From an uncultured bacterium (GTDB taxonomy: Bacteria > Actinomycetota > Acidimicrobiia > Spongiisociales > ZC4RG35): a stretch of 64,000 bases of DNA. The DNA lies in contig CAVVSY010000004.1 of NCBI GenBank assembly GCA_963751005.1, positions 384,502 to 448,501 on the forward strand. The letters are read 5' to 3'. The position numbers and the translations under genes are program-made. Below are positions 1-64,000 of this stretch, piece after piece. Position 1 is the first letter of the stretch, and each line of letters opens with the position of its first letter. The notes under the pieces are model-generated. The model did no database searches and had not been told where the DNA came from. It saw only the letters and a list, made by a program, of their open reading frames with translations.

Positions 1-116
1 CTGCTCGTCACCTTCGTGGTCACCGGTCAGGAGAAGAAGCAGTTCGCCATCGACCTCTGGATGCCGCCGAAGACGACGCCGGCTGCCTGATACTCAGGCG
101 GCGTACCGCCTGATGC

Positions 117-1235
117 TCAGGCGGCGCCGTCCTCGAGGTCGGCGATGAGCCGGGCGATGCGCCCGGTGCAGGTCTCCATGTCCGCCGGCGGCACCAGTGC
201 CATGACTCTCTCCACGGTCTGGGCGAGGACGGTGGCTGCCGGGCCGGAACCTGGGTCGAGCACCACCGGCATCCCGGTGTCGCCGCCGGCGACGACGGCG
301 GGGTCGAGGGGGATGGACGCGATCAGCGGGACCCCGAGCTCATCGGCCAGCTCGGAGCCTCCCCCCGTGCCGAACACGTCCCCGGACATGTTCTCGATAA
401 CCCCGACCACCGGCATGTGGGATCGTCGGGCCATGTCGGCGACCCGGATCGCCACTCTCTGCGCGGCCCGCTGTGGGGTGGTGACCACGATCATCTCGGC
501 CTGAGGCAGCATCCGGGTGAGAGCCATCTGAACGTCCCCCGTCCCCGGGGGCATGTCGAGCACCAGATAGTCGAGGTCGCCCCAATTGACCTGTTTGAGG
601 AACTGCTCCAAGGCCTTGGAGAGCATGAGACCGCGCCACATCAGGGCGGTCTCCTCGGACTCGATGATGAGGCCGGTCGACACCACCGCCACGCCGTGGG
701 CCCGAACCGGCTCGATGAGACGGCTGGTGGCATCGGCCTCGAGCTTCCCGGTGGCGCCGATCATGCGAGGAACCGAGAAGCCCCAGATGTCGGCGTCGAG
801 CAAACCGACCCGGAAGCCCTCCGCCGCCAACCCGGCGGCGATGTTCACCGAGATCGACGACTTCCCCACACCGCCCTTTCCCGAGGCGATGGCGATGACC
901 CGGGTGGTGGAGGCGACTTGTGTCGGTTCGGCGTTCTCCCGTGCCCTGCGACGCGCCACCGACATCAGCTCGGCACGCTGGCGCTTGGTCATGGCGGTGG
1001 TGCGCACGGTGACGACATCTACGCCGGGGATGGACCCGACACGGCGTCTGGTGTCGTTCTCCAGTTGTGAGCGCAACGGGCACTCGGCGATGGTGAGGGC
1101 CAGCCCGATGTCGACCGCCGAACCGTCGACGGCGACGTCGGTGATCATCCCCAATTCGACGACGTTGCCGCCGAGCTCGGGGTCACGTACGCCTTCGAGA
1201 GTCTTCATGACCTGGTCGGTGGTCACGGTTGCCAT
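117..1235 (-). CDS. apbC: Mrp/ApbC-family Fe-S cluster carrier ATPase (N-terminal DUF59 domain + MinD/ParA-type P-loop NTPase)
   Basis: Intact 372-aa ORF. Walker A GKGGVGKS and deviant Walker motifs typical of Mrp/NBP35. N-terminal MTKTLEGVRDPELGGNVVELGMI segment is DUF59-like. Confidence 0.9.
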   Translation of the reverse strand: MATVTTDQVMKTLEGVRDPELGGNVVELGMITDVAVDGSAVDIGLALTIAECPLRSQLENDTRRRVGSIPGVDVVTVRTTAMTKRQRAELMSVARRRARENAEPTQVASTTRVIAIASGKGGVGKSSISVNIAAGLAAEGFRVGLLDADIWGFSVPRMIGATGKLEADATSRLIEPVRAHGVAVVSTGLIIESEETALMWRGLMLSKALEQFLKQVNWGDLDYLVLDMPPGTGDVQMALTRMLPQAEMIVVTTPQRAAQRVAIRVADMARRSHMPVVGVIENMSGDVFGTGGGSELADELGVPLIASIPLDPAVVAGGDTGMPVVLDPGSGPAATVLAQTVERVMALVPPADMETCTGRIARLIADLEDGAA

Positions 1236-1323
1236 GGGATCAGGCTAATTTGCCCTGTGTGGATAGGGGAATGGCCAAGCCCCACCGTGACGTTAAAATG
1301 GAAGAGAGATCAGGTAGGAGCCC

Positions 1324-1686
1324 ATGACCCAGATTCTGTCCATCAAGTCATCGCAACCGCAGAAGACGGTGAACCTCACCGATTCGGCGGTCGTCAAGGT
1401 GCGCGAGCTCATCTCCGACGAGCAGGAGGCCGGTCTCGCTCTGCGTGTCGCAGTGCGGCCCGGGGGCTGCTCCGGATTCTCCTATGAGATGTTCTTCGAC
1501 GCAGAGGTCGACTCCACCGACATCGTGGAGGAGTTCGACGACGTGAGGGTCCTCGTCGACTCCCAGAGCGCCGAGATGATCCGTGGTGCGACCCTGGACT
1601 ACAAAGAGGGGCTCATGGGCGCCGGGTTCGCCATCGACAACCCCAACGTCACCCGCAGCTGTGGCTGCGGCAACTCGTTCAGCTGA
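1324..1686 (+). CDS. erpA: HesB/IscA/ErpA-family iron-sulfur cluster insertion protein
   Basis: Intact 120-aa ORF ending ...RSCGCGNSFS, the conserved C-terminal Cys motif. RBS GGTAGGAG lies upstream. It is divergent from apbC. Confidence 0.85.
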   Translation: MTQILSIKSSQPQKTVNLTDSAVVKVRELISDEQEAGLALRVAVRPGGCSGFSYEMFFDAEVDSTDIVEEFDDVRVLVDSQSAEMIRGATLDYKEGLMGAGFAIDNPNVTRSCGCGNSFS

Positions 1687-1723
1687 GGTGCCCTGAAGGG
1701 CGAATCCCTCGGCGGCTTGCAGT

Positions 1724-1751
1724 GAGAGACCCGGCCTCGGCCGGGTCTCTC
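1724..1751 (+). terminator. Hairpin immediately downstream of erpA (GAGAGACCCGG-cctcgg-CCGGGTCTCTC followed by TCGTTCT), a candidate intrinsic terminator
   Basis: Perfect 11-13-bp GC-rich inverted repeat read directly in the sequence, 38 nt after the erpA stop. Confidence 0.5.
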
Positions 1752-1795
1752 TCGTTCTGGGTACCCTCAAGTAACCCAAAGAGGAGACTCCTGAA

Positions 1796-2176
1796 GTGCC
1801 CCGGACCATTCCCGACACCCCATCGGCGCCGAAGTCGATGGCCCCATACTCACCGGCCGCCGAGGCCGGTGGCCTCGTCTTCCTCTCTGGCCAGGTTGGT
1901 CTCGTCCCTTCGACCGGCGAACGTGCGCCTGACGACGTCACCGCGCAGGCGCATCAGGTCATGTCCAACATCGGAGGCATCCTCGGCGATCTGGGGTTGG
2001 GCTATTCCGACATCGTGAGGGCCTCGATCTTCCTCGCCGACATCGGCGATTTCGCCGCAGTCAACGAGGTCTACGCCGGTTACCTCGAAGAGCCCTACCC
2101 GGCCCGCACCACGGTCCAGGCGGGAGCCCTGCCGGGGGGGTTCCTCGTCGAAATCGAGGTGGTGGCGGCACGATGA
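1796..2176 (+). CDS. ridA: RidA/YjgF/TdcF-family reactive enamine/imine deaminase
   Basis: 126 aa with the ...APYSPAAEAGGLVFLSGQ... signature. GTG start preceded by AGAGGAG. The stop overlaps the next gene's start (ATGA). Confidence 0.85.
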   Translation: MPRTIPDTPSAPKSMAPYSPAAEAGGLVFLSGQVGLVPSTGERAPDDVTAQAHQVMSNIGGILGDLGLGYSDIVRASIFLADIGDFAAVNEVYAGYLEEPYPARTTVQAGALPGGFLVEIEVVAAR

Positions 2177-3688
2177 ATCAGAGTGAAGTGCTGGCCACCC
2201 TCGGCCTCGGTGCCCACAACTCGGGTGTGTTCGCCGGGGAGTGGCTGGAGGCGACCGGTGAGGTGGTCGACGTCATCAATCCCACGACCGGAGCGCCCAT
2301 GGCCCGGGTCACCATGGCTTCGGCCGCCGACTACGAGAAGGTGGTGGCCTCGTCGGTCGAGACCTTCGAGCGGTGGCGCCGGGTGCCCGCCCCCAAGCGC
2401 GGCGACTACGTGCGACGTCTGGGCAATGCCTTGCGAGAGAACATCGACGTCCTCGGGAGCTTGGTCACGCTGGAGATGGGGAAGATCCACGCCGAGGGTG
2501 TCGGCGAGGTGCAGGAGATGGTCGACATCTGTGACTTCGCCGTCGGTCTCTCCCGCCAGCTCTACGGGGTGACCATGGCGTCGGAGCGTCCCGATCACCG
2601 CATGTACGAGCACTGGCACCCCCTGGGGCCGGTAGGGGTGATCTCGGCGTTCAACTTCCCCGTCGCGGTCTGGTCGTGGAACTCGACCATCGCTGCGGTG
2701 TGCGGCGACACCGTGGTCTGGAAACCTTCCGAGGCCACGCCATTGACCGCCATCGCAGTGACCCGGATCGCCCAGCAGGTCATGGCCGGGTCGGGGTTCG
2801 AGGGTCTGTTCAACCTGGCGGTGGGTGACGGGAAGACCGTCGGCAGCGCCATGAATCAGGACACCCGGATCCCCCTGATCTCCGCGACCGGCTCCTGTGC
2901 CATGGGCCGCATCGTCGGCCCGGCCGTCGCCGCACGCATGGGAAGGTCGATCCTCGAGCTCGGCGGTAACAACGCGGTGATCGTCATGGACGACGCCGAC
3001 CTCGACATGGCGGTGCGCGCCACTCTCTTCTCCGCGGTGGGCACCGCAGGGCAGCGGTGCACCACGCTTCGCCGGCTGCTGGTGCATCGCGCCATCGCCG
3101 ACAAGCTCGTCAGTCGTCTCACCGAGGCTTACGGCCAGGTGAGCATCGGTGATCCGCATGGAGCAGGGGACCCTGATGGGGCCGGTGGTGTCGGAGGCGG
3201 CGATCACAGCCATGATGAGCTCGATCGACATCGCCCGGGAACAGGGTGGGGAGGTGGTCACCGGTGGCAACCGGATCGATCGTCCCGGCTTCTTCGTCGA
3301 GCCCACGATCGTCCGCGTGCCCAAGGAGGCCAGCATCACCCAGGACGAGACATTCGCCCCGATCTTGTGGGTGATCGAGTTCGACACCCTCGACGAGGCG
3401 ATCGCGATCCAGAACGGGGTCACCCAGGGCCTGTCCTCGGCGATCTTCACCGAGTCGCTCAAGAACGCCGAGCGTTTCCTCAGCTCGACCGGCTCCGACT
3501 GTGGGATCGCCAACGTGAACATCGGCACGTCTGGGGCGGAGATCGGTGGCGCCTTCGGCGGCGAGAAGGAGACCGGTGGCGGCCGCGAGGCCGGCTCGGA
3601 TGCCTGGAAGGCCTATATGCGGCGGCAGACCACCACGATCAATTGGGGTGACGACCTCCCGCTGGCGCAGGGCATCGAGTTCGGTTGA
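2173..3688 (+). CDS. Aldehyde dehydrogenase of the ALDH7 type (alpha-aminoadipic semialdehyde / piperideine-6-carboxylate dehydrogenase-like); frameshift near 3150-3165 in this sequence
   Basis: The N-terminal 2173..3651 frame and the C-terminal 3149..3688 frame together give a full ALDH. Catalytic region motifs ELGGNNA and GQRCT, and the EGGEVVTGG...FFVEPTIV region, are present. The junction reads IGDP|[10 protein letters not shown]. Confidence 0.8.
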
Positions 3689-4285
3689 TGGACGCCTCCG
3701 CCTGGGACGAGCGGTACCGCGCCGCGCACGCGGCTCTGGTCTGCGGAGCCGAACATGTTCGTCGAGAACCGTCTCGCCGGGCACGATCCGGGTGTCGGTC
3801 TCGACCTCGCCTCCGGGGAAGGGCGCAACGCCATATGGCTGGCGTCGCTCGGGTGGGAGATGACAGCCGTCGATTTCTCCCCGGTGGCGGTGGAGCGTGG
3901 TGCGGAGCTCTCCGATCGGGTGCGCTTCGTCACCGCCGATGTCTTCGATTGGGATCCCGGTGAGGATGCGGGGAGCTTCGACCTGATCCTCATCGCGTAT
4001 CTACAGGTGGAGGCGGAGCCACTGTCCGACCTCGTGCGCAGGTCGATCACCTGGCTCGCCCCCGGTGGCGAGCTGTTCATGATCGGGCACGACCTATCCA
4101 ATCTCGATGAGGGTGTGGGCGGGCCCCAGGTGGCAGACATCCTCTGGGACCACGACCTGATCCTCGACTGGCTGGGACCACTTCACGTGATCGAGGGTGG
4201 CATCGTGTCCCGTCCCGTCGAGGTCGACGGCGACATCGCCTACGCCAGGGACACCCTGGTCAGGGCGCAGGCGCCGGGAGGCTGA
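3685..4285 (+). CDS. Class I SAM-dependent methyltransferase; frameshift near 3750
   Basis: N-terminus [19 protein letters not shown] in frame 1 continues as [42 protein letters not shown] (SAM-binding motif I-like) in frame 2. The start overlaps the ALDH stop. Confidence 0.7.
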
Positions 4286-4291
4286 TCCGGG

Positions 4292-5467
4292 TCACACCGC
4301 TTCGAGGGCGTCTTCGAGGGCGGCGATGAGGTCTTCGGCGTCCTCCAAACCGACGGAGAGACGGACCAGGCCATCCGTGATCCCCGCGGCGATGCGCTCG
4401 TCACGGGGAACCGCGGCGTGGGTCATCGTGACCGGATGGGTGATCAGGGACTCCACCGCCCCGAGATTCTCGGCGAGACTCCACAAACGGATCGAGTCCA
4501 TGAGACGTTTCCCCGCTTCGACACCTCCATGCACCTCGAAACAGACCATGGCGCCGTAGCCGGTGGCCTGCTTCCCGGAGAGCTCGTGCTGGGGGTGGTT
4601 GGCCAGACCCGGGTAGTTCACGTAGTCCACTTTCTCATGGGTTTCCAGGAACTCGGCCACGGCCATGGCATTGGCCGACTGGGCGTCCATGCGGGCGCTC
4701 AGCGTCTTCGTGCCCTGGAGGGTCAGCCAGGCCACCATCGGCGACATCACGAGACCCGCCGAGATGCGGGCGAAGGCGATCTTCTCCTGTAGTGCGGCGT
4801 CGTTGACCACGACGGCGCCGCCCAGGGTGGCGTTGTGCCCGTCGAGGAACTTGGTGGTCGAGTGGATGATGACGTCGGCGCCCAGTTCGAAGGGACGCTG
4901 GTAGTACGGGGTGAGGAAGGTGTTGTCGGTGACGTGAAGGACACCCCGCTGGCGGCAGATCGCCGACACGGCGGCCAGATCCGTCACCTTCAGCGTCGGG
5001 TTGGCCGGGGTCTCGGTGAAGACCAGCTTGGTCCGCTCGGTGATCGCTGTCTCCACCTGAGTGATGTCCGAGCTGTCCACGAAGCTGACGTCCACCCCGA
5101 ACTTGGTCAGGAACTGGTCGGCGAATCGGTAGGTGCCGCCGTAGACCACGTCGGCGATGACCACGTGGTCACCAGTCTCGAGCAGGGCGAGGAAGACGGC
5201 GACCGTCGCCGCCATCCCCGAACCGTATGCAGTGGTGTCGACGCCGCCCTCCAGGACGGTCAGCTTCTCCTCGAATGCTCGCACCGTGGGGTTGCCGGCG
5301 CGGGCGTAGGAGTAGCCCTTCCCCATGTAGGTGTCGACCGACTCCTGGACGAACGTCGTCGACTGGTAGATCGGGGTGAGGATGGCCCCGGTCACGGGGT
5401 CAGGCTCGACCCCGGCATGAACTTGCTTGGTGCGAAAACCCATGACCCGATTGTGGCACGGGGGCAA
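4292..5467 (-). CDS. PLP-dependent trans-sulfuration enzyme (cystathionine gamma-synthase / gamma-lyase / O-acetylhomoserine sulfhydrylase family)
   Basis: Intact ORF. Cys/Met-metabolism PLP fold with HSTTKFLDGH (PLP lysine) and YTRF/ANPT motifs. The likely start is the internal MGFRTKQVHAG, around 5443. Confidence 0.85.
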   Translation of the reverse strand: MPPCHNRVMGFRTKQVHAGVEPDPVTGAILTPIYQSTTFVQESVDTYMGKGYSYARAGNPTVRAFEEKLTVLEGGVDTTAYGSGMAATVAVFLALLETGDHVVIADVVYGGTYRFADQFLTKFGVDVSFVDSSDITQVETAITERTKLVFTETPANPTLKVTDLAAVSAICRQRGVLHVTDNTFLTPYYQRPFELGADVIIHSTTKFLDGHNATLGGAVVVNDAALQEKIAFARISAGLVMSPMVAWLTLQGTKTLSARMDAQSANAMAVAEFLETHEKVDYVNYPGLANHPQHELSGKQATGYGAMVCFEVHGGVEAGKRLMDSIRLWSLAENLGAVESLITHPVTMTHAAVPRDERIAAGITDGLVRLSVGLEDAEDLIAALEDALEAV

Positions 5468-5469
5468 TC

Positions 5470-5486
5470 GAAGCGTGTGCAGTTGA
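5470..5486. repeat. Partial, left-arm-only copy of the 45-bp palindromic repeat family (AAGCGTGTGCAGTTGA...)
   Basis: 16/16 identity to the left arm of the palindromes at 22381, 31065 and 46389, then diverges. Confidence 0.5.
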
Positions 5487-6635
5487 CCGACTCAGGCGGT
5501 CGAAATGCGCATGCACTCGACTGCCCGAACGTTGCAGATCACCGACTCGCCCGGCTGATCGGCACGTCAGATCGCGACGCCCGACGGACTCTCCCTGTGC
5601 GGAGGAGTTGATCGAGGCAGACTGCGGGTTCGGAGATGAGCATTTCCAGGTGAAGACGGACCACGATGAAACCGTGGGCGGCGCCTCTTGCATCCCGCAG
5701 TCGCATCACGTTCATGGTCGGCTTTGCGGGTGTGCCACCGGCGCCCGTCACGCTTCGACGATCAGGCTCGCCACGGCGGGGATGTAGGCATCGACGGTTC
5801 GCTGATCACTCGATCGAGACCGAATCGGCATCTGACGGGTCGTACCGGGCGGTATCGGGGTGGTCGAGAAGACGGTAGAGAAGCCGCTCCAGTTCCGAGT
5901 GGCCGGTGGTTGATAGGCGTCGCTCGGCTCTCGAGCCAGGATCGGCTTCGCAGCGCCTGTCAAGCCCGGGTTGACAGACTAAGACGAGTCGTCAGTAGGA
6001 TCGGTCGAAATCCGACGTCAGCACGATCGCCCGGGCGAGGACGGTCGTCCACGAACACGCTCGAGGTTCTGGGCTGTGAGGGCCGATCTGGCGAAGGTCA
6101 CGATGGTTTCGGCGGTCATGGTCGACCGCTGAACCCTGCCTTGGGACCACCTCGAGCGTCGTCGAAGTATCGGGACCGGATCACCCGGGCGAGCGGAGAT
6201 CGGGCGTTCCCGTCGGGACGGACTATCACCACCGGCCTGCCTGGTCGGGAATCCGGACGAAGTCGTGGATGTAGGGCCGCCGACCCGCCGGCGACGACGG
6301 ATCCTCGGACGGCTCATCAGGGCGAGGCTTGGATCTGTCTGCTCCCATTTGGGAGGGGCGATGGCAACGGCGTACACCGACGGAGCAAAGTTCCCGATCC
6401 AGAGGCCCTTTCGGAAGTACGTCTGGTCGCGATCATGGACCTTGTCAGACCGGCGAGATCCGGCGCACTGAGCTCGGGAGAATACGCCGTACTGATGGGA
6501 CATGCGAATTCGATCGAGGCCGTCGTCCGGATGCATGAGATCGAACCATGTACGGACTGCGTCGGGCAGTTACAACCCCGCCGTCGTGTGCTGTGAGCTC
6601 GACTATGCGACCGTCGAAATGCACAGTCGAAACCG
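5487..6635. other. About 1.15-kb segment with no convincing coding assignment (possibly decayed sequence or a long 5' leader)
   Basis: All six-frame ORFs here give Arg/Pro-rich low-complexity translations without recognisable domains. GC appears slightly lower locally. GTCGAAATGC(G/A)CA occurs near both ends (5499 and 6612). Confidence 0.3.
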
Positions 6636-7277
6636 CTACCCCCAGCGGTAGCCGACCGAGCGGACCGTCGTGATCCAGGAGGCGCGTTCTTCGCCGAGTT
6701 TGGAGCGGAGGCGGCGGACGTGGACGTCGACGGTGCGGGCACCTCCGTAGTACTCGTAGCCCCAGACCTTGGAGAGGAGCTGCTCCCGGGACCAAACCCG
6801 GACCGGGTTCTCCACGAGGAACGCAACAAGCTCGTACTCCATGAAGGTGAGGTCGATGGGGATCCCGGCCAGGGTCGCCTGGTAATTGAGTGGGTTGAGC
6901 TCGAGATCCTTGAAGGTGAGGATCTCGTCGGCCTGGCTCATCCCGGGCCAGCCGTCGGATCCGTATGCGGAACTCGACCGGGTCGATCGGGGCGACGACG
7001 AAGTCGGCGGTCACCCCACTGGTCTCGACCAGGGCCAGATGTTCGGTGTCGGCGACGATCACCACCGGGAACCCCAGCGTCTCGTCGATGCGGGTCACCT
7101 CACGCAGCTGGCGCAATGCCCCGATGCCCAGCTCGACGACCAGCACGTCGGCATCCCGGATGGTGAGTTGCTCTCCACCGCCAGGTCCTTCAACCGGGTG
7201 CACGGAGACTCCAGCCAGGGAGAGAGCGTCGTCGAGGTCCTCCGTGAAGTTCTCCGGGTAGACCGCGGCGTTCACAG
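6636..7277 (-). CDS. OmpR/PhoB-family response regulator with an atypical (degenerate) receiver domain; frameshift near 6940
   Basis: The C-terminal winged-helix ORF 6636..6941 reads LTFMEYELVAFLVENPVRVWSREQLLSKVWGYEYYGGARTVDVHVRRLRSKLG. The N-terminal receiver-like part reads ...DADVLVVELGIG...VIVADTEHL...FVVAPIDPVEF. Its GTG start overlaps the glnA2 stop (GTGA). Confidence 0.7.
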
Positions 7278-8606
7278 GATCGGGAGGTAGGTCTTCAGCT
7301 CGAATCGGGAGACATGATGCTGGTAGCGCTCCCACTCGGCTCGTCTTGTTGCGGAGGAACCAGTCGAAGACGTGCTCGCCGAGCGCCTCGGCGACCAGGT
7401 CTGACGTCCTCCATCAGGTCGAGCGCGGCAGCCATCGTGTCGGGCAGACTCTTCGCATCCGACTGCGGCCAGCTCCGCAGGTGTCATCTGATGGACGTCG
7501 GCGGAGATCTCGGGTGGCAGCTCGTATCCCTCGCTGGATGCCGGCGAGCCCGGCGGCGAGGATCACCGACAAGGCGAGGTAGGGATTGCAGGCGGCGTCG
7601 GCGGCCCGGTACTCGACCCGGACCGAAGATGGCTTGCCCTTCTTGACCGACGGCACCCGGACCAGCGCCGACTGGTTGTTGCGGGCCCACGACATATACA
7701 CCGGGGCGTCGAAGCCACCGACGAGACGTTTGTAGGAGTTGACCCACTGATTGGTGATGGCGGTCATCTCGGCGGCATGACGGAGCAGACCCGCAATGAA
7801 CGCTTCTGCCGACCTTGGAGAGCTGTCCCTGGGTGCCCGGCTCGTGGAAGGCGTTGGTGTCACCCTCGAAGAGGGAGAGGTGGAGGTGCATGCCCGGAAC
7901 CGTCGTGGGCTTCCAGTGGCTTGGGCATGAAGGTCGCGTAGATCCCGCGATTGCAGAGCCACCTCCTTGACGGTCAGATCGGGACGTCATGATGTTGTCC
8001 GCCATCGTCAGGGCATCGGTGTAGCGGGCGATGATCTCGTGCTGGCTCGGCGCCACCTCGTGGTGGGAGTGCTCGATCGGGATCCCGAGCTGCTCCAGAG
8101 CGTTGATGGTCTTGCGTCGGTACTCCTGGGCGACGTCGAGGGGGGTGAGGTCGAAGTACCCGCCATGGTCGAGGACTTTGGGCTTCGGGCCCGAGTCGGC
8201 GAAGTAGAAGAACTCGAGCTCGGGGGCGGCATAGAAGGTGTAGCCGAGCTCGGATGCCTTCTCCAGATTCCGTTTGAGGACCGCCCTCGGATCGCCGGGG
8301 AACGATTCCCCATCCGGGGTGTAGATGTCACAGAACATCCGCGCCACTTGCTGCTCGGTGCGCCAGGGGAGCACGGCGAAGGTCGTGGGGTCGGGCTTTG
8401 GCCAGCATGTCGGCTTCCTGGATGCGGGCGTAGCCGTCGATCGAAGAGCCGTCGAAGGTCATGCCCTCCTCGAAAGCCACCTCCAGCTCGGCGGGGCTGA
8501 TGGCCACCGATTTGAGGAAGCCGAGGACGTCGGTGAACCACAGCCGGATGAAGCGGATCCCCCGCTCCTCGACCGTGCGCATCACGTAGTCGGACTGTTT
8601 GCTCAT
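7272..8606 (-). CDS. glnA: Glutamine synthetase, GlnA2-like (GSI-beta-type); at least three frameshifts in this sequence
   Basis: Four frame pieces (8328..8762, 7484..8374, 7414..7962, 7272..7487) concatenate to a roughly 445-aa GS. Motifs include RFIRLWFTDVLGFLKSVAI, EHSHHEVAPSQHEI, NQWVNSYKRLV and the C-terminus ELKTYLPIL. Confidence 0.85.
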
Positions 8607-8676
8607 GGCACCACCGAAATCGAGCTGTTTCGACCCATATATGACCCGAGGATCACGGGGTTGGCAAATGCCGTCC

Positions 8677-8967
8677 TCAGGCGCTGCGGCGACGCTCGGC
8701 GAGCCACTTGCGACGAAGCGACTTGCGTTCGCGTTCGGTGGTCCCGCCCCAGATCCCGGCACGCTGGTTGGTCTCCAACGCGTACTCGAGACATGCGTCC
8801 ATCACGGGGCATACCGAGCAGATTGCCTTGGCCCGCTCCACGTTCGACGGCTCGGCGTCTTCCGACACCGGGAAGAACAGGGTGTTGGGGTATCCGGCGC
8901 ATGCGGCGCGGGCCCTCCAGTCCGCGACCAGCTCGGTGGCGAGTTCTGTCGGCCCGTAGGTCACCAT
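8677..8967 (-). CDS. whiB: WhiB-family (Wbl) Fe-S transcriptional regulator
   Basis: 96 aa with four Cys (C...CSVCPVMDAC) and the GIWGG turn. Actinobacteria-specific family. Confidence 0.85.
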   Translation of the reverse strand: MVTYGPTELATELVADWRARAACAGYPNTLFFPVSEDAEPSNVERAKAICSVCPVMDACLEYALETNQRAGIWGGTTERERKSLRRKWLAERRRSA

Positions 8968-9098
8968 GCCATATTCGCGCCCCGCCGTGCGGCTGGCAAA
9001 ACGAGGTCGGATGTGGCCTTCGCGTGGGGGTGATGGCCGACCGCGGCTTCCTGCGCCGGCGAAGGTGCTTTCCCTGGTGATCCGGATAGCCTTGACCG

Positions 9099-9705
9099 AT
9101 GCCCAAGATCCGCGCGGCCTCGATCGACGAGCACAAGGAGCTCACCCGGAGCTCGCTGCTCGCCGCGGCCTTTCGGCTGATCGACGAGGCGGGCACCGCC
9201 GAGGTCCCACTCGGCGAGATCGCGTTGAGTGCCGGGGTGGGCCGCACCACCTTCTACGACTACTTCGACGACCGCGATGACGTCATCGCCTCGTTGGTCG
9301 AGGACAAGCTCCCCGATGTGATCGCCGACCTGATCGCCCAGGTTCCCGAAGGGCCTCGACACTGCGACACGTCTCGCCCGCCTGGCCTCGTTGACCGTCG
9401 AGTTCGTCGCCACCGATCGGGTGTTCGGCGTGATCCTGCACCGGGAGGCGGGTCGAATGGGTACCGAGGCCCAGCTCCGCATCCGGCACTCCCATTCGCA
9501 GCTGGCGACCGAGCTGGCCTCGATCTACCTGCGGGGTGTGTCCGAGGGAGTGTTCCGGGCCATGCCCGGCTATCTCGCCGGCCGTCTGATCCAGGACACC
9601 ATCATGTCGGCGGCGCGGGCGTTGATCGAGGACGACACGAGACTCGGCGAGGTGACCGAGGGGGTCGAGGCGTTCCTGCTCGGCGGACTTGGCAATGTTC
9701 GTTAA
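9099..9705 (+). CDS. TetR/AcrR-family transcriptional regulator; frameshift near 9370
   Basis: N-terminal HTH (LLAAAFRLIDEAGTAEVPLGEIALSAGVGRTTFYDYF) in 9099..; the C-terminal ligand domain is in frame 9391..9705. Confidence 0.75.
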
Positions 9706-9728
9706 CCCAGCGGTAAACGAGGCCGACG

Positions 9729-11803
9729 ATGATGTCTGAGCCGATGGAACTCATCACTCCGGACACCTACATCAATCGCGAGCTCTCGTGGCTCGAGTTC
9801 AACGAGCGCGTCTTCGCCCTGGCCGGCCGTGAGGACTTCCCCCTCCTCGAGAAGGTGAAGTTCCTCGCCATCTGGTCATCGAACCTCGACGAGTTCTTCC
9901 AGGTCCGTGTGGCCGGTCTGAAAGAGCAAGTGGCTCATGGTCTTCGCTCGGTGACTCCTGACGGTCTCACCCCGGGACAACAGCTGGCGGCGATCCGGGC
10001 CGTGGTCGACTCCCAGTATCAGGAGGTCTCCAAGCGATTCCTCTCCGAGATCGCCCCTGCCTTGGCCAAGGAGGGGATCGTCTTCGGCGACTACTCGACC
10101 CTCGACGACGACGATAGGGAGTTCCTCGACGGACAGTTCGCCGATCTGGTGTTCCCGGTGGTGACCCCGTTGGCGGTCGACCCGTCCCATCCCTTCCCTT
10201 ACATCTCGAACCTCTCACTGAACCTGGCGATCGTCGTCCGAAACCCGGAGACGACTCTGACCCGCTTCGCCAGGGTCAAGATCCCGCCGATCCTGCCCCG
10301 CTTCGTGGTGCTCCCCGACGGCGAGCGGTTCATCGCCCTCGAGCAGGTGATTGCAGCCCATCTCGACTCCCTGTTCCCGGGGATGGAGATCCTCGGCCAC
10401 CATGTGTTCCGGGTCACCCGAAACGCCGACTTCGAGGTCGAGGAGGACGAGGGCGGCGATCTGCTGATGAGCATCGAGTCGGAGCTGACCCAGCGCCGCT
10501 TCGGCCGGATGGTGCGTCTCGAGGTCCACCCTGACATGCCCAACGACGTTCTCGATCTGCTGATGCGGGAGATGGGGGCGACCGAGGACGACGTCTATCG
10601 GGTCGACGGGCCCGCTCGACCTGTCAGGGCTGTGGGGGGTGTCACGACCTCGACCGGCCCGAGCTCAAGTTCGGGGGTTCGTCGGGCGTCACGCCGTCCC
10701 GTCTCATCTCAGGCGGCGGCGAGCCGGTGGACTTCTTCGAGGTCATCCGGCAGGGCGACCTGATGGCCCATCACCCCTACGACTCGTTCTCCACCACGGT
10801 GGAGGCCTTCGTGCATCCGGGCGGCGCGTGACCCCGATGTCCTCGCGCTGAAGATGACGCTTTACCGCACCAACCAGGGCAGTCAGATAATGCAGTCACT
10901 CATCGATGCCGCGGAGCGGGGCAAGCAGGTGGTAGCCCTGGTCGAGCTGAAGGCCCGTTTCGACGAGGAACGCAACATCGAGTGGGCGCAACGTCTCGAG
11001 GATGCCGGTGTGCATGTCATGTACGGCGTCGTCGGGCTGAAGACCCACACCAAGATCGCACTTGTCATGCGCCGGGAAGGTGACCGTGTCGTCCGCTATG
11101 CCCACATCGGGACCGGGAACTACAACGAGACCACGGCACGAATCTACGAGGACGTCGGTGTCTTCACCGCGGACCCCGATCTCGGTTCCGACCTCTCCGA
11201 TCTCTTCAACTATCTGACCGGCTACAGCCGTCAGACCCGCTATCGATCGCTCGCAGTGTCGCCGGATGGGGATCCGGAGCCGCATCGAGGACCTGATCGC
11301 TGCCGAAGCGTCGCGGCCCGATGGCCACATCACCATGAAGATGAACTCCCTGGTCGACCCCGGGATCATCGCCGCGCTCTACGTGGCATCTCGACGCCGG
11401 CGCCCGGGTCGATCTGTGTGTCCGGGGGATCTGCAGTCTCATTCCCGGCGTCCAGGGCTCTCCGAGAACATCAAGGTCCGCTCCGTCGTGGGCCGCTACC
11501 TGGAGCATTCGCGGATCTACCGCTTCGGTGCCAGAGGCCGAGACGCGGCAGTACTACTACGGATCGGCGGACATGATGGAGCGCAACCTCGACCGGAGGG
11601 TCGAGGCGCTGGCCCCGGTGACCGACCCCGATCTCCAGTTCCGCATGGACGAGATCCTCGACGTGGTCTTCGCCGACGACGTCCTGGCCTGGGAGCTCGG
11701 GCCCGACCGGGAATGGCGACGCGTCCACGGTGACGACGGCCACCGACACCCATGTCGCCCTCCAGGAACTCGCCCTCGCCCGCAGCAGCGCTCACTCTAA
11801 GGC
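9729..11803 (+). CDS. ppk: Polyphosphate kinase 1; at least three frameshifts
   Basis: Pieces 9729.., 10854.., 11266.. and 11528.. cover the PPK1 N, head, and both PLD-like C domains ([29 protein letters not shown]; HSRIYRFG). Confidence 0.85.
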
Positions 11804-11950
11804 GGCGACACTCTGACCGACACCGGTCTGAACGGGGTCGAAACAGTTCATCCCCCGTTCACCTCGACATTGCCGTTGGGTTAACCGCTCTCCATAGCTT
11901 CCGTGTCCGCATCCCTGGGAGGATCTTATCCAGCAAGGAGATGAACGGGA

Positions 11951-13068
11951 ATGAAGAAGAGAACTCTGGTCGCGCTGACTCGCCGTGATGGCGTTGACGC
12001 TTGCGGCCTGTTCGTCCGAGCGGTGGCTCGCGACACCACCGAAGGTGGTGGAGACCCCGACGACGGCAGGCGAAGAGCCAGCCACCGCCGACCACCGATG
12101 CCGGGGACTCCGGAGGGGATGTTCGGCCTGCCGGTCATCGACCCGATCGATGTGGACGCGAGCGTGACCCTCGACATCGCCGGGTCGTCGACGGTGTTCC
12201 CGTTGTCGGTAGCGGTTGTCTCGCTGTGGGAGGACGAAGGCGGGCCACCCTACGAGATCGCTTCGATCGGGTCCGGTGGCGGTCTCGAGCGCTTCTGTGT
12301 CGAGGGAGCTCTCCGACATCGCCAACTCGTCCCGTGCGATCGACGAAGAGGAGACCGCTGCCTGCACCGAGACGTGGCGATGGCGAGCCGATCTCGATTC
12401 GGGTGGGCACCGATGCCCTCTCCGTGGTGATCAGCCCGGGCAACACCTTCGCCACCGAGCTCACCCTCGAAGAGGTTGCAGCGGCCTTCGCGCTGGCCGA
12501 CACCGGGGCGACCTGGGCCGATGTCAACCCGGACTTCCCGGCCCATCCCATCGCCCTGTACTCACCCGGGCGCCGACTCGGGGACGTTCGACTACTTCAA
12601 CGAGGTGGTCTTCCCCGAGGAGTTCGACGCGGAGGAGCCATCGCCGATCCTCTCCTCGATCGCCAACATCGTCGGTGAGGACGACAACCTCACCGTCCAA
12701 GGTGTTGCCGAGGATGGATGCACCGAGGGCGACACCACGACCACCTGCGCCATCGGCTACTTCGGGTATGCCTACTACCAGGAGAACCAGGACGTGCTGG
12801 TGGCGGTGGCAGTTGATGCCGGAGAGGGTGACGGCCCGGTGGCGCCCGAGCGCGGAGAGTGTCAACGAGAACCTCTACCCGATCTCCCGCCCGTTGTACA
12901 TGTACACCTCGCAGGCGGCGATCGACGCCAAGCCCCAGATTGCCGAGTTCGTCGCCTTCTACCTGAACAACGTCAACGACGTGATCTCTGAGGTCGGCTA
13001 CTTCCCAGCGCCTGAAGAGTCCTCTGCAGGAGGCTGCGGATCACATCAAGGCAGCGGCCGGCTGGTAA
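11951..13068 (+). CDS. pstS: Phosphate ABC transporter substrate-binding lipoprotein PstS; multiple frameshifts
   Basis: Signal/lipobox MKKRTLVALT...ALTLAACSSE. PBP-fold pieces appear in three frames (...LDIAGSSTVFPL...; ...YFGYAYYQEN...; ...NLYPISRPLYMYT...). Inferred stop at 13066-13068. Confidence 0.8.
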
Positions 13069-13157
13069 CCGGTCGCCGAAGACGCATGTCGGCGGAACCC
13101 GGCTCACTCACCATGGGTGACCGGGTTCCACCGACCCGATAGGTTTCGCCCGATGAG

Positions 13158-14130
13158 GTGGGGATGACGACCCACAGGAGCAAGCACCGACCACAGCGCC
13201 CTCGCTCAAGACGTCGGGCTCGTCCCGGCGAGGTCGCGATCCGGGCTTTTTTGTTCCTGTGCGGGGCGATCTCGATCATCACCACCCTCGGGATCCTCTA
13301 CGAGCTCGGCAAGGAGTCGCTGCTCTTCTTCCAGGACGAGTCGGTCTCTGTCGTCGAGTTCTTCACCCACACGGTCTGGCAGCCCCAGGCCGGGGTGTTC
13401 GGCATCCTCCCCCTCGTCCTGGGGACCTTGTTGATCAGTCTGATCGCCATCCTGGTCGCCGTGCCGATCGGTCTGGCGGCGGCGATCTACCTCGCCGAAT
13501 ACGCCAGCCGCAGGGTCCGTGGCATCTTCAAGCCGGTGCTCGAGGTGCTGGTGGGCATACCCACTGTCGTATACGGCTTCTTCGCTCTCACCTTCATCAC
13601 GCCGTTGCTCCGCTCCACGTTTGGCGAGTCGACGGTCGGGTTCTTCAACGTCCTCTCCGCCGGGATCGTCGTCGGCATCCTCATCGTCCCGCTGGTCAGC
13701 TCGCTTTCCGAGGATGCCCTGAGCGCAGTGCCCGACTCGCTGCGTCAGGCGGCGTACGGGCTCGGCGCCTCGAAGTTCGAGGTCTCCCTGCGCATCGTGG
13801 TCCCGGCCGCCCTCTCCGGGATCGCCGCTGGGATCGTCGTCGCCATCTCCACGGGCCGTGGGTGAGACCATGGTCGTGACCCTCGCCTCCGGGGCGGCAC
13901 CCCGCAACTTCTCCTGGGGTGACCCGATCTTCGGTTACATCCTCAACCCGTTCGAGCCGGCGCAGGCGATGACCGGCTACATCGTGGTCACCGCCAGTGG
14001 CGACCTCGCCTACAACACGATCGACTACAACTCCATCTTCGCCATCGGGCTTGCCCTGTTCTTCATGACCCTTGGGCTCAACTCCCTGAGTCGCCGTTTC
14101 GTCAAGCGATTCCGGCAGGTGTACGAATGA
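13158..14130 (+). CDS. pstC: Phosphate ABC transporter permease PstC; one frameshift near 13860
   Basis: TM-rich ORF with the EAA-like motif region ([27 protein letters not shown]). The C-terminus continues in frame 13858..14130. Confidence 0.85.
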
Positions 14131-15523
14131 GCGTCGTCGCCCCGGAGCGGCCCGTCGAGGAGCTGTTCCCGACCGACGAGGAGTACCCGTCATCTCGTGG
14201 TCGGCGGCGTACGGGCATCGGGCTTCCAGCTCTTCTGTCTCCTGATGCTGACGATCGCGGTGCTCGCTCTGGCGACACTCCTCTACACCATCATCAACGA
14301 CTCGTTCGGGCTCACCGCAGTGGTCAACCAGAACGATCCGGAGGAGGTGGTCGCCACACTCGGCTACGACCCGGCGACCACGCACCTTGGCCGATCTCTC
14401 CTACGACGAGCTGGTCGGCCTGCTCGAGGCCAACGTCTCCAGCGGGGCCGGGAGGAGACTGGAACGGGAACAGCGGTTCTATGAGGATCAGCTCGTCTTC
14501 GAGAGCGACGACGTCTGGGCCGAGATCTGTGCCTCCGACGAGCCGCCGACCGGATGTGACAAGGGCCCCCGGAGCCACTCGGACGTCCTTCAATTGGTCA
14601 ACGAACGGGTCATGGCGCCCGACGTGATCGCCTCGAATCAACTTCTCCCTTCTCATGCTCGAACCCGAGGCTTTCGAGCAGGAGATCGCCGAGGGCTTCG
14701 CCGCCGAGCGATTACGGTGACTACACCGAGGACCAGGCCCGGATCGAGTGGCGGGCCTGGTTCAACTGGACATTCATCACCAGTTCGGCGCATGCCCAAC
14801 CCGAGCTCGCCGGGATCCGCACCGCGATCCTCGGATCGGCCTGGCTGGTCGTCATCACCTTGCTGTTCGCCGTGCCGGTCGGGGTCGGAGCCGCCATCTA
14901 TCTCGTCGAGTTCGCCCGCCCGTCGCGGTTCAACGACCTCGTGCAGACCAACATCAACAACCTCGCCGGAGTGCCCTCGATCGTGTATGGCATGCTTGGC
15001 CTCGCCGTCTTCGTCCGGGTGCTGGAACCGCTGACTTCGGGGGCCCTCTTCGGGGTCGAGGGGCAGAGCGGCCGGTCGATCCTGTCGGCTGGACTCACAC
15101 TCGGACTGCTCACCCTCCCGGTCGTGATCATCTCGGCGCAGGAGGCGCTCAAGGCGGTGCCGGACTCGTTGCGGCAGGCGGGGCTCAGTCTCGGCGCCAC
15201 CAAGTGGCAAACGGTCCGGGCCCAGGTGCTGCCCGTGGCGATGCCCGGCATACTCACCGGGACGATCCTGGCCGTGGCCCGCGCCATCGGGGAGACGGCG
15301 CCTTTGATCCTGGTGGGGGCATCGTCGTTCATCACCTCGGACCCGTCCGGGCCCGTTCTCCAGCTTCACCGCCCTGCCGATTCAGATCTTCCAATGGACT
15401 TCCTTCCCCCAGGAGGAGTTCCGCAACATCGCGGCGGCGGCCAGCATCGCGCTGTTGCTGCTGCTGTTGACCCTCAACGCCTTCGCCGTGATACTTCGTA
15501 ATCGCTACTCCAGGAGAGTCTGA
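14127..15523 (+). CDS. pstA: Phosphate ABC transporter permease PstA (long form); several frameshifts
   Basis: Pieces 14127.., 14197.., 14387.. and 14860... Motif [28 protein letters not shown]. The true C-terminus ...FAVILRNRYSRRV ends at 15523. Confidence 0.8.
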
Positions 15524-15525
15524 AC

Positions 15526-16434
15526 GTGACCCAGGACCAGGAAGTGAAGGAAGTGACCGAGACTATCAGACCGCTCCGAGCAGCACCACGCCGCCCCGCC
15601 CGAGGTGGGCCATCACCTTGCCCCGGAGGACGCCGCGCCGCATGTTGGTGCCCGCGATGCGGACTGTGGACATGGATGTCTTCTACGGTGACTTCAAGGC
15701 TGTCCGCGACGTGACTCTGGGCTTTCGGCAAGAACGAGATCACCGCGCTCATCGGGCCGTCCGGCTGTGGCAAGTCGACCGTGCTCCGCTGCCTCAACCG
15801 GATGAACGACCTGATCCCGGGCGCCCGGGTGGAGGGCGAGGTCTACTTCCACGACAAGAACATCTACGACAGCGACGTCGACCCGGTGGAGATCCGTCGA
15901 CGCATCGGAATGGTCTTCCAGAAGCCCAACCCATTCTCCAAGTCGATCTACGACAACGTGGCATGGGGAGCCAAGATCAACGGCTTCAAGGGCAAGAAGG
16001 CCGACATGGACGATCTGGTGGAGCGGGCCCTGGTCCAGGCCGCTCTCTGGGACGAGGTCAAGGACAAGCTGCGAGGAGTCGGGCTACTCGCTGTCGGGAG
16101 GTCAGCAGCAGCGTCTCTGCATCGCCAGGGCGGTCGCCCCCAACCCCGAGGTCCTGCTCATGGACGAGCCCTGCTCCGCGCTGGACCCGATCGCCACCCT
16201 CCGCATCGAAGAGCTGATGCTCGACCTCAAGGAGACGCTACACGATCATCATCGTCACCCACAACATGCAGCAGGCGGCCCGGGTCAGCGATCGCACCGC
16301 CTTCTTCAACGTGAGGCTCAACGAGACCGGCCAGCGCACCGGCTACCTGGTCGAGTTCAGCCACACCGAGCAACTCTTCACCTCCCCCAACGGAGAAGGA
16401 CACCGAGGACTACATCACCGGCAGGTTCGGATGA
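15526..16434 (+). CDS. pstB: Phosphate ABC transporter ATP-binding protein PstB; frameshifts
   Basis: Walker [10 protein letters not shown], signature LSGGQQQR, Walker [12 protein letters not shown]. PstB-specific C-terminus ...FTSP...DYITGRFG. Confidence 0.85.
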
Positions 16435-17146
16435 CCGAGATCAAAGACACCAACATCCACTTCCATCAGGAGCTGGATCAGCTCGAGCGCAAGGTCCTCT
16501 CCATGGTCGACCAGGCCGAGCAGATGGTCGAGATGGCCGTCGAAGCGGCCACCACCGACGACATGGATCTTGGCCGCGCGAGTCATCGAGCTGGACAGCG
16601 GGATCGACGAGACCTATCTGGAGGTCCACCAGGGCTGGACTGCCCTCATGGCCCGACACCAGCCGCTCGGCTCCGACCTGCGGCGCATGACCATCCTGAT
16701 CCAGCTCAACGTGACCTTCGAGCGGATGGGCGATCAATGCGTCAACATCGCCAAGATCGCCCAGTTCAACCATGGCCTGCCCCCGGTGGAGCGGATCCGC
16801 GACCAGATCCGGGAGATGGGCGACCTGGTGCGCCCCATGATCCGCACCGCCATCGAGGCCTATGTGCGCAGCCGATCTCGACGAGGCGCGGCTGCTCCCG
16901 GCGATGGACCAGCCGGTGGATCGTCTCAACGCCAACATGTACAAGGAGACGGTGGCGGCGCGTGCCAACCCGGAGATGCTCGAGTGGGCCACCAAGATGC
17001 TCATGGCTTCGCGGGCTCTGGAGCGGGTCGGTGACCAGGCGGTGGACTTCGCCGAGCAGACCGCCTACCTGATCACGGGGGAGAGGGCCGAGTTCGACGA
17101 GGATGGCATGGCCAGGGCTCTCGATGACTACACCGACCGAGCGTAG
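16431..17146 (+). CDS. phoU: Phosphate transport system regulator PhoU; frameshifts
   Basis: Two PhoU repeats ([13 protein letters not shown]; [14 protein letters not shown]). The start overlaps the pstB stop. Confidence 0.8.
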
Positions 17147-17843
17147 ACCCAATCGGATCCTGATCGTCGAGGACGAGCCAGGTCTCGCCGAGTCGGTTCG
17201 CTATGCCCTGGAGTCCGAGGGCTTCGAGGTCGACGCTCGCCGTCACGCGGACTAGCCGGCCTCGAGGCGGCCCGGAGCGATCAGCCCCGACCTGGTGTTG
17301 CTCGACCTGATGCTGCCCGAGATGTCGGGTCTCGACGTCTGCCGGCAGATCCGATCGTCATCCGACGTCCCGATCATCATGCTGACCGCCAAGGACTCCG
17401 AGGCTGACAAGGTCACCGGTCTCGAACTCGGCGCCGACGACTACATGACCAAGCCATTCTCGATGCGGGAGCTCATCGCCCGGGTGCAGGGCGAATCTGC
17501 GCCGTTCGGCGAAGACCGGGGTGCTGGCCGAGTCGAACGAGGTCCTCAGGGGCGGGCCGATCGAGCTGGACATCGATGCCCACGTGACCCGTGTCGGTGG
17601 GGCGACGAGGTGGAGCTTCGACCCAAGGAGTTCGAGCTGCTCGAGTCCCTGATGCGACGCAAGAACCGTCTCGCCGCCCGGCACACCCTCATCGACGAGG
17701 TCTGGGGACCGTCGTACTTCGGGGACACCAAGACCCTCGACGTCCACATCAAGCGTCTTCGGGAGAAGCTGGAGGCCGACTCCTCGAACCCGAAGCACAT
17801 CGTCACGGTTCGAGGTCTCGGCTACAAGTTCGTAGATGAGTAG
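17124..17843 (+). CDS. OmpR-family response regulator (PhoP/RegX3-like, Pho-regulon context); frameshifts
   Basis: Receiver RILIVEDEPGLAES...LLDLMLPEMSGLDVCRQIR...IIMLTAKDSEADKVTGLELGADDYMTKPF. Winged helix ...LDVHIKRLREKLE...VTVRGLGYKFV. Confidence 0.8.
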
Positions 17844-19575
17844 CCGCTCCGGCGCTCGAACCAAGCTCTCCTCCCGGTTCATCGTCTACTTCACGATCAC
17901 CTATCTGGTGATGATCGGCCTGATGGGCTGATCATCGTCGACATGACGACGAGGTACGCGCTCATCGACGACGTCGACGAGAACCTCGCTATCGCAGCGC
18001 GGTCTCGCCGCCGAGGCGCTCCCCGACGATCCCGTCGGAGTACCAGTCCTGGGCCGAGGCAACGCTACGACGTCAGCGGGTTCCGCACCACCCTCATCGC
18101 AACGGACGGGGCCGTGCTGGCCGACTCCCACTCCGATCCCGCTGTCATGGAGAACCACCTCGAGCGGCCCGAGGTCCAGGGGGCACTCGCCGGAGCGGTA
18201 GGTGACCGACCAGCGGGTCAGCGACAGCACCGGGTCCGAGCAGCGCTATGTCGCCATCCCTCCGCAGGACGACGCTGATCGTCAGGACCTCAGTGCCTAC
18301 CCGGGTGATCGACGACGAGCTCGGGCTGAGTGCGGAGATCGATCGTCGTCACCGCCGTCGATTCTCGGTGCTCGTCGGCGTCGGGCTAATGGCGCTCTTC
18401 GCCCGACGTCTCGCCCGGCCCATCACCGAGCTCACCGACCAGGCTCGGGCGGTCGCGGAGGGAGACGTCGACGTGACCCCACGCCGATCACGGGTCGAGG
18501 AGCTCGACCAGCTCGGGTGTGGCCATCTCGACGATGGCGAGCGGCTCGGAGCCAGGGTGTCCGACGCCGAGCAGGCGATGCGACCCTCGAACTGGTGCTG
18601 GGCGCGTTGCCCCAAGGGACGATCCTGGTGGATGCGCAGGACCGCATCGTCTACGTCAACCCGTCAGTGGGCAGGATCCTGGGGACGGTGCCGGAGACGC
18701 TCTCGGCCCTCGCGCCTCTGCAGTTCCAGAACGCCGTCCGAGAAGCGCGGTCGACCAAGGAGACGCAGACCCGCGAGCTCGACCACGGAAGCCCGGCGCG
18801 CCGTCTGCGTGGTCTGGCCACCCCGTTCACGGTCGATGACCGCGTGCTGCTCCTCGTGGTCGACATCACCGAGCGGGAGCGGGCCGACTCGATCCGGCGC
18901 GACTTCGTCGCCAACGCGTCACACGAGCTGAAGACCCCGGTGGCGACGATCATCGCCTCCTCGGAGGCTCTCCAGATCGCCTTCGATCGGGGTGACGCAT
19001 CGGCGGCAAACTTCGCCGATGCGCATCGAGGGCTCGGCACGTCAGCTCGACCGGCTGGTCGGGGACCTCCTCGACCTGTCACGTCTGGAGCGGGAGCAGC
19101 CCGAGCTGGCTCCGGCTCGTCTCGATCATCCTGATCCGTGAGGAGGTCGAGCGTATCAGGGCCGATGCCGAGGCCAAGGGCATCGATCATCGATGTGAGG
19201 GCGCGAAGAGGTGATAGCTGCGCTCAACCAGCGTGACCTGGCCACCGCCGTGCGGAACATCCTCGACAACGCGGTGCGCTACACGCCGGCCGGCGGCTCG
19301 GTGACGGTCGATGTGCCTCGCCACCGGCGAGGAGGCTGTGGTATCCGTGGCCGACACCGGGGAGGGCATCCCGACACGCGACATCGAAGAGGGTCTTCGA
19401 GCGGTTCTACCGGGTCGACTCGGCGAGGGCGCGCGCCACCGGTGGCACAGGGCTGGGGCTGTCCATCGTGAAACACGTCGTCGAAAGTCATGGCGGGCGG
19501 GTCATCGGTGGAGAGCGAGCTGGGCGTGGGGTCGACCTTCACCATCCAGCTCCCGTTGGCCACATGGGGTGAAAC
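17835..19575 (+). CDS. Sensor histidine kinase (PhoR/SenX3-like): TM, HAMP, PAS, HisKA, HATPase_c; multiple frameshifts
   Basis: Start overlaps the response-regulator stop (ATGA). H-box [16 protein letters not shown] boxes [11 protein letters not shown] and [17 protein letters not shown], spread over three frames. The 3' end is uncertain. Confidence 0.75.
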
Positions 19576-19623
19576 GTGCGGCGGGGAACTAGCCTGTGCA
19601 TGCCGATCTCCGGCGTTTCCAGC

Positions 19624-21483
19624 ATGCTCGAATCGATCTCCTCACCATCTGATCTCCGGCTCCTCGACCACGAGCAACTGGCAGCGTTGTCCGAGGAGAT
19701 CAGGACGTTCATCCTGGAGAAGGTCTCCAAGTCCGGCGGCCACCTCTCCCCGAACCTGGGCGTCGTCGAGCTCACCTTGGCGATGCATCGGGTGTTCGAC
19801 TCGCCGTCCGACCGCTTCATCTGGGACGTCGGGCACCAGGCGTACGTCCACAAGATCGTCACCGGGCGGGCCGATCGCTTCGACGAGCTCCGGCACACCG
19901 GTGGGCTTGTCCGGTTATCCGAGTCGTGAGGAGTCCGAGCACGACTTCGTGGAGAACAGCCATGCCTCGACGTCGCTCAGCTATGCGTTGGGCCATGCCC
20001 TCGCCGGGTACGAAGGCTGGACCGTGGCGGTCATCGGTGACGGCGCCTTCACCGGCGGCATGGCCTACGAGGCGCTCAACCACATCGCGGTCGCCAGACC
20101 GGAGCGTCTCATCATCGTCCTCAACGACAACGGTCGCTCCTACGCCCCAACCGTGGGTGGTCTGGCGGCGTTGTCCAACCTGGCCCACTACCGCATCGAT
20201 CCTCGCTACGAGCGCGCCAAGAACACGATCGGGCGGATGCTGCGGGGAATCCCGCTCGTCGGGGAGACCGCCGACGAGATGGCGAGCCGGATGAAGGACG
20301 CGGTCAAGCAGATCCTCGAGCCGGCGACCGTCTTCGACGCCCTCGACCTCAAGTACACCGGTGCGATCGACGGCCACGACATCGCCCTGATCGAGGAGAC
20401 CCTGCAGCAGGCCAAGACCTACGCCGAGCCGGTCGTGGTCCATGTCATCACCGAGAAGGGCAACGGCTACCAGCCGGCGATCGAGGACGAGGAGGAGAAG
20501 CTCCACGGCGTCGGCGCATTCGATCTCGCCACGGGGAAGGCGCACAAGGCCGAGCTCAAGCTGACCGACGTCGCCGGAAGGGCGGTGCTCGCCGCCGCCA
20601 CCACCCGTCCCGACCTCATCGGGGTCTCGGCGGCGATGATCTCCACCACCGGTCTGAAGGAGATGGCGCAAGCGTTCCCCGACCGTGTGTTCGACACCGG
20701 GATCGCCGAACAGCACACCGTGACCCTGGCGGCGGGGATGGCCATGGCAGGCAAACGTCCGATCGTCGCCCTCTACTCGTCGTTCCTGCAGCGCGCCTTC
20801 GACCAGATCGTCACCGATGTCGCCCTCCACGACCTGCCGGTGACCTTCCTCATCGATCGGGCGGGGGTCACCGGGCCCGACGGCCCTTCCCACCACGGCG
20901 TCTTCGACCTGTCGTATCTCCGGATGATCCCCAACATGACCATCGGGGCCCCGGCCGACGCCACCGAGCTCTGCGCCATGATCGAGACCGCGGTCGATCA
21001 CGACGGCCCGATTGCGGTCCGCTATCCCAAGGGTGGCGCGGTGTCCGTGCCTTCACTGCCGGTGGAGCCGCTTGGAGGTCGGTCGTGCCGAGCTCATCAG
21101 CGAGGGTGACGATGTGCTCCTGGTCGCCGTGGGTCGCATGGTCGAGGTCGCCGAGAAGGCGGCCGCCGACCTCGCTGGGAGGGGTGTCGCGCGCCGGCGT
21201 GGTCAATGCCCGCTGGGTCAAGCCGCTCGACCCGAGGATCGTGGAATGGTCAGCCCCCGTGACCACGGGTCGTCACCCTCGAAGACAATGTGATCGCCGG
21301 CGGTTTCGGTGCGGCCGTGATGGAGCTCCTTCGCCGCGGGCGGGCTGGTGAAGCCGGTGACCAACATCGGCGTGCCCGACGGGTTCCTCCCCTTCGGGTC
21401 GGCCTCAGACCTGTTGGAGATGGTGGGCATGGACCCGGGCTCGGTGGTCGAGCGGTTGCTCCTCGCCATCGGCTCCTCGACCT
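19624..21483 (+). CDS. dxs: 1-deoxy-D-xylulose-5-phosphate synthase; four or more frameshifts
   Basis: TPP-binding GHQAYVHKI...[16 protein letters not shown], the transketolase-like Pyr domain and the C-terminus ...[20 protein letters not shown]. The stop shares CTAG with the convergent permease. Confidence 0.85.
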
Positions 21484-22322
21484 AGTTGCGTCCCGGGATG
21501 GCGACGCGCCGCTCGTACCAGCGCAGAAGCAGGCTGAGCCCCAGCGTCAGCACGACGTAGATGATCGCCAGGATGAAGTACGACTCCCGGAAACCGGAAA
21601 GAGCCACCGGCGTAGAGCCGGGCCATCTGGGTCACCTCACGCACGGCGAGGATCGAGACCAGTGACGTGTCCTTCATCAATGAGATCAAGTCGTTGCCCA
21701 GTGCCGGCAGCATGTTGCGGACCGCCTGGGGGAGGACGATGCGACGCATGATCTGACGGTCGCGGAGACCCAGGGCCCGACCGGCCTCCGACTGCTCGCG
21801 GGGGACCGACTGGATGCCCGCTCGAAACACCTCGGCGATGAACGCCGCATAGAAGAGACTCAGGGCAGCTGCCCCTCGCAACGCCTGGGGAAAGGCGCGA
21901 CTGGGCTGGTTGAGCAGCTGGGCGAAATCGGTTACCAGGACGAAGGCCACCAGGAAGATGAACACCAGCATCGGGATGCCCCGCACCAACTCGATATAGG
22001 TGGCGGCGATGTTGGAGAGCCAGGCGTTCTTGGAGACCCTGGCCAAGCCGATCATGAGACCCAAGACGATGGCGACGATGAACGACCCGAAGGTCAGATA
22101 GAAGGTCATCATGATCCCCTCGAGCCAGTTGAAGGGGATCGGGAAGATCGAGTAGAAGGCCTCGCGGTAGTTCTCGTTGAAGACCACCGCCACGACCATC
22201 GTCCCGATGATCAGCAACATCGCCACCAGCCACCAGGGGAACTCCTTGGCGTCGAAGCTGTAGGCACCGCCGACGGTGGGCGCAGGCGGCTCCGGCTTCT
22301 CGGTGACGGCTGGCTGGGTCAT
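21481..22322 (-). CDS. Polar amino-acid ABC transporter permease (HisM/GlnP type); one frameshift near 21600
   Basis: TM protein with the EAA loop (EAGRALGLRDRQIMRRIVLPQA). True C-terminus ...LLLRWYERRVAIPGRN in a second frame. Confidence 0.8.
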
Positions 22323-22380
22323 GGCGGTGGAACATAGTGAGACGCCGGGTCAGATGACCCGGCGTCTCACAGAAACGAAG

Positions 22381-22428
22381 GAGCGTGTGCAGTTGAGGTC
22401 GCATATGCGACCTCAACTGCACACGCTC
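22381..22428. repeat. 48-bp perfect palindrome, copy A of the repeat family (GAGCGTGTGCAGTTGAGGTCGCAT|ATGCGACCTCAACTGCACACGCTC)
   Basis: Read directly. It sits 5 nt 3' of the substrate-binding-protein stop and 58 nt 5' of the permease start, inside a co-directional operon. Confidence 0.9.
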
Positions 22429-22433
22429 AGAGA

Positions 22434-23249
22434 TCAACCTTCGATGTCGTCGTAGGTGACGTCGAAGTCGGGGCCGAACCACTTGCGGCCCAACTCCTCC
22501 ATCGTGCCGTCGTCCTTCATCGCCTGGATCGCCTCGTTGACCGGGTCGACCAGGTCCGACTCGAGCGGGAAGATGAATCCCAACGGATCGGACTGCAGGG
22601 CGTCGTCGATGGTCTCGATGTCCTCGGCGTTCTCCCCGATGTAACCGAGCCCGGCGGCATCGTCGATGATGACGATGTCGACGTCACCGGCGATCAGCGC
22701 CTCGATGGCCAGGCCGAACTGGTCGAAGGCCTGGATCCGGTCGGCGCCGACCAGAGACTCGGCCAACTCGTAGTTGGTCGTCCCCACCTGGGTGGCCACG
22801 ATCGCATCGGAGTCGATGACATCCTGGGCACTGCTGAACCGATCGTCGCCGACCTGCTTGATGAACTTCTGCTCCACCACCATGTATGGATCAGAGAAGG
22901 CGACTATTTCCTTGCGCTCATCGGTGATCGAGATGCCGTCGGCGGCGACGTCGTACTCGTCCTGGGCGACCTGGTCGATCACTGCCGGCCAAGCTGCCTC
23001 GACGAACTCGGGCTCACAGTTGAGCCGTTCGCAGATGTCGCGCCACGCGTCGTAGTCCCAACCCTGACCCTCGGTCTCACCAGCGAGGATGTAGTTGAAG
23101 GGCAGGTAGGCGTTCTCGACGGCGACGGTGACCGTGCGGCCACCGAGGTCTGAGCCCTCGACGTCCCCGCCACCGTCATCGTCGCCGCAGGCGGCGATGA
23201 CCAGGGCGAGAATCGCCAGCATCCCTATGAATCGTGTCTTCTTGTTCAT
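22434..23249 (-). CDS. Amino-acid ABC transporter substrate-binding lipoprotein (family 3 SBP)
   Basis: Real start MNKKTRFIGMLAILALVIAACG (lipobox). The 487-aa track ORF carries a spurious N-terminal extension. SBP_bac_3-type body. Confidence 0.85.
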   Translation of the reverse strand: MNKKTRFIGMLAILALVIAACGDDDGGGDVEGSDLGGRTVTVAVENAYLPFNYILAGETEGQGWDYDAWRDICERLNCEPEFVEAAWPAVIDQVAQDEYDVAADGISITDERKEIVAFSDPYMVVEQKFIKQVGDDRFSSAQDVIDSDAIVATQVGTTNYELAESLVGADRIQAFDQFGLAIEALIAGDVDIVIIDDAAGLGYIGENAEDIETIDDALQSDPLGFIFPLESDLVDPVNEAIQAMKDDGTMEELGRKWFGPDFDVTYDDIEG

Positions 23250-23415
23250 TGTTTGGGGTTCCTCCTGTGAACCTGCCCCAAGGGTATCTGGCCGACCGCC
23301 TTCCATGCGAGTCGCCCGGATCGACGTGGCAGCCAAAGGAAGTATCGGGCTAGGGTCGATCTCCAAGCGCAAACGGCCCCATGGCCCGCGTGCCCACGAA
23401 ATCGATGGAGGATCT

Positions 23416-24585
23416 ATGAAGACATCGAAGCTATTACTGCTCCTCACCGCCCTGGCGCTGGTGATCGCGGCCTGTACCGAGGCCGCCGACACCACCACCA
23501 CAGAAGGTGATGGCGGAGCCACGACGACTCCGGAAGGTGAAGGAACCCCGACGACGGGGGCCGAAGGCGAGACCTCGACCACTGAGGGTGGTGGAGCACC
23601 TGCGGGCGATGTGCTCGCTGCAGTACAGGACCGCGGTGCGGTCAACTGTGGCGTGAACGACGCCGTGCCCGGCTTCGGCTCGGTGGACGATGCGGGTGAG
23701 TTCGCGGGATTCGACATCGACTTCTGTCGTGCCGTCGCAGCGGCGGTCTTTGGTGACCCGGCCGCTGTCGAGTTCGTGCCCCTCACTGCCGAGCAGCGGT
23801 TCACCGCACTCCAGTCCGGGGAGATCGACGTGCTCATCCGTAACACGACGTTCACCGCGACCCGTGATGGCTCGGAGGGAGCGACCTTCCTCACCACGAC
23901 GTTCTACGACGGGCAGGGGATGATGGTCACCGCCGACAGTGGGTTCACCTCGATCGACGATATGACGGACACGAGCATCTGCGTCCTGTCTGGAACGACC
24001 ACGGAGCTGAATCTGGCCACCCGGATGGCCGATGTCGCGTACACACCCTTGACCTTCGACGACAACGAGCAACTGCAGGCGGCCTTCGTCGCCGGGCAAT
24101 GTGATGGTTGGACGTCCGACAAGTCTCAGCTTTCCGGGGTTCGCTCGGCGTGGCCAGATGACCAAGGAGGGCCCGAGGCACTGGTCATCCTGGAGGAGAC
24201 GTTCTCCAAGGAGCCACTCGGCCCGGTCGTCCGGGACGGTGACTCCCAGTGGGCGCAGATCATCGACTGGGTCGTGATTGCCACGATCCAGGCCGAGGAG
24301 CTGGAGATCACATCGGAGAACGTCGACACGTTCGCCGACACCGAAAACGCCGAGATCCGCCGCTTCCTCGGGCTCGAGATCGAAGACGAAGACGGCAACG
24401 TGAGCGTCTTCGACGCCGGCCTCGGCCTGGAACCCGGATACGCCTCAGCCGTGATCGGCGCCGTGGGCAACTACGGCGAGATCTACGATCGAAACGTCGG
24501 CCCGGACACGGCACTCGGGCTGGAGCGGGGCGTCAACGCATTGTGGACCGATGGTGGTCTGCTCTACGCACCGCCTTACCGCTAG
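23416..24585 (+). CDS. aapJ: General L-amino-acid ABC transporter substrate-binding protein (AapJ/BztA-like), lipoprotein with a Thr/Gly-rich linker
   Basis: MKTSKLLLLLTALALVIAAC lipobox. Long SBP_bac_3 domain. Divergent from the other SBP, sharing a 166-bp intergenic region. Confidence 0.85.
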   Translation: MKTSKLLLLLTALALVIAACTEAADTTTTEGDGGATTTPEGEGTPTTGAEGETSTTEGGGAPAGDVLAAVQDRGAVNCGVNDAVPGFGSVDDAGEFAGFDIDFCRAVAAAVFGDPAAVEFVPLTAEQRFTALQSGEIDVLIRNTTFTATRDGSEGATFLTTTFYDGQGMMVTADSGFTSIDDMTDTSICVLSGTTTELNLATRMADVAYTPLTFDDNEQLQAAFVAGQCDGWTSDKSQLSGVRSAWPDDQGGPEALVILEETFSKEPLGPVVRDGDSQWAQIIDWVVIATIQAEELEITSENVDTFADTENAEIRRFLGLEIEDEDGNVSVFDAGLGLEPGYASAVIGAVGNYGEIYDRNVGPDTALGLERGVNALWTDGGLLYAPPYR

Positions 24586-24653
24586 ATGGGAACTGTCAGG
24601 GGTGGCCTTCGCAGGCCACCCCTGACCTTCACAGATACGTACTGGTGAGCTAG

Positions 24654-25824
24654 ATGTCCACTGCTGGCCAAACCCGCACCCGCCCCCCGTTCTGGCGCGA
24701 CGTCCGGGTGTTGCGGGTCATGGCTCAGCTGATCGCCGTGGGCGTCGTCCTCGCCTTCCTCTACATCCTCTGGTTCAACCTGACCAACAACCTCCGTCGC
24801 GCCGGGATCCCGCTCGACTTCGGGTTCCTCACTCAACCCCTCGGGGTCGACATCGCCGGTTCGGACGTCGGACCGTCGTCGCCGATATGGCGCGGGTTCG
24901 TCGTCGGGATCAGGAACACATTCGCCCTCGTCATCGTGGGGTTGCCCTTGGTCACCATCATCGGCCTGATCGTTGGTGTGGCCCGACTCTCCACCAACTG
25001 GCTCGTCGCCAAGTCTGCGGCTCTGTATGTCGAGGTGCTGCGAAACATCCCGCCACTACTGATCATCTTCTTCGTGTTCAACGCAGTGATCCTGCAGCTT
25101 CCGCGCATCGAGAACTCGGCAACCCCTCTCCAACTGTTCGTCATCAACAACAGATTCATCGCCGTCACCGGTTTCATGGCTCAGGAGGGTTTCGGCATGT
25201 TCTGGGCCATCATGGGAGCGGCCCTCATCGTCGCCATCGGGGTCTGGGTTTGGAGGACGCGGCGCCAGGCCGCCACTGGCAAGGCCCACCATCGTCTCCT
25301 GTGGTCTCTGGGATTTCTGTTCGTGGTGGGGCTGGTCGGCTTCTTCGGTATCGGTGAGCCCTTCGGCATCACCCGCCCGGTACTCGACGGTCGCTCCATG
25401 GAGGGCGGTTTTCAAGGGCTCGGGGCCTACTTCGCGTGTCTGGTTGCGCTGGTCCTCTACACCGCCTCTCATGTAGCCGAGATCGTTCGGGGCAGTCTTC
25501 TCGCAGTGCCCAAAGGGCAGACCGAAGCAGCCAACGCCCTTGCCCTGTCGCCAATGCAACGTCTTCGTCTTGTCGTGCTGCCCCAGGCGATGCGGATCGC
25601 AGTTCCGCCCGACGATCAGCCAGTACCTGAACTACACGAAGAACACGTCTCTGGCGATCGCGATCGGATACGCCGAGGTCACGCGGGTCACCTTTCAAGC
25701 AATCGGCAACGGGCAACCCGCGGTCCAGCTGATCGTGGGGCTGATGGCGTCCTATCTCCTGTTCTCGTTGTCCATCTCTGCCCTCGTCAACGTCCTGAAC
25801 CGACGACTCGCCTACGTCACATGA
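24654..25824 (+). CDS. aapQ: General L-amino-acid ABC transporter permease (AapQ/BztB-like); frameshift near 25610
   Basis: About 390 aa, long N-terminal TM region, EAA loop ([29 protein letters not shown]). C-terminus in a second frame ending at 25824. Confidence 0.85.
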
Positions 25825-27065
25825 GTACTACAGAGACACCTCGACGCGAACTGTCCCGGCCCCCGGCAGCGAGGCCGGGCTTCAGGAAGTGGGCGCAGGC
25901 CAACCTCTTCTCGACCTGGCCCAACACGCTCCTGACCTTGGTGATGGGTGGCATCGGCATCTGGGCTGGGATCTCCGTCATCGGGTTCCTCCTCGGTGCG
26001 GACTTCACCATCATTCGTGACAACCTGAAGCTCTTCATGGTCGGCCAGTTCCCCGCTGACCAGCTGTGGCGTCTCTGGCTGGCGACCGCGTTGATCGCTG
26101 TGCTCATCGGTGCAACGGCCGGCAGTCTCTCGGCCAGCGTGAGACAGCGTTCGATCGAGTCCGGTGAGCCCCACGAACCAGCCAGACCGATCGATGTGAT
26201 GAGGAGGTTCTGGCCGATCATTGCCCTGGTCGTGATCCTCCTCTCCTTCACCCAGACGCTGACTCCAACGATCCTCACCATCGGCGTCACGATCCTCGGC
26301 ATAGCTTCGTACTACGCGGCGCGGGCCCTGCCGGCACGGGTGAGATCTTGGACCTGGGCGTTCGTCATCCTGATGGTGATCGCCACGTACCTGGCTCTCT
26401 CCCTCGGGGGCGTGGGGTGGGACCAGTGGGGTGGGCTGCAACTCAACCTGTTCCTGACGGTGGCCGGGATCCTCTTTGCCCTGCCGTTGGGGCTGCTCCT
26501 CGCCCTGGGCCGGCGTTCATCGCTTCCCTTCGTGAGGACACTGTCCGTGGCCTATATCGAGTTCATCCGCGGTGTGCCGCTCATCACGCTTCTCCTGGCG
26601 GCCGCGTTCGCCATCGGGTTCCTGATCCCCAGCGACCTGCGACCCACTCAGGTGACCCGGATGCTCATAGCCATCACCCTGTTCGAAGCCGCATACATCG
26701 CAGAGGTGGTCAGAGGCGGGTTCCAGGCGGTTCCTCGAGGCCAAGTGGAGGCCGCTCAGTCGCTGGGGGTCGGGCCATGGAAGACGATGCGTCTGGTTGT
26801 CCTGCCCCAAGCGCTTCGGGCAACGATTCCCCCGATGGTCGGGCAGTTCATCAGCCTGTTCAAGGACACGACCCTGGTTGCGATTCTCGGAGTCCACGAC
26901 CTCCTTCATTACACCTTCATCGTGAACTCCCAGGACGATTTCTTGGGCAAGGGCCTGTTCGTGATCACCCTCGGGTTCGCCGCGCTTATCTTCTGGGTGG
27001 GCTCGTACACGATGTCACGTGAATCGCAGCGATTGGAGCGGAAGTTGGGAGTTGGTGAGCGATGA
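25821..27065 (+). CDS. aapM: General L-amino-acid ABC transporter permease (AapM/BztC-like)
   Basis: Intact 414-aa ORF. EAA loop [29 protein letters not shown]. Start overlaps the aapQ stop. Confidence 0.85.
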
Positions 27066-27835
27066 CACAAGCAACGACATACTCGGACGCAACCAGGTCC
27101 ACAGGCGAGGCCCTCATCGAAGTCAGCTCGGTGGACAAGTTCTTCGGTGACTTCCAGGCATTGAACGACATCAACCTGGTCGTGGGGAAGCAAGAGGTGG
27201 TGGTCGTCATCGGCCCGTCTGGTTCGGGCAAATCGACGCTCATCCGTTGCATCAACCGTCTGGAGAAGCACGACAACGGCTCGATCGTCGTCGACGGGAT
27301 CGAGTTGTCCGACGACATCAGGAACATCCAGGAGGTGCGGCGGGAGACCGGGATGGTGTTCCAGCAATTCAACCTGTTCCCTCATCTCACCGTGATCGAC
27401 AACATCACACTCGCCCCACGGCAGGTTCGGCATCAGGCCAAGGCCGATGCGGAGGCGGAGGCCATGAAGCTGCTGGAGCGGGTGGGTATACCGGAGCAGG
27501 CGAGGAAGTACCCCGGTCAGTTGTCCGGTGGCCAGCAACAACGCGTGGCCATTGCCCGATCATTGGCGATGAAACCGAAGGTCATGCTCTTCGACGAGCC
27601 CACCTCGGCGCTCGACCCCGAGATGATCAAAGAGGTCCTCGACGTGATGGTCGAGCTGGCCAAGGGTGGCATGACGATGATCGTGGTCACCCACGAGATG
27701 GGGTTTGCCCGTGCCGTGGCCAATCGTGTCGTCTTCATGGCAGATGGCCAGATCGTCGAGGTGGGCACCCCGGAGCATTTCTTCACCAACCCCGTCGAGG
27801 ACCGCACCAAGCTTTTCCTCTCCCAGATCCTCTAG
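27062..27835 (+). CDS. aapP: Amino-acid ABC transporter ATP-binding protein (AapP/GlnQ-like)
   Basis: Intact 257 aa. Walker [10 protein letters not shown], signature [15 protein letters not shown], Walker [13 protein letters not shown]-loop VTHEM. Confidence 0.9.
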
Positions 27836-27876
27836 CTCCCTGGATAATCCCGGGCCGGACTTAACCTTCGGGCCTG

Positions 27877-28946
27877 GTGTCCAGCCTCCTGTTCAAGTCT
27901 GTCGTGGTGCTGGTCGCGCCACTCGTGATCGGGTGCGTCGCAGTCGACGGAGCGACAGAGACTTCGATGGACGTGCCGCGACCCAGCACATATGCCACCG
28001 GCACGCGCTCGACGACTTCCTCAACTTCCGTCAACTCTGGCTTCGACCACTCACCACTCTTCCTCCCCGAGGGACGCTCGTCATCCACGGAACGGGGGAC
28101 GTCAACCTCGACCCGGAGTACATCCCGGCCCTGGCGGCCAATGGGTGGGACCACGCCTGGGCCGGGCTCGACGGGCTCTTCCGGGATGACGACTTGACTG
28201 TGGTCAACCTCGAGTGCGCCCCGTCCGACCTGGGTGCGCCCGAGCCGAAGGAGTTCGTCTTCCGTTGCCCTGCCGCCTCGCTGCCCTCGTTGGCGACCGC
28301 CGGGGTGGAAGTCGCGAGCTTGGGGAACAACCACAGCGGTGACTACGGGAAGGAGGCCCTCGTCGACGGTCGAGCCAATCTGATCGCAAGTGGCGTTGCT
28401 CCGGTCGGTGCGGGGGCGAATGCCGCCGAGGCAGGTGCGCCTGCCGTGTTCGAGATGGAGGGATGGAGGGTGGCGGTGGTCGGATTCGGTGGTGTCTTCC
28501 CCAACCCGCCATGGTTCGCCACCGCGGATCGCCCCGGGATGAGGGACGGCGACGACATCCCGTCGATGGTCGAGGCGGTGCAGGCGGCGGCAGAGGTAGC
28601 CGACATCGTGGTCGTCACCATCCACTGGGGCGTCGAGTTCGACACCGAGCCGAGAACCGAGGACATCGAGCGGGCCGAGGCGATGATCGAGGCGGGTGCC
28701 GACGTGATATTCGGGCACCACGCCCATCGTCTCCAGCCGTTCGAGATGGTGAATGATTCCGCAGTGTTCTGGGGGCTTGGTAATTTTGTCTGGCCGAGGC
28801 AATCGACGGCCGGGTCGACAACCGGTGTGGCCCGGGCAGTTGTCCATCCCGATGGGACGATCGAGGCTTGCTTGATCCCAGCTTTCATCGAGAGCCCAGG
28901 CCAACCTGTGCTGACCGGCGAACCCGAATGTGGGCCGGAGCGTTAG
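27877..28946 (+). CDS. CapA/PgsA-family metallophosphatase-like protein, secreted or lipoprotein; frameshifts
   Basis: N-terminal signal MSSLLFKSVVVLVAPLVIGC. Body ...VNLECAPS...GNNHSGDYG...VVTIHWGVEF...IFGHHAHRLQPFE (PGA_cap). Confidence 0.7.
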
Positions 28947-30529
28947 GGAGCGAATGCAAGATCGAAAAGGGCCCATCTTCTTGGTCATCGCCTTCGGAGC
29001 GATGCTCGGGTTCCTGGCGTTCCTGCTCGTCGGGCCACGCGACGCCAGTGGGGACACGGTGGCCGGTCCGGGCACCACGGTCACGACGCCTGAAGGCACC
29101 GGTGGTGAGGGGACGGCGGCTCCGGGCTCGACGATCGCCGGGTCGACTCCGACGACATCGCCGACGGGCCTCGTCCGCGACCCCAACACGATCCCGGGTT
29201 GGACCGTGGGCCAGCCCTGGGGGACGACCGTCGGTCTGACCATGTTCCGGGGCAACCCCACACGCACGTACTACGGCAGTGGCCCGCTCTCAGCGTCCCC
29301 GGCGGAGCTCTGGAGATATCCCGGGTCCCCGATGTGCAGTGAGTCGGTGAACCTCGGCGAGACCGCGGTCTGGTGTGGGATGGGTTGGACCGGCCAACCC
29401 GCCGTCTGGGAACGCGAGGATGGCATCACCGAGCTCATCTTCGGGGCCTACGACCGCTCCATCCACTTCGTCGACGCGGAGACAGGGGCCGAGCTCAGGC
29501 CGAGTTACCCGACCGGTGACATCATCAAGGGGAGCGTGACGATCGATCCCGACGGCTACCCACTGCTCTACACCGGCTCACGGGACAACAAGCTGCGGAT
29601 ACTCGCCCTGGACCAGGACGAGCCGGTCGAGCTGTGGTCGGTCGATGCCCATGCCGTCGACTGGATCTGGAACGACGACTGGGACGCCAACCCGCTGATC
29701 ATCGACGACATGATGTATGAGGGTGGCGAGAACGGCTGGTTCTTCGCCTACGAGCTGAATCGTGGTTACGACGCCAACGGGAATGTGACCGTGAGCCCGG
29801 AGATCAGGTTCTCCATGAGGAGCTGGACCGACGAGCAGCTGAGCAACATCGCCGACGAGAACGTCTCCGTGGAGAACTCGACCGTTGCGTTCGAGGACCG
29901 GGTCTACTTCGCCAACTCGGGCGGTCGGATCATCGGTCTCGACGTCTCCGACGTCCGCAACGGCAACGCCCCCATCGTCTTCGATTACTGGGCAGGCGGC
30001 GACATCGACGCCTCGTTGGTGGTCGACGAGGAGGGCTTCGTTTACGCCTCCATCGAGTACGAGCCGTCGCAGATGGGGCCCACTGGAAACGGGCCGACAG
30101 GACGAGGTGGGCCAGCTGGTCAAGCTCGATCCCTACACCGACGGCGACCCCCGGGTGTGGGGCGTCGATCTGAGGGTCCAGGGCAGTGACTCGGGACTGT
30201 GGGCGACACCCGCCTTGTATCGGGAGCATCTGTACACCAATACCCACCAGGGGTCGCTGATCGTGGTGGACACGCACACCGGTGTCGTGGTCTGGGAGGA
30301 CGCCACGGTCGGCTGGCACTCCTGGTCCTCCCCCTCGGTCGTCGACCAGACCCTCGTGGTCGCCACCTGTGTCGGCGAGGTGAGGGGATACTCGTTGCAG
30401 AACCCGGCCGCACCGCAGCGCACCTGGACGGTCACGCCCGGCGAATCGTGTCTCGAGGCAACGCCGGCGATTTGGAACGGGACGATCTACCTCGGGTCCC
30501 GTGACGGCTTCCTGCGGGCCTTCCGTTAG
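28930..30529 (+). CDS. Membrane-anchored PQQ-like beta-propeller repeat protein; frameshift near 30080
   Basis: N-terminal TM IFLVIAFGAMLGFLAFLLVGP, Thr/Pro-rich linker, then repeated ...YTGSRDNKLRILAL..., ...YFANSGGRIIGLDV..., ...YLGSRDGFLRAF... propeller blades. Confidence 0.7.
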
Positions 30530-31042
30530 ATGCGACGTCTCCTGCCGGCATTCGCACTGCTCTTGGCGGCGTGCTCCCCAGCGACGGGGACCACGACCAC
30601 CGTGCCGGCTGCGGACACGACCACTTCGGTGGCCACCAGCACGACCCGGCCGCCACCCGATTGCCCGGCGCCGCCCTACGAGCTGACGTTCTTGCCGGTG
30701 GGCGTGGGCACCGGCGACCTCGACCCGGACGACGTCGAACAGGACGTGTGGACCTCGGTGCCCGGATCGAATACGACACTGGTGCCGCGGTCCGACGACT
30801 CGGTGGCCATCGCCCTGGTCAGGGGCACACTGCCCCCGGTGGATTGGCCGGGGGAGAAGGGGGAGGTGACGATCGACGGGACCCGTGCCGCCGTCGGCCC
30901 GCATCCCGATGGCTCCTGGGTGGCCGGCTGGTACGAGGAGCCGGGGGAGCGATGCGACCTCTACACGATGGTCTTCTACCCACCGTGGTCGTCGACCGAC
31001 GTCGAAGCCGTCCTCACCGGGATGAACCGGGTCGGGGGCTGA
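30530..31042 (+). CDS. Hypothetical lipoprotein
   Basis: MRRLLPAFALLLAACSP lipobox followed by a Thr-rich linker. Start abuts the upstream stop (TAGATG). Confidence 0.6.
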   Translation: MRRLLPAFALLLAACSPATGTTTTVPAADTTTSVATSTTRPPPDCPAPPYELTFLPVGVGTGDLDPDDVEQDVWTSVPGSNTTLVPRSDDSVAIALVRGTLPPVDWPGEKGEVTIDGTRAAVGPHPDGSWVAGWYEEPGERCDLYTMVFYPPWSSTDVEAVLTGMNRVGG

Positions 31043-31064
31043 CCCTCCCGCGCGTGGTCCCCTG

Positions 31065-31109
31065 AGCGTGTGCAGTTGAGGTCGCTATGCGACCTCAACT
31101 GCACACGCT
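31065..31109. repeat. 45-bp palindrome, copy B of the repeat family
   Basis: AGCGTGTGCAGTTGAGGTCGC-tat-GCGACCTCAACTGCACACGCT with perfect 21-bp arms. Lies between convergent genes (lipoprotein + and SPFH -). Confidence 0.9.
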
Positions 31110-31129
31110 GACACCCCGCTCGCAGGTCC

Positions 31130-32058
31130 CTACTGGGTGGTCCCGGCTGCCTCGGTCTGGGTTGCCTTGAACAGCTCGCCGATGGCGGCCACTGAGCCGA
31201 GGACACCGGAGGTGTCCAGAGGCAGGAAGATCTTGGTCGCCTGCCCGTCGGCCACCCCCTGCAACGCCTCCAAGTAGCGGATGGCGATCACATCGGGGGT
31301 GGGGTCACCGTTGTGGATGGCGGCGAACACCCGCTCGATGGCCTGGCCCTCACCTTCTGCCACCGTCAGCTTCTGGTACTTCTCGGCATCGGCGACCCGC
31401 TTGATCGCCTCGGCCTGCCCGTCCGCCTCGAGGACCTGGGACTCCTTGAGACCCTCGGCCTTGAGGATGGCCGCTCGCTTGAGACCCTCCGCCTCGGTGA
31501 CGGCGGCACGCCGATCGCGCTCCGCCTTCATCTGGCGGTGCATGGCGTCGGTCACGTCCACCGGCGGCTCGATCCGCTGGATCTCGACCCGAACCACACG
31601 AACACCCCACTTGTCGGTGGCATCGTCGAGGATCTGGCGGAGCTTGGCGTTGATCACCTCACGTGAGGTGAGCGCCGCGTCGAGGTCGAGGTCGCCGACC
31701 ACGTTCCTGAGGTTGGTCTGCGCCAGCTTGGTCACGGCCAGGATGAAGTTGCCCACGTTGTACTGCAGCTTCACCGGGTCGGTGGCCTCGTAGTAGATGA
31801 CGGCGTCGACGGTGACGACCACGTTGTCCTTCGTGATCACCTCCTGTGGCGGCACGTCGATCACCTGCTCACGCATGTCCACCTTGGTCAGCCGCTTCAC
31901 GAACGGCATGACCCAGCGCAGACCCGAGTCGACAGTCCGCTCGTATCTGCCCAGGAACTCGATGAGGCCCTTCTGGAAGGGTCGCACCACCTTGAACCCG
32001 GCGGCGGCGACCACGATCAGCCCCACAGCGAGGAACACGAACAGGATTACCAGTGGTT
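31130..32058 (-). CDS. SPFH/band-7 protein (stomatin/prohibitin-like, HflK/C-type)
   Basis: Start [15 protein letters not shown] (TM) with RBS AGGAGAAAGGA. PHB domain ...[17 protein letters not shown]... and a coiled-coil C-terminus rich in EA/KR. Confidence 0.85.
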
Positions 32059-32088
32059 CCATAGTCATTTCCTTTCTCCTACGTCCTT

Positions 32089-32532
32089 CTACTCGTCTTC
32101 CGACAGACGCTCGACGATCAGCCGAGCTCCCTTGACTTCGGTGACGACGATGTTCGCCCCCAGCGGGGATCTTGCCGATCGCCGTGGCCCGCCACTCCTC
32201 GTTGAGGATCCGCACCATCCCGGTCCCGGTGTGGGGGTCGATGTCCTGGAGGACGACGCCCTCCGAGCCGATCCACCGGTTGGCCCCGACCCGGGGCTGC
32301 TCACCTTCGTCCTGACGGCCGATGAAGCGGCGCAGGTAGACGAGGGAGATCGTCGACACCCCGAAGAACACCAGCCACTGAGCCACGATCGGCGCACCGA
32401 TCCACGCCAGGATGGCTGCCGCCGCACCGCCGATGGCGAATGGCAGCAGGAAGAACCCGGCGGTGAACATCTCCCCGATGGCGAGGACGATGGCGAAGAT
32501 CGTCCACAGCCAGCGCCAAACCTCGTTGTCCA
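32089..32532 (-). CDS. NfeD-like membrane protein (stomatin operon partner, OB-fold C-terminus); one frameshift
   Basis: [36 protein letters not shown] (TMs) with RBS AAGGAGG 8 nt upstream. C-terminal OB-fold ...[16 protein letters not shown] in a second frame. Confidence 0.75.
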
Positions 32533-32872
32533 TGTTGCTTCCTCCTTGTGTTGCGACGGCCACCGCGGCGACCAACGCGGTCGCCCCGGACCCGTACAGG
32601 ACCATCTCACGGCGGGCGTCCCTCCGCCTCCTCGTCGTCCCACTCTGGACGTCTGCCCAGCTCTCCACCCTTCCCCCACGTCTCGCTGCAGCCCAGCCCT
32701 CGGCGAAGGCGGCGCGATCGCCGATGACCTCGTCGACGCTGCGCCCGTCGCGTTCGGCCTCGATGAGGTGCTGCTCCAACTCCGAGCTCATCTCGGAGAC
32801 GGTGGCGGCGTCGAGGCCGGTGCCCAGCCAGTACCGGGTGATGTCGGCCAGGGCCGACTCCCGATCTCTCAT
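32533..32872 (-). CDS. DUF1700-like putative membrane protein (PadR-associated); 3' end unresolved, no in-frame stop before the NfeD start
   Basis: N-terminus [52 protein letters not shown]..., as usually found downstream of PadR. A hydrophobic C-terminal segment runs into NfeD in the same frame. Confidence 0.5.
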
Positions 32873-33237
32873 CTCTGCCCCCCGGCGAGCACCGCGTTCA
32901 CCGAGGTGTCGAACTCATGCCACTCCTCACGCCAGATCTCGAGGATGCGCCGCCCCTCGGCCGACATGCGGTAATACTTCCGGGCCGGCCCTTCCGAGCT
33001 CTGCACCAGATACCCCTCGATCATCCCTTGCTTCTGGAGACGGGAGAGCAGGGGATAGATGGAGCCCTCACTCGCCAGATCGAGACCCCGTTCCCGTAGT
33101 TTGCTCACCATCTCGTATCCGTATGAAGCCTCCTCCTCGATCAGCGACAACAGACACATGGCGAGGACACCGTGGAGCAACTGAGTCTTCTGACCCTGTC
33201 CGGCACCTTTGGATACCATGCTATGCATAGTACTCAT
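32869..33237 (-). CDS. PadR-family transcriptional regulator
   Basis: Winged HTH ...[57 protein letters not shown].... Several in-frame Met starts between 33219 and 33237. Confidence 0.8.
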
Positions 33238-33312
33238 AGACACCAGGAAGTCAATACGGCAAGGGTAGGCCGACCCTCCCCCATAGCCGGGAATAGGCTG
33301 GCTGGATTCAGA

Positions 33313-33333
33313 GTTGATATACTGACACTCAAG
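33313..33333 (+). promoter_or_regulatory. HAIR-like inverted repeat (candidate HspR operator) 24 nt upstream of clpB: gTTGAta-N7-acTCAAg
   Basis: Matches the TTGA-N11-TCAA geometry of the Streptomyces/Mycobacterium HAIR consensus CTTGAGT-N7-ACTCAAG at 10/14 positions. Shares TGACACTCA with the dnaK upstream region. Confidence 0.35.
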
Positions 33334-33356
33334 TTTTCTAGCCAGCGAGCAACAAC

Positions 33357-35897
<2,541 letters not shown>

Positions 35898-35922
35898 CCG
35901 AGCCTCCGACGGCTGAGGATCA

Positions 35923-35974
35923 CCGTTCTGTGCGGATCCGCGACGCCTGGAGCGGCGCAGATCCGCACAGAACG
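35923..35974. terminator. Long hairpin between convergent clpB and a membrane-protein gene (16-bp perfect stem CCGTTCTGTGCGGATC / GATCCGCACAGAACGG, 20-nt loop), a candidate bidirectional terminator
   Basis: Read directly. It starts 26 nt after the clpB stop and ends 9 nt after the minus-strand gene stop. Confidence 0.5.
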
Positions 35975-35982
35975 GGGTTGGG

Positions 35983-36390
35983 TCAGGCGGTCGTTCGCTC
36001 CTCGACGTCCTTCATCCCCAGACCGATCAGGACGAATACGACTCCCATCAATGTCGCCATGCCGGCCACCCCGAATGCCACCACCGAGGTGAACAGCGAG
36101 CTCTGCAGGAATGCGGCGCTCTGGGCCACGGCCCGGAGCGGGTCATCCCGATCCAGCTCGGCGTAGGTCTTGCCTTCGGTCGCCTCCAAGGCGTGCTTCT
36201 CGATGACCTTGGCCTCGCAGTAGGCGCTGAATGGCCCGTCGACCTCGTCACCGGCGAGACACGAGGCGTCCTCGGCGACGGTGATCTGCTGATCGGCCAG
36301 GGTGTTGCTGACCATGACCCAGGTGGCGACGCCACCGAGGATCAGCACGACACCGAGGGCGATCGAGGATATGTATGCGGCTTTTCTCAT
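35983..36390 (-). CDS. Hypothetical two-TM membrane protein
   Basis: 135 aa. N-terminal TM SSIALGVVLILGGVATWVMV and C-terminal TM VVAFGVAGMATLMGVVFVLIGLG. No recognised domain. Confidence 0.6.
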   Translation of the reverse strand: MRKAAYISSIALGVVLILGGVATWVMVSNTLADQQITVAEDASCLAGDEVDGPFSAYCEAKVIEKHALEATEGKTYAELDRDDPLRAVAQSAAFLQSSLFTSVVAFGVAGMATLMGVVFVLIGLGMKDVEERTTA

Positions 36391-36421
36391 TTCGGTTCCT
36401 CTTCTATTCGTTTCAATCCGG

Positions 36422-37107
36422 TCACCATCTCGGGCCGGCCATCGGCGGTGAGACCATCTCCATCTTGGTGTTGTCGACGTCCCAGGTCAGGTGGTCGACA
36501 ACCGAGACGACACCGTCGAGACGGCGGGCCAGCTCAACCAGAAGTTGTGCATCGCTACGAGTCTCGAGCTTGCCGGTGAGAGTCACGTTGCCGTCCTGGC
36601 ATCCGATCGCCAACCGTCGTGCATCGATCCACAGGACCTTGCGCACCACATGATCGGTGAGCTCGCCGATGATCTCGTTGTCGGGGCGTGCGAACACCCT
36701 GAGGATGTCGCGGCGGCTGACCAAGCCGACCAGGGTCCCGTCGGCACCCACGATGGGAAGTCGCTTGACTCCTTCGCCGTGCATCAACCGGGCGGCATCG
36801 ATGTGGTCGTCGTCTTCGGTACAGGGTCAACACCTCGCTGGTCATCGCGTCCACGACACGACGCTCACCGTGCTGAACGTCGTCCCGGTGCAGCCAGCGA
36901 AGCAGTCCGGCGCGCTGCGCCGATCTCCTCCCGGCCTCCTCCTTCACGAAGTCCGCTTCGGTGATGATCCCGACGAGGGCACCCTCGGCGTCGGTGACCG
37001 GCAGACCGCTCACCTTGGCCTCGATCATACGCCGCGCCGCTTCCTTCGAGGGGTGCGTCGGGCGCGATGGTGATCACGTCTGTCGTCATCAACTCTCTGA
37101 GCTTCAT
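36422..37107 (-). CDS. CBS-pair + BON domain protein; two frameshifts
   Basis: Start MKLRELMTTDVITIAPDAPL with strong RBS AGGAGGTGA. Second CBS ...LPIVGADGTLVGLVSRRDILRVF.... C-terminal BON ...GNVTLTGKLETRSDAQLLVELARRLDGVVSVVDHL. Confidence 0.75.
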
Positions 37108-37281
37108 CGTCACCTCCTGTCTCTGCTTCCGATGCTGCCCGGAGACCGTTCGAGGGCATAGGGACCAAAGACCTTTCGGCTGGTGCCTCTCCCACCCAGT
37201 AGGTCCCATGCGTTTGGGACTTCCGGCGGTGTCCGGCGATGTCTCGCCACGAGAGGATTGGGGGAACAGAAAGGAGCCACC

Positions 37282-37662
37282 ATGACAGTTCGTGACCTCG
37301 TCGGAGGAGAGGTGGTGTGGATCGCACCGGAGCGCACCATGCGCGAAGCGGTGCAACTCATGGCCAACAACGACATCGGCGCCCTCGCCGTGGAGGTGAA
37401 AGGAAGGCTCACCGGGATCGTCACCGAGCGCGACGTACTCGACGCGTGTGCCAAGGACCTCGATCTCGACCAGACCGTCGTCTCGACATGCATGACCTCG
37501 TACCCGGACGCCTTCGATCCGGAGATGGACGTCGCCACCGCGGCCGACTGGCTGCTCGGTGCCGGTTACCGGCACCTTCCGGTGGTCGACGGAGACGTCG
37601 TGATCGGCATGCTGTCGATCAAGGACATCCTCTGGGCGCTCACCGCACCCTCCGAGATCTGA
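37282..37662 (+). CDS. CBS-pair domain protein
   Basis: MTVRDLVGGEVVWIAPERTMREAVQLMANNDIGALAVEV...RHLPVVDGDVVIGMLSIKDIL. RBS AAGGAG. Confidence 0.8.
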   Translation: MTVRDLVGGEVVWIAPERTMREAVQLMANNDIGALAVEVKGRLTGIVTERDVLDACAKDLDLDQTVVSTCMTSYPDAFDPEMDVATAADWLLGAGYRHLPVVDGDVVIGMLSIKDILWALTAPSEI

Positions 37663-37663
37663 C

Positions 37664-38125
37664 ATGGAGCCGCTCAGCCGTGAGAAGTCGCTGGAGATCC
37701 TCGACCAGGCCATGGTCGGTCATCTCGGCGTCATCAGTGACGGCGAGCCCTATGTCACCCCCACGTCGTTCGTGCGCGACGGAGACCGCCTCATGTTCCG
37801 CACCAAGCTCGGGCGAAAGCTGCACGCGTTGAAGGAGCATCCCAGGGTGTGTTTCGAGGTGGCTCACCTCGACGATGAGAGCGGCGACTGGGAGAGCGTC
37901 GTCGTGTTCGGGAATGCCGTCGAGGCACTGGATCGGGAGACAGGGGAGCTGACGATTCATCTGCTCTACGAGAAGTACCGACGCTGGCTGGGGTCTCCGC
38001 TCGACCGCGGCGGATTGCAGCCCCTACCGGGTTGGCCTCAAGTGATGGTGATCGAGATCGAGAGCATCTCGGGGCTGTCCTCGCACGATGGCTTCTCCTC
38101 ACGGGCCCGGCCGGGGCGTCTCTGA
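37664..38125 (+). CDS. Pyridoxamine 5'-phosphate oxidase-family (FMN/F420-binding split-barrel) protein
   Basis: MEPLSREKSLEILDQAMVGHLGVISDGEPYVTPTSFVRDGDRLMFRTKLGRKLHALKEHPRVCFEV...; PPOX-like. Confidence 0.75.
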   Translation: MEPLSREKSLEILDQAMVGHLGVISDGEPYVTPTSFVRDGDRLMFRTKLGRKLHALKEHPRVCFEVAHLDDESGDWESVVVFGNAVEALDRETGELTIHLLYEKYRRWLGSPLDRGGLQPLPGWPQVMVIEIESISGLSSHDGFSSRARPGRL

Positions 38126-38589
38126 TGTTCGTCCAGTACTTCACCCATGTCCCCGTCCCAATCAGTGTCGTGGAGGCGCGGATCGACCAGGTGCGAGGCA
38201 GCCTGGAAGACTGGGCAGATATCGCCTACCGGGAAGGTGAGGAGCTACGCGCCGAAGTGGGCCCTGGCCCGAACACCCATGCCAAGACGGTGCGTCTCGA
38301 CATCGGGCTCGCCGAGATAAGACGGGCCGGCGTGGTGTATCCCGTCTCCTGGACCGCGACCGGAGCAAGTGCTCTCTTCCCTCGTCTCTCGGCCGATCTC
38401 ATTCTCAGCCATGTCGGCAAGGAGCGGACCCGGATCGGCCTCGAAGGCACCTACGTCCCGCCGCTCGGTGCGATGGGCCGGGTGCTCGACAGAGTTGCAC
38501 TCAAGAGATTCGCCGAGGCCACCGTTCAGGATTGGGTCGATCGGGTCGCCGCCGCGGTCACCGACCCGGTCCGGTCAGCGGAGGGGTAG
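38125..38589 (+). CDS. Hypothetical protein (possibly SRPBCC-like fold)
   Basis: Start overlaps the upstream stop (TGATG). No motif recognised. Ends overlapping the convergent histidine kinase by about 15 nt. Confidence 0.5.
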   Translation: MFVQYFTHVPVPISVVEARIDQVRGSLEDWADIAYREGEELRAEVGPGPNTHAKTVRLDIGLAEIRRAGVVYPVSWTATGASALFPRLSADLILSHVGKERTRIGLEGTYVPPLGAMGRVLDRVALKRFAEATVQDWVDRVAAAVTDPVRSAEG

Positions 38590-39688
38590 CTCGGCGCTGA
38601 CCGTCGTGCCTGCCGGCGAACTGCTGATGTCGAGCGTTCCGCCCCAGCGGCTGGCTCGAGTGCGCAGGTTCCCCAGACCCATCCCCGGCAGAGACCAGGG
38701 CGGCGTCGAATCCGGCGCCGTCGTCGTGGACCCTCACTATGAATCGATCCTCCTCGACGGCCACGGTGACTGCGACGTGATCGGCGCCGGAATGACGGAG
38801 GGCGTTGGAGAGGGCCTCCGTCACGATCTGGAGGACCGCATCCTCGATCTCATCGTCCGCGTCGGACGTGGCAGTGGCGGCGTCGAGGGTCACGAGGGTT
38901 GGGTAGGCCGAGGCCATTCGCTCCACGAGTTCCTCCAGTCGCCGGTCGAGGTCTCGTTTGCCGACGTCGGAGGTGCGCAACTGGAAGATGTAGCGACGTA
39001 GCGACTCGACCGAGTGATCGAGTCGGTCGACCGAGTCGAGCAGCGTCGCCTCGACCTGGGGGTTGTCCACGAGTTGGGAGATCCCCTGCAGTCCGAGGCC
39101 GACGGCGAACATCTCCTGGATCACCGAGTCGTGCAGCTCCATCGCGATACGTTGCCGGTCCTCGACGATGGCTACCCGACGGAGTCGCTCGTGGAGACGA
39201 GCGGTGTTGACGGCGGTGCCGGCGATGCGGCTCAGCGCCTCGACGACCATCTCGTCCTGGTCGTTGAACCCACCCTCTTTGTTGGTGAGATAGAGGTTGC
39301 CGAATGCCCTGCCGCCAACGGCGACGGGCACTCCGAGGAACGAGCCCATCGGCGGGTGGTTGGCAGGGAAGCCGACGGTGTCGGGGTGATGGGAGATGTC
39401 GTCGAGCCGGATCGTCACATTGAGCCGGATGACGGTTCCCAACACGCCCTTGCCCGTGGGCAGGTGGCCGATCTTGGCGGCGAGGGTGGGCGAGATGCCC
39501 TCATAGATGAAGTCCGACAGCACGCCGTGCTCCCCGATCACCCCGAGGGCGGCGTATCCGGCGCCGGTGGCGTTCATCCCCTCGAGCACCAGCTTCCTCA
39601 GGACGAGGTCGAGATCGGTCTCGCCGACCACCCCGGCGGCGGCGTCGACCAGCTCGGTGAGTCGGTCGAGGGGAGCCGCTTGCGCCAC
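38575..39688 (-). CDS. GAF-domain sensor histidine kinase (HisKA_3/NarX-DevS type); C-terminal frameshift
   Basis: GAF (...GYAALGVIGEHGVLSDFIYEGISP...VIRLDDISHHPD...), H-box MELHDSVIQEMFAVGLGLQ, HATPase (EALSNALRHSGA...DDGAGFD). Last about 35 aa are in another frame ending 38575. Confidence 0.8.
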
Positions 39689-39721
39689 TGCAGGGACGAT
39701 ACCGCTACATTCGCCAGGCTC

Positions 39722-40399
39722 ATGTCAGATCTCAGAGTGCTGTTGATCGACGATCACGAGGTGGTGCGTGCCGGGCTCAAGGCCCTCATCGACTCCGATC
39801 CCGAGATCGAGGTGGTGGGGGAGGCGGGCACCGCCGAGGAGGGTGTGCGTCGCGTCGGCTACGACACGCCCGATGTGGTGGTGCTCGATGTCCGTCTCCC
39901 CGACGGGAGCGGGATCGAGGCTTGTCGTGAGATCCGGTCCCGTTTCCCCGAGGTCAAGGTGCTGATGCTCACGTCGTTCGCCGACGAGGAAGCCTTGATG
40001 GCGGCGATCCTGGCCGGAGCATCCGGTTATGTGTTGAAACGGATCAAGGGCCAGGACCTCGTCGCCGACATCAAGCGGGTCGGCGCCGGTGACTCGCTCC
40101 TCGACGGCGAGATGACCGAGAAGCTCTTCGCCCGGCTCCGTTCCGGCCCCAAGGAGGACCCGCTCCTGGCGAAGCTGACCAACCAGGAGCGCATCATCGT
40201 CGGTCACATCGCCGAGGGCATGACCAACAAGGAGATCGCCGACGTCATGTTCCTGGCGGAGAAGACGGTGAAGAACTACGTCTCGAACCTGCTCACGAAG
40301 ATGGGGATGAGCCGCCGCAGCGAGGCGGCAGCCTATGTGGCCCGTCTCGACGCCGAGGACCCCCCACCTCCACCAGAGAGCTGGGACGAGGTGCGTTGA
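39722..40399 (+). CDS. NarL/LuxR-family response regulator (DevR/DosR-like)
   Basis: Intact. Receiver VLLIDDHEVVRAGL...VVVLDVRLPDGSG...VLMLTSFADEE. LuxR HTH LTNQERIIVGHIAEGMTNKEIADVMFLAEKTVKNYVSNLLTKMG. Divergent from the GAF kinase, with 33 bp between the start codons. Confidence 0.9.
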   Translation: MSDLRVLLIDDHEVVRAGLKALIDSDPEIEVVGEAGTAEEGVRRVGYDTPDVVVLDVRLPDGSGIEACREIRSRFPEVKVLMLTSFADEEALMAAILAGASGYVLKRIKGQDLVADIKRVGAGDSLLDGEMTEKLFARLRSGPKEDPLLAKLTNQERIIVGHIAEGMTNKEIADVMFLAEKTVKNYVSNLLTKMGMSRRSEAAAYVARLDAEDPPPPPESWDEVR

Positions 40400-40404
40400 G
40401 GGCT

Positions 40405-40840
40405 CATTCCTCGTCGCGGTCGTTCGCGTCGTCCTGTATCCGACCTCCTGGAGGACCCAGCCATTGTCGTCGGGATCGGCGAAGAAGGAGTAGGACCCAT
40501 ACTTGCGACGGTTCGGGTCCGGTCCGTCCTCCCAGCCGTTGGCGCCCATGTGCCGGATCGGGGCCACCTCGATACCGCGTCCTGTCAGATCGGCCACCGC
40601 TTCTTCGATGTCGGCGACACAGAGGTGGATGCCCTTCACCGGGGAGGCGGCGACCTCACCGAGCCCGATCCCGAACGTGATCGAGCAATCCGACCCGGGT
40701 GGTGTGAACTGCACCACCCGGAACGCATCGCCGGCCTGATGATCGACGTCGAGGTGGAAACCGGCCTTCGTGTAGAAGTCCTTGGCCCGGTCCACGTCAC
40801 CGACCGGCAACACCACGACCTCGAGCCTCATGTCGACCAT
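40405..40840 (-). CDS. VOC/glyoxalase/bleomycin-resistance family protein; C-terminal frameshift
   Basis: MVDMRLEVVVLPVGDVDRAKDFYTKAGFHLDVDHQAG...SYSFFADPDDNGWVLQE. A stop is only recovered after a +1 shift (...DANDRDEE*). Start overlaps the upstream stop (TGATG). Confidence 0.7.
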
Positions 40841-41347
40841 CAGCGGCCCGCCTGATCGTTGAACGAGGCGAGGATCAGGTCGATCCGGTCGAGACTCACC
40901 TGCAACCCCGCGTTCCATGCCGGATTCGACGACACCGTCCCGAGCCTCTCTCGTCGGATATGACATGATCACGACCATCGTCGTGATCCCATCCTCCTCG
41001 ACGAGGGTGAGCGTGTTGACGCCTTCGACATCCGGATAGGCCTCGTAGACCTCGGTCGCCACCAGACGATGGGGACGCTCCACCTCCATGAAGACCCCGC
41101 GGAAGGCGATCTCACCGAAGTCGGGGATCTGGGCTGCGTAGCGGTACTCGCCACCCACCCTGAGGTCGATCCGGCAGTCTGTCATCGGGTGCTCGGGATA
41201 CCCCCACCAGTTGCGCACGTGCTCCGGCTGAGTCCAAACGTCGAACACCAGCTCGGCGGGTGCATCGAACTTCCTCTCCATCCGGATCTCGGTGTCCGAT
41301 GGCAGCGTCAACACGGCCGACCCGGTGCGGTCGATCCTCGTTCTCAT
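40840..41347 (-). CDS. SRPBCC-family protein (AHSA1 / Activator-of-Hsp90-ATPase-homologue-like); one frameshift
   Basis: MRTRIDRTGSAVLTLPSDTEIRMERKFDAPAELVFDVWTQPEHVRNWWG.... RBS AAAGGAG. C-terminus ...LDRIDLILASFNDQAGR* in a second frame. Confidence 0.7.
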
Positions 41348-41682
41348 GTCGTCTCCTTTGCTCTGACTTCGTCGAGGTAGTCGTCGAGGCGATCGAGACG
41401 CTCGTTCCAGTGCCGCTCGTACTCGCCCACCCAGTCGTGGATCGGTTTGAGCGCCCGGGCATCCAGCCGGTAGAGACGTTGACGTCCTACGGGTCTCGAG
41501 CTCACTGCGCCCACCTCCTTGAGGACCTTCAGGTGCTTGGACACCTGCGGTTGCGAGAGTGGCACCACCGCCACGATGTCGTTGACCGACATCTCGGCTG
41601 TCCCGAGCAGATCGAGGATCTGACGGCGACGGGGCTCGGCGATGGCATTGAAGGCATCGGTGGTGGTGGCTGCTCTCGCCAT
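41344..41682 (-). CDS. ArsR/SmtB-family transcriptional regulator
   Basis: 112 aa. HTH ...LDLLGTAEMSVNDIVAVVPLSQPQVSKHLKVLKEVGAV.... Stop overlaps the AHSA1 start (ATGA). An AT-rich stretch (ATATATGCGTATATAGGAATATG) lies upstream. Confidence 0.85.
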   Translation of the reverse strand: MARAATTTDAFNAIAEPRRRQILDLLGTAEMSVNDIVAVVPLSQPQVSKHLKVLKEVGAVSSRPVGRQRLYRLDARALKPIHDWVGEYERHWNERLDRLDDYLDEVRAKETT

Positions 41683-41715
41683 GCCTCCAATATATGCGTA
41701 TATAGGAATATGTCA

Positions 41716-41760
41716 AGCGTGAGTAGTAGAAGTCGTATGGCGACTTCAACTACTCACGCT
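41716..41760. repeat. Divergent copy D of the palindromic repeat family (AGCGTGAGTAGTAGAAGTCG-tatgg-CGACTTCAACTACTCACGCT)
   Basis: Same end sequences (AGCGTG...CACGCT) and core (GAAGTCG/CGACTTC) as the other copies. Three positions differ from copy A in both arms in a base-pair-preserving way. Confidence 0.7.
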
Positions 41761-41797
41761 CGTACTCGGGATGGAGGGGATGGTTCTGCCCCGGACG

Positions 41798-41837
41798 CGA
41801 CGAAGGGGAGCGGCGTCTCCGCTGCTCCCCTTCGTCG
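41798..41837 (-). terminator. Hairpin 12 nt downstream of the CsbD-like gene stop (14-bp perfect stem CGACGAAGGGGAGC/GCTCCCCTTCGTCG, 12-nt loop)
   Basis: Read directly. Positioned as an intrinsic terminator for the minus-strand small gene. Confidence 0.5.
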
Positions 41838-41851
41838 ATGGTGGTTGCGCC

Positions 41852-42037
41852 TCAGTCCTCGGGCAGGTCGTCCACGTAGTCCTTGGCGGCGTCCTGGCCC
41901 TTGTCGACGTGCTCGGAGTGCTGGCCCCCGGTCTTGTCGTCGACCATGTCGCCGGCCTTGTCGATGCCGTCCTTGACGGCGTCCTTGTTCTCAGCGGCGG
42001 CCTGTTTGCCCTTGCTGAACCAGTCCTTGAATCCCAT
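41852..42037 (-). CDS. CsbD-like small general stress protein
   Basis: 61 aa. MGFKDWFSKGKQAAAENKDAVKDGIDKAGDMVDDKTGGQHSEHVDKGQDAAKDYV... (CsbD family pattern). Confidence 0.75.
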   Translation of the reverse strand: MGFKDWFSKGKQAAAENKDAVKDGIDKAGDMVDDKTGGQHSEHVDKGQDAAKDYVDDLPED

Positions 42038-42328
42038 GGCTGCTCCTCGGCTCGGGAAGGTGGCGCTGGAGCCTACGTGGCGGGTATCGCGGTTTGGCTA
42101 CGAGAAGGGCCAGGAACCGAATCCGGTTACCGTCGACTGGGCCCGGTCCCCGACTCGCCGAGGGGAGTCAGCTGGGCCCGCCCCCGGCCGCCATGGGGCG
42201 CCTCTAGCTCGACGACCAGAGCCTTGCCGGCGACCGCAGTGCCGCGCAGAGTCTGGATGACGCCTTTCCAGTTGCCCATCTCGGCGTCGGGCTCGAGAAG
42301 GGCCTGACCGGTGGTGAGCAGGATCCCG

Positions 42329-42748
42329 TCACCCCCCAGGATGCGGATCGGCCCGTCGTAGGTAGCTCGGCATCAGCCGTCCCCGCCATAGAGGGACCGG
42401 ATCTGGCTGCGCAGGATGATCTCGGGGTGTGCGGCCGGCCGCTTCCGCCGCCTCTTCCATCTCTTCGATCTTGTCACGGAGACGGTCGAGCTTTCGCTTC
42501 AGTCGGCGGTTCTCCTCCTGGAGGGCGATGACACGTCGCACACCCTCGAGATTCATCCCTTCGGCCGTCATCTCCTGGATCAGCTGGAGCCGTTCGATGT
42601 CCTCCTGGGAGTAGCGACGGGTGCCGCCGGGTGTCCGGAAGGGGTCGATGAGGCCCTTGCGCTCGTAGATGCGAAGGGTCTGGGGGTGCATCCCGGCGAG
42701 CTCGGCCGCCACCGAGATCACGAACACGGCACGTGTGGAATCCGTCAT
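42329..42748 (-). CDS. hspR: MerR-family heat-shock repressor HspR
   Basis: N-terminal MerR HTH (VFVISVAAELAGMHPQTLRIYERKGLIDPFRTPGGTRRYSQEDIERL) and coiled-coil. Last gene of the dnaK-grpE-dnaJ-hspR operon. The C-terminal tail is possibly frameshifted. Confidence 0.85.
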   Translation of the reverse strand: MTDSTRAVFVISVAAELAGMHPQTLRIYERKGLIDPFRTPGGTRRYSQEDIERLQLIQEMTAEGMNLEGVRRVIALQEENRRLKRKLDRLRDKIEEMEEAAEAAGRTPRDHPAQPDPVPLWRGRLMPSYLRRADPHPGG

Positions 42749-42761
42749 CGGTACACATCCA

Positions 42762-43893
42762 TCATCTCAGATGAGACCTGATCTCATCGGTTTCGAACTG
42801 CGCCAGCTCCTCGAGGAGCTTCTTCTCCTCTTTGGTCAACTTCTGCGGGACCGCCACCTCCACGGTGACCAGGAGATCCCCGGTTCGTCCCCTCTCGGGG
42901 TCGATCCCCTTGCCTCTCACCCGGAAGGTCTTACCCGACGGAGTGCCGGCGGGGATCTTGACCTTGACCCCGCCATTGAGGGTGGGCACCTCGATCTTGG
43001 TGCCCAGGGCGGCCTCGGTGTACGGTGATGGGGACCTTGAGGGTGAGGTCGTTGTCCCTGCGGCCGAAGGTCGGGCTCGGGGCGACCCTGACTCTCACCA
43101 GTAGGTCACCCGCCGGGCCACCTGCAGATCCCGGCGCGCCCTTCCCCCGGAGCCGCAGGGTCTGGCCGTCCTTCACGCCGGCGGGGACCCGGAGCTTGAC
43201 GTTGCGTCTCCGGTTCTCCGCCCCGGTGCCCCGGCACTGCTGGCACCTGTCCTCGATGAGCCGTCCCGACCCCCCGCATTGCGGACAAGGTTGGGAGAAC
43301 GAGAAGAAACCCTGGTTCTGGGCGACCAGGCCGCGGCCGCCACAGGTAGGACACGTGGTGACCTGCGATCCGGGCTCCGCTCCCGTTCCGTGACATCGCG
43401 AGCAGGGTGCGGCCCCTTCCACCACGACTTCGGTCTCCACACCGGTGGCGGCGTGCTCGAATCCGATGGAGAGCTCGGTGGCGATGTCGGCGCCACGTGT
43501 TGGGCCGGCGCTGCCGGTCCGCTGCTGTGAGCCGAAACCGAACAGGTCCCCGATCCCGCCGAACCCGCTGAGGAGGTCCTGGAGATCCTCGACACGGACT
43601 TGCTGACCACCGAAGCCGCCGACCCGGCGCCGCCACCGAACCCGGAGAAGCCGCCGGTGGCGGCAAGCCGCCGCACCTGGTCGTACTCCTTGCGTTGCTC
43701 GGGGTCGGACAAGGTCGCATAGGCCTCGGAGATCTCCTTGAATCGCTCCTCGGCGGCGGGGTCGCCCTGATTGGCATCAGGATGATGCTGTCTGCGCCAG
43801 TTTCCGATAGGCCTTCTTGATCTCCTCGGGGGTGGAGGCTTCGGCCACACCCAGGACCTCGTAGAAGTCCTTCTCTACCCAATCGCGGTTCAT
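42762..43893 (-). CDS. dnaJ: Chaperone DnaJ (Hsp40); three or more frameshifts
   Basis: J domain (DFYEVLGV...[11 protein letters not shown]...HPDAN), G/F region, four CxxCxGxG zinc-finger repeats ([32 protein letters not shown]), C-terminal ...[15 protein letters not shown].... Confidence 0.85.
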
Positions 43894-44478
43894 GGCCTCG
43901 GCTTCCAGGGCGACCAGGGCCGCCCTGAGGACCTTTCCGTTCAGTCGGTAGCCACGACGCAGCTCGTCGGTGACCACCAGGTTCGTGCCGGTGCCCGTCG
44001 GGGCGCCTACCGGTTCGTGGATCTCAGGGTCGAATGGCTCGTCGAAAGTGGGGATCAACTCGAGACCCGCACCTTTGAGCACATTGAGGAGCTGCTCACG
44101 GGTGTTGATCATCCCCGAGTAGAGCTTGTCCTCGGTCTCGGTCTGAGGTTGCGTGGACAGGGCGGCATCGAAACTGTCGAGGACGGGCAGGAGACCCATG
44201 ACCACCTTCTCGGTGGCGCGATGGAGCATGACCTCGTTCTCACGGGTCGGTCCGCTTTCGGTAGTTGTCGAAGTCGGCGGCAACCCGCTTGAGGTCGTCG
44301 AGAAAGGCACTGGCCTCGGCACGGCTGTCGTGCAGCTCGCCGAGGAGCATGGCCACGGCCTCTTCCGGCTCATCGGGCAGCTCCAGACCCAGGGTGTGCG
44401 GGTCTGGAGCCGGTCTGGTGGGGAGGATCTCGCCCTCGACTACCTGGTCGGTTGACGCCCGGTGTCGTTCTCATTCAT
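43888..44478 (-). CDS. grpE: Nucleotide exchange factor GrpE; two or more frameshifts, stop not resolved
   Basis: Start ATG overlaps the dnaK stop (GATGAATGA). Core ...[27 protein letters not shown]...[36 protein letters not shown]. Confidence 0.8.
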
Positions 44479-46302
44479 CATCGTCGACGATCTCGGCCTC
44501 GACGACGTCGTCGTCGTCGTCATCTCGAGGTCGCTGACTCGTCGGCACCGGTCTGCGGCGGATGCAGCCTGCTGATAGAGACGTGTCGCCATCGCCTGGC
44601 TGGCGCCGATCAGCTCGTCCATCTTGGCGCGGATGGCCTCGGAGTCGGCATCGGCATCGGCGAGGACCTCGGTGAGAGCCTGCTTGGCAGTCTCGACGGA
44701 AGTCTTCTCGTCGTCGGTCATCTGCTCGCCCGACTCCTCGATCAGCTTGTCGGTCTGGTGGACGCAGCTGCTCGGCCTGGTTCCGGGTCTCGATCGTCTC
44801 CCGACGCTTGGCGTCCTCCTCGGCGTAGGCCTCGGCGTCCTTGACCATCCGCTCGATGTCGTCCTGGGCGAGGGCAGTGCCACCGGTGATGGTCATCTTC
44901 TGCTCCTTGTTGGTCGCCAGGTCCTTGGCGTTGACATGGACGATCCCGTTGGCGTCGATGTCGAAGGTGACCTCGATCTGGGGCACACCCATCGGTGCCG
45001 GGGGCAGACCGGTGAGCCGGAACTTGCCCAGGCTGTTGTTGTCGTTGGCCATCGTCCGCTCGCCCTGCAGGACGTGGATCTCGACCTCCGGCTGGTTGTT
45101 CTCGGCCGTGGTGAAGATCTCGGACCGCTTGGTCGGGATGGTGGTGTTGCGCTCGATCATCCGGGTCATCACCCCACCCTTCGTCTCGATGCCGAGGGTG
45201 AGTGGGGTGACGTCGAGCAGGAGGATGTCCTTGACGTCGCCCTTGAGCACACCCGGCCTGGATGGCGGCGCCGGCGGCTACCACCTCATCGGGGTTCACC
45301 CCCTTGTGGGGGTCCTTGCCCGGTCAGCTTCTTGACCAGCTCCTGGACGGCCGGCATGCGGGTCGAGCCTCCGACCATGACGATGTGGTCGATCTCGGCC
45401 ACGGTGATTCCGGCGTCCTTGATCGCCTGCTCGAACGGCCGCTTGGTGCGGTCGAGCAGATCCTCGGTGAGCTTCTGGAACTCCGAGCGGGTCAGCTTGT
45501 ACTGCATGTGCAGGGGCCCGGCGTCGGTGGCGGTGATGAACGGGAGGTTGATCTCGGTCTCGGCGACGGATGACAGCTCGATCTTCGCCTTCTCCGCCGC
45601 CTCCTTGAGACGCTGGGTGGCCATCCGGTCGGTCGAGAGGTCGACACCGTGGTCGGCCTTGAAGGTCTTGACCAGCCATTCGATGACGGTCTGGTCCCAG
45701 TCGTCACCACCGAGGTGGGTGTCGCCCGACGTTGCCTTCACCTCGAACACGCCTTCACCGATCTCGAGCACGGACACGTCGAAGGTGCCACCACCCAGGT
45801 CGAAGACGAGGATCGTCTGGTCGGACTTCTTGTCGAGCCCGTAGGCAAGAGAGGCGGCTGTCGGCTCGTTGATGATGCGGAGGACGTTGAGACCGGCGAT
45901 CTGGCCGGCCTCCTTGGTGGCCTGACGCTGGGCGTCGTTGAAGTAGGCGGGGACGGTGATGACGGCGTCGCTGACCGTGTCGCCCAGATAGGACTCGGCG
46001 TCCCGCTTCAACTTCATGAGGATGCGGGCCGAGATCTCCTGGGCGGTGTAGCCCTTGCCGTCGATGTCGATCGTCCAGTCGGTTCCGATGTGACGCTTGA
46101 CCGATCGGACGGTGTGGTCGGGGTTGGTGATGGCCTGACGTTTGGCAACCTCGCCGACCAGCACCTCGCCGTCCTTGAACGAGACGATCGATGGTGTGGT
46201 CCGCCCACCCTCGGCGTTGGGGATGACGGTGGGCTCGCCGCCCTCGAGGACGGCGATGACGCTGTTGGTGGTGCCTAGGTCGATGCCTACGGCGCGTGGC
46301 AT
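44471..46302 (-). CDS. dnaK: Chaperone DnaK (Hsp70); two or more frameshifts
   Basis: N-terminus [22 protein letters not shown].... [31 protein letters not shown]. Substrate-binding domain and lid in frames 44471..45250 and 44440... C-terminus ...[16 protein letters not shown]. Confidence 0.9.
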
Positions 46303-46353
46303 GATTGTGGATCCTTCCGGCTAACGGTTCTAAGTGTTCCCGAATAGCTACAA

Positions 46354-46375
46354 CCTGAGTGTCACTGTTATCAAG
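46354..46375 (-). promoter_or_regulatory. Degenerate HAIR-like inverted repeat about 50-75 nt upstream of dnaK (minus orientation: cTTGAtaacagtgacacTCAgG)
   Basis: Half-sites TTGA/TCAG with 12-nt spacing (consensus spacing is 11). Shares the 9-mer TGACACTCA with the clpB upstream element. Confidence 0.3.
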
Positions 46376-46388
46376 TTCAAGAGGGAAG

Positions 46389-46435
46389 AAGCGTGTGCAG
46401 TTGAGGTCGTATAGCGACTTCAACTGCACACGCTT
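46389..46435. repeat. 47-bp palindrome, copy C of the repeat family (one arm mismatch, which would be a G-U pair in RNA)
   Basis: AAGCGTGTGCAGTTGAGGTCG-tata-GCGACTTCAACTGCACACGCTT. It sits 5 nt 3' of the cytochrome c stop and about 90 nt 5' of the dnaK start. Confidence 0.9.
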
Positions 46436-46440
46436 GGGGA

Positions 46441-46873
46441 TCAGGCGGCGAGACTCTTGATGTACTCGACGAGATCGGTGATCTGGGTGTCGTCGAGCTG
46501 GTCGGCGTAGAACTTGGGCATGATGTCCTGGAATCCCTCGACCACCTGGTTGGCGGGATCGACGATCGAGTTGAACAGATAGGCGTCGTCGGCCACCACT
46601 TCCTCACCACTGGCCAGGGGGCGTATCGAACCGGCCAGACCTTTCCAGGTCGGCCCCGAGCCCGGGCGCCCGTCGGTCGGTGTGACACTGCAGACAGCCC
46701 TGGCCTTCGGCGAGGACGGCGCCGCGTGCCGCCGCCTCGGCGTCGACGGTGATGGTCAGGGTCGAGGTGGCGGTGCTTCCGTCGCCGAGACTCTGTCCGG
46801 AGAAGAGAAAGAGGCCGATCCCCACGCCCACGACGATGATGAGGGCGAGCGCTCCCTCGGTCCAACTGCTCAT
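46441..46873 (-). CDS. Membrane-anchored mono-haem cytochrome c (class I); one frameshift near 46610
   Basis: N-terminal TM ALALIIVVGVGIGLFLF, haem-binding CLQCH. C-terminal ...DIMPKFYADQLDDTQITDLVEYIKSLAA* in a second frame. Confidence 0.75.
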
Positions 46874-47017
46874 GACGAGTCAACCGTAGACACGGGCCGA
46901 TCCAAATGCGGTGTTTGGCCGGGGCGTCGATGCTGCCGCGAATTGAGATCCCCGGAGGCGGTCACGGCGGTTCGGCAGCGACTTGAATCAGGTCTCGATC
47001 GCTACGAGGAGTAAGAC

Positions 47018-47519
47018 ATGGAGATCACCGATATCGGGCTGGCCGTCCTGCGCTGTTGGGCGGGGGTGGTGATGCTGGCGCACGGCATCAACCACGCCCG
47101 CAACCAGGAGGGGACGGCGACATGGTTCGCCAAGGTCGGGTACAAGTCGCCCGAGTTGAACGCCCGCCTCTCCTCGCTCACGGAGATCGCGGTGGGGCTG
47201 GGTCTGCTGGCAGGGCTCCTCACCACGGTCGCCGCCGCCGGGCTGGCGTCGATCATGGCCGTGGCGTTCTGGTCCATCCACCGATTCGCCGGATTCTTCG
47301 TTTTCAACCGGCCTACCGAGGGGTATGAGTACGTCACGACGATGGCGGTGGTAGCGCTGGTCATCGCCATCTTCGGCCCTGGTGGCATCTCGCTCGACGC
47401 CGTCGTCGGCACCGACCTCGACGGTCTGGTCGGCGTGCGGCATCTTCGGTCTCGGGATCGTGGCGGCGGCGGGCCAGCTGGCGATGTTCTGGCGTAGGCC
47501 AGTGAAGGAGAATGCATGA
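47018..47519 (+). CDS. DoxX-family membrane protein; C-terminal frameshift
   Basis: MEITDIGLAVLRCWAGVVMLAHGINHARN... four TM helices. True end ...QLAMFWRRPVKENA* overlaps the next start (ATGA). Confidence 0.75.
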
Positions 47520-48239
47520 GGATCGACGATCTGCCCGCCGAGTTCGCCCTCACCCGGTCGGCTCTGCATCAGGTCGCCTTCTTCGCCATGAGCCCGGCTC
47601 GTTATGCCGCGGTGGGCCGAATGGGATTGCGCCCGACACCCGGCGGATTCGGGACCCCGGAGTTCGACGGCGCCGTCGCCCGGGTCGACGGTGACATGCT
47701 GGTGTACGAGAAGGATGGCAACACCGCCACGCGCACCATCACCACCGTGCGTGACGCGGCGCGCTTCTTCGGGGTCGAGTACCAGGTCGAGTGGTTCGCC
47801 GGTCAGTTCCGGGATCCTCTCCGCCCCGCCGACCCCGACGCCACGCTCCCGGTGGATGCGACAGCCGCACGCGCCATCGGCGAATGGTTCGACTTCGGAT
47901 TCGACGTCCTGGCCAAGCTCGCCGCCCAGGCGGTAGAGAGCGACGACGTCTCCGAGGTCCAGCTCTGGCCCGAGCACTTCGACCCCGCAGTGGAGTTGGG
48001 CGCGCAGGAGGACGGTCGTCGCGCCAGCTATGGGACGTCCCCTGGAGACGACCACCACGAGGAGCCCTATGTCTACGTGGCGGCTTGGGGGTCGATCGAC
48101 CGGGACAACCCGTTTCTGGAACGACGAGGCGTTCAACGGCGCCAGCCTGCCCTACGCCGCCCTTCTCGAGGCCGAAGACCCCGTGGCCAGCGCCCTCGAC
48201 TTCCTACTCCAGGGCTACGGGATCCTGCACACGAGCTGA
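47516..48239 (+). CDS. Hypothetical protein; one frameshift near 48110
   Basis: No domain recognised. The C-terminal 48030..48239 frame (…WNDEAFNGASLPYAALLEAEDPVASALDFLLQGYGILHTS) continues the 47516 frame. Confidence 0.5.
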
Positions 48240-48699
48240 GGCGAGACTCGCCACCAGACCCGCTGCCGCCGCCCGCACCATGGAGATGGTTCGGTCGTAT
48301 CCCTCGTCGGGCCCCCCATAGGGGTCGGGGACCTCGTCCTCGTCGGTCTCGGGGTCGAACGTGCGGAAGAGACGGACCCTCGCTCGCGACTCGAGGTCGG
48401 GGGCGACTTCGATCACCTCGCGGAGATTGGCCCGGTCCATCACGACGATCATGTCGAACCGGGCGAAGTCGGATCGATTGATCCGCCGGGCTCGCCCGGT
48501 CACGATGAGGCCGCCCTCGCCCCCGCCTCCACCGACTGATGGTGGGGCGGGTCGCCGACGTGCCAGGACCCGGTCCCCGCCGAGTCGACCTCGACGTCGA
48601 TCCCGGCGTCTAGTGGCGGCTTCGACGATCGCCGCTTCGGCTGCCGGGGAACGGCAGATGTTGCCTGCGCAGACCGCAAGGATCCGGACGGTCACGTCT
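48204..48699 (-). CDS. Low-molecular-weight protein-tyrosine phosphatase / ArsC-like (CX5R P-loop); one frameshift
   Basis: VRILAVCAGNICRSPAAEAAIVEAA... P-loop. C-terminal D-P motif ...DEVPDPYGG.... GTG start overlaps the methyltransferase 3' end. Confidence 0.75.
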
Positions 48700-49513
48700 G
48701 CAATCCCCGCAATCGCTCCCGAGCCAGCTCCACGTAGGAATGCTCGGTGTCGAAGCCGACATAGTGCCGCGAGGTCTCCACGGCGGCGACGGCCGTGGTG
48801 CCCGACCCGATGAAGGGGTCGAGTACGAGGTCGCCCTGGTAGGTGTAGAGCTCGATGAGCCGGCGGGGCAGCTCGACGGGGAACGGGGCGGGATGGCCCA
48901 CCCGGGTGGCACTCGCCGCAGGCATCTCCCACACGTCGATCGTCGCCTCGAGGAAGTCGTCGGTGGCGATGGTGGCCTCGTGAGGCAGCCCTCGCTGCGC
49001 CCTCGCCTGACGTTTCAGGGCCCGATCGAAACGGCCCTTGGAGGCGACGATCACACGTTCGGTCACGTCGCGGAGCACCGGGTTCTGCGGCGATCGATAC
49101 GACCCCCAGGCGCAGGAGCCCCCGGCGCCTCGCGCCTTCTGCCAGATGATCTCGCCGCGGAGCAGCATGCCCAGGTCGTCCTGGAGGATGGAGATCACAT
49201 CGGCCGACAGCGATCGGTAGGGCTTCCGCCCCAGGTTGGCGACGTTGATCGCCATGCGCCCTCCGGGCTCCAGCTTGGTGAGACACACGGCGAGGACGTC
49301 GTGGAGCATCTCGAGGTACTCGACATAGCTCGCGGGAACGTGCCCTGCGGCCAAGTCCGTCTCGTACTCCTTCCCGGTGAAATAGGGGGGCGAGGTGACG
49401 ACGAGCGCCACCGACCGGTCGGCTACCTGCTCGTCGCCGATCTGGCGGGCGTCGCCGCAGAAGATCTCGTCGACGACCACCGGAGGCTCGACACGCTCGT
49501 CACCGGAGACCAC
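48692..49513 (-). CDS. Beta-class DNA methyltransferase (motif IV SPPY upstream of motif I DPFIGSGTT; probable N4-cytosine or N6-adenine methyltransferase), no adjacent restriction endonuclease
   Basis: Intact 273 aa. ...LVVTSPPYFTGKEY... and ...VLDPFIGSGTTAVAA..., a motif order typical of M.PvuII/CcrM-like enzymes. Confidence 0.85.
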   Translation of the reverse strand: MVSGDERVEPPVVVDEIFCGDARQIGDEQVADRSVALVVTSPPYFTGKEYETDLAAGHVPASYVEYLEMLHDVLAVCLTKLEPGGRMAINVANLGRKPYRSLSADVISILQDDLGMLLRGEIIWQKARGAGGSCAWGSYRSPQNPVLRDVTERVIVASKGRFDRALKRQARAQRGLPHEATIATDDFLEATIDVWEMPAASATRVGHPAPFPVELPRRLIELYTYQGDLVLDPFIGSGTTAVAAVETSRHYVGFDTEHSYVELARERLRGLQT

Positions 49514-49682
49514 GGGGGGGCTGAAGCGCTCGTAGAACGACGAGGAGTCGTGTGACTCCCGTTTGCCCGATCCGAAGTCGGATGTCGCCGTGGCCGAGAC
49601 GCCGCCGTGTCATGGCCGCTGAAGTTACCCCCGGCCGAATGCCGAGCCAGGGATCACCTTCGGCTTCAATTGCCCCAGGACC

Positions 49683-50230
49683 ATGCACATCGTCATCCCC
49701 GAGGACCGCCCCAAGTACGACTTTCCCTTGCCCGACGGGACGATCGTGACGCTGAGCCCGATCCTGAAGACCGACAAGGAGTTCTTCCGCAAGGGGTTGC
49801 AGGAGCTGTCCGTCGAGAGCAGATTCGCCCGTTTCGGCCAGGGAGTGTCCGGGTTGAGCGATCGTGAGCTCGAATACCTCACCGACGTCGATCAGAGACA
49901 TCATGTCGCCTGGGGAGCCGCCGATCGGGGAGGACGTCGCCGGGGTCGGGCGCTACATCGCCCCCGACGACGGCGGATGTCCCGAGATGGCGCTCACGGT
50001 GCTCGACCACATGCAGCGGCGAGGCGTGGGTCGTGCCCTCATCGTGGCCCTGGCCGCCGTGGCCCGGGCCGACGGCCACGAGGAGCTCTGTTTCGAGGCG
50101 GAGCCGGGAAACGAGGCCGTGCTCAGACTGGTGGGCGAGCTGGAGGTGCGGCCCTTCGTGTCCGGCGATCTCCTGGAACGTCGCATTCGGCTCGTCGACC
50201 TGCCCCTGACGGGTCACGAGACTGGGTTTG
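49683..50230 (+). CDS. GNAT-family N-acetyltransferase; one frameshift near 49925
   Basis: Motif A region ...[27 protein letters not shown].... The N-terminal 49683 frame and C-terminal 49864 frame join. Confidence 0.7.
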
Positions 50231-50252
50231 CTGGCCGTGATCGACGAGATCA

Positions 50253-50657
50253 GGGTTAGCCGGTCGTCCTCGTCGAGATCGAGAGAAGCGGAGTTGACGC
50301 AGTAACGGAGACCGGTTGGCCCCGGCCCGTCGTCGAACACATGCCCGAGATGCCCGCCACAGTTGGAGCACTTGATCTCGGTCCGGACCATCCCGTAGGA
50401 ACGGTCGCTCTCCTCGTCGATGACTCCCTCTGCCAACGGCTGGAAGAAGCTGGGCCACCCACTATGCGATTCGAACTTCGTGTCCGAGGTGAAGAGCTTC
50501 TCGCCACAACCGGCGCAGCGATAGACCCCCGGTGTCTTGGTGTCCCAGTACTTGCCGGTGAAGGCGCGTTCGGTGTCGCCCTGACGCAGCACCTGGTACT
50601 GCTCGGGAGTGAGCTTGTTCCCTCCACTCCGATTCGGTCTGTGGCATGTCGCCCATG
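50253..50657 (-). CDS. msrB: Peptide-methionine (R)-S-oxide reductase MsrB; one frameshift near 50615
   Basis: SelR motifs: two CxxC (CAGCGEKLF; [12 protein letters not shown]), [10 protein letters not shown]-terminus [13 protein letters not shown]|[12 protein letters not shown] is split by a 1-nt indel. Confidence 0.8.
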
Positions 50658-50689
50658 TGTGGCCTCCTTGGCTCCCATTCAAACCCAGG

Positions 50690-51126
50690 TGTGTGCTCTA
50701 ATCGATCGACGAAGACGTTCTGTGCCGGGTTGAGCTTGCCCCGGGCCTGCTTGTGGAGTCCATCCAGGAGACCCGGTCGATCTCCGGGTACTCCCGCCCG
50801 TAGAGGGTGAATGTCCCCGGGTTGAAGGCCTCGAGGTCGAAGTCGGTCTCCACGGCCCAGGCCACCACCACCTTGCGTGAACGCAGGGTGGTCTCGCCCA
50901 GCGGCACCCACTCCGGCTCGGGGGCGTCCCAGCCGGTCTCCTCGACGAACTCCCGGGCCGCCGCCGCCCGATCGTCTTCGCCGTCCTTGACGATCCCCTT
51001 CACCAGTGACCACGACCCAGCATCCCGGTTCTCGAACCAGGGCCCGCCAGGATGGGCGATCAAGACCTCGAGCCCGGCGCCGAGACGGTATGGGAGAAGA
51101 CCCGCGGATCTCACGGGTCCCGACAT
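50690..51126 (-). CDS. NUDIX hydrolase; C-terminal frameshift
   Basis: Nudix box G(X5)E(X7)REFVEETG: [23 protein letters not shown]. Confidence 0.7.
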
Positions 51127-51147
51127 TACGCTGGCCGGGTGACCGTC

Positions 51148-52046
51148 CTGGCCACCACACCAACGGTCGGAGACGACCTCGTCGCATTCGACACGAGTCT
51201 CCAGCTGGGCGGGTCAGAGCCCCTGGGAGCGGGGGTCAAGCGGGTGACCATGGAACAGCTGGAGCTGGCCGCCGCCGGCTTCTTCGCCCCCGAGACGTCG
51301 TTGGGCGGTGCCGTCCACGAGTCGCGAAAGTCGATCAAGCGGGTGCGGGCCATGCTTCGTCTCGTGCGTGGCGAGATCCCGTCACGGATCTACGAATTCG
51401 AGAACGGCTCGTTGCGTGACACCGGTCGTCTGCTCACCGAGATCAGGTCGTCACAGGGCGTTCTCAACGCCGCCCTCTCCATCCGGGACATCTACGGCGA
51501 TTTGCTGGCCGACAGGACCTTCACGGACATGATCGAGACGGCTGTCTCGGCGCCGCGATCTCACCGAGCTCAATGCCCATCGAGGATCCCCATCTCGTCG
51601 GCCGGGTGGTGAGGAGCCTGGAACGCGCCTATCACCGCTACGGATCGTGGTCTACCGATCCCGAGGCCAGAGAGGCATATGGGATGGGCATCAGGGACGA
51701 GTTCGCAGCGCTGGAATCGGGACTCGGTGCCACCTACACCTCAGGGCGCCGCACCATGGCGACCGCGTACACCAGATCCGGACCGGGTGACTTCCACGCG
51801 TGGCGCAAGCGGGTCAAGGACATGCGACACCAGATGGAGTTCCTCGCCCCACTCTGGCCGGAGGTGGTGGTCGGGATGGCCATGACTCTGCATCGTCTCG
51901 GCGACCTCCTCGGGGAGGACAACGACCTGGCCGAGCTGATGTCGTTGCTCGCCCATCGCCCTGACCTCTGCCCCAACCCCAGCGAGAGGTCGCTGTTCCG
52001 GGCCCTGGCCACCCAGCGTCGTCTCGAGCTGCAGAACGGCCAGTGA
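51148..52046 (+). CDS. CHAD-domain protein; one frameshift near 51560
   Basis: ...VHESRKSIKRVRAMLRLVRGEI... and ...FHAWRKRVKDMRHQMEFLAPLWPE... match conserved-histidine alpha-helical domain signatures. Confidence 0.65.
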
Positions 52047-52255
52047 GATCCTGGGGAGACGGGTCTACGCCGAGAGACCCAAGGCACTCACTCACCGTTT
52101 CGGGGAGTACTGGGGGGCGCGGCACATGGCGATCACGGGTCAGCTCGACACGCTCGTCGTCTGCTGACCACCCAACCGTTTCGGGAATCCACCCGGCCGG
52201 GGTCGCGTTGAGAGATTTCGACGACGAACCGGAGGTCTCCAGTCGGAGGTGACAC

Positions 52256-52985
52256 ATGAAGGTGGAGAGCAGCGCTCGCAGGGTCAGGGTCATGCTCGGT
52301 GGCCAGTTCGTCGCCGACACCATCCATCCTCTCCTGGTGTGGGAGTCGCCTCATTACCCCACGTACTACTTCCCCGAGGCGGATGTGGCCACCGATCTCC
52401 TGGTCGAGACCGGCGAAGTCACCAGGAGCCCCAGTCGCGGCGATGCGGTGCAGTACCAAGTCGAGGCAGGCGGTCGGATGGGCGCCGCCCATGGCTATCC
52501 CGACTCGAAGCTCCCCGAGTTGACCGGGCACTACGCCTTCGTCTGGGACACGATGGATCATTGGTTCGAGGAGGACGAGGAGGTCTTCGTCCATGCTCGC
52601 GACCCCTACACCCGAATCGACATCGTCCCCTCGAGCCGCCGGGTCAGAGTCGAGATCGACGGGGAGTGTCGTGGCTGACACCACCGGCGCCGTCTTCTTG
52701 TTCGAGACGGGACTCCCCACCAGGTACTACCTGCCCAAGACCGACGTGAGGATGGACATGCTGACCCCGACCGATCGCGCCACCCGGTGCCCGTACAAGG
52801 GCACGGCGCGGTATTGGACGGTTCAGGCCGCAGGGGAGGCGCATGAGAACTTCGTCTGGGGTTACGACGCCCCACTGCCCGAGTCGCAGAAGATCCTGGG
52901 GACTGGTCGCCTTCTACAACGAGAAGGTCGACATCTACGTCGACGGGGTCCTCCAGGAACGACCGCGCACCAAGTTCTCCTGAAC
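52256..52985 (+). CDS. Tandem DUF427-domain protein; one frameshift near 52675
   Basis: Two repeats (...YFPEADVATDLL... / ...YYLPKTDVRMDML...) across frames 52256.. and 52593... Confidence 0.65.
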
Positions 52986-52989
52986 GCTC

Positions 52990-54262
52990 CCCGTCTCACA
53001 GCTGGCCCGACTGCCCCGCCGCCATGGTCCGCCAGATAACCGGGGTCGTCGTACCTGCTGAGCAGGAAGGCGTCGGCATATCCCGGGAGGTCGGTTCGTC
53101 GGGAGATGTCTGGCCAGGAGATCGGCGGCACCCGCGGACACCATCACCCCGAACCCCGACATCCCGGTCATGAGACTGATCCCCGGCGATGCCGGATGGC
53201 CCCACCAGATGGGCGATTCTCCCGGGTCTTGGTGTAGTAGCCCCCGTCGACGACCGACTCGGGCAGCCGGTCGTGGTAGACGCCGAGTCCCGGGACCATC
53301 GTCGTCAAGCCTGCGCATCACCACCTCGGGGTAGAGCGGGTCCTCGGGCAGGGGCCACGATGGCTCGAGGACGTTGCCCGTGGTATTCCCAGAGGGCCAG
53401 CACGTAGGGCGACTCCCGCACCACCCTCGGGGCGGAAGTGGCAGAACACCGGCATCTCCCCCAGGACGTCGTCCCTCCCCATCTCGGCGAGGCCCGCCCT
53501 CTCCTCCTCGCTCCAGTCGATCTCCTGGGTGTCACTCCAGATCGTCATCGGCGCTTCCCTCGGGATGACCCGAGATGGTCCTTGAACGCCACCTTGAGGT
53601 GGAGCTCGGAGAAGAGGGGCAGATCGACCCCGGCCATGGCCGCGACCGGGCCACTCATCGGGCCCGCCGCGATCACGATCTCCTCGGTGGCAACGGTCGA
53701 CCCGTCTGACAGGGTGACCTGACCCGAGGCGAGGCCGGTGACAGCTGCAGTGTGCAGCGCCACCCCGGCGTCGCGGCACCGGTCGAGCATCCATTGGCCG
53801 AGGTCCTGGGCGCGGAACCAACCGGCGCGAGGCACCCGAATCGCCCCGACGGCCTTGTCGGTGATGAAGGGGTGACCTCGACGGAGGTCATCGGCGTCGA
53901 GGATCTCTGCACGGGCGCCGAGGGCGGCGACCTCGTTCGCCTGACGGGAGAATCCGTCGAGGGTGGCCGTCTCACCGGTCACGAACAGATAGCCGTTCTG
54001 GTTGAAGCCGAACTCGGTGATCCCGGCCAGCTCTTCGAAGATGTCGATCGAGCGATTCATCAGACCCACCATCGATGCGTTCGGCCACCAGTTGCGATAG
54101 CACTCCGTGGACTTGTCCGAGGTGAGCGTCAGCGGGGGTCGAGGGTCGACGATCAGGATGTCCGGCCGGCCGTGCCGGACCGCGAGGTGGTAGGCAGCCG
54201 ACACCCCGGCGATGCCGGCACCGATCACGACGACGTCGTGCCGGTGGCTCAACGACCCAGGT
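52990..54262 (-). CDS. FAD-dependent oxidoreductase (DAO family; sarcosine/glycine-oxidase-like); three or more frameshifts
   Basis: Rossmann dinucleotide motif [20 protein letters not shown] at the N-terminus (about 54230). The remainder is spread over 53545.., 53318.. and 52935.. frames. Confidence 0.6.
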
Positions 54263-56193
54263 GGGTCAGCACCTTCCCGGCTATGGCCTGGGCAGTGAAC
54301 CCGAAGTGCTCGGCGAGCTCTTCCGCGGGTGCCGAGGCGCCGAAGTGGTCGATCCCGATGCTGAGAGCCTCCTCGAGTCCGACGAACCGCTCCCATCCGA
54401 ATGTCGAGGCGGCCTCGACGGAGACCCGCGGAGCGGTTCCGAGGACTTCGCTCCTGTACTCCTCGGACTGCTCGGCGAAGAGCTCCCAACACGGCATGCT
54501 CACCACCCTCGCCTCGGTACCCTCCCGACCGAGGAGGTCGGCGGCGTCGAGGGCGGCGGACACCTCCGACCCTGTGGCGATGATGGTGACGTCACTGCCC
54601 TGTCGGACCACGTAACCGCCCTTGTCGAGCTGCCCCTTGGGGAGAGTCGGGAGGTTCTGACGGCTGAGGACCAATGCGACCGGTCCGTCGCCCCGGTTGA
54701 GGGCCACCTCCCAGGCCTGCACCACCTCGTTGGCGTCGGCCGGACGGATCACCCAGAGCCCGGGCATCGCCCGCAAGGAGGCGAGGTGCTCGATGGGTTG
54801 GTGGGTGGGGCCGTCCTCACCGAGGAAGATCGAGTCGTGGGTCCAGACCCAGACCGAGGGAATCCCCATGAGGGCAGAGAGGCGGACCGCCGGTCTCATG
54901 TAGTCGCTGAAGACGAAGAAGGTCGCCCCGTACGGTTTGAGCCCACCATGGATGGCCAGCCCGTTGACGACAGCCCCCATTCCGTGCTCCCTGACCCCGA
55001 AGGGGATGTCACGGGCGGCCCGATCTGCCGGCGAGTACAGCCGGCCGGGCTCGATCACTGTCTTGGTCGACTCGGCGAGATCGGCCGACCCACCGATGAA
55101 GCCCGGGGCCTTCTCCGCGATCTCGGCGAAGAGCCGGCCGGAAGAGGCCCGGGTGGCCAGTGTCTCCCCTTCGGGGAAGCCGGGCCCTTCGAGACTCAAC
55201 GGGCCCGCGGAGTGCAGCGCCTCCCACGTCGACGTGTCGGACGGCTCGAAACCGCTCACCCATTCGGCACGGGCGTCCCTGCCCCTGGCCATGGCGTCGG
55301 TGAAGAAGTCGTAGACGCTCGGCTCGACGTGAAATGTGGGCTCGAGCGGGTATCCCATGGCCGTCTTGGCGAGGGCGACCTCCTCGTCGCCGAGGGGGGA
55401 GCCGTGGGCCTTGCGCCGTGTCCTGGGCATTGGGAGCACCGTGACCGATGTTGGTGTGACAGATCGACCAGGCTCGGGCGGTCCTGCTCGGCCCGGGCCG
55501 TCTCGATCGCCTCGGCGATGGCGCCGCGATCGTGGCCGTCGACTGCGAGCGTGTGCCAGCCGACCGCTTCGAACCTGGCGGCCACGTCCTCGGTGAACGT
55601 GATGCTGGTCGACCCGTCGATCGAGATCTCGTTGTCGTCGTAGAGATAGAGTCAGCCTTCCCAGCCGGAAATGGCCGGCGAGCGACGCCGACTCCGAGCT
55701 GATCCCCTCCATCAGGTCCCCGTCGGAGACGAAGCCATAGGTGTCGTGATCCACCAGGTCGGGGCCGAGACGAGCCCGCAGGTTGGTCTCGGCGAGCGCC
55801 ATGCCCACACCTGCTGGCGAAGCCCTGGCCCAGCGGCCCGGTGGTCATCTCGATCCCCAGCTCGTGGGCGATCTCGGGGTGGCCGGCGGTGTGGGATCCC
55901 CATTGCCGGAACTGACGGATGTCGTCGAGGCTGATGGGAAAGCCGGAGAGATGGAGCATCGAGTAGAGGAGCATCGACCCGTGCCCGTTGGAGAGCACGA
56001 AGCGATCCCGGTCCGGCCATTCGGGATGGCCGGGGTCGACCCTGAGGAAACGGGTCCAGAGGGTGACGGCGATGTCGGCCATTCCCATCGGCATGCCGGG
56101 ATGCCCGGAGTTGGCCTTCTGCACTGCGTCCATGGCGAGGGCGCGGATGGTGTCGACCGCCAATTGTTCGATTGGTCTCGGATCCATTGCCAT
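54249..56193 (-). CDS. tkt: Transketolase; two or more frameshifts
   Basis: N-terminus [39 protein letters not shown] (TPP motif). ...GPLGQGF.... C-terminal half 54249..55808 frame (…[21 protein letters not shown]…). Confidence 0.9.
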
Positions 56194-56242
56194 CGAGGGT
56201 ACCGCCTGTGGGGGCGACGCCCTCCGGGAGGGCTGGATTGGG

Positions 56243-56947
56243 TCAGCCCAGCGGCCGGCACACCTCGCAGGGGGCGTACCCCGCCACCCGGGCGGCCTCG
56301 GCGCTCCTGAAGCCGATCCTCTGCCCTGTGCTGGAGCGCACCACCCGGCACGTGGGGTGGCAATAGACGAGAGTCGCCGGGTCGCCCTGGAGCCTGATGT
56401 GATGGCTGGCCATGTCCTCGAGCCAGACCGGGCTTGCGCCCTCATGTTCGAGAAGCTCCACCTTGTTGTGGGGGCCGCCCAGGGAGTAGTTCCCGATGTG
56501 GCCATCCGTGCGCACCACCCGATGACATGGGATGATCAGCGGGATGGGGTTGCGGGCAACCGCCGAACCGACGGCGCGAACCGCATTGGGACGGTCGACC
56601 TCGCGTGCCACCCAGCCATAGGGACGGACCTCGCCCTTGGGGATGGTCGCCGTGGTGAGCAGCACCTGGCGCTGGAAGCCGGTGACGGACCGGAGGTCGA
56701 CCGGGAGCTGTCCGGGGGTCCCCTTCTCGATGGCCTCGGGGATGTGGCTTCGCCAGGCCGCAGGGGCCTCGGCCCTGATGAGGCGACGCCCTCCGAACCG
56801 CTGACGATGGCGGGTCTCGAAGTCGTCCGCGATGTCGAGGAACGAGACACCCTCCGGGTTGAAGGCGACGACGACCTCTCCGATGGCCGACTCGTAGACG
56901 TCGTATCCGTCGGCGAGGCCCGTGCCCAGGGCGACCCCCTCGCTCAT
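56243..56947 (-). CDS. ogt: O6-methylguanine-DNA methyltransferase (Ogt/MGMT) fused to a C-terminal Ada-type zinc-binding (methylphosphotriester-sensing) domain
   Basis: Intact 234 aa. MGMT active site IPCHRVV plus HTH. C-terminal ...[13 protein letters not shown]...[21 protein letters not shown] resembles the Ada_Zn_binding Cys4 pattern (CxxxC...CxxC). Confidence 0.85.
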
Positions 56948-56995
56948 GCCCGCCGGGCATGGGACCGGTGAGTAGCTCCAGTTGTGATTCGATGG

Positions 56996-57514
56996 TCATG
57001 ACTCTTCCTCCATGATCTGTCTGAGACGGCTCAAGCCGCGATGGATGTCTGCTTTGACGGTGCCTTCTGGTCGTCCGGTGACCTCGGCGATCTCGGCCGT
57101 CCCGAGACCGGCGATGTGCCGCAACACGACGGCGGCGCGTTGATGGGCGTTGAGCCGGGACAGACGGCCGTCCCAGGCCGCTTCGTCGATTGGTTCCGGA
57201 TCGTCAGCTCCCGAGTCGACCTTCAGCTCCACATAGGTGGGACGACGGGAGCGATCGCGCAGATGGTTGCGTCCCAGATTCATGGCGATGGTCCACAGCC
57301 AGGGACGCAACTGCAATTCGAGGATGCGCTCACGCTCGTATCCGTCGAGGGCGCGGTAGGCCCTGATGAACGTCTCTTGGGTCAAGTCCTCCGCCTCCTG
57401 GTGGTCGCCGCAGAGTCGGCGCAGACCCCAGAACACCTGGCTCCCCATGGTCTCGACCACGAGGGGAAATGCCGTGTCGAGATCACGCGCCAGGTCGTCG
57501 ATGAGAGCCTCCAT
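56996..57514 (-). CDS. ECF-subfamily RNA polymerase sigma-70 factor
   Basis: Region 2 (…DLTQETFIRAYRALDGYE…) and region 4 HTH (…AVVLRHIAGLGTAEIAEVTGRPEGTVKADIHRGLSRLR). The ORF extends to 57556, but the MEALIDDL start at 57514 leaves a plausible divergent promoter region. Confidence 0.85.
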   Translation of the reverse strand: MEALIDDLARDLDTAFPLVVETMGSQVFWGLRRLCGDHQEAEDLTQETFIRAYRALDGYERERILELQLRPWLWTIAMNLGRNHLRDRSRRPTYVELKVDSGADDPEPIDEAAWDGRLSRLNAHQRAAVVLRHIAGLGTAEIAEVTGRPEGTVKADIHRGLSRLRQIMEEES

Positions 57515-57574
57515 CACAGGAAGGAACCCCCATTCGGCACATCCGGTTGCACCCATGGCACCGTACCTATATTT

Positions 57575-58265
57575 GTGAACGTGGCAATACCCGACATCGA
57601 CGTCTCCCTGGCTCGGGCCGAGACGGCTCTAGCCGAAGGGCGGCCGCTGGTGGGGACGGGGTTCTGGTCCGCCGTCGATCAGGTGAAACGACACCCCGAT
57701 CTCGTCGAGGCGCACGCCGATCGGATCGGTGTGATCGACCGTGAGGCGTTCGAGAGATGGGCGGTGCTCACCGTCCCCATCGGCCTGGGAACCATGTTGA
57801 TGGTGCTGGCGACGGTCCTCGGAGTCGCACTCGTCGGTCTGGCCTATCTCCCCGAGGAGTGCGATCCTGGCAACGATCGTCTTCTTCGTCGGTCTCGGGG
57901 TACTCCTGGTGTCTACCCATGGTCTCGCCCATCTGATCGTGGGTCGCAGCTCGGGGATGAGGTTCACCCATTGGTTCATCGGGAAGCTGGTGCAGCCTCA
58001 GCCCGGGGTGAAAGTCGACTACGCCAGCTATCTACGGACGCCGGCGCGGTCCCGTGCCGTGATGCATGCCGCCGGGGCGGTGACCACCAAGTTCATCCCG
58101 TTCCTTCTCATCGGAGCGGCGGTCGCCGCAGGGCTCCCTGATTGGGCGGTGTGGGCGCTTCCGGTGATCGGCGTGGTGATGATCGTCATCGACGTGGCAT
58201 GGTCGACCAAGAAGTCGGACTGGGCCAAGTACCGCAGGGAGATGGAGTTCGCTCAGGAACCCTGA
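57575..58265 (+). CDS. Hypothetical polytopic membrane protein (divergent from the ECF sigma gene); one frameshift
   Basis: TM segments VLTVPIGLGTMLMVLATVLGVALVGLAY, FFVGLGVLLVSTHGLAHLIVG, FLLIGAAVAAGLPDWAVWALPVIGVVMIVIDVAW. GTG start. Confidence 0.5.
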
Positions 58266-58630
58266 TCCTGCTGCGGGATGGACCCGTCGGTCTGGTGCAT
58301 CTCGTCGTGGGCGGCGACCAGGCTCTCGAAGTTCGATGGGTCCTCGACATCGATTGCGATCAAGTGGCGGGTGCGCGGGCCATCCTCGATGTCGAAGTCA
58401 CGGGCGCGGCGCAGCAGGGCGGCGGCGGCGTCGTCGATACGACGGTGCTGGGCCATGTGGTCCTCCCAGCTCTGCAAGACCATCAGCTCGGTGACTCGTG
58501 TCGGCTCCGACGTGTTGCGAAAGAGACGCCACCGATAGGCCCCGGTGCTCAGCCGAACCAGTCTCACCTCGTTCATCACTCTGGTGAACTCGACGAAGTC
58601 AGACTCGGCGATCTTCCAGGTGTTGAGGAC
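58253..58630 (-). CDS. Small ABM/Dabb-like or DUF domain protein (possibly a C-terminal extension of the MFS gene)
   Basis: ...MVLNTWKIAESDFVEFTRVMNEVRLVRLSTGAYRWRLFRNTSEPTRVTELMVLQSWEDHMAQHRR.... Whether it is separate from the MFS gene cannot be decided. Confidence 0.4.
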   Translation of the reverse strand, partial: VLNTWKIAESDFVEFTRVMNEVRLVRLSTGAYRWRLFRNTSEPTRVTELMVLQSWEDHMAQHRRIDDAAAALLRRARDFDIEDGPRTRHLIAIDVEDPSNFESLVAAHDEMHQTDGSIPQQDQGS

Positions 58631-58639
58631 CATCACCGG

Positions 58640-59918
58640 CCCACCCTCGAAGGTCTCGTCGTCGTCGTGGGTCGGCACCGAGACCTCGGTGAACTCGGGA
58701 GTCACCACGGCATCGACGTGGGGCACGTTGAAACGGGGGGCGAACAGGCCCAAGGCGACGGCACCGGTGGAGAAGACGCAGCAACGACCCGGGAGTGCCC
58801 ACCTGGTCGGCGAGTGAGCCCGGCGAGGATCGACCCGATGGGGATCACTCCGGCGAAGGCCAGGGAGTAGATGGACATCGCCCGGCCCCGGATCCACGAC
58901 GGCGACATCAACTGCGCCGTGGCGTTGAGGGTTGCCAGCGTCAGCAGCCAGAACAGCCCGGCCAGGAACATGGCCAGCCCTCCGACCAGGACGTTCGGCG
59001 CCAGTCCGAGCAGGATGCCGGATGCTCCGAAGAGGGTGATCGTGTACGGGACCCAGGAGCCTTCCACCCATTTGCTCGAGCCGGGGTCGGAGCAACACAC
59101 CGAAGAGGGCGCCCACGCCCATGGCTCCGTACAAGACCCCGAAGGCCAACCTCCCCGCCACCCGAGATAGAGCGGTGTGCACCGGGAGCACCGACTGGAC
59201 GACGGCCGAAGTCGATGCGAAGAGCGAGACCAGGGCCAGGAGGTTGCGGAAGGAGGGGGTGAACCTGGCGAAGCGCAGCCCGGTCGAGATCGCCGATCGC
59301 ATCGAGCGCGAGGCCTCCTTGGCGGTGCCGGCGAGGCTGCGGCCCGATGACGATCAGGGCGACGATGATCGCCCACGTAGGACAGGGCGTTGAAGGCGAA
59401 TCCGGCCTCGGCTCCGTAGACGGCGACGAGGACGCCCCCGAAGGCGGGGCCGATGGCGCGCGCGGCGTTGAAGGCGGCCGAGTTGAGCGCCACCGCCGAG
59501 GTCACGAGGTTCCGCGGCACGAGGTCGGGCACCAAGCGCCTGCCAGGAGGGGAGGTTGAGGGCGAAACCCGTCCCGAGGATCAGACCGAGGGCGAGGAGG
59601 AGAGCCGGCGTCATCAAGTCGAGGAAGGTGAGCACCGCCATCGCCGCCGCCGCACCCACCCATGACGGTTTGGGCGATGAGCATCAGCTTGGCCCGGTTG
59701 AAACGGTCGGCGAGGGCGCCGGCGGTGAGGGAGAAGAAGAGAAGGGGCAGAGTCGACGAGGCCACGATCAGACCCACCCATGTGTTCGAGCCGGTGAGCT
59801 CGAACATCAGCCACGAGGCGGCCACGGTCTGGACGAACGTGCCCGATGAGGACAAGACGTTGCCGGCCCAGAGCCAGCGGAAGTTGGGGTACCTGAGTGG
59901 CTCGACCGCCGACGACAT
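58640..59918 (-). CDS. MFS transporter (EntS/YbdA-like efflux family); two or more frameshifts
   Basis: N-terminus MSSAVEPLRYPNFRWLWAGNVLSSSGTFVQTVAASWLM.... Further TM blocks in the 58702..59535 and 58253..59302 frames. Confidence 0.7.
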
Positions 59919-59945
59919 TTCGGCAGCGTAGGCGTGGCCTAGGTT

Positions 59946-60586
59946 ATGTCCGTGGTGCGTGACCTCGCCTATTTCGTCTCCGGAGACGCCGGAAAGGGCC
60001 CCGGCGTGCTCCTCCTCCACTCGCTGTGGGGCCTCACCTCTTCGGTGAAAGGGCTCTGTGATTCACTGGCCGACGAGGGGTTCACGGTCCTCGCCCCCGA
60101 CATCAACTTCGGCGAGCTGCCCGCCACCGAGGCGGAGGGCATCGACCGGCTCGGTGAGGCGAGCCCCGATCGTCTCGCTGCCCTGGTCCTGACGACGGCA
60201 CGTCTCGTCGATGCGCAGTCGGCGCCTGGCCCGATCGGCATCGTCGGGTTCGGGATGGGCGGGTCGCTGGCCTTGTGGGCATCGGTGCGGCTGCCCGAGG
60301 TGGTCGCGGCGACCGTTTCGTTCTACGGCACACAGCAGATCGACTTCGCCGGGTCGAAATCGTCGTACCTCGTCCACTTCGCCGAAGAGGATCGAGTACA
60401 TCACCGACGACGAGGCCGCGTTCATGGAGGCGACGATCGGGCTGGAGTCGTTGCCGATGGACGATCATCACCTATGCCGGGACCAAGCACGGGTTCTGTG
60501 AGCCGGACGGGTCGACATTCGACCCCGACGCCTTCGAGAAGGCATGGGAGCGGACCGTTGAGTTCCTCCACAGCACGCTCGGCTAG
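59946..60586 (+). CDS. Dienelactone hydrolase-family protein; two frameshifts
   Basis: ...GPGVLLLHSLWGLTSSVKGLCDSLADEGFTVLAPD...VGFGMGGSLAL.... C-terminus ...YAGTKHGFCEPDGSTFDPDAFEKAWERTVEFL. Confidence 0.7.
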
Positions 60587-60735
60587 CAGATGCCCCTTTC
60601 CGGCAACGACGGGACTTTGACGTCTCGTGGTACCTAAGGTTCGGGGTGTGACGACGACCACCGGCGAGACCCGTCTCAGCCCCAATGTGACCCATTCGCT
60701 GCTCGTCTCCCTGGCAGCCCGGGTGGCGACCGCGG

Positions 60736-62232
60736 GTGACCGTGCAGGGCCGCCCCATCGTCGCCCCTTTCACCGACACCGAGCTGGTCACGGTCCCCGA
60801 TGCCACCCCGGTCGACGTGATGAACGCCGTCGACCGGGCCAGGGCGGCGCAAAAGGAGTGGGCACGTCGCCCTCTCGCTTCGAGGATGGGGATCCTCTCC
60901 CGGTTTCACGATCTGGTCATCGACCACGACGACATCGCCCTCGACATCATCCAACTCGAGGCGGGCAAGGCCCGGATCCCGTCGGCGGAGGAGGTCTACG
61001 ACACCGTCGCCACCACCCACTACTACCTGAAGACGGCGCCCGGCCTCCTCCGGAGGAGACGGCGTGCGGTGTCGTTCCCCGGATTCACGACCACCTACGA
61101 GTACCAGCATCCGGTCGGGGTGGTCGGCTGCATCAGCCCGTGGAACTTTCCCTTCACATTGGCCATCTCCGATGTGATCCCTGCCCTGCTCGCCGGCAAT
61201 GCGGTGGTGGTCAAACCCGACGAGAAGACTCCGCTTTCGGCTTTGTACGCCCACGCCCTGCTCGAGGAGGCTGGTCTGCCCCCCGAAGTGCTCCAGATCG
61301 TGACAGGCCCCGGCGAGGTGCTCGGCCCGCCGCTGATCGATGCGGTCGACTACGTCATGTTCACCGGGTCCACCGCGGTTGGGCGTCTGGTCGCCGGTCG
61401 CGCCGCAGAGCGTCTCATCGGCTCGTCGCTGGAGCTCGGCGGCAAGAACGCCACCCTGGTCCTCGCCGATGCCGACCTGGACAAGACCATCGCCGGGATC
61501 TCACGAGCGGTGTATGCCAATGGTGGCCAGTTGTGCATCGCAGTCGAGCGGATCTACGTCGACGAGACGATCCGCCACGAGTTCACCGACCGATTCGTGG
61601 AGCACACCCGTGGTCTGGAGATGACCACTGCATTCGATTTCTCCTCATCCCTCTCCTCGATGGTCACGAGGGAGCACATGGAGGCGGTGCATGCCCACGT
61701 CGAGGATGCCGTGGCCAATGGGGCGACTCTGCTCACAGGGGGAAAGCCCCGTCCCGATATCGGCCCCTACTTCTACGAGCCGACGGTGCTCACCGATGTC
61801 GACGATGCCATGGACCTCTGCCGAGCCGAGACCTTCGGCCCCGTGGTGTCGATCTACGGGTTCGAAGACGCCGAGTCGGCCATCGCCATGGCCAACGACT
61901 CCGAGTTCGGGCTCAACTTCAGCGTCTGGACCAGGGACACCGGCCGTGGTGTCGACATCGCCAGTCGGTTGGCCGCGGGCACGGTCGGGGTCAACGACGG
62001 GTACGCCGCCGCCTGGTCCTCGTATGACGCCCCGATGGGAGGGATGAAGGCCTCCGGTCTCGGCCGCCGCCATGGCGCCGCCGGGCTGCTCAAGTTCACC
62101 GAGTCCCAGACGGTCTCAGTGCAGAAGATCGGGCCCGCTTTCGCTCCCCTGGGGGGTCTGGACTATCCGACCTACCTGAGTCTGCTGGGACGGGTCCTCA
62201 AACTGCTCAAACGCATCCCCTTCTACAAGTAG
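60736..62232 (+). CDS. NAD(P)-dependent aldehyde dehydrogenase (succinate-semialdehyde-DH-like)
   Basis: Intact 498 aa. ...ISPWNFPF..., catalytic LELGGKNATLV and GQLCIAVERIYV. Confidence 0.9.
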   Translation: MTVQGRPIVAPFTDTELVTVPDATPVDVMNAVDRARAAQKEWARRPLASRMGILSRFHDLVIDHDDIALDIIQLEAGKARIPSAEEVYDTVATTHYYLKTAPGLLRRRRRAVSFPGFTTTYEYQHPVGVVGCISPWNFPFTLAISDVIPALLAGNAVVVKPDEKTPLSALYAHALLEEAGLPPEVLQIVTGPGEVLGPPLIDAVDYVMFTGSTAVGRLVAGRAAERLIGSSLELGGKNATLVLADADLDKTIAGISRAVYANGGQLCIAVERIYVDETIRHEFTDRFVEHTRGLEMTTAFDFSSSLSSMVTREHMEAVHAHVEDAVANGATLLTGGKPRPDIGPYFYEPTVLTDVDDAMDLCRAETFGPVVSIYGFEDAESAIAMANDSEFGLNFSVWTRDTGRGVDIASRLAAGTVGVNDGYAAAWSSYDAPMGGMKASGLGRRHGAAGLLKFTESQTVSVQKIGPAFAPLGGLDYPTYLSLLGRVLKLLKRIPFYK

Positions 62233-62234
62233 GG

Positions 62235-62769
62235 CTACCAGGCGGGCCCGACGAGGTCGATCTCGCCGTCGAGCGGGGCAGCACCGTTGAGGTCTCCCAC
62301 CATCACCTCGTTGAACGTGAACACCTCCGGCACCCCGTGCTGGGTCGTGTCCAGCCTGCCTTGGAATCGGCGCCATCCCAGACCGGCGTAGTAGTCGACC
62401 AGGCCGGAACGGCACACCAGCAGGGCGAAGTCTGCGCCCTCGCCGAGCAGGAAGTCGAGGGCGCGCCCCAGGCCCAGTGCGGCATAGCCCCGGCCGCGGT
62501 GATCGGGGTGGGTGGCCACGCCGCCCACTCCGCCGATCGCGGACTGGAGCGCCATTCGCCCTGCCTTCGATCAGCACGACGCCGGTATAGGAGACCAGCT
62601 GGCCATGGTCTCGGACGAAGACTCCCCACTGCGGCCGACGCCACTCGCGAGCCGTCTCGGGATATCCGCCGGGTCGCTCGGGATAGACCGCCGCTTTCAT
62701 CGCGCTCAGGTCGGCCCGTTCCCGATCGGTGAACTCGGCGACCGGTTTCAGCTCGACACCGACACTCAT
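62235..62769 (-). CDS. GNAT-family acetyltransferase; one frameshift
   Basis: Motif A ...VATHPDHRGRGYAALGLGRALDFL.... Confidence 0.7.
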
Positions 62770-63269
62770 GTCTCGCTCATCTCGGCGAGGTCGGCGGCGA
62801 GGAGGTCGCGCTCCTCGTCGTCGGCGATGGCGGCGAGCATGGCCCGCGCCAGCTGCAGGTGCTCGTCGAAGGTCTCGACATCGTCCACCTCGGCGGCCGC
62901 CCTGGCGATCGCCTCATGGGCGAAACCGATCACGAAAGGGTCGAGCTCGTTCTCGATGGCGATCTCCAACGACCGCTCGCCGAACCGGCGCGCCAGGTCG
63001 GCGTAGCCCAGCACCACGGCGACACGGGACACCTGCCAGTCGGCGATGGCGTGGTTGCGTGCCGTCCCCACCTGGTACCAGTGGTGACGGGAGGCGAGAG
63101 TCGCGGCGAGCATCTCCTCCTCCTGCTCCCGGGTGAGGCCCGTCGCATCGAGCAGCTCCCAGGTCCGGTTGAAGGAGCGTTGGGCAAACAGCCGGTGCCA
63201 GTCCTCGATCTCCGCCGAGGCCGGCTCGGGCCCCGGTTGTGAGGTGGGCTGGGAACTGGGCTCGGTCAT
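62766..63269 (-). CDS. Hypothetical protein
   Basis: Intact 167 aa, no domain recognised. Its stop overlaps the GNAT start. Confidence 0.5.
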   Translation of the reverse strand: MTEPSSQPTSQPGPEPASAEIEDWHRLFAQRSFNRTWELLDATGLTREQEEEMLAATLASRHHWYQVGTARNHAIADWQVSRVAVVLGYADLARRFGERSLEIAIENELDPFVIGFAHEAIARAAAEVDDVETFDEHLQLARAMLAAIADDEERDLLAADLAEMSET

Positions 63270-63319
63270 CGGGTGCTACCTAGTCTTCGCGACGATGAGA
63301 GTCGCAAAGCTACGCCGTC

Positions 63320-64000
63320 TTGTCTGATCACATCGTCGTCGAGGTGGGTGGCGAGGAGGTCAGGATCTCCAGCCCGGGCCGAGTCGTCTTCCCCGACCAG
63401 GGGTGGACCAAGGGCGACGTCGTCGCCCACTTCGTCACGGTGGCCGAAGGCGCGTCACGGGGGATCAGCCGTCGTCCCACCATGCTGAAGCGCTATATGG
63501 AGAACGTGACGGTCGACCCGATCTATCACAAGAGGGCCTCCGACGAACACCCCGTTCGACACCGTCCAGATCAGGTTCCCATCGCAGCGACCCGGTCGGA
63601 TGAACGTCCCGGTGAGCGAGGCCGACGTGATCCGCCTCGTCCAGCTCGGTTGTCTCGACTTCCATCCGTGGCCGGTGCGTTCCGACGACATCGACCACCC
63701 CGACGAGCTCAGGCTGGACTTCGACCCGACGGAAGGCTTCGGATTCGACAAGGTCAAGGAGGCGGCCATGGCGTCGAAGAGCCTCCTCGACGAAGTGGGG
63801 CTGGTCGGCTGGCCCAAGACCTCGGGGAGCAGGGGGATCCACGTCTACGTGCGCATCCACCCCCTGTGGGACTTCTTCCAGACCCGTCGTGCCGTGCTGG
63901 CATTCGCCCGCGAGCTGGAGCGACGAATGGACGGGCTGGTCACGACGAGCTGGTGGAAGGAGGAACGCAACGGTGTCTTCGTCGACTACAACCAGAACGC
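63320..64000 (+). CDS. LigD polymerase/primase domain (NHEJ PolDom) protein, 3'-partial at the window edge; frameshifts
   Basis: ...RVVFPDQGWTKGDVVAHF..., ...ERPGE..., ...GWPKTSGSRGIHVYVRI... (catalytic motif), ...ERNGVFVDYNQN. Confidence 0.7.
   Translation, partial: MSDHIVVEVGGEEVRISSPGRVVFPDQGWTKGDVVAHFVTVAEGASRGISRRPTMLKRYMENVTVDPIYHKRASDEHPVRHRPDQVPIAATRSDERPGERGRRDPPRPARLSRLPSVAGAFRRHRPPRRAQAGLRPDGRLRIRQGQGGGHGVEEPPRRSGAGRLAQDLGEQGDPRLRAHPPPVGLLPDPSCRAGIRPRAGATNGRAGHDELVEGGTQRCLRRLQPER

Follow-up and report, generated by a model that had tools for sequence, protein, structure and literature searches.

Results

Four long palindromes in the window

The window (the whole 64,000-nt stretch of DNA analysed here) contains four full copies of a long palindrome, named A to D and given without strand, together with one partial arm. 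An inverted-repeat scan of the window ranks A-D at or near the top of its palindromes by length. Copy A has a 46-nt core (22382-22427; AGCGTGTGCAGTTGAGGTCGC-ATAT-GCGACCTCAACTGCACACGCT), and with the flanking G/C it forms a perfect 48-bp palindrome (22381-22428) whose 24-nt arms are 100% complementary and have no spacer, in agreement with an earlier reading of this DNA made without database searches (hereafter the sequence-only reading). Folded as DNA, it reaches -30.7 kcal/mol (z = -12). This copy is found in an amino-acid ABC operon on the minus strand, in the intergenic region between the genes for the solute-binding protein and the permease (SBP_bac_3 and BPD_transp_1 by Pfam), 6 nt past the SBP_bac_3 stop codon. 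A unique 16-bp hairpin (22337-22370, given without strand) adjoins copy A; it does not belong to the family (12 bits with the covariance model described below), and the element is thus located beside, and not in place of, a conventional hairpin. Copy B (31065-31109), already described as having perfect arms, consists of 21-nt arms of 100% complementarity around a TAT loop. Its two neighbours converge on it: a hypothetical gene, whose end is at 31042, lies on one side and an SPFH/Band_7 gene (Pfam), which ends at 31130, on the other, with the stop codons 22 and 20 nt away, respectively.

Copy C (46390-46434; 46389-46435 in the inverted-repeat scan) is 95% complementary, with the single arm mismatch that had been reported before. 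This mismatch had been taken to allow a G-U pair, but it reads G.T on the plus strand only; on the minus strand, which carries the sense sequence of the two adjoining genes (for a cytochrome c and for DnaK, Hsp70 by Pfam), it is A.C. The element is 88 nt upstream of the dnaK start and, after correction of a 1-nt frameshift by comparison with contig L076 (95.5% identical), 6 nt past the cytochrome c stop. Copy D (41716-41760) is also 95% complementary and belongs to an AGT/GAAG subfamily. Compared with A-C, it differs at stem positions 7, 9 and 16, each time with a compensating change in the other arm as previously recognised, and it also has an uncompensated A/A mismatch at position 13. It is placed 91 nt past an MT0933/CsbD-like gene, beyond the terminator-like hairpin of that gene (41798-41837, given without strand), and 33 nt before an arsR start, between the hairpin and the -35-like TTGACA of this ArsR-family gene.

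The partial left arm is a 15-nt sequence (AGCGTGTGCAGTTGA, plus strand), which spans 5472-5486 and not 5470-5486 as given earlier. It is embedded in another, imperfect hairpin (5462-5526; DNA fold z = -4.4) just upstream of a gene for a PLP enzyme of Cys/Met metabolism (Pfam), and is probably a decayed or rearranged copy.

With up to three mismatches allowed, the 21-nt arm has seven matches in the window, against 0.01 expected from shuffles, and the single-strand folds of the units range from -21 to -31 kcal/mol (z -8 to -12). A covariance model built from 42 distinct members of the family retrieves exactly copies A-D from the window (62-69 bits, E about 1e-12), the next-best score being 12.4 bits, a gap of 50 bits. 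No conservation between copies was observed when their flanks were compared. A search of the window with Rfam gave no match at the gathering score, and only sub-threshold generic hairpins around copy A. HAIR (CTTGAGT-N7-ACTCAAG) and CIRCE (TTAGCACTC-N9-GAGTGCTAA) are operators upstream of heat-shock operons; the palindrome is unrelated to both in sequence and three of its four copies are away from heat-shock genes, so that it is, as already stated, neither of them. The window also includes a hairpin with a 24-bp stem (CCGTTCTGTGCGGATCCGCGACGC-CTGGA-GCGGCGCAGATCCGCACAGAACGG, 35923-35975, 92% complementary) between a convergent gene pair, which is single-copy in the window and not a member (9.6 bits with the model).

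A dispersed family of hairpins in Acidimicrobiia

A scan of 185,579 species genomes with the pattern AGCGTG-N10-GTCG-loop-CGAC-N10-CACGCT returned 71 loci. At the ten free stem positions, these loci follow a bimodal distribution: 33 have no mismatch and are real hairpins, and 27 have four or more mismatches and are chance matches. The real copies are concentrated in a small number of genomes. At least 22 loci are found in the Acidimicrobiaceae MAG CAZAHX and at least seven (about 8 per 522 kb) in the Acidimicrobiia MAG JBBDML. Real copies are also carried by four related 'Actinomycetota' MAGs (accessions JAUPK...). In the metagenome Ga0190271, a scan with the arm sequence identified at least 12 contigs with copies from a population close to that of the window, and three of these contigs, 95-97% identical to the window, keep copies B, C and D in place. 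The window itself is assigned to Acidimicrobiia by SPFH homologues with NCBI taxon names. In total, at least 58 non-redundant copies were collected from Acidimicrobiia MAGs and metagenome contigs. The palindrome is therefore a dispersed family that is not confined to the window, as had been suspected, and it is repeated many times in one genome, like REPs in the broad sense. The proposed figure of hundreds per genome is an extrapolation; the density measured in the window is 4 copies per 64 kb. No match to the arm or the element was found in phage, plasmid and viral collections. The searchable literature contains no match to the arm sequences, and no paper in it ties REP, REPIN or RAYT to Actinobacteria or Acidimicrobiia.

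Outside these genomes, single or double look-alikes were detected in Cellulomonas phragmiteti, Thermoleophilia, a Streptosporangiaceae MAG and two Chloroflexales. The two look-alikes of C. phragmiteti NBRC 110785 (L057 562-606 and 6269-6313) are near-identical (GAGCGTGAGGGGYTGCCGTCGCCAGGCGACGGCAACCCCTCACGMTC), lie within 6 kb of each other, and are both located 7 nt past a stop codon; this organism is in culture and is a possible entry point for experiments. The Chloroflexales loci (L038 1269-1339; L056 1777-1847) are 71-nt hairpins starting with GTAG/GTTGGGGCG. Apart from two compensated differences, they agree in the outer 21 nt, and both have a GTCGC-AAA-GCGAC top; the 8 bp in the middle are entirely different, though paired. 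Kineosporia sp. A_224 has three loci matching the pattern (L002 3716-3841; L017 6897-7022; L022 6611-6774), in which the middle is unpaired. They are organised as (GAGCGTG-N5)x3 ... GGTCGC-N4-GCGACC ... (N5-CACGCTC)x3 with a 12-nt period, and the AGCGTG-to-GTCG spacing is that of the Acidimicrobiia hairpin. In L022, 25-bp outer inverted repeats (TTTGCTCTGCCATCACCAGCGAGCC and its complement) delimit a MITE-like unit of about 165 nt. Nested copies are one possible explanation of these Kineosporia loci, and iterated sites for a binding protein are another.

Covariation in the stem

The repeated unit is a single symmetric stem of 21-24 bp with a loop of 3-5 nt, and no tag is left unpaired. The stem base is conserved as YR-AGCGTG-W-G-Y-A..., a GTCG(C) block adjoins the loop, and the middle varies by lineage but always pairs. 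The conservation of the AGCGTG and GTCG blocks is not independent evidence, since the search pattern required both. We do not claim their conservation across phyla, as it is imposed by the pattern and a few long unrelated hairpins may match by chance. The recurrence of AGCGTG and GTCGC across orders, together with the GAGCGTG units of Kineosporia, is suggestive of a conserved recognition factor.

Among the 42 distinct copies, 96.1% of the cells are paired against 79% in shuffles, a percentage inflated by the prefiltering of this set to at most three arm mismatches; the bimodality of the mismatch counts shows that the two classes divided by this filter are real. Both sides of the stem have changed in 145 cells, compared with 37 in shuffles, and none of 500 shuffles reaches the observed value. 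All ten unconstrained positions covary, with changes on both sides, and sliding the pairing partner drops pairing to 25-43%. The pairing of the hairpin is under selection, and the earlier proposal to this effect now extends to copies from several genomes.

In the population of the window, positions 7 (T/A), 9 (C/T) and 16 (G/A) are polymorphic and occur in five combinations, each of them mirrored in the opposite arm. The few asymmetric copies (copy C of the window and L086) are G.T intermediates. Because the combinations are mirrored within the population, copy D is a member of a second subfamily and not a locally compensated copy; its AGT...GAAG arm is common elsewhere and is also dominant in other MAGs. 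The sequence-only reading, which had treated the differences of copy D as compensation in situ, was mistaken on this point.

Location at the 3' ends of genes

The gene context of the 58 non-redundant copies was determined with our own simple GC3-based gene caller. Both flanking genes were called for 44 copies, and these neighbours are convergent in 20 cases, tandem in 19 and divergent in five. Distances between the element and the closest stop codon typically fall in the range of -15 to +22 nt. About 15 reading frames terminate inside the element, which supplies the stop either as TGA at positions 5-7 or by adding its first A to a flanking TG. Judging from its sequence, the AGT-type arm has stops in all three frames (TGA at 5-7, TAG/TAA at 9-11, TGA at 13-15). 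The copies are thus extragenic and enriched at 3' ends, in convergent or tandem contexts, as are REPs in the broad sense.

The stem is not followed by a U-tract: across the 58 copies, there is no excess of T at flank positions +1 to +6, which sets the element apart from intrinsic terminators, and any termination at these sites would therefore be non-canonical. Among the window copies, a T-rich tail is present only for copy A, on the minus strand. The two flanking bases are YR in 44 of 58 copies (76%) on one side and 37 of 58 (64%) on the other, against a background of 24%, and complementary (inverted) 3-bp flanks are in excess (13 vs 3.3 expected). The evidence for a target-site duplication is not convincing in the same 58 copies, with 15 direct 2-bp repeats for 9.6 expected (P = 0.035) and one 3-bp repeat for 0.4 expected.

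Gain, loss and turnover at orthologous sites

Copies have been gained and lost among close relatives. Copy D is present in L099 (95.4% identical) and missing in L072 (93.6% identical), in which the ArsR protein is identical and the CsbD-like terminator and the TTGACA promoter box are the same. The comparison does not reveal a clean insertion, as one side of the junction differs by 6-9 nt: the empty site reads CTCACTCT at the point corresponding to the end of the element, CTCACGCT. This empty site contains no palindrome, which led us to reject a general mechanism of insertion into the loops of terminators.

A broader set of relatives can be compared at the 3' end of the SPFH gene next to copy B. 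The window and L081 have a TGC..GAGG variant at this site. L031 (MAG JBBDML), which is syntenic with the window over about 7 kb at 70-85% nucleotide identity, has an AGT..GACG variant 7 nt past the stop codon, with four compensated differences that match the other copies of that genome. In L115 (92% amino acid identity), an element starting CGC..AGAT is interrupted by the end of the contig, 20 nt past the stop and within AGCGTGCGCAGAT. In L103 (94%), a conventional terminator is followed by a variant having only the 9-nt base GCGTGTGCA in common (25 bits with the model). A plain U-tailed terminator is the only feature in L107-114 (95%), L105 has a plain GC-rich terminator hairpin, and neither element nor terminator hairpin was detected in L104 and L106. 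These states imply that the element is old at this site or that the site has been hit repeatedly; either way, the copies track the consensus of their own genome, which parallels the long-known species specificity of enterobacterial REPs.

Orthologous copies are stable in sequence. The orthologous copies of B, C and D (copy C being present in L076 and the SPFH-site element of copy B in L081) show one arm substitution in 126 nt and two loop changes, between relatives that are 3-5% diverged overall. Look-ups by exact protein match with the solute-binding protein, the 170-aa neighbour of copy B and the CsbD-like protein yielded no further filled or empty sites. In the MAG CAZAHX, a complete element is located within the truncated base of another (AGCGTGAGTAGTCA-element-TGACTCACGCT; L052 4300-4372), which is a nested or replacement event.

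Search for a mobilising enzyme

No transposase of any kind was found adjoining the copies in about 0.8 Mb of locus DNA. A tblastn search of the loci and the window (about 0.65 Mb) with RAYT (NF047646) and IS200 TnpA sequences retrieved just the gene in L009 from which the query itself came. Likewise, no IS with ends matching the arms and no arm bounding a gene was found in the locus DNA examined, and solo-arm matches in the metagenome are about as numerous as expected by chance and are in unrelated lower-GC contigs. A RAYT-type (HUH/Y1) enzyme is our default guess for a candidate mobiliser.

The L009 gene is a genuine RAYT (88 bits with NF047646; PF01797). It was rejected as a partner of the element, since the adjoining pattern match is non-palindromic, within a gene and due to chance. 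A RAYT cluster that emerged from all-against-all clustering of the ORFs of the loci was likewise discarded as an antisense artefact of OsmC genes. RAYT-like Y1 genes do occur in Thermoleophilia-type Actinomycetota (L009 3129-3572; L116-L120 3001-3438), in a conserved neighbourhood (prfA-prmC ... RAYT-OsmC-OsmC-DUF1385-L31) that is consistent with vertically inherited, domesticated genes. These genes are preceded by GGGGACAGTCCCC hairpins and not by hairpins of the AGCGTG type. Such hairpins fit the published GGGGWSAS motif of the TIR families associated with RAYT-like genes ('TIRYT'), which resemble the present element in being moderately abundant inverted repeats, some of them self-complementary.

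Discussion

Based on the evidence presented here, we favour, with moderate confidence, the view that the copies form, in Acidimicrobiia, a lineage-specific family of interspersed hairpin repeats resembling REPs. The reading of the palindrome as REP/MITE-like is thus upheld and strengthened, its position matching that of published REPs; the option of a classical MITE is considered below. REP-type repeats are well studied in Proteobacteria and, in the literature searched, essentially undescribed in Actinomycetota.

The resemblance to the GTAG REP/BIME/REPIN elements and their RAYTs, known from E. coli, Pseudomonas and Stenotrophomonas, is extensive. In both cases, short extragenic palindromes with a species-specific sequence and a conserved fold are present in many copies, mostly between convergent or co-directional genes and less than 20 nt from the upstream stop, which they sometimes supply; in both, copies are found inside operons after binding-protein genes and their presence varies by strain. 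The published description of GTAG and CGTC REPs includes the same stop-proximal behaviour, supplied stops included (PMC3733652). The architecture, however, is different. GTAG REPs have imperfect stems of 8-15 bp and an unpaired GTAG, and they form doublets of self-folding REPs, whereas the Acidimicrobiia hairpin is single, symmetric, usually perfect and 21-24 bp long, any GTAG being within the stem and paired. In addition, no RAYT is near the Acidimicrobiia copies examined, and the host is an actinomycetote, for which the literature searched has no description of such elements. The hairpin has neither the unpaired tag nor the 8-15-bp stem of the GTAG and CGTC super-families (Di Nocera 2013). 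CGTC REPs, mainly from alpha-Proteobacteria (dRS3, RPE-4/6), follow the same positional pattern and likewise have no known dedicated transposase (PMC3733652), but their 8-9-bp stems, terminal unpaired CGTC and CCA tail have no counterpart in the Acidimicrobiia hairpin.

In this reading, the element may spread or be homogenised as a folded single strand or via gene conversion. Only well-paired 'master' copies would then propagate, giving rise to compensated subfamilies, and copies would survive just where they are harmless or useful. Once transcribed, the long stem at the end of an mRNA could serve as a 3' barrier or a partial terminator, and the comparison with known elements suggests that it probably acts as a 3'-end RNA hairpin. 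REPs in malE-malF of E. coli protect the upstream message. The message upstream of the element might be shielded in the same manner as by the REPs in malE-malF and yjdMN, for instance that of the solute-binding protein gene ahead of copy A. The yjdMN element of E. coli, REP325, is a partial terminator and stabiliser (bioRxiv 10.64898/2026.03.23.713779). The location of copy A past the binding-protein gene of an ABC operon fits this analogy, and by the same analogy the elements may set relative expression in operons such as this transporter. The wobble of copy C, located on the non-sense strand, counts against a reading at the mRNA level.

Alternatively, the hairpin could be a non-mobile device of the host, i.e. 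a bidirectional terminator without U-tract or a barrier to RNase III or 3'-exonucleases, kept identical by gene conversion and by co-evolution with a host factor that binds RNA or DNA and recognises the conserved blocks at the stem base and near the loop. Its confinement to the first ~20 nt past stops and its enrichment between convergent genes would be expected of such a device, as would its persistence behind one SPFH gene in four lineages, which each carry the variant typical of their genome, the low rate of arm substitution at orthologous copies, and the conservation of the AGCGTG and GTCG blocks around a free middle, albeit these blocks are imposed by the search pattern. Intrinsic terminators, including the U-tract-poor ones of Actinobacteria, are also stable stem-loops directly past stops and potentially bidirectional between convergent genes. 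However, they are unique and arise independently, whereas the Acidimicrobiia copies share one sequence, lack a U-tract and in some cases come after a separate conventional terminator. A pure host terminator is disfavoured by three further observations: copies D and C are behind another terminator and directly before promoters, and the element of L103 is beside its conventional terminator without replacing it; copy D is missing in a close relative in which the genes and the terminator around it are present, within a distribution that is patchy among relatives; and nested copies exist (L052). We regard this explanation as unlikely, though less so than the other alternatives.

A second alternative to the REP-like reading is a minimal MITE, in which the two terminal inverted repeats of a DDE IS would be joined head to head to give the arms, and the unit would be moved in trans by cut-and-paste. 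Two 21-nt inverted arms around a spacer of 3-5 nt, the high copy number and the presence/absence polymorphism would agree with this, and the AGCGTG/GTCGC loci of Kineosporia belong to a unit of about 165 nt that is bounded by outer inverted repeats of 25 bp. MITEs such as Correia/NEMIS, RUP, ERIC and Nezha are similarly non-coding, dispersed and bounded by inverted ends, and they can terminate or stabilise transcripts. Yet MITEs span 100-300 nt and contain an internal segment, and they come with defined target duplications and a recognisable parent IS; none of these features was seen for the Acidimicrobiia hairpin. A classical MITE is disfavoured because no fixed target-site duplication and, in the locus DNA examined, no parent IS were found. 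Furthermore, no gene in this DNA is bordered by solitary arms, orthologous sites keep their elements, and the compensated arm changes between lineages would be needless for a transposase that reads each end separately. Taken together, a MITE origin appears rather improbable.

Equally doubtful in our estimation is a mover other than RAYT or DDE enzymes, either a hairpin-specific enzyme recognising AGCGTG and GTCGC at a fixed spacing, or fold-back/template-switch copying into palindromes or terminators. Such a mover would explain the excess of complementary flanks, the nesting in L052 and the 12-nt units of Kineosporia, and also the presence of both blocks in hairpins from Cellulomonas, Thermoleophilia and Chloroflexales. 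If true, this would amount to a mobile 'portable terminator' system common to Actinomycetota and beyond.

Finally, a duplex-DNA site for a dimeric palindrome-recognising protein (nucleoid-associated, regulator or partition-type), as the sequence-only reading had also envisaged, is very improbable, for although the symmetry is perfect, often through the centre, the symmetric blocks are conserved and in Kineosporia GAGCGTG recurs every 12 nt on both sides of GGTCGC-N4-GCGACC with no pairing in between, the middle of the stem is free to vary at ten positions that stay complementary, which duplex binding does not require, the 45 bp are far beyond the length of known operators, and the copies are at the 3' ends of genes and not at promoters.

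The family of REP-like hairpins favoured here documents a REP lifestyle in uncultured Acidimicrobiia, with one long, perfect, untagged and symmetric hairpin that is parked within a few bases of stop codons and both persists and turns over in place. It also provides a clean natural data set for the study of compensatory and concerted hairpin evolution.

A second conserved palindrome type, ..CCTCAGGTAGTACGGnCCG-TAT-CGGnCCGTACTACCTGAGG.., was encountered in different Acidimicrobiia genomes (L105 1313-1364 and about 10985-11030; L026 4793-4840). One of its copies is in a divergent promoter region, and this palindrome may be an operator or another repeat family.

Several observations concern the assemblies. 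The 2.9-kb contig of L013 (1-2864) is a perfect palindrome centred on an element and is a fold-back artefact, and several other contigs have one of their ends inside a copy or next to it (L115 8934-8953; the starts of L001, L019 and L055). The elements thus disturb metagenome assemblies through breaks or fold-backs. In the window itself, one C that is absent from L076 splits the cytochrome c gene (about 46600-46610), dnaK is divided into 45286-46302 and 44471-45250 by an apparent frameshift (45250-45290), and the ABC permease has an aberrant arginine-rich C-terminus (about 21405-21600). For the frameshifts of the window, assembly indel errors are more likely than pseudogenes.

Follow-up and report, generated by a model that had tools for sequence, protein, structure and literature searches.

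A gene for an ECF sigma factor is followed directly, on the same strand, by a gene for a suicide DNA-repair protein in the 64-kb stretch of DNA analysed here (64,000 nucleotides, referred to below as the window). The question raised by this locus is whether the repair protein is only a target of the sigma factor or also controls it and, if so, which part of the protein is responsible.

The sigma factor gene

The sigma factor gene lies on the minus strand at 56996..57514 and encodes 172 aa, from an ATG at 57514 to a TGA stop at 56996-56998; a GTG at 57517 on the same strand is an alternative start. In Pfam the ORF matched Sigma70_r2 (E 4e-15), Sigma70_r4_2 (E 3e-13) and Sigma70_ECF, and it scored 71 bits against NCBIfam TIGR02937 (cut-off 42.9). 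The protein has regions 2 and 4 only (PF04542, PF08281, PF07638) and region 3 is absent, which is the composition of an ECF (group 4) sigma factor. It aligned in one frame to the 173-aa orthologue from locus L001. A longer ORF of 186 aa, starting at 57556, was rejected, as it found support neither in the orthologues (173 aa in L001) nor in the position of the promoter described below. Cys35 of the sigma factor, the "C in sigma2" of ECF122, was considered as a marker and dropped because a Cys is found at this position in just 9 of 77 orthologues.

Start and reading frame of the partner gene

As annotated, the downstream ORF spans 56243-56947 and encodes 234 aa, which led the preliminary description to place it 48 bp behind the sigma gene. 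Both the gap and the short ORF proved to be artefacts. Lengths of 248-253 aa were found for the 120 best-scoring homologues, only 12 of which have a Met at the position of the internal Met used as the start of the 234-aa ORF. DNA alignment with L001 revealed one extra nucleotide in the run GGCGGGC (approximately 56948-56951), which breaks the frame 17 codons into the gene. Once repaired, the gene extends over 56243..56999 (minus strand) and encodes 251 aa, with its ATG at 56999-56997, in agreement with homologues of about 251 aa that start at the overlapping ATG; the N-terminus read M[ST][IV]ES[QR]L... in seven homologous sequences. A GGAGG Shine-Dalgarno sequence (57007..57011, minus strand) is located inside the last sigma codons and is conserved in L001. 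The partner ATG and the sigma stop codon share the letters ATGA, i.e. the genes overlap by 4 bp, which shows that their translation is coupled.

A nucleotide inserted 17 codons into a gene might also indicate a frameshifted pseudogene, in which case the locus would be non-functional in this organism. Nearly all neighbouring genes are split into two to four frames in comparison with their orthologues, so the assembly is indel-rich, and these breaks point to assembly error in the partner gene also. Moreover, an intact 251-aa protein, 97% identical to the window partner, exists in other data. A pseudogene is thus very improbable.

Domain composition of the partner protein

Profile searches of the protein in Pfam matched both PF01035 and PF02805, the two families expected from the preliminary description. 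The N- and C-domains of an O6-alkylguanine-DNA alkyltransferase (MGMT/Ogt) are encoded at 56435..56914 (minus strand; PF01035, 101 bits), with the PCHRV active site, part of IPCHRVV, at 56516-56530 (minus strand); within it, 56525-56527 encode the acceptor Cys. This acceptor (Cys158) is present in 137 of 138 sigma-linked relatives, and among 120 close homologues there is no substitution of the Arg finger R141, of Y127, of the hinge Asn N150, of H159 or of E186. The MGMT region matched 1sfe in a PDB sequence search (E 1.4e-21), and its two-domain fold with helix-turn-helix matched the same structure in Foldseek (E 8.5e-11, TMt 0.80). From the conserved residues, the MGMT of the partner is predicted to be catalytically intact, as had been proposed. 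No second ogt was found within the 64-kb window.

A linker helix and an N-Ada-type Cys4 zinc domain follow at 56249..56425 (minus strand). The match to PF02805 (Ada_Zn_binding) scored 30 bits (cut-off 23) and covered profile positions 24-64 of 65 only. When the isolated domain was compared by phmmer, its four Cys were in register with C38, C42, C69 and C72 of E. coli Ada (1adn residues 34-74); the respective codons are at 56360-56362, 56348-56350, 56267-56269 and 56258-56260 on the minus strand. The C-terminal domain of the AlphaFold model fitted 1u8b in Foldseek with an rmsd of 2.0 A over 53 columns, and the Foldseek matches of the zinc domain to 1u8b, 1wpk, 1zgw and 1adn were at weak E values of 0.07-0.3. 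An N-Ada-type Cys4 domain at the C-terminus is supported by the profile score and the aligned Cys, and the fold may also be that of N-Ada. The order of domains is the reverse of that in Ada, MGMT being followed by Ada-Zn, and no AraC helix-turn-helix was matched in the profile searches, both as described earlier.

The equivalent of Ada Cys38 (Cys213) was kept in 132 of the 133 domain-bearing sigma-linked proteins of the whole family, and a His stands at this position in 16 of the 120 close homologues. The family consensus of this segment is GYRPCKVCRP, in which the window protein has Ala, Glu and Val in place of Arg and Lys, at positions which we take to be those of DNA contact in N-Ada. Within the window's own clade the zinc domain looks partly relaxed.

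An N-terminal extension resembling part of an anti-sigma domain

In front of the MGMT domain the protein carries an extension of about 28 aa (56915..56999, minus strand), which is apparently the remnant of an anti-sigma domain. The protein had been described as not recognisable as an anti-sigma factor, and this stood as far as Pfam is concerned, no anti-sigma domain being matched; the first 27 residues or so, however, resemble the segment after the zinc motif of ZAS domains. Using hhalign, residues 3-27 of the extension were aligned with residues 47-71 of the ZAS form, directly after H30-C34-C37 (probability 90%, E 1.6e-6), in a short match of 25 columns rich in Ala, Leu and Pro. Judged from this alignment, the extension looks homologous to the distal, post-zinc part of the ZAS anti-sigma domain of sister proteins. 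In these sister proteins a full N-terminal zf-HC2/ZAS domain, with C4, H30, C34 and C37 invariant, is fused before MGMT-AdaZn, and their genes likewise overlap an ECF sigma gene. The HxxxCxxC zinc motif of the sister proteins is absent from the window protein, which is without most of the four-helix anti-sigma domain and has about 27 residues of it left.

The AF2 model of the window protein had a pLDDT of 90.8 and a pTM of 0.86 for the MGMT-Zn body, whereas the N-terminal helix was of low confidence (pLDDT <50 for residues 1-10), which is in line with an element that binds a partner. For a subfamily of 298 aa, AlphaFold predicted with moderate confidence an N-terminal extension of three helices; a full-length Foldseek search with this subfamily gave no match to an anti-sigma domain.

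Linkage to the sigma gene follows the extension

The survey of genomic context suggested in the preliminary description showed a strong association of the two genes. A sigma homologue was located directly upstream, on the same strand, in 126 of the 127 related loci for which upstream sequence was available (73/73 species genomes and 53/54 metagenome loci), mostly with a 4-bp overlap (69 of 76 orthologous genome loci). The species genomes belonged to Acidimicrobiia, Chloroflexota, Thermoanaerobaculia, Entotheonella and others, and the closest homologues were named Acidimicrobiia by their sources. Clustering of the neighbouring ORFs in 76 loci found nothing broadly conserved beyond the sigma-partner pair. 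The other neighbour-ORF clusters resemble shadow ORFs in high-GC DNA.

Relatives with a different domain content revealed which part of the protein goes with the sigma gene. MGMT-AdaZn proteins without the extension had no adjoining sigma gene in any of six loci (L143, L163/164, L165, the P0311 locus, L169 and L175), representing about three independent lineages; in L169 the gene adjoins AlkA instead. Conversely, an extension plus MGMT without the zinc domain (L170-172) does adjoin a sigma gene, with a 4-bp overlap. Sigma linkage therefore tracks the N-terminal extension and not the zinc domain. The earlier idea that the zinc domain binds or controls the sigma factor is thus unsupported, since the linkage was lost without the extension and kept without the zinc domain.

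One subfamily has an operon consisting of the sigma gene, the extension-MGMT-AdaZn gene and a separate canonical Ogt, which fits a division of labour between a sensor copy and an enzyme copy. Natural fusions of sigma and MGMT were not detected, as a search with the concatenated sequences gave no match of >253 aa. Covariation (MI/APC) among 134 natural pairs (Neff 113) was not enriched in the extension, the top pairs being a few clade-marking columns.

Promoter and transcription

An ECF-type promoter, TGCAAC-N18-GTT, is present on the minus strand at 57523..57551, with the -35 element TGCAAC at 57546-57551 and the GTT within GGGTTCC at 57523-57529. The end of the GTT lies 10 nt upstream of the sigma ATG; judging by this position, the sigma mRNA probably has no leader or a very short one. 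The motif has one match in the 64 kb, compared with 0.10 expected by chance. Orthologous loci share the motif: 64 of 75 upstream regions contain it, with a spacer of 18 nt in 59 of these and a distance of 10 nt to the start codon in 39, and it also occurs in the subfamily without the zinc domain. Among the 62 fetched loci with a match, 61 have a single copy, the exception being L082 with two overlapping matches. Besides the -35/-10 elements, no conserved element resembling an Ada box was found in the orthologous upstream regions. A search between the genes found neither an intrinsic terminator nor a sigma-70-type promoter, and co-transcription with the downstream transketolase is therefore possible.

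A possible alkylation-responsive sigma module

On balance, we consider it probable that the two genes form a self-regulated ECF module in this Acidimicrobiia genome, in which a cytoplasmic, anti-sigma-like partner employs a suicide DNA-alkyltransferase as its sensor. The anti-sigma-like reading of the partner is favoured by the linkage in 126 of 127 loci, the fusion of ZAS domains in the sister proteins, the apparent homology of the extension and the contrast in context between proteins with and without it. The separate Ogt, the kept catalytic Cys, the conserved promoter and the N-terminal helix in the AF2 model also argue for it. A regulatory partnership between sigma factor and alkyltransferase is plausible in particular because the sister proteins carry a genuine ZAS domain before MGMT-AdaZn.

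In the proposed circuit, the unmodified partner would hold the sigma factor via its N-terminal extension, perhaps together with the N-domain of MGMT. Irreversible transfer of an alkyl group from damaged DNA (O6-alkylguanine) to Cys158 would alter or destabilise the partner; Cys213, the equivalent of Ada Cys38, may be a second acceptor, for the alkyl group of methylphosphotriesters. The freed sigma factor would then transcribe its own leaderless operon, giving fresh sigma factor and alkyltransferase in a fixed ratio, and the response would be shut off when unalkylated partner is back in excess. The whole would amount to an adaptive response of the Ada type in which an ECF sigma factor takes the place of the AraC helix-turn-helix.

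Several observations count against the anti-sigma-like reading. The zinc motif is lacking, the hhalign match is short, the covariation gave no signal for the extension, the zinc domain looks partly relaxed, and the published ECF catalogue lists no anti-sigma factor for the groups with this pairing. In addition, linkage and autoregulation would also be expected if the alkyltransferase were merely the main target of the sigma factor. The latter would then be controlled elsewhere, through its transcription or through an unlinked factor, with the extension serving a role unrelated to it. Such an arrangement agrees with the failure of Pfam to match an anti-sigma domain in the window protein, with the catalogue (in which regulators and targets are indistinguishable from context), with the uninformative covariation, and with the fact that the sole promoter of the TGCAAC-N18-GTT type in the window drives the sigma-partner operon. 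It nevertheless leaves unexplained why full ZAS domains are fused to MGMT-AdaZn in sister subfamilies, why linkage tracks the extension rather than the enzyme domains, and why the operon of one subfamily has an extra canonical Ogt; we therefore regard it as unlikely.

Methylation of Cys38 in Ada leads to stronger DNA binding, and methylated Ada contacts RNA polymerase. By analogy, the alkylated partner might act as a positive co-factor, which activates transcription when bound to DNA or to the complex of sigma factor and RNA polymerase, and the sigma factor would not be sequestered at all. The C-terminal domain is indeed a homologue of N-Ada, and the MGMT domain also binds DNA. ZAS domains, however, are known inhibitors of ECF sigma factors, the members without a zinc domain stay linked to the sigma gene, and the upstream regions lack a conserved Ada-box-like element, so that we judge this role to be improbable. 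Similarly low is the probability that the protein is a direct chemical sensor resembling RsrA, in which the zinc thiolates or the MGMT Cys would be modified by electrophiles or oxidants with no DNA lesion as intermediate. A Cys4 zinc site and an active-site Cys of low pKa would be suited to this chemistry, as would the second labile zinc site of the relatives containing ZAS, but the residues of MGMT for DNA binding and lesion flipping are invariant, and members with neither a zinc domain nor a ZAS domain exist.

With regard to the family as a whole, the chances seem about even that it constitutes a multi-phylum class of cytoplasmic anti-sigma factors with a suicide DNA-alkyltransferase as sensor. 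The window protein would be a minimised form of this class, in which only the end of the anti-sigma domain is left.

Implications

No family of alternative sigma factors is larger than that of the ECF type. If the partner is an anti-sigma factor, ECF signalling would gain DNA alkylation damage as a new input, and it would become clear how an adaptive response could arise in bacteria without an Ada/AraC regulator. In the proposed circuit, synthesis of the single-use repair protein would exactly keep pace with its consumption. Should the multi-phylum reading be true, an Ada-like alkylation response would operate by sigma/anti-sigma logic in Actinomycetota, Chloroflexota, Acidobacteriota and others. 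The pairing of sigma factor and MGMT was already known from ECF122 and ECF203; what is added here is the contrast between extension and sigma linkage, and the ZAS fusions at the same position. The analysis also supplies a defined promoter, targets for mutation (C158 and C213 for point changes, residues 1-28 for deletion) and a set of over 130 natural pairs of sigma factor and partner for modelling.

Comparison with known systems

The preliminary description knew of no described case of this association, which had in fact been catalogued: ECF sigma factors with MGMT at position +1 are ECF122 and ECF203 (supplement of Casas-Pastor et al. 2021, NAR 49:986; review in Int J Mol Sci 2022, 23:3601). 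Both groups are actinobacterial, with no recognised anti-sigma factor, an unknown mechanism and no characterised member, and in ECF203 the context comprises MGMT plus Ada_Zn_binding at +1, an MFS transporter and a TetR neighbour (Casas-Pastor et al. 2021). Compared by gene context and published descriptions, the window locus is similar in having MGMT(-AdaZn) at +1 of an ECF sigma gene in Actinobacteria. It differs in its promoter, TGCAAC-N18-GTT, the predicted promoter of ECF122 being CTCAC-Xn-CGTCTAC and no conserved motif having been reported for ECF203. Unlike ECF203, the orthologous locus L001 has no TetR gene within approximately 6 kb. Furthermore, the family found here reaches Chloroflexota, Acidobacteriota and other phyla, and the N-terminal anti-sigma remnant and the ZAS fusions went unnoticed in the catalogue. 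The literature searched contained neither an alkyltransferase anti-sigma factor nor a characterised anti-sigma factor of any kind with a DNA-repair enzyme domain as sensor.

In E. coli Ada, the N-Ada Cys4 domain is followed by an AraC helix-turn-helix and a C-terminal MGMT. The window protein contains the same two alkyl-accepting modules, with the four zinc Cys aligned, and the proposed logic, a suicide repair protein controlling its own synthesis, is also shared. In contrast to Ada, it has the reversed domain order without the AraC helix-turn-helix, its basic DNA-contact positions are substituted, and its output would run through a dedicated ECF sigma factor. Against the NCBIfam Ada equivalog it scored 96.6 bits, below the cut-off of 345.

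Stand-alone Ogt/MGMT proteins and MGMT-AdaZn fusions share the catalytic core with the window protein, the fusions also the C-terminal zinc domain, but they have no N-terminal extension and no adjoining sigma gene. Among class I (ZAS) anti-sigma pairs are RsrA-SigR, ChrR-RpoE and RslA-SigL. As in these pairs, the partner gene directly follows and overlaps its ECF sigma gene and encodes a cytoplasmic protein; the sister proteins have the C...HxxxCxxC motif, and the window protein appears to retain the segment after it. The window protein differs from class I factors in being without the zinc motif and helices I-III, and its sensor would be the domain of a DNA-repair enzyme.

Gene pair conservation and the start of the partner gene

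The ECF sigma gene of the window (minus strand) matched the Sigma70_r2, r4_2 and Sigma70_ECF domain profiles, and region 3 was absent. Its start lies at ATG 57514 or GTG 57517 (172–173 aa); a 186-aa ORF starting at 57556 was rejected as not having the real start. Cys35 of the sigma factor was not conserved.

The gene downstream (the partner) encodes an O6-alkylguanine-DNA alkyltransferase (MGMT) fused to an Ada_Zn_binding domain (AdaZn). A scan with one genome per species found 80 loci encoding relatives of the partner, in Acidimicrobiia, several Chloroflexota classes, Thermoanaerobaculia, Entotheonella and others. Upstream sequence was long enough in 73 loci, and every one of them encoded a homologue of the window sigma factor immediately before the partner gene and in the same orientation (phmmer E 1e-14 to 1e-86); a metagenome scan found a sigma gene in this position in 53 of 54 loci. 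At 69 of 76 loci the partner start lies in a 4-bp overlap with the sigma stop, reading ATGA or GTGA. The sigma-partner association is real and strongly conserved. Among neighbouring genes across the loci no further family was broadly conserved, and the top matches contained no natural sigma-partner fusion protein.

As read in the window, the partner ORF covers 56243–56947 (minus strand, 3' of the sigma gene) and encodes 234 aa, which the preliminary description had placed behind a 48-bp gap. The 120 best-scoring homologues are 248–253 aa long, and just 12 of them have Met at the position previously read as the start. All seven homologues read begin with M[ST][IV]ES[QR]L..., and the same N-terminus, MTIESQLELLTGPMPGG, is encoded in the window from ATG 56999; this codon shares the sequence ATGA with the sigma stop, and GGAGG lies ahead of it (57007–57011, minus). 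A single surplus base within the run GGCGGGC, near 56948–56951, breaks the frame. According to tblastn with orthologous proteins of the Acidimicrobiia locus L001, nearly every gene at 50.7–62.8 kb falls into two to four frames, the transketolase gene (tkt) into four. Since genes are split in this way, the window appears to be an assembly rich in indels that were left uncorrected, and the gap is an artefact; ORF-based readings elsewhere in the window call for equal caution. Genes split relative to L001 were tkt (54252–56169), MFS (58262–59918), DLH (59952–60580) and CHAD (51139–52161), together with DAO, NTP_transf_9, NUDIX and an acetyltransferase within 50700–62800.

Domains and functional sites of the partner

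The 234-aa ORF matched PF01035 (MGMT DNA-binding/active-site domain) with 101 bits and PF02805 (Ada_Zn_binding) with 30 bits (cut-off 23), the latter covering only profile positions 24–64 of 65. The active site IPCHRVV lies at 56516–56530 (minus), and the four C-terminal Cys aligned in register with C38, C42, C69 and C72 of E. coli Ada. An AlphaFold2 model of a 97%-identical homologue (P0001) was confident (pLDDT 90.8, pTM 0.86); its best PDB matches were MGMT structures (1sfe, E 8.5e-11), followed, after the MGMT family, by the N-Ada structures 1u8b (rmsd 2.0 Å, 53 columns), 1wpk, 1zgw and 1adn. Because Pfam, the Cys alignment and the PDB matches agree, the earlier reading of an MGMT followed by an Ada zinc domain was correct, as was the absence of an AraC helix-turn-helix, which was not found in the partner. 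The score against the NCBIfam Ada equivalog (96.6 bits) was below the cut-off of 345, and no second ogt was found anywhere in the window.

Among the sigma-linked proteins, 137 of 138 retain the MGMT acceptor Cys, and the Arg finger, Tyr, Asn, His and Glu were invariant in close homologues. The equivalent of Ada Cys38 was Cys in 132 of 133 domain-bearing proteins. Among 120 close Acidimicrobiia homologues it was His in 16 (P0030, P0074 and 14 others; L161), with the three other zinc ligands invariant; in this sub-clade the zinc site may be structural only. The window protein departs from the family consensus GYRPCKVCRP at positions that contact DNA in N-Ada, suggesting that its phosphotriester function may be relaxed.

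Sigma linkage follows the N-terminal extension

A homologue search over 50%-identity cluster representatives gave 157 clusters at E of 1e-30 or better. In the best 150 of these, PF01035 was present in 149 and Ada_Zn_binding in 77, and an N-terminal zf-HC2/ZAS (zinc anti-sigma) domain preceded MGMT-AdaZn in 7 according to Pfam and in about 13 by eye. C4, H30, C34 and C37 were invariant in these ZAS forms, whose genes directly follow an ECF sigma gene with an 11–14-nt overlap (L083, L084, L144, L176). The extension of about 28 aa ahead of MGMT in the window protein (consensus L..L...AP..L...VL..GLADGY) aligned with the segment just past the ZAS zinc motif (MAFFT), and profile-profile comparison of its residues 3–27 with ZAS-form residues 47–71 gave a probability of 90% and an E of 1.6e-6 (hhalign).

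MGMT-AdaZn proteins without any extension (229–250 aa) had no adjoining sigma gene at any of six loci, which represent about three independent lineages (L143, L163/L164, L165, the P0311 locus, L169, L175). P0264, which has the extension and MGMT and lacks the Zn domain, is encoded behind a sigma gene with a 4-bp overlap, and the extension also occurs in many cluster representatives that have no Zn domain. Sigma linkage therefore tracks the extension and not the Zn domain. The preliminary description was partly right: its proposal of a regulatory sigma partnership has good support from the comparative data, but the putative anti-sigma remnant at the N-terminus, rather than the Ada zinc domain it had proposed, is the likely sigma-binding element.

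At L169 (3001–4764) the extension-less gene adjoins AlkA (AlkA_N and HhH-GPD) and a divergent MarR, with no sigma gene, which is a more classical repair context.

A 298-aa subfamily has a longer, helical, non-ZAS extension, and its operon comprises the sigma gene, extension-MGMT-AdaZn and a separate canonical Ogt, an arrangement which suggests that one MGMT copy may be the sensor and the other the repair enzyme. A model of this form had three N-terminal helices and no anti-sigma-domain fold match. At L166, L167, L168 and the P0381 locus the gene order is 4HBT thioesterase, ECF sigma, 298-aa protein and canonical Ogt (138–172 aa).

Promoter and surroundings

Of 75 regions upstream of sigma genes, 64 contained a conserved ECF-type motif, TGCAAC-N18-GTT, and its spacer was exactly 18 nt in 59 of the 64. 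The end of GTT lies 10 nt from the start codon in 39 of the motif-bearing regions, a spacing from which a leaderless or near-leaderless sigma mRNA is inferred. The predicted promoter of the window (57525–57551, minus) is the sole occurrence there, against 0.10 expected by chance. One motif per locus was present in 61 of 62 fetched loci with a match (L082 had two overlapping matches), and the Zn-less subfamily has it too.

The transketolase gene (54249–56186, minus) follows about 56 nt after the partner gene, and no terminator was predicted between them. The Acidimicrobiia orthologue L001 shares the gene order sigma, partner, tkt, DAO; across the other loci no conservation of this arrangement was found. 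A divergent membrane protein of about 228 aa, with no Pfam match, is encoded on the plus strand (57575–58259) from GTG 57575, at a distance of only 57 nt from the start of sigma. The AT-rich sequence AAATATAGGTAC (minus, 57563–57574) reads TATATT just before this GTG on the plus strand, is kept in Acidimicrobiia orthologues, and looks like the -10 box of a leaderless divergent transcript. In many Chloroflexota loci (L016–L071) the motif GGATTGTCGCA[CT]G recurs about 70–100 nt upstream of sigma, beyond the sigma promoter, and may simply mark where a conserved divergent gene begins (reverse complement ATGCGACAATCC).

Proposed mechanism and alternatives

The sequence shows a translationally coupled operon behind a dedicated ECF-type promoter; its second product joins an apparent anti-sigma domain remnant to a suicide alkyltransferase, which is intact, and to an N-Ada domain. 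With modest confidence, we favour a model in which the unmodified partner would hold sigma. Damaged DNA would irreversibly give its alkyl group to the partner, which would be altered or destabilised, and the freed sigma would re-express both proteins until an excess of unalkylated partner ended the response. Covariation across 134 sigma-partner pairs was dominated by clade signal.

The main rival, that the alkyltransferase is merely a target of sigma, is clearly less probable. Genomic context alone cannot separate regulators from targets (Casas-Pastor et al. 2021, main text), but a target-only role explains neither why some relatives are ZAS fusions, nor why linkage depends on the extension, nor why one subfamily has an additional Ogt. 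It is unlikely that the partner is a positive co-factor of sigma, and just as unlikely that it senses electrophiles or redox state directly. That the window copy is a real pseudogene is highly improbable.

Comparison with catalogued ECF groups

The window pair belongs to a catalogued but uncharacterised kind, an ECF sigma factor with MGMT/AdaZn at +1. Casas-Pastor et al. 2021 describe two relevant groups, ECF122 and ECF203, in their supplement. ECF203 (Actinobacteria, 104 proteins) has MGMT at +1 and a genomic context that includes Ada_Zn_binding, TetR and MFS, and it "lacks any obvious regulator" according to the main text; ECF122 was placed under "unknown mechanism" in a 2022 review. The literature searched contained no alkyltransferase acting as an anti-sigma factor. 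The association of sigma with MGMT is already known. The promoter motif of ECF122 differs from the TGCAAC-N18-GTT of the window sigma. Moreover, ECF122 and ECF203 were published as 100% Actinobacteria, whereas the sigma-linked MGMT-AdaZn family is also common outside this phylum, in Chloroflexota (Chloroflexia, Limnocylindrales, Anaerolineae and Ktedonobacterales), Thermoanaerobaculia and Candidatus Entotheonella (L003–L082).
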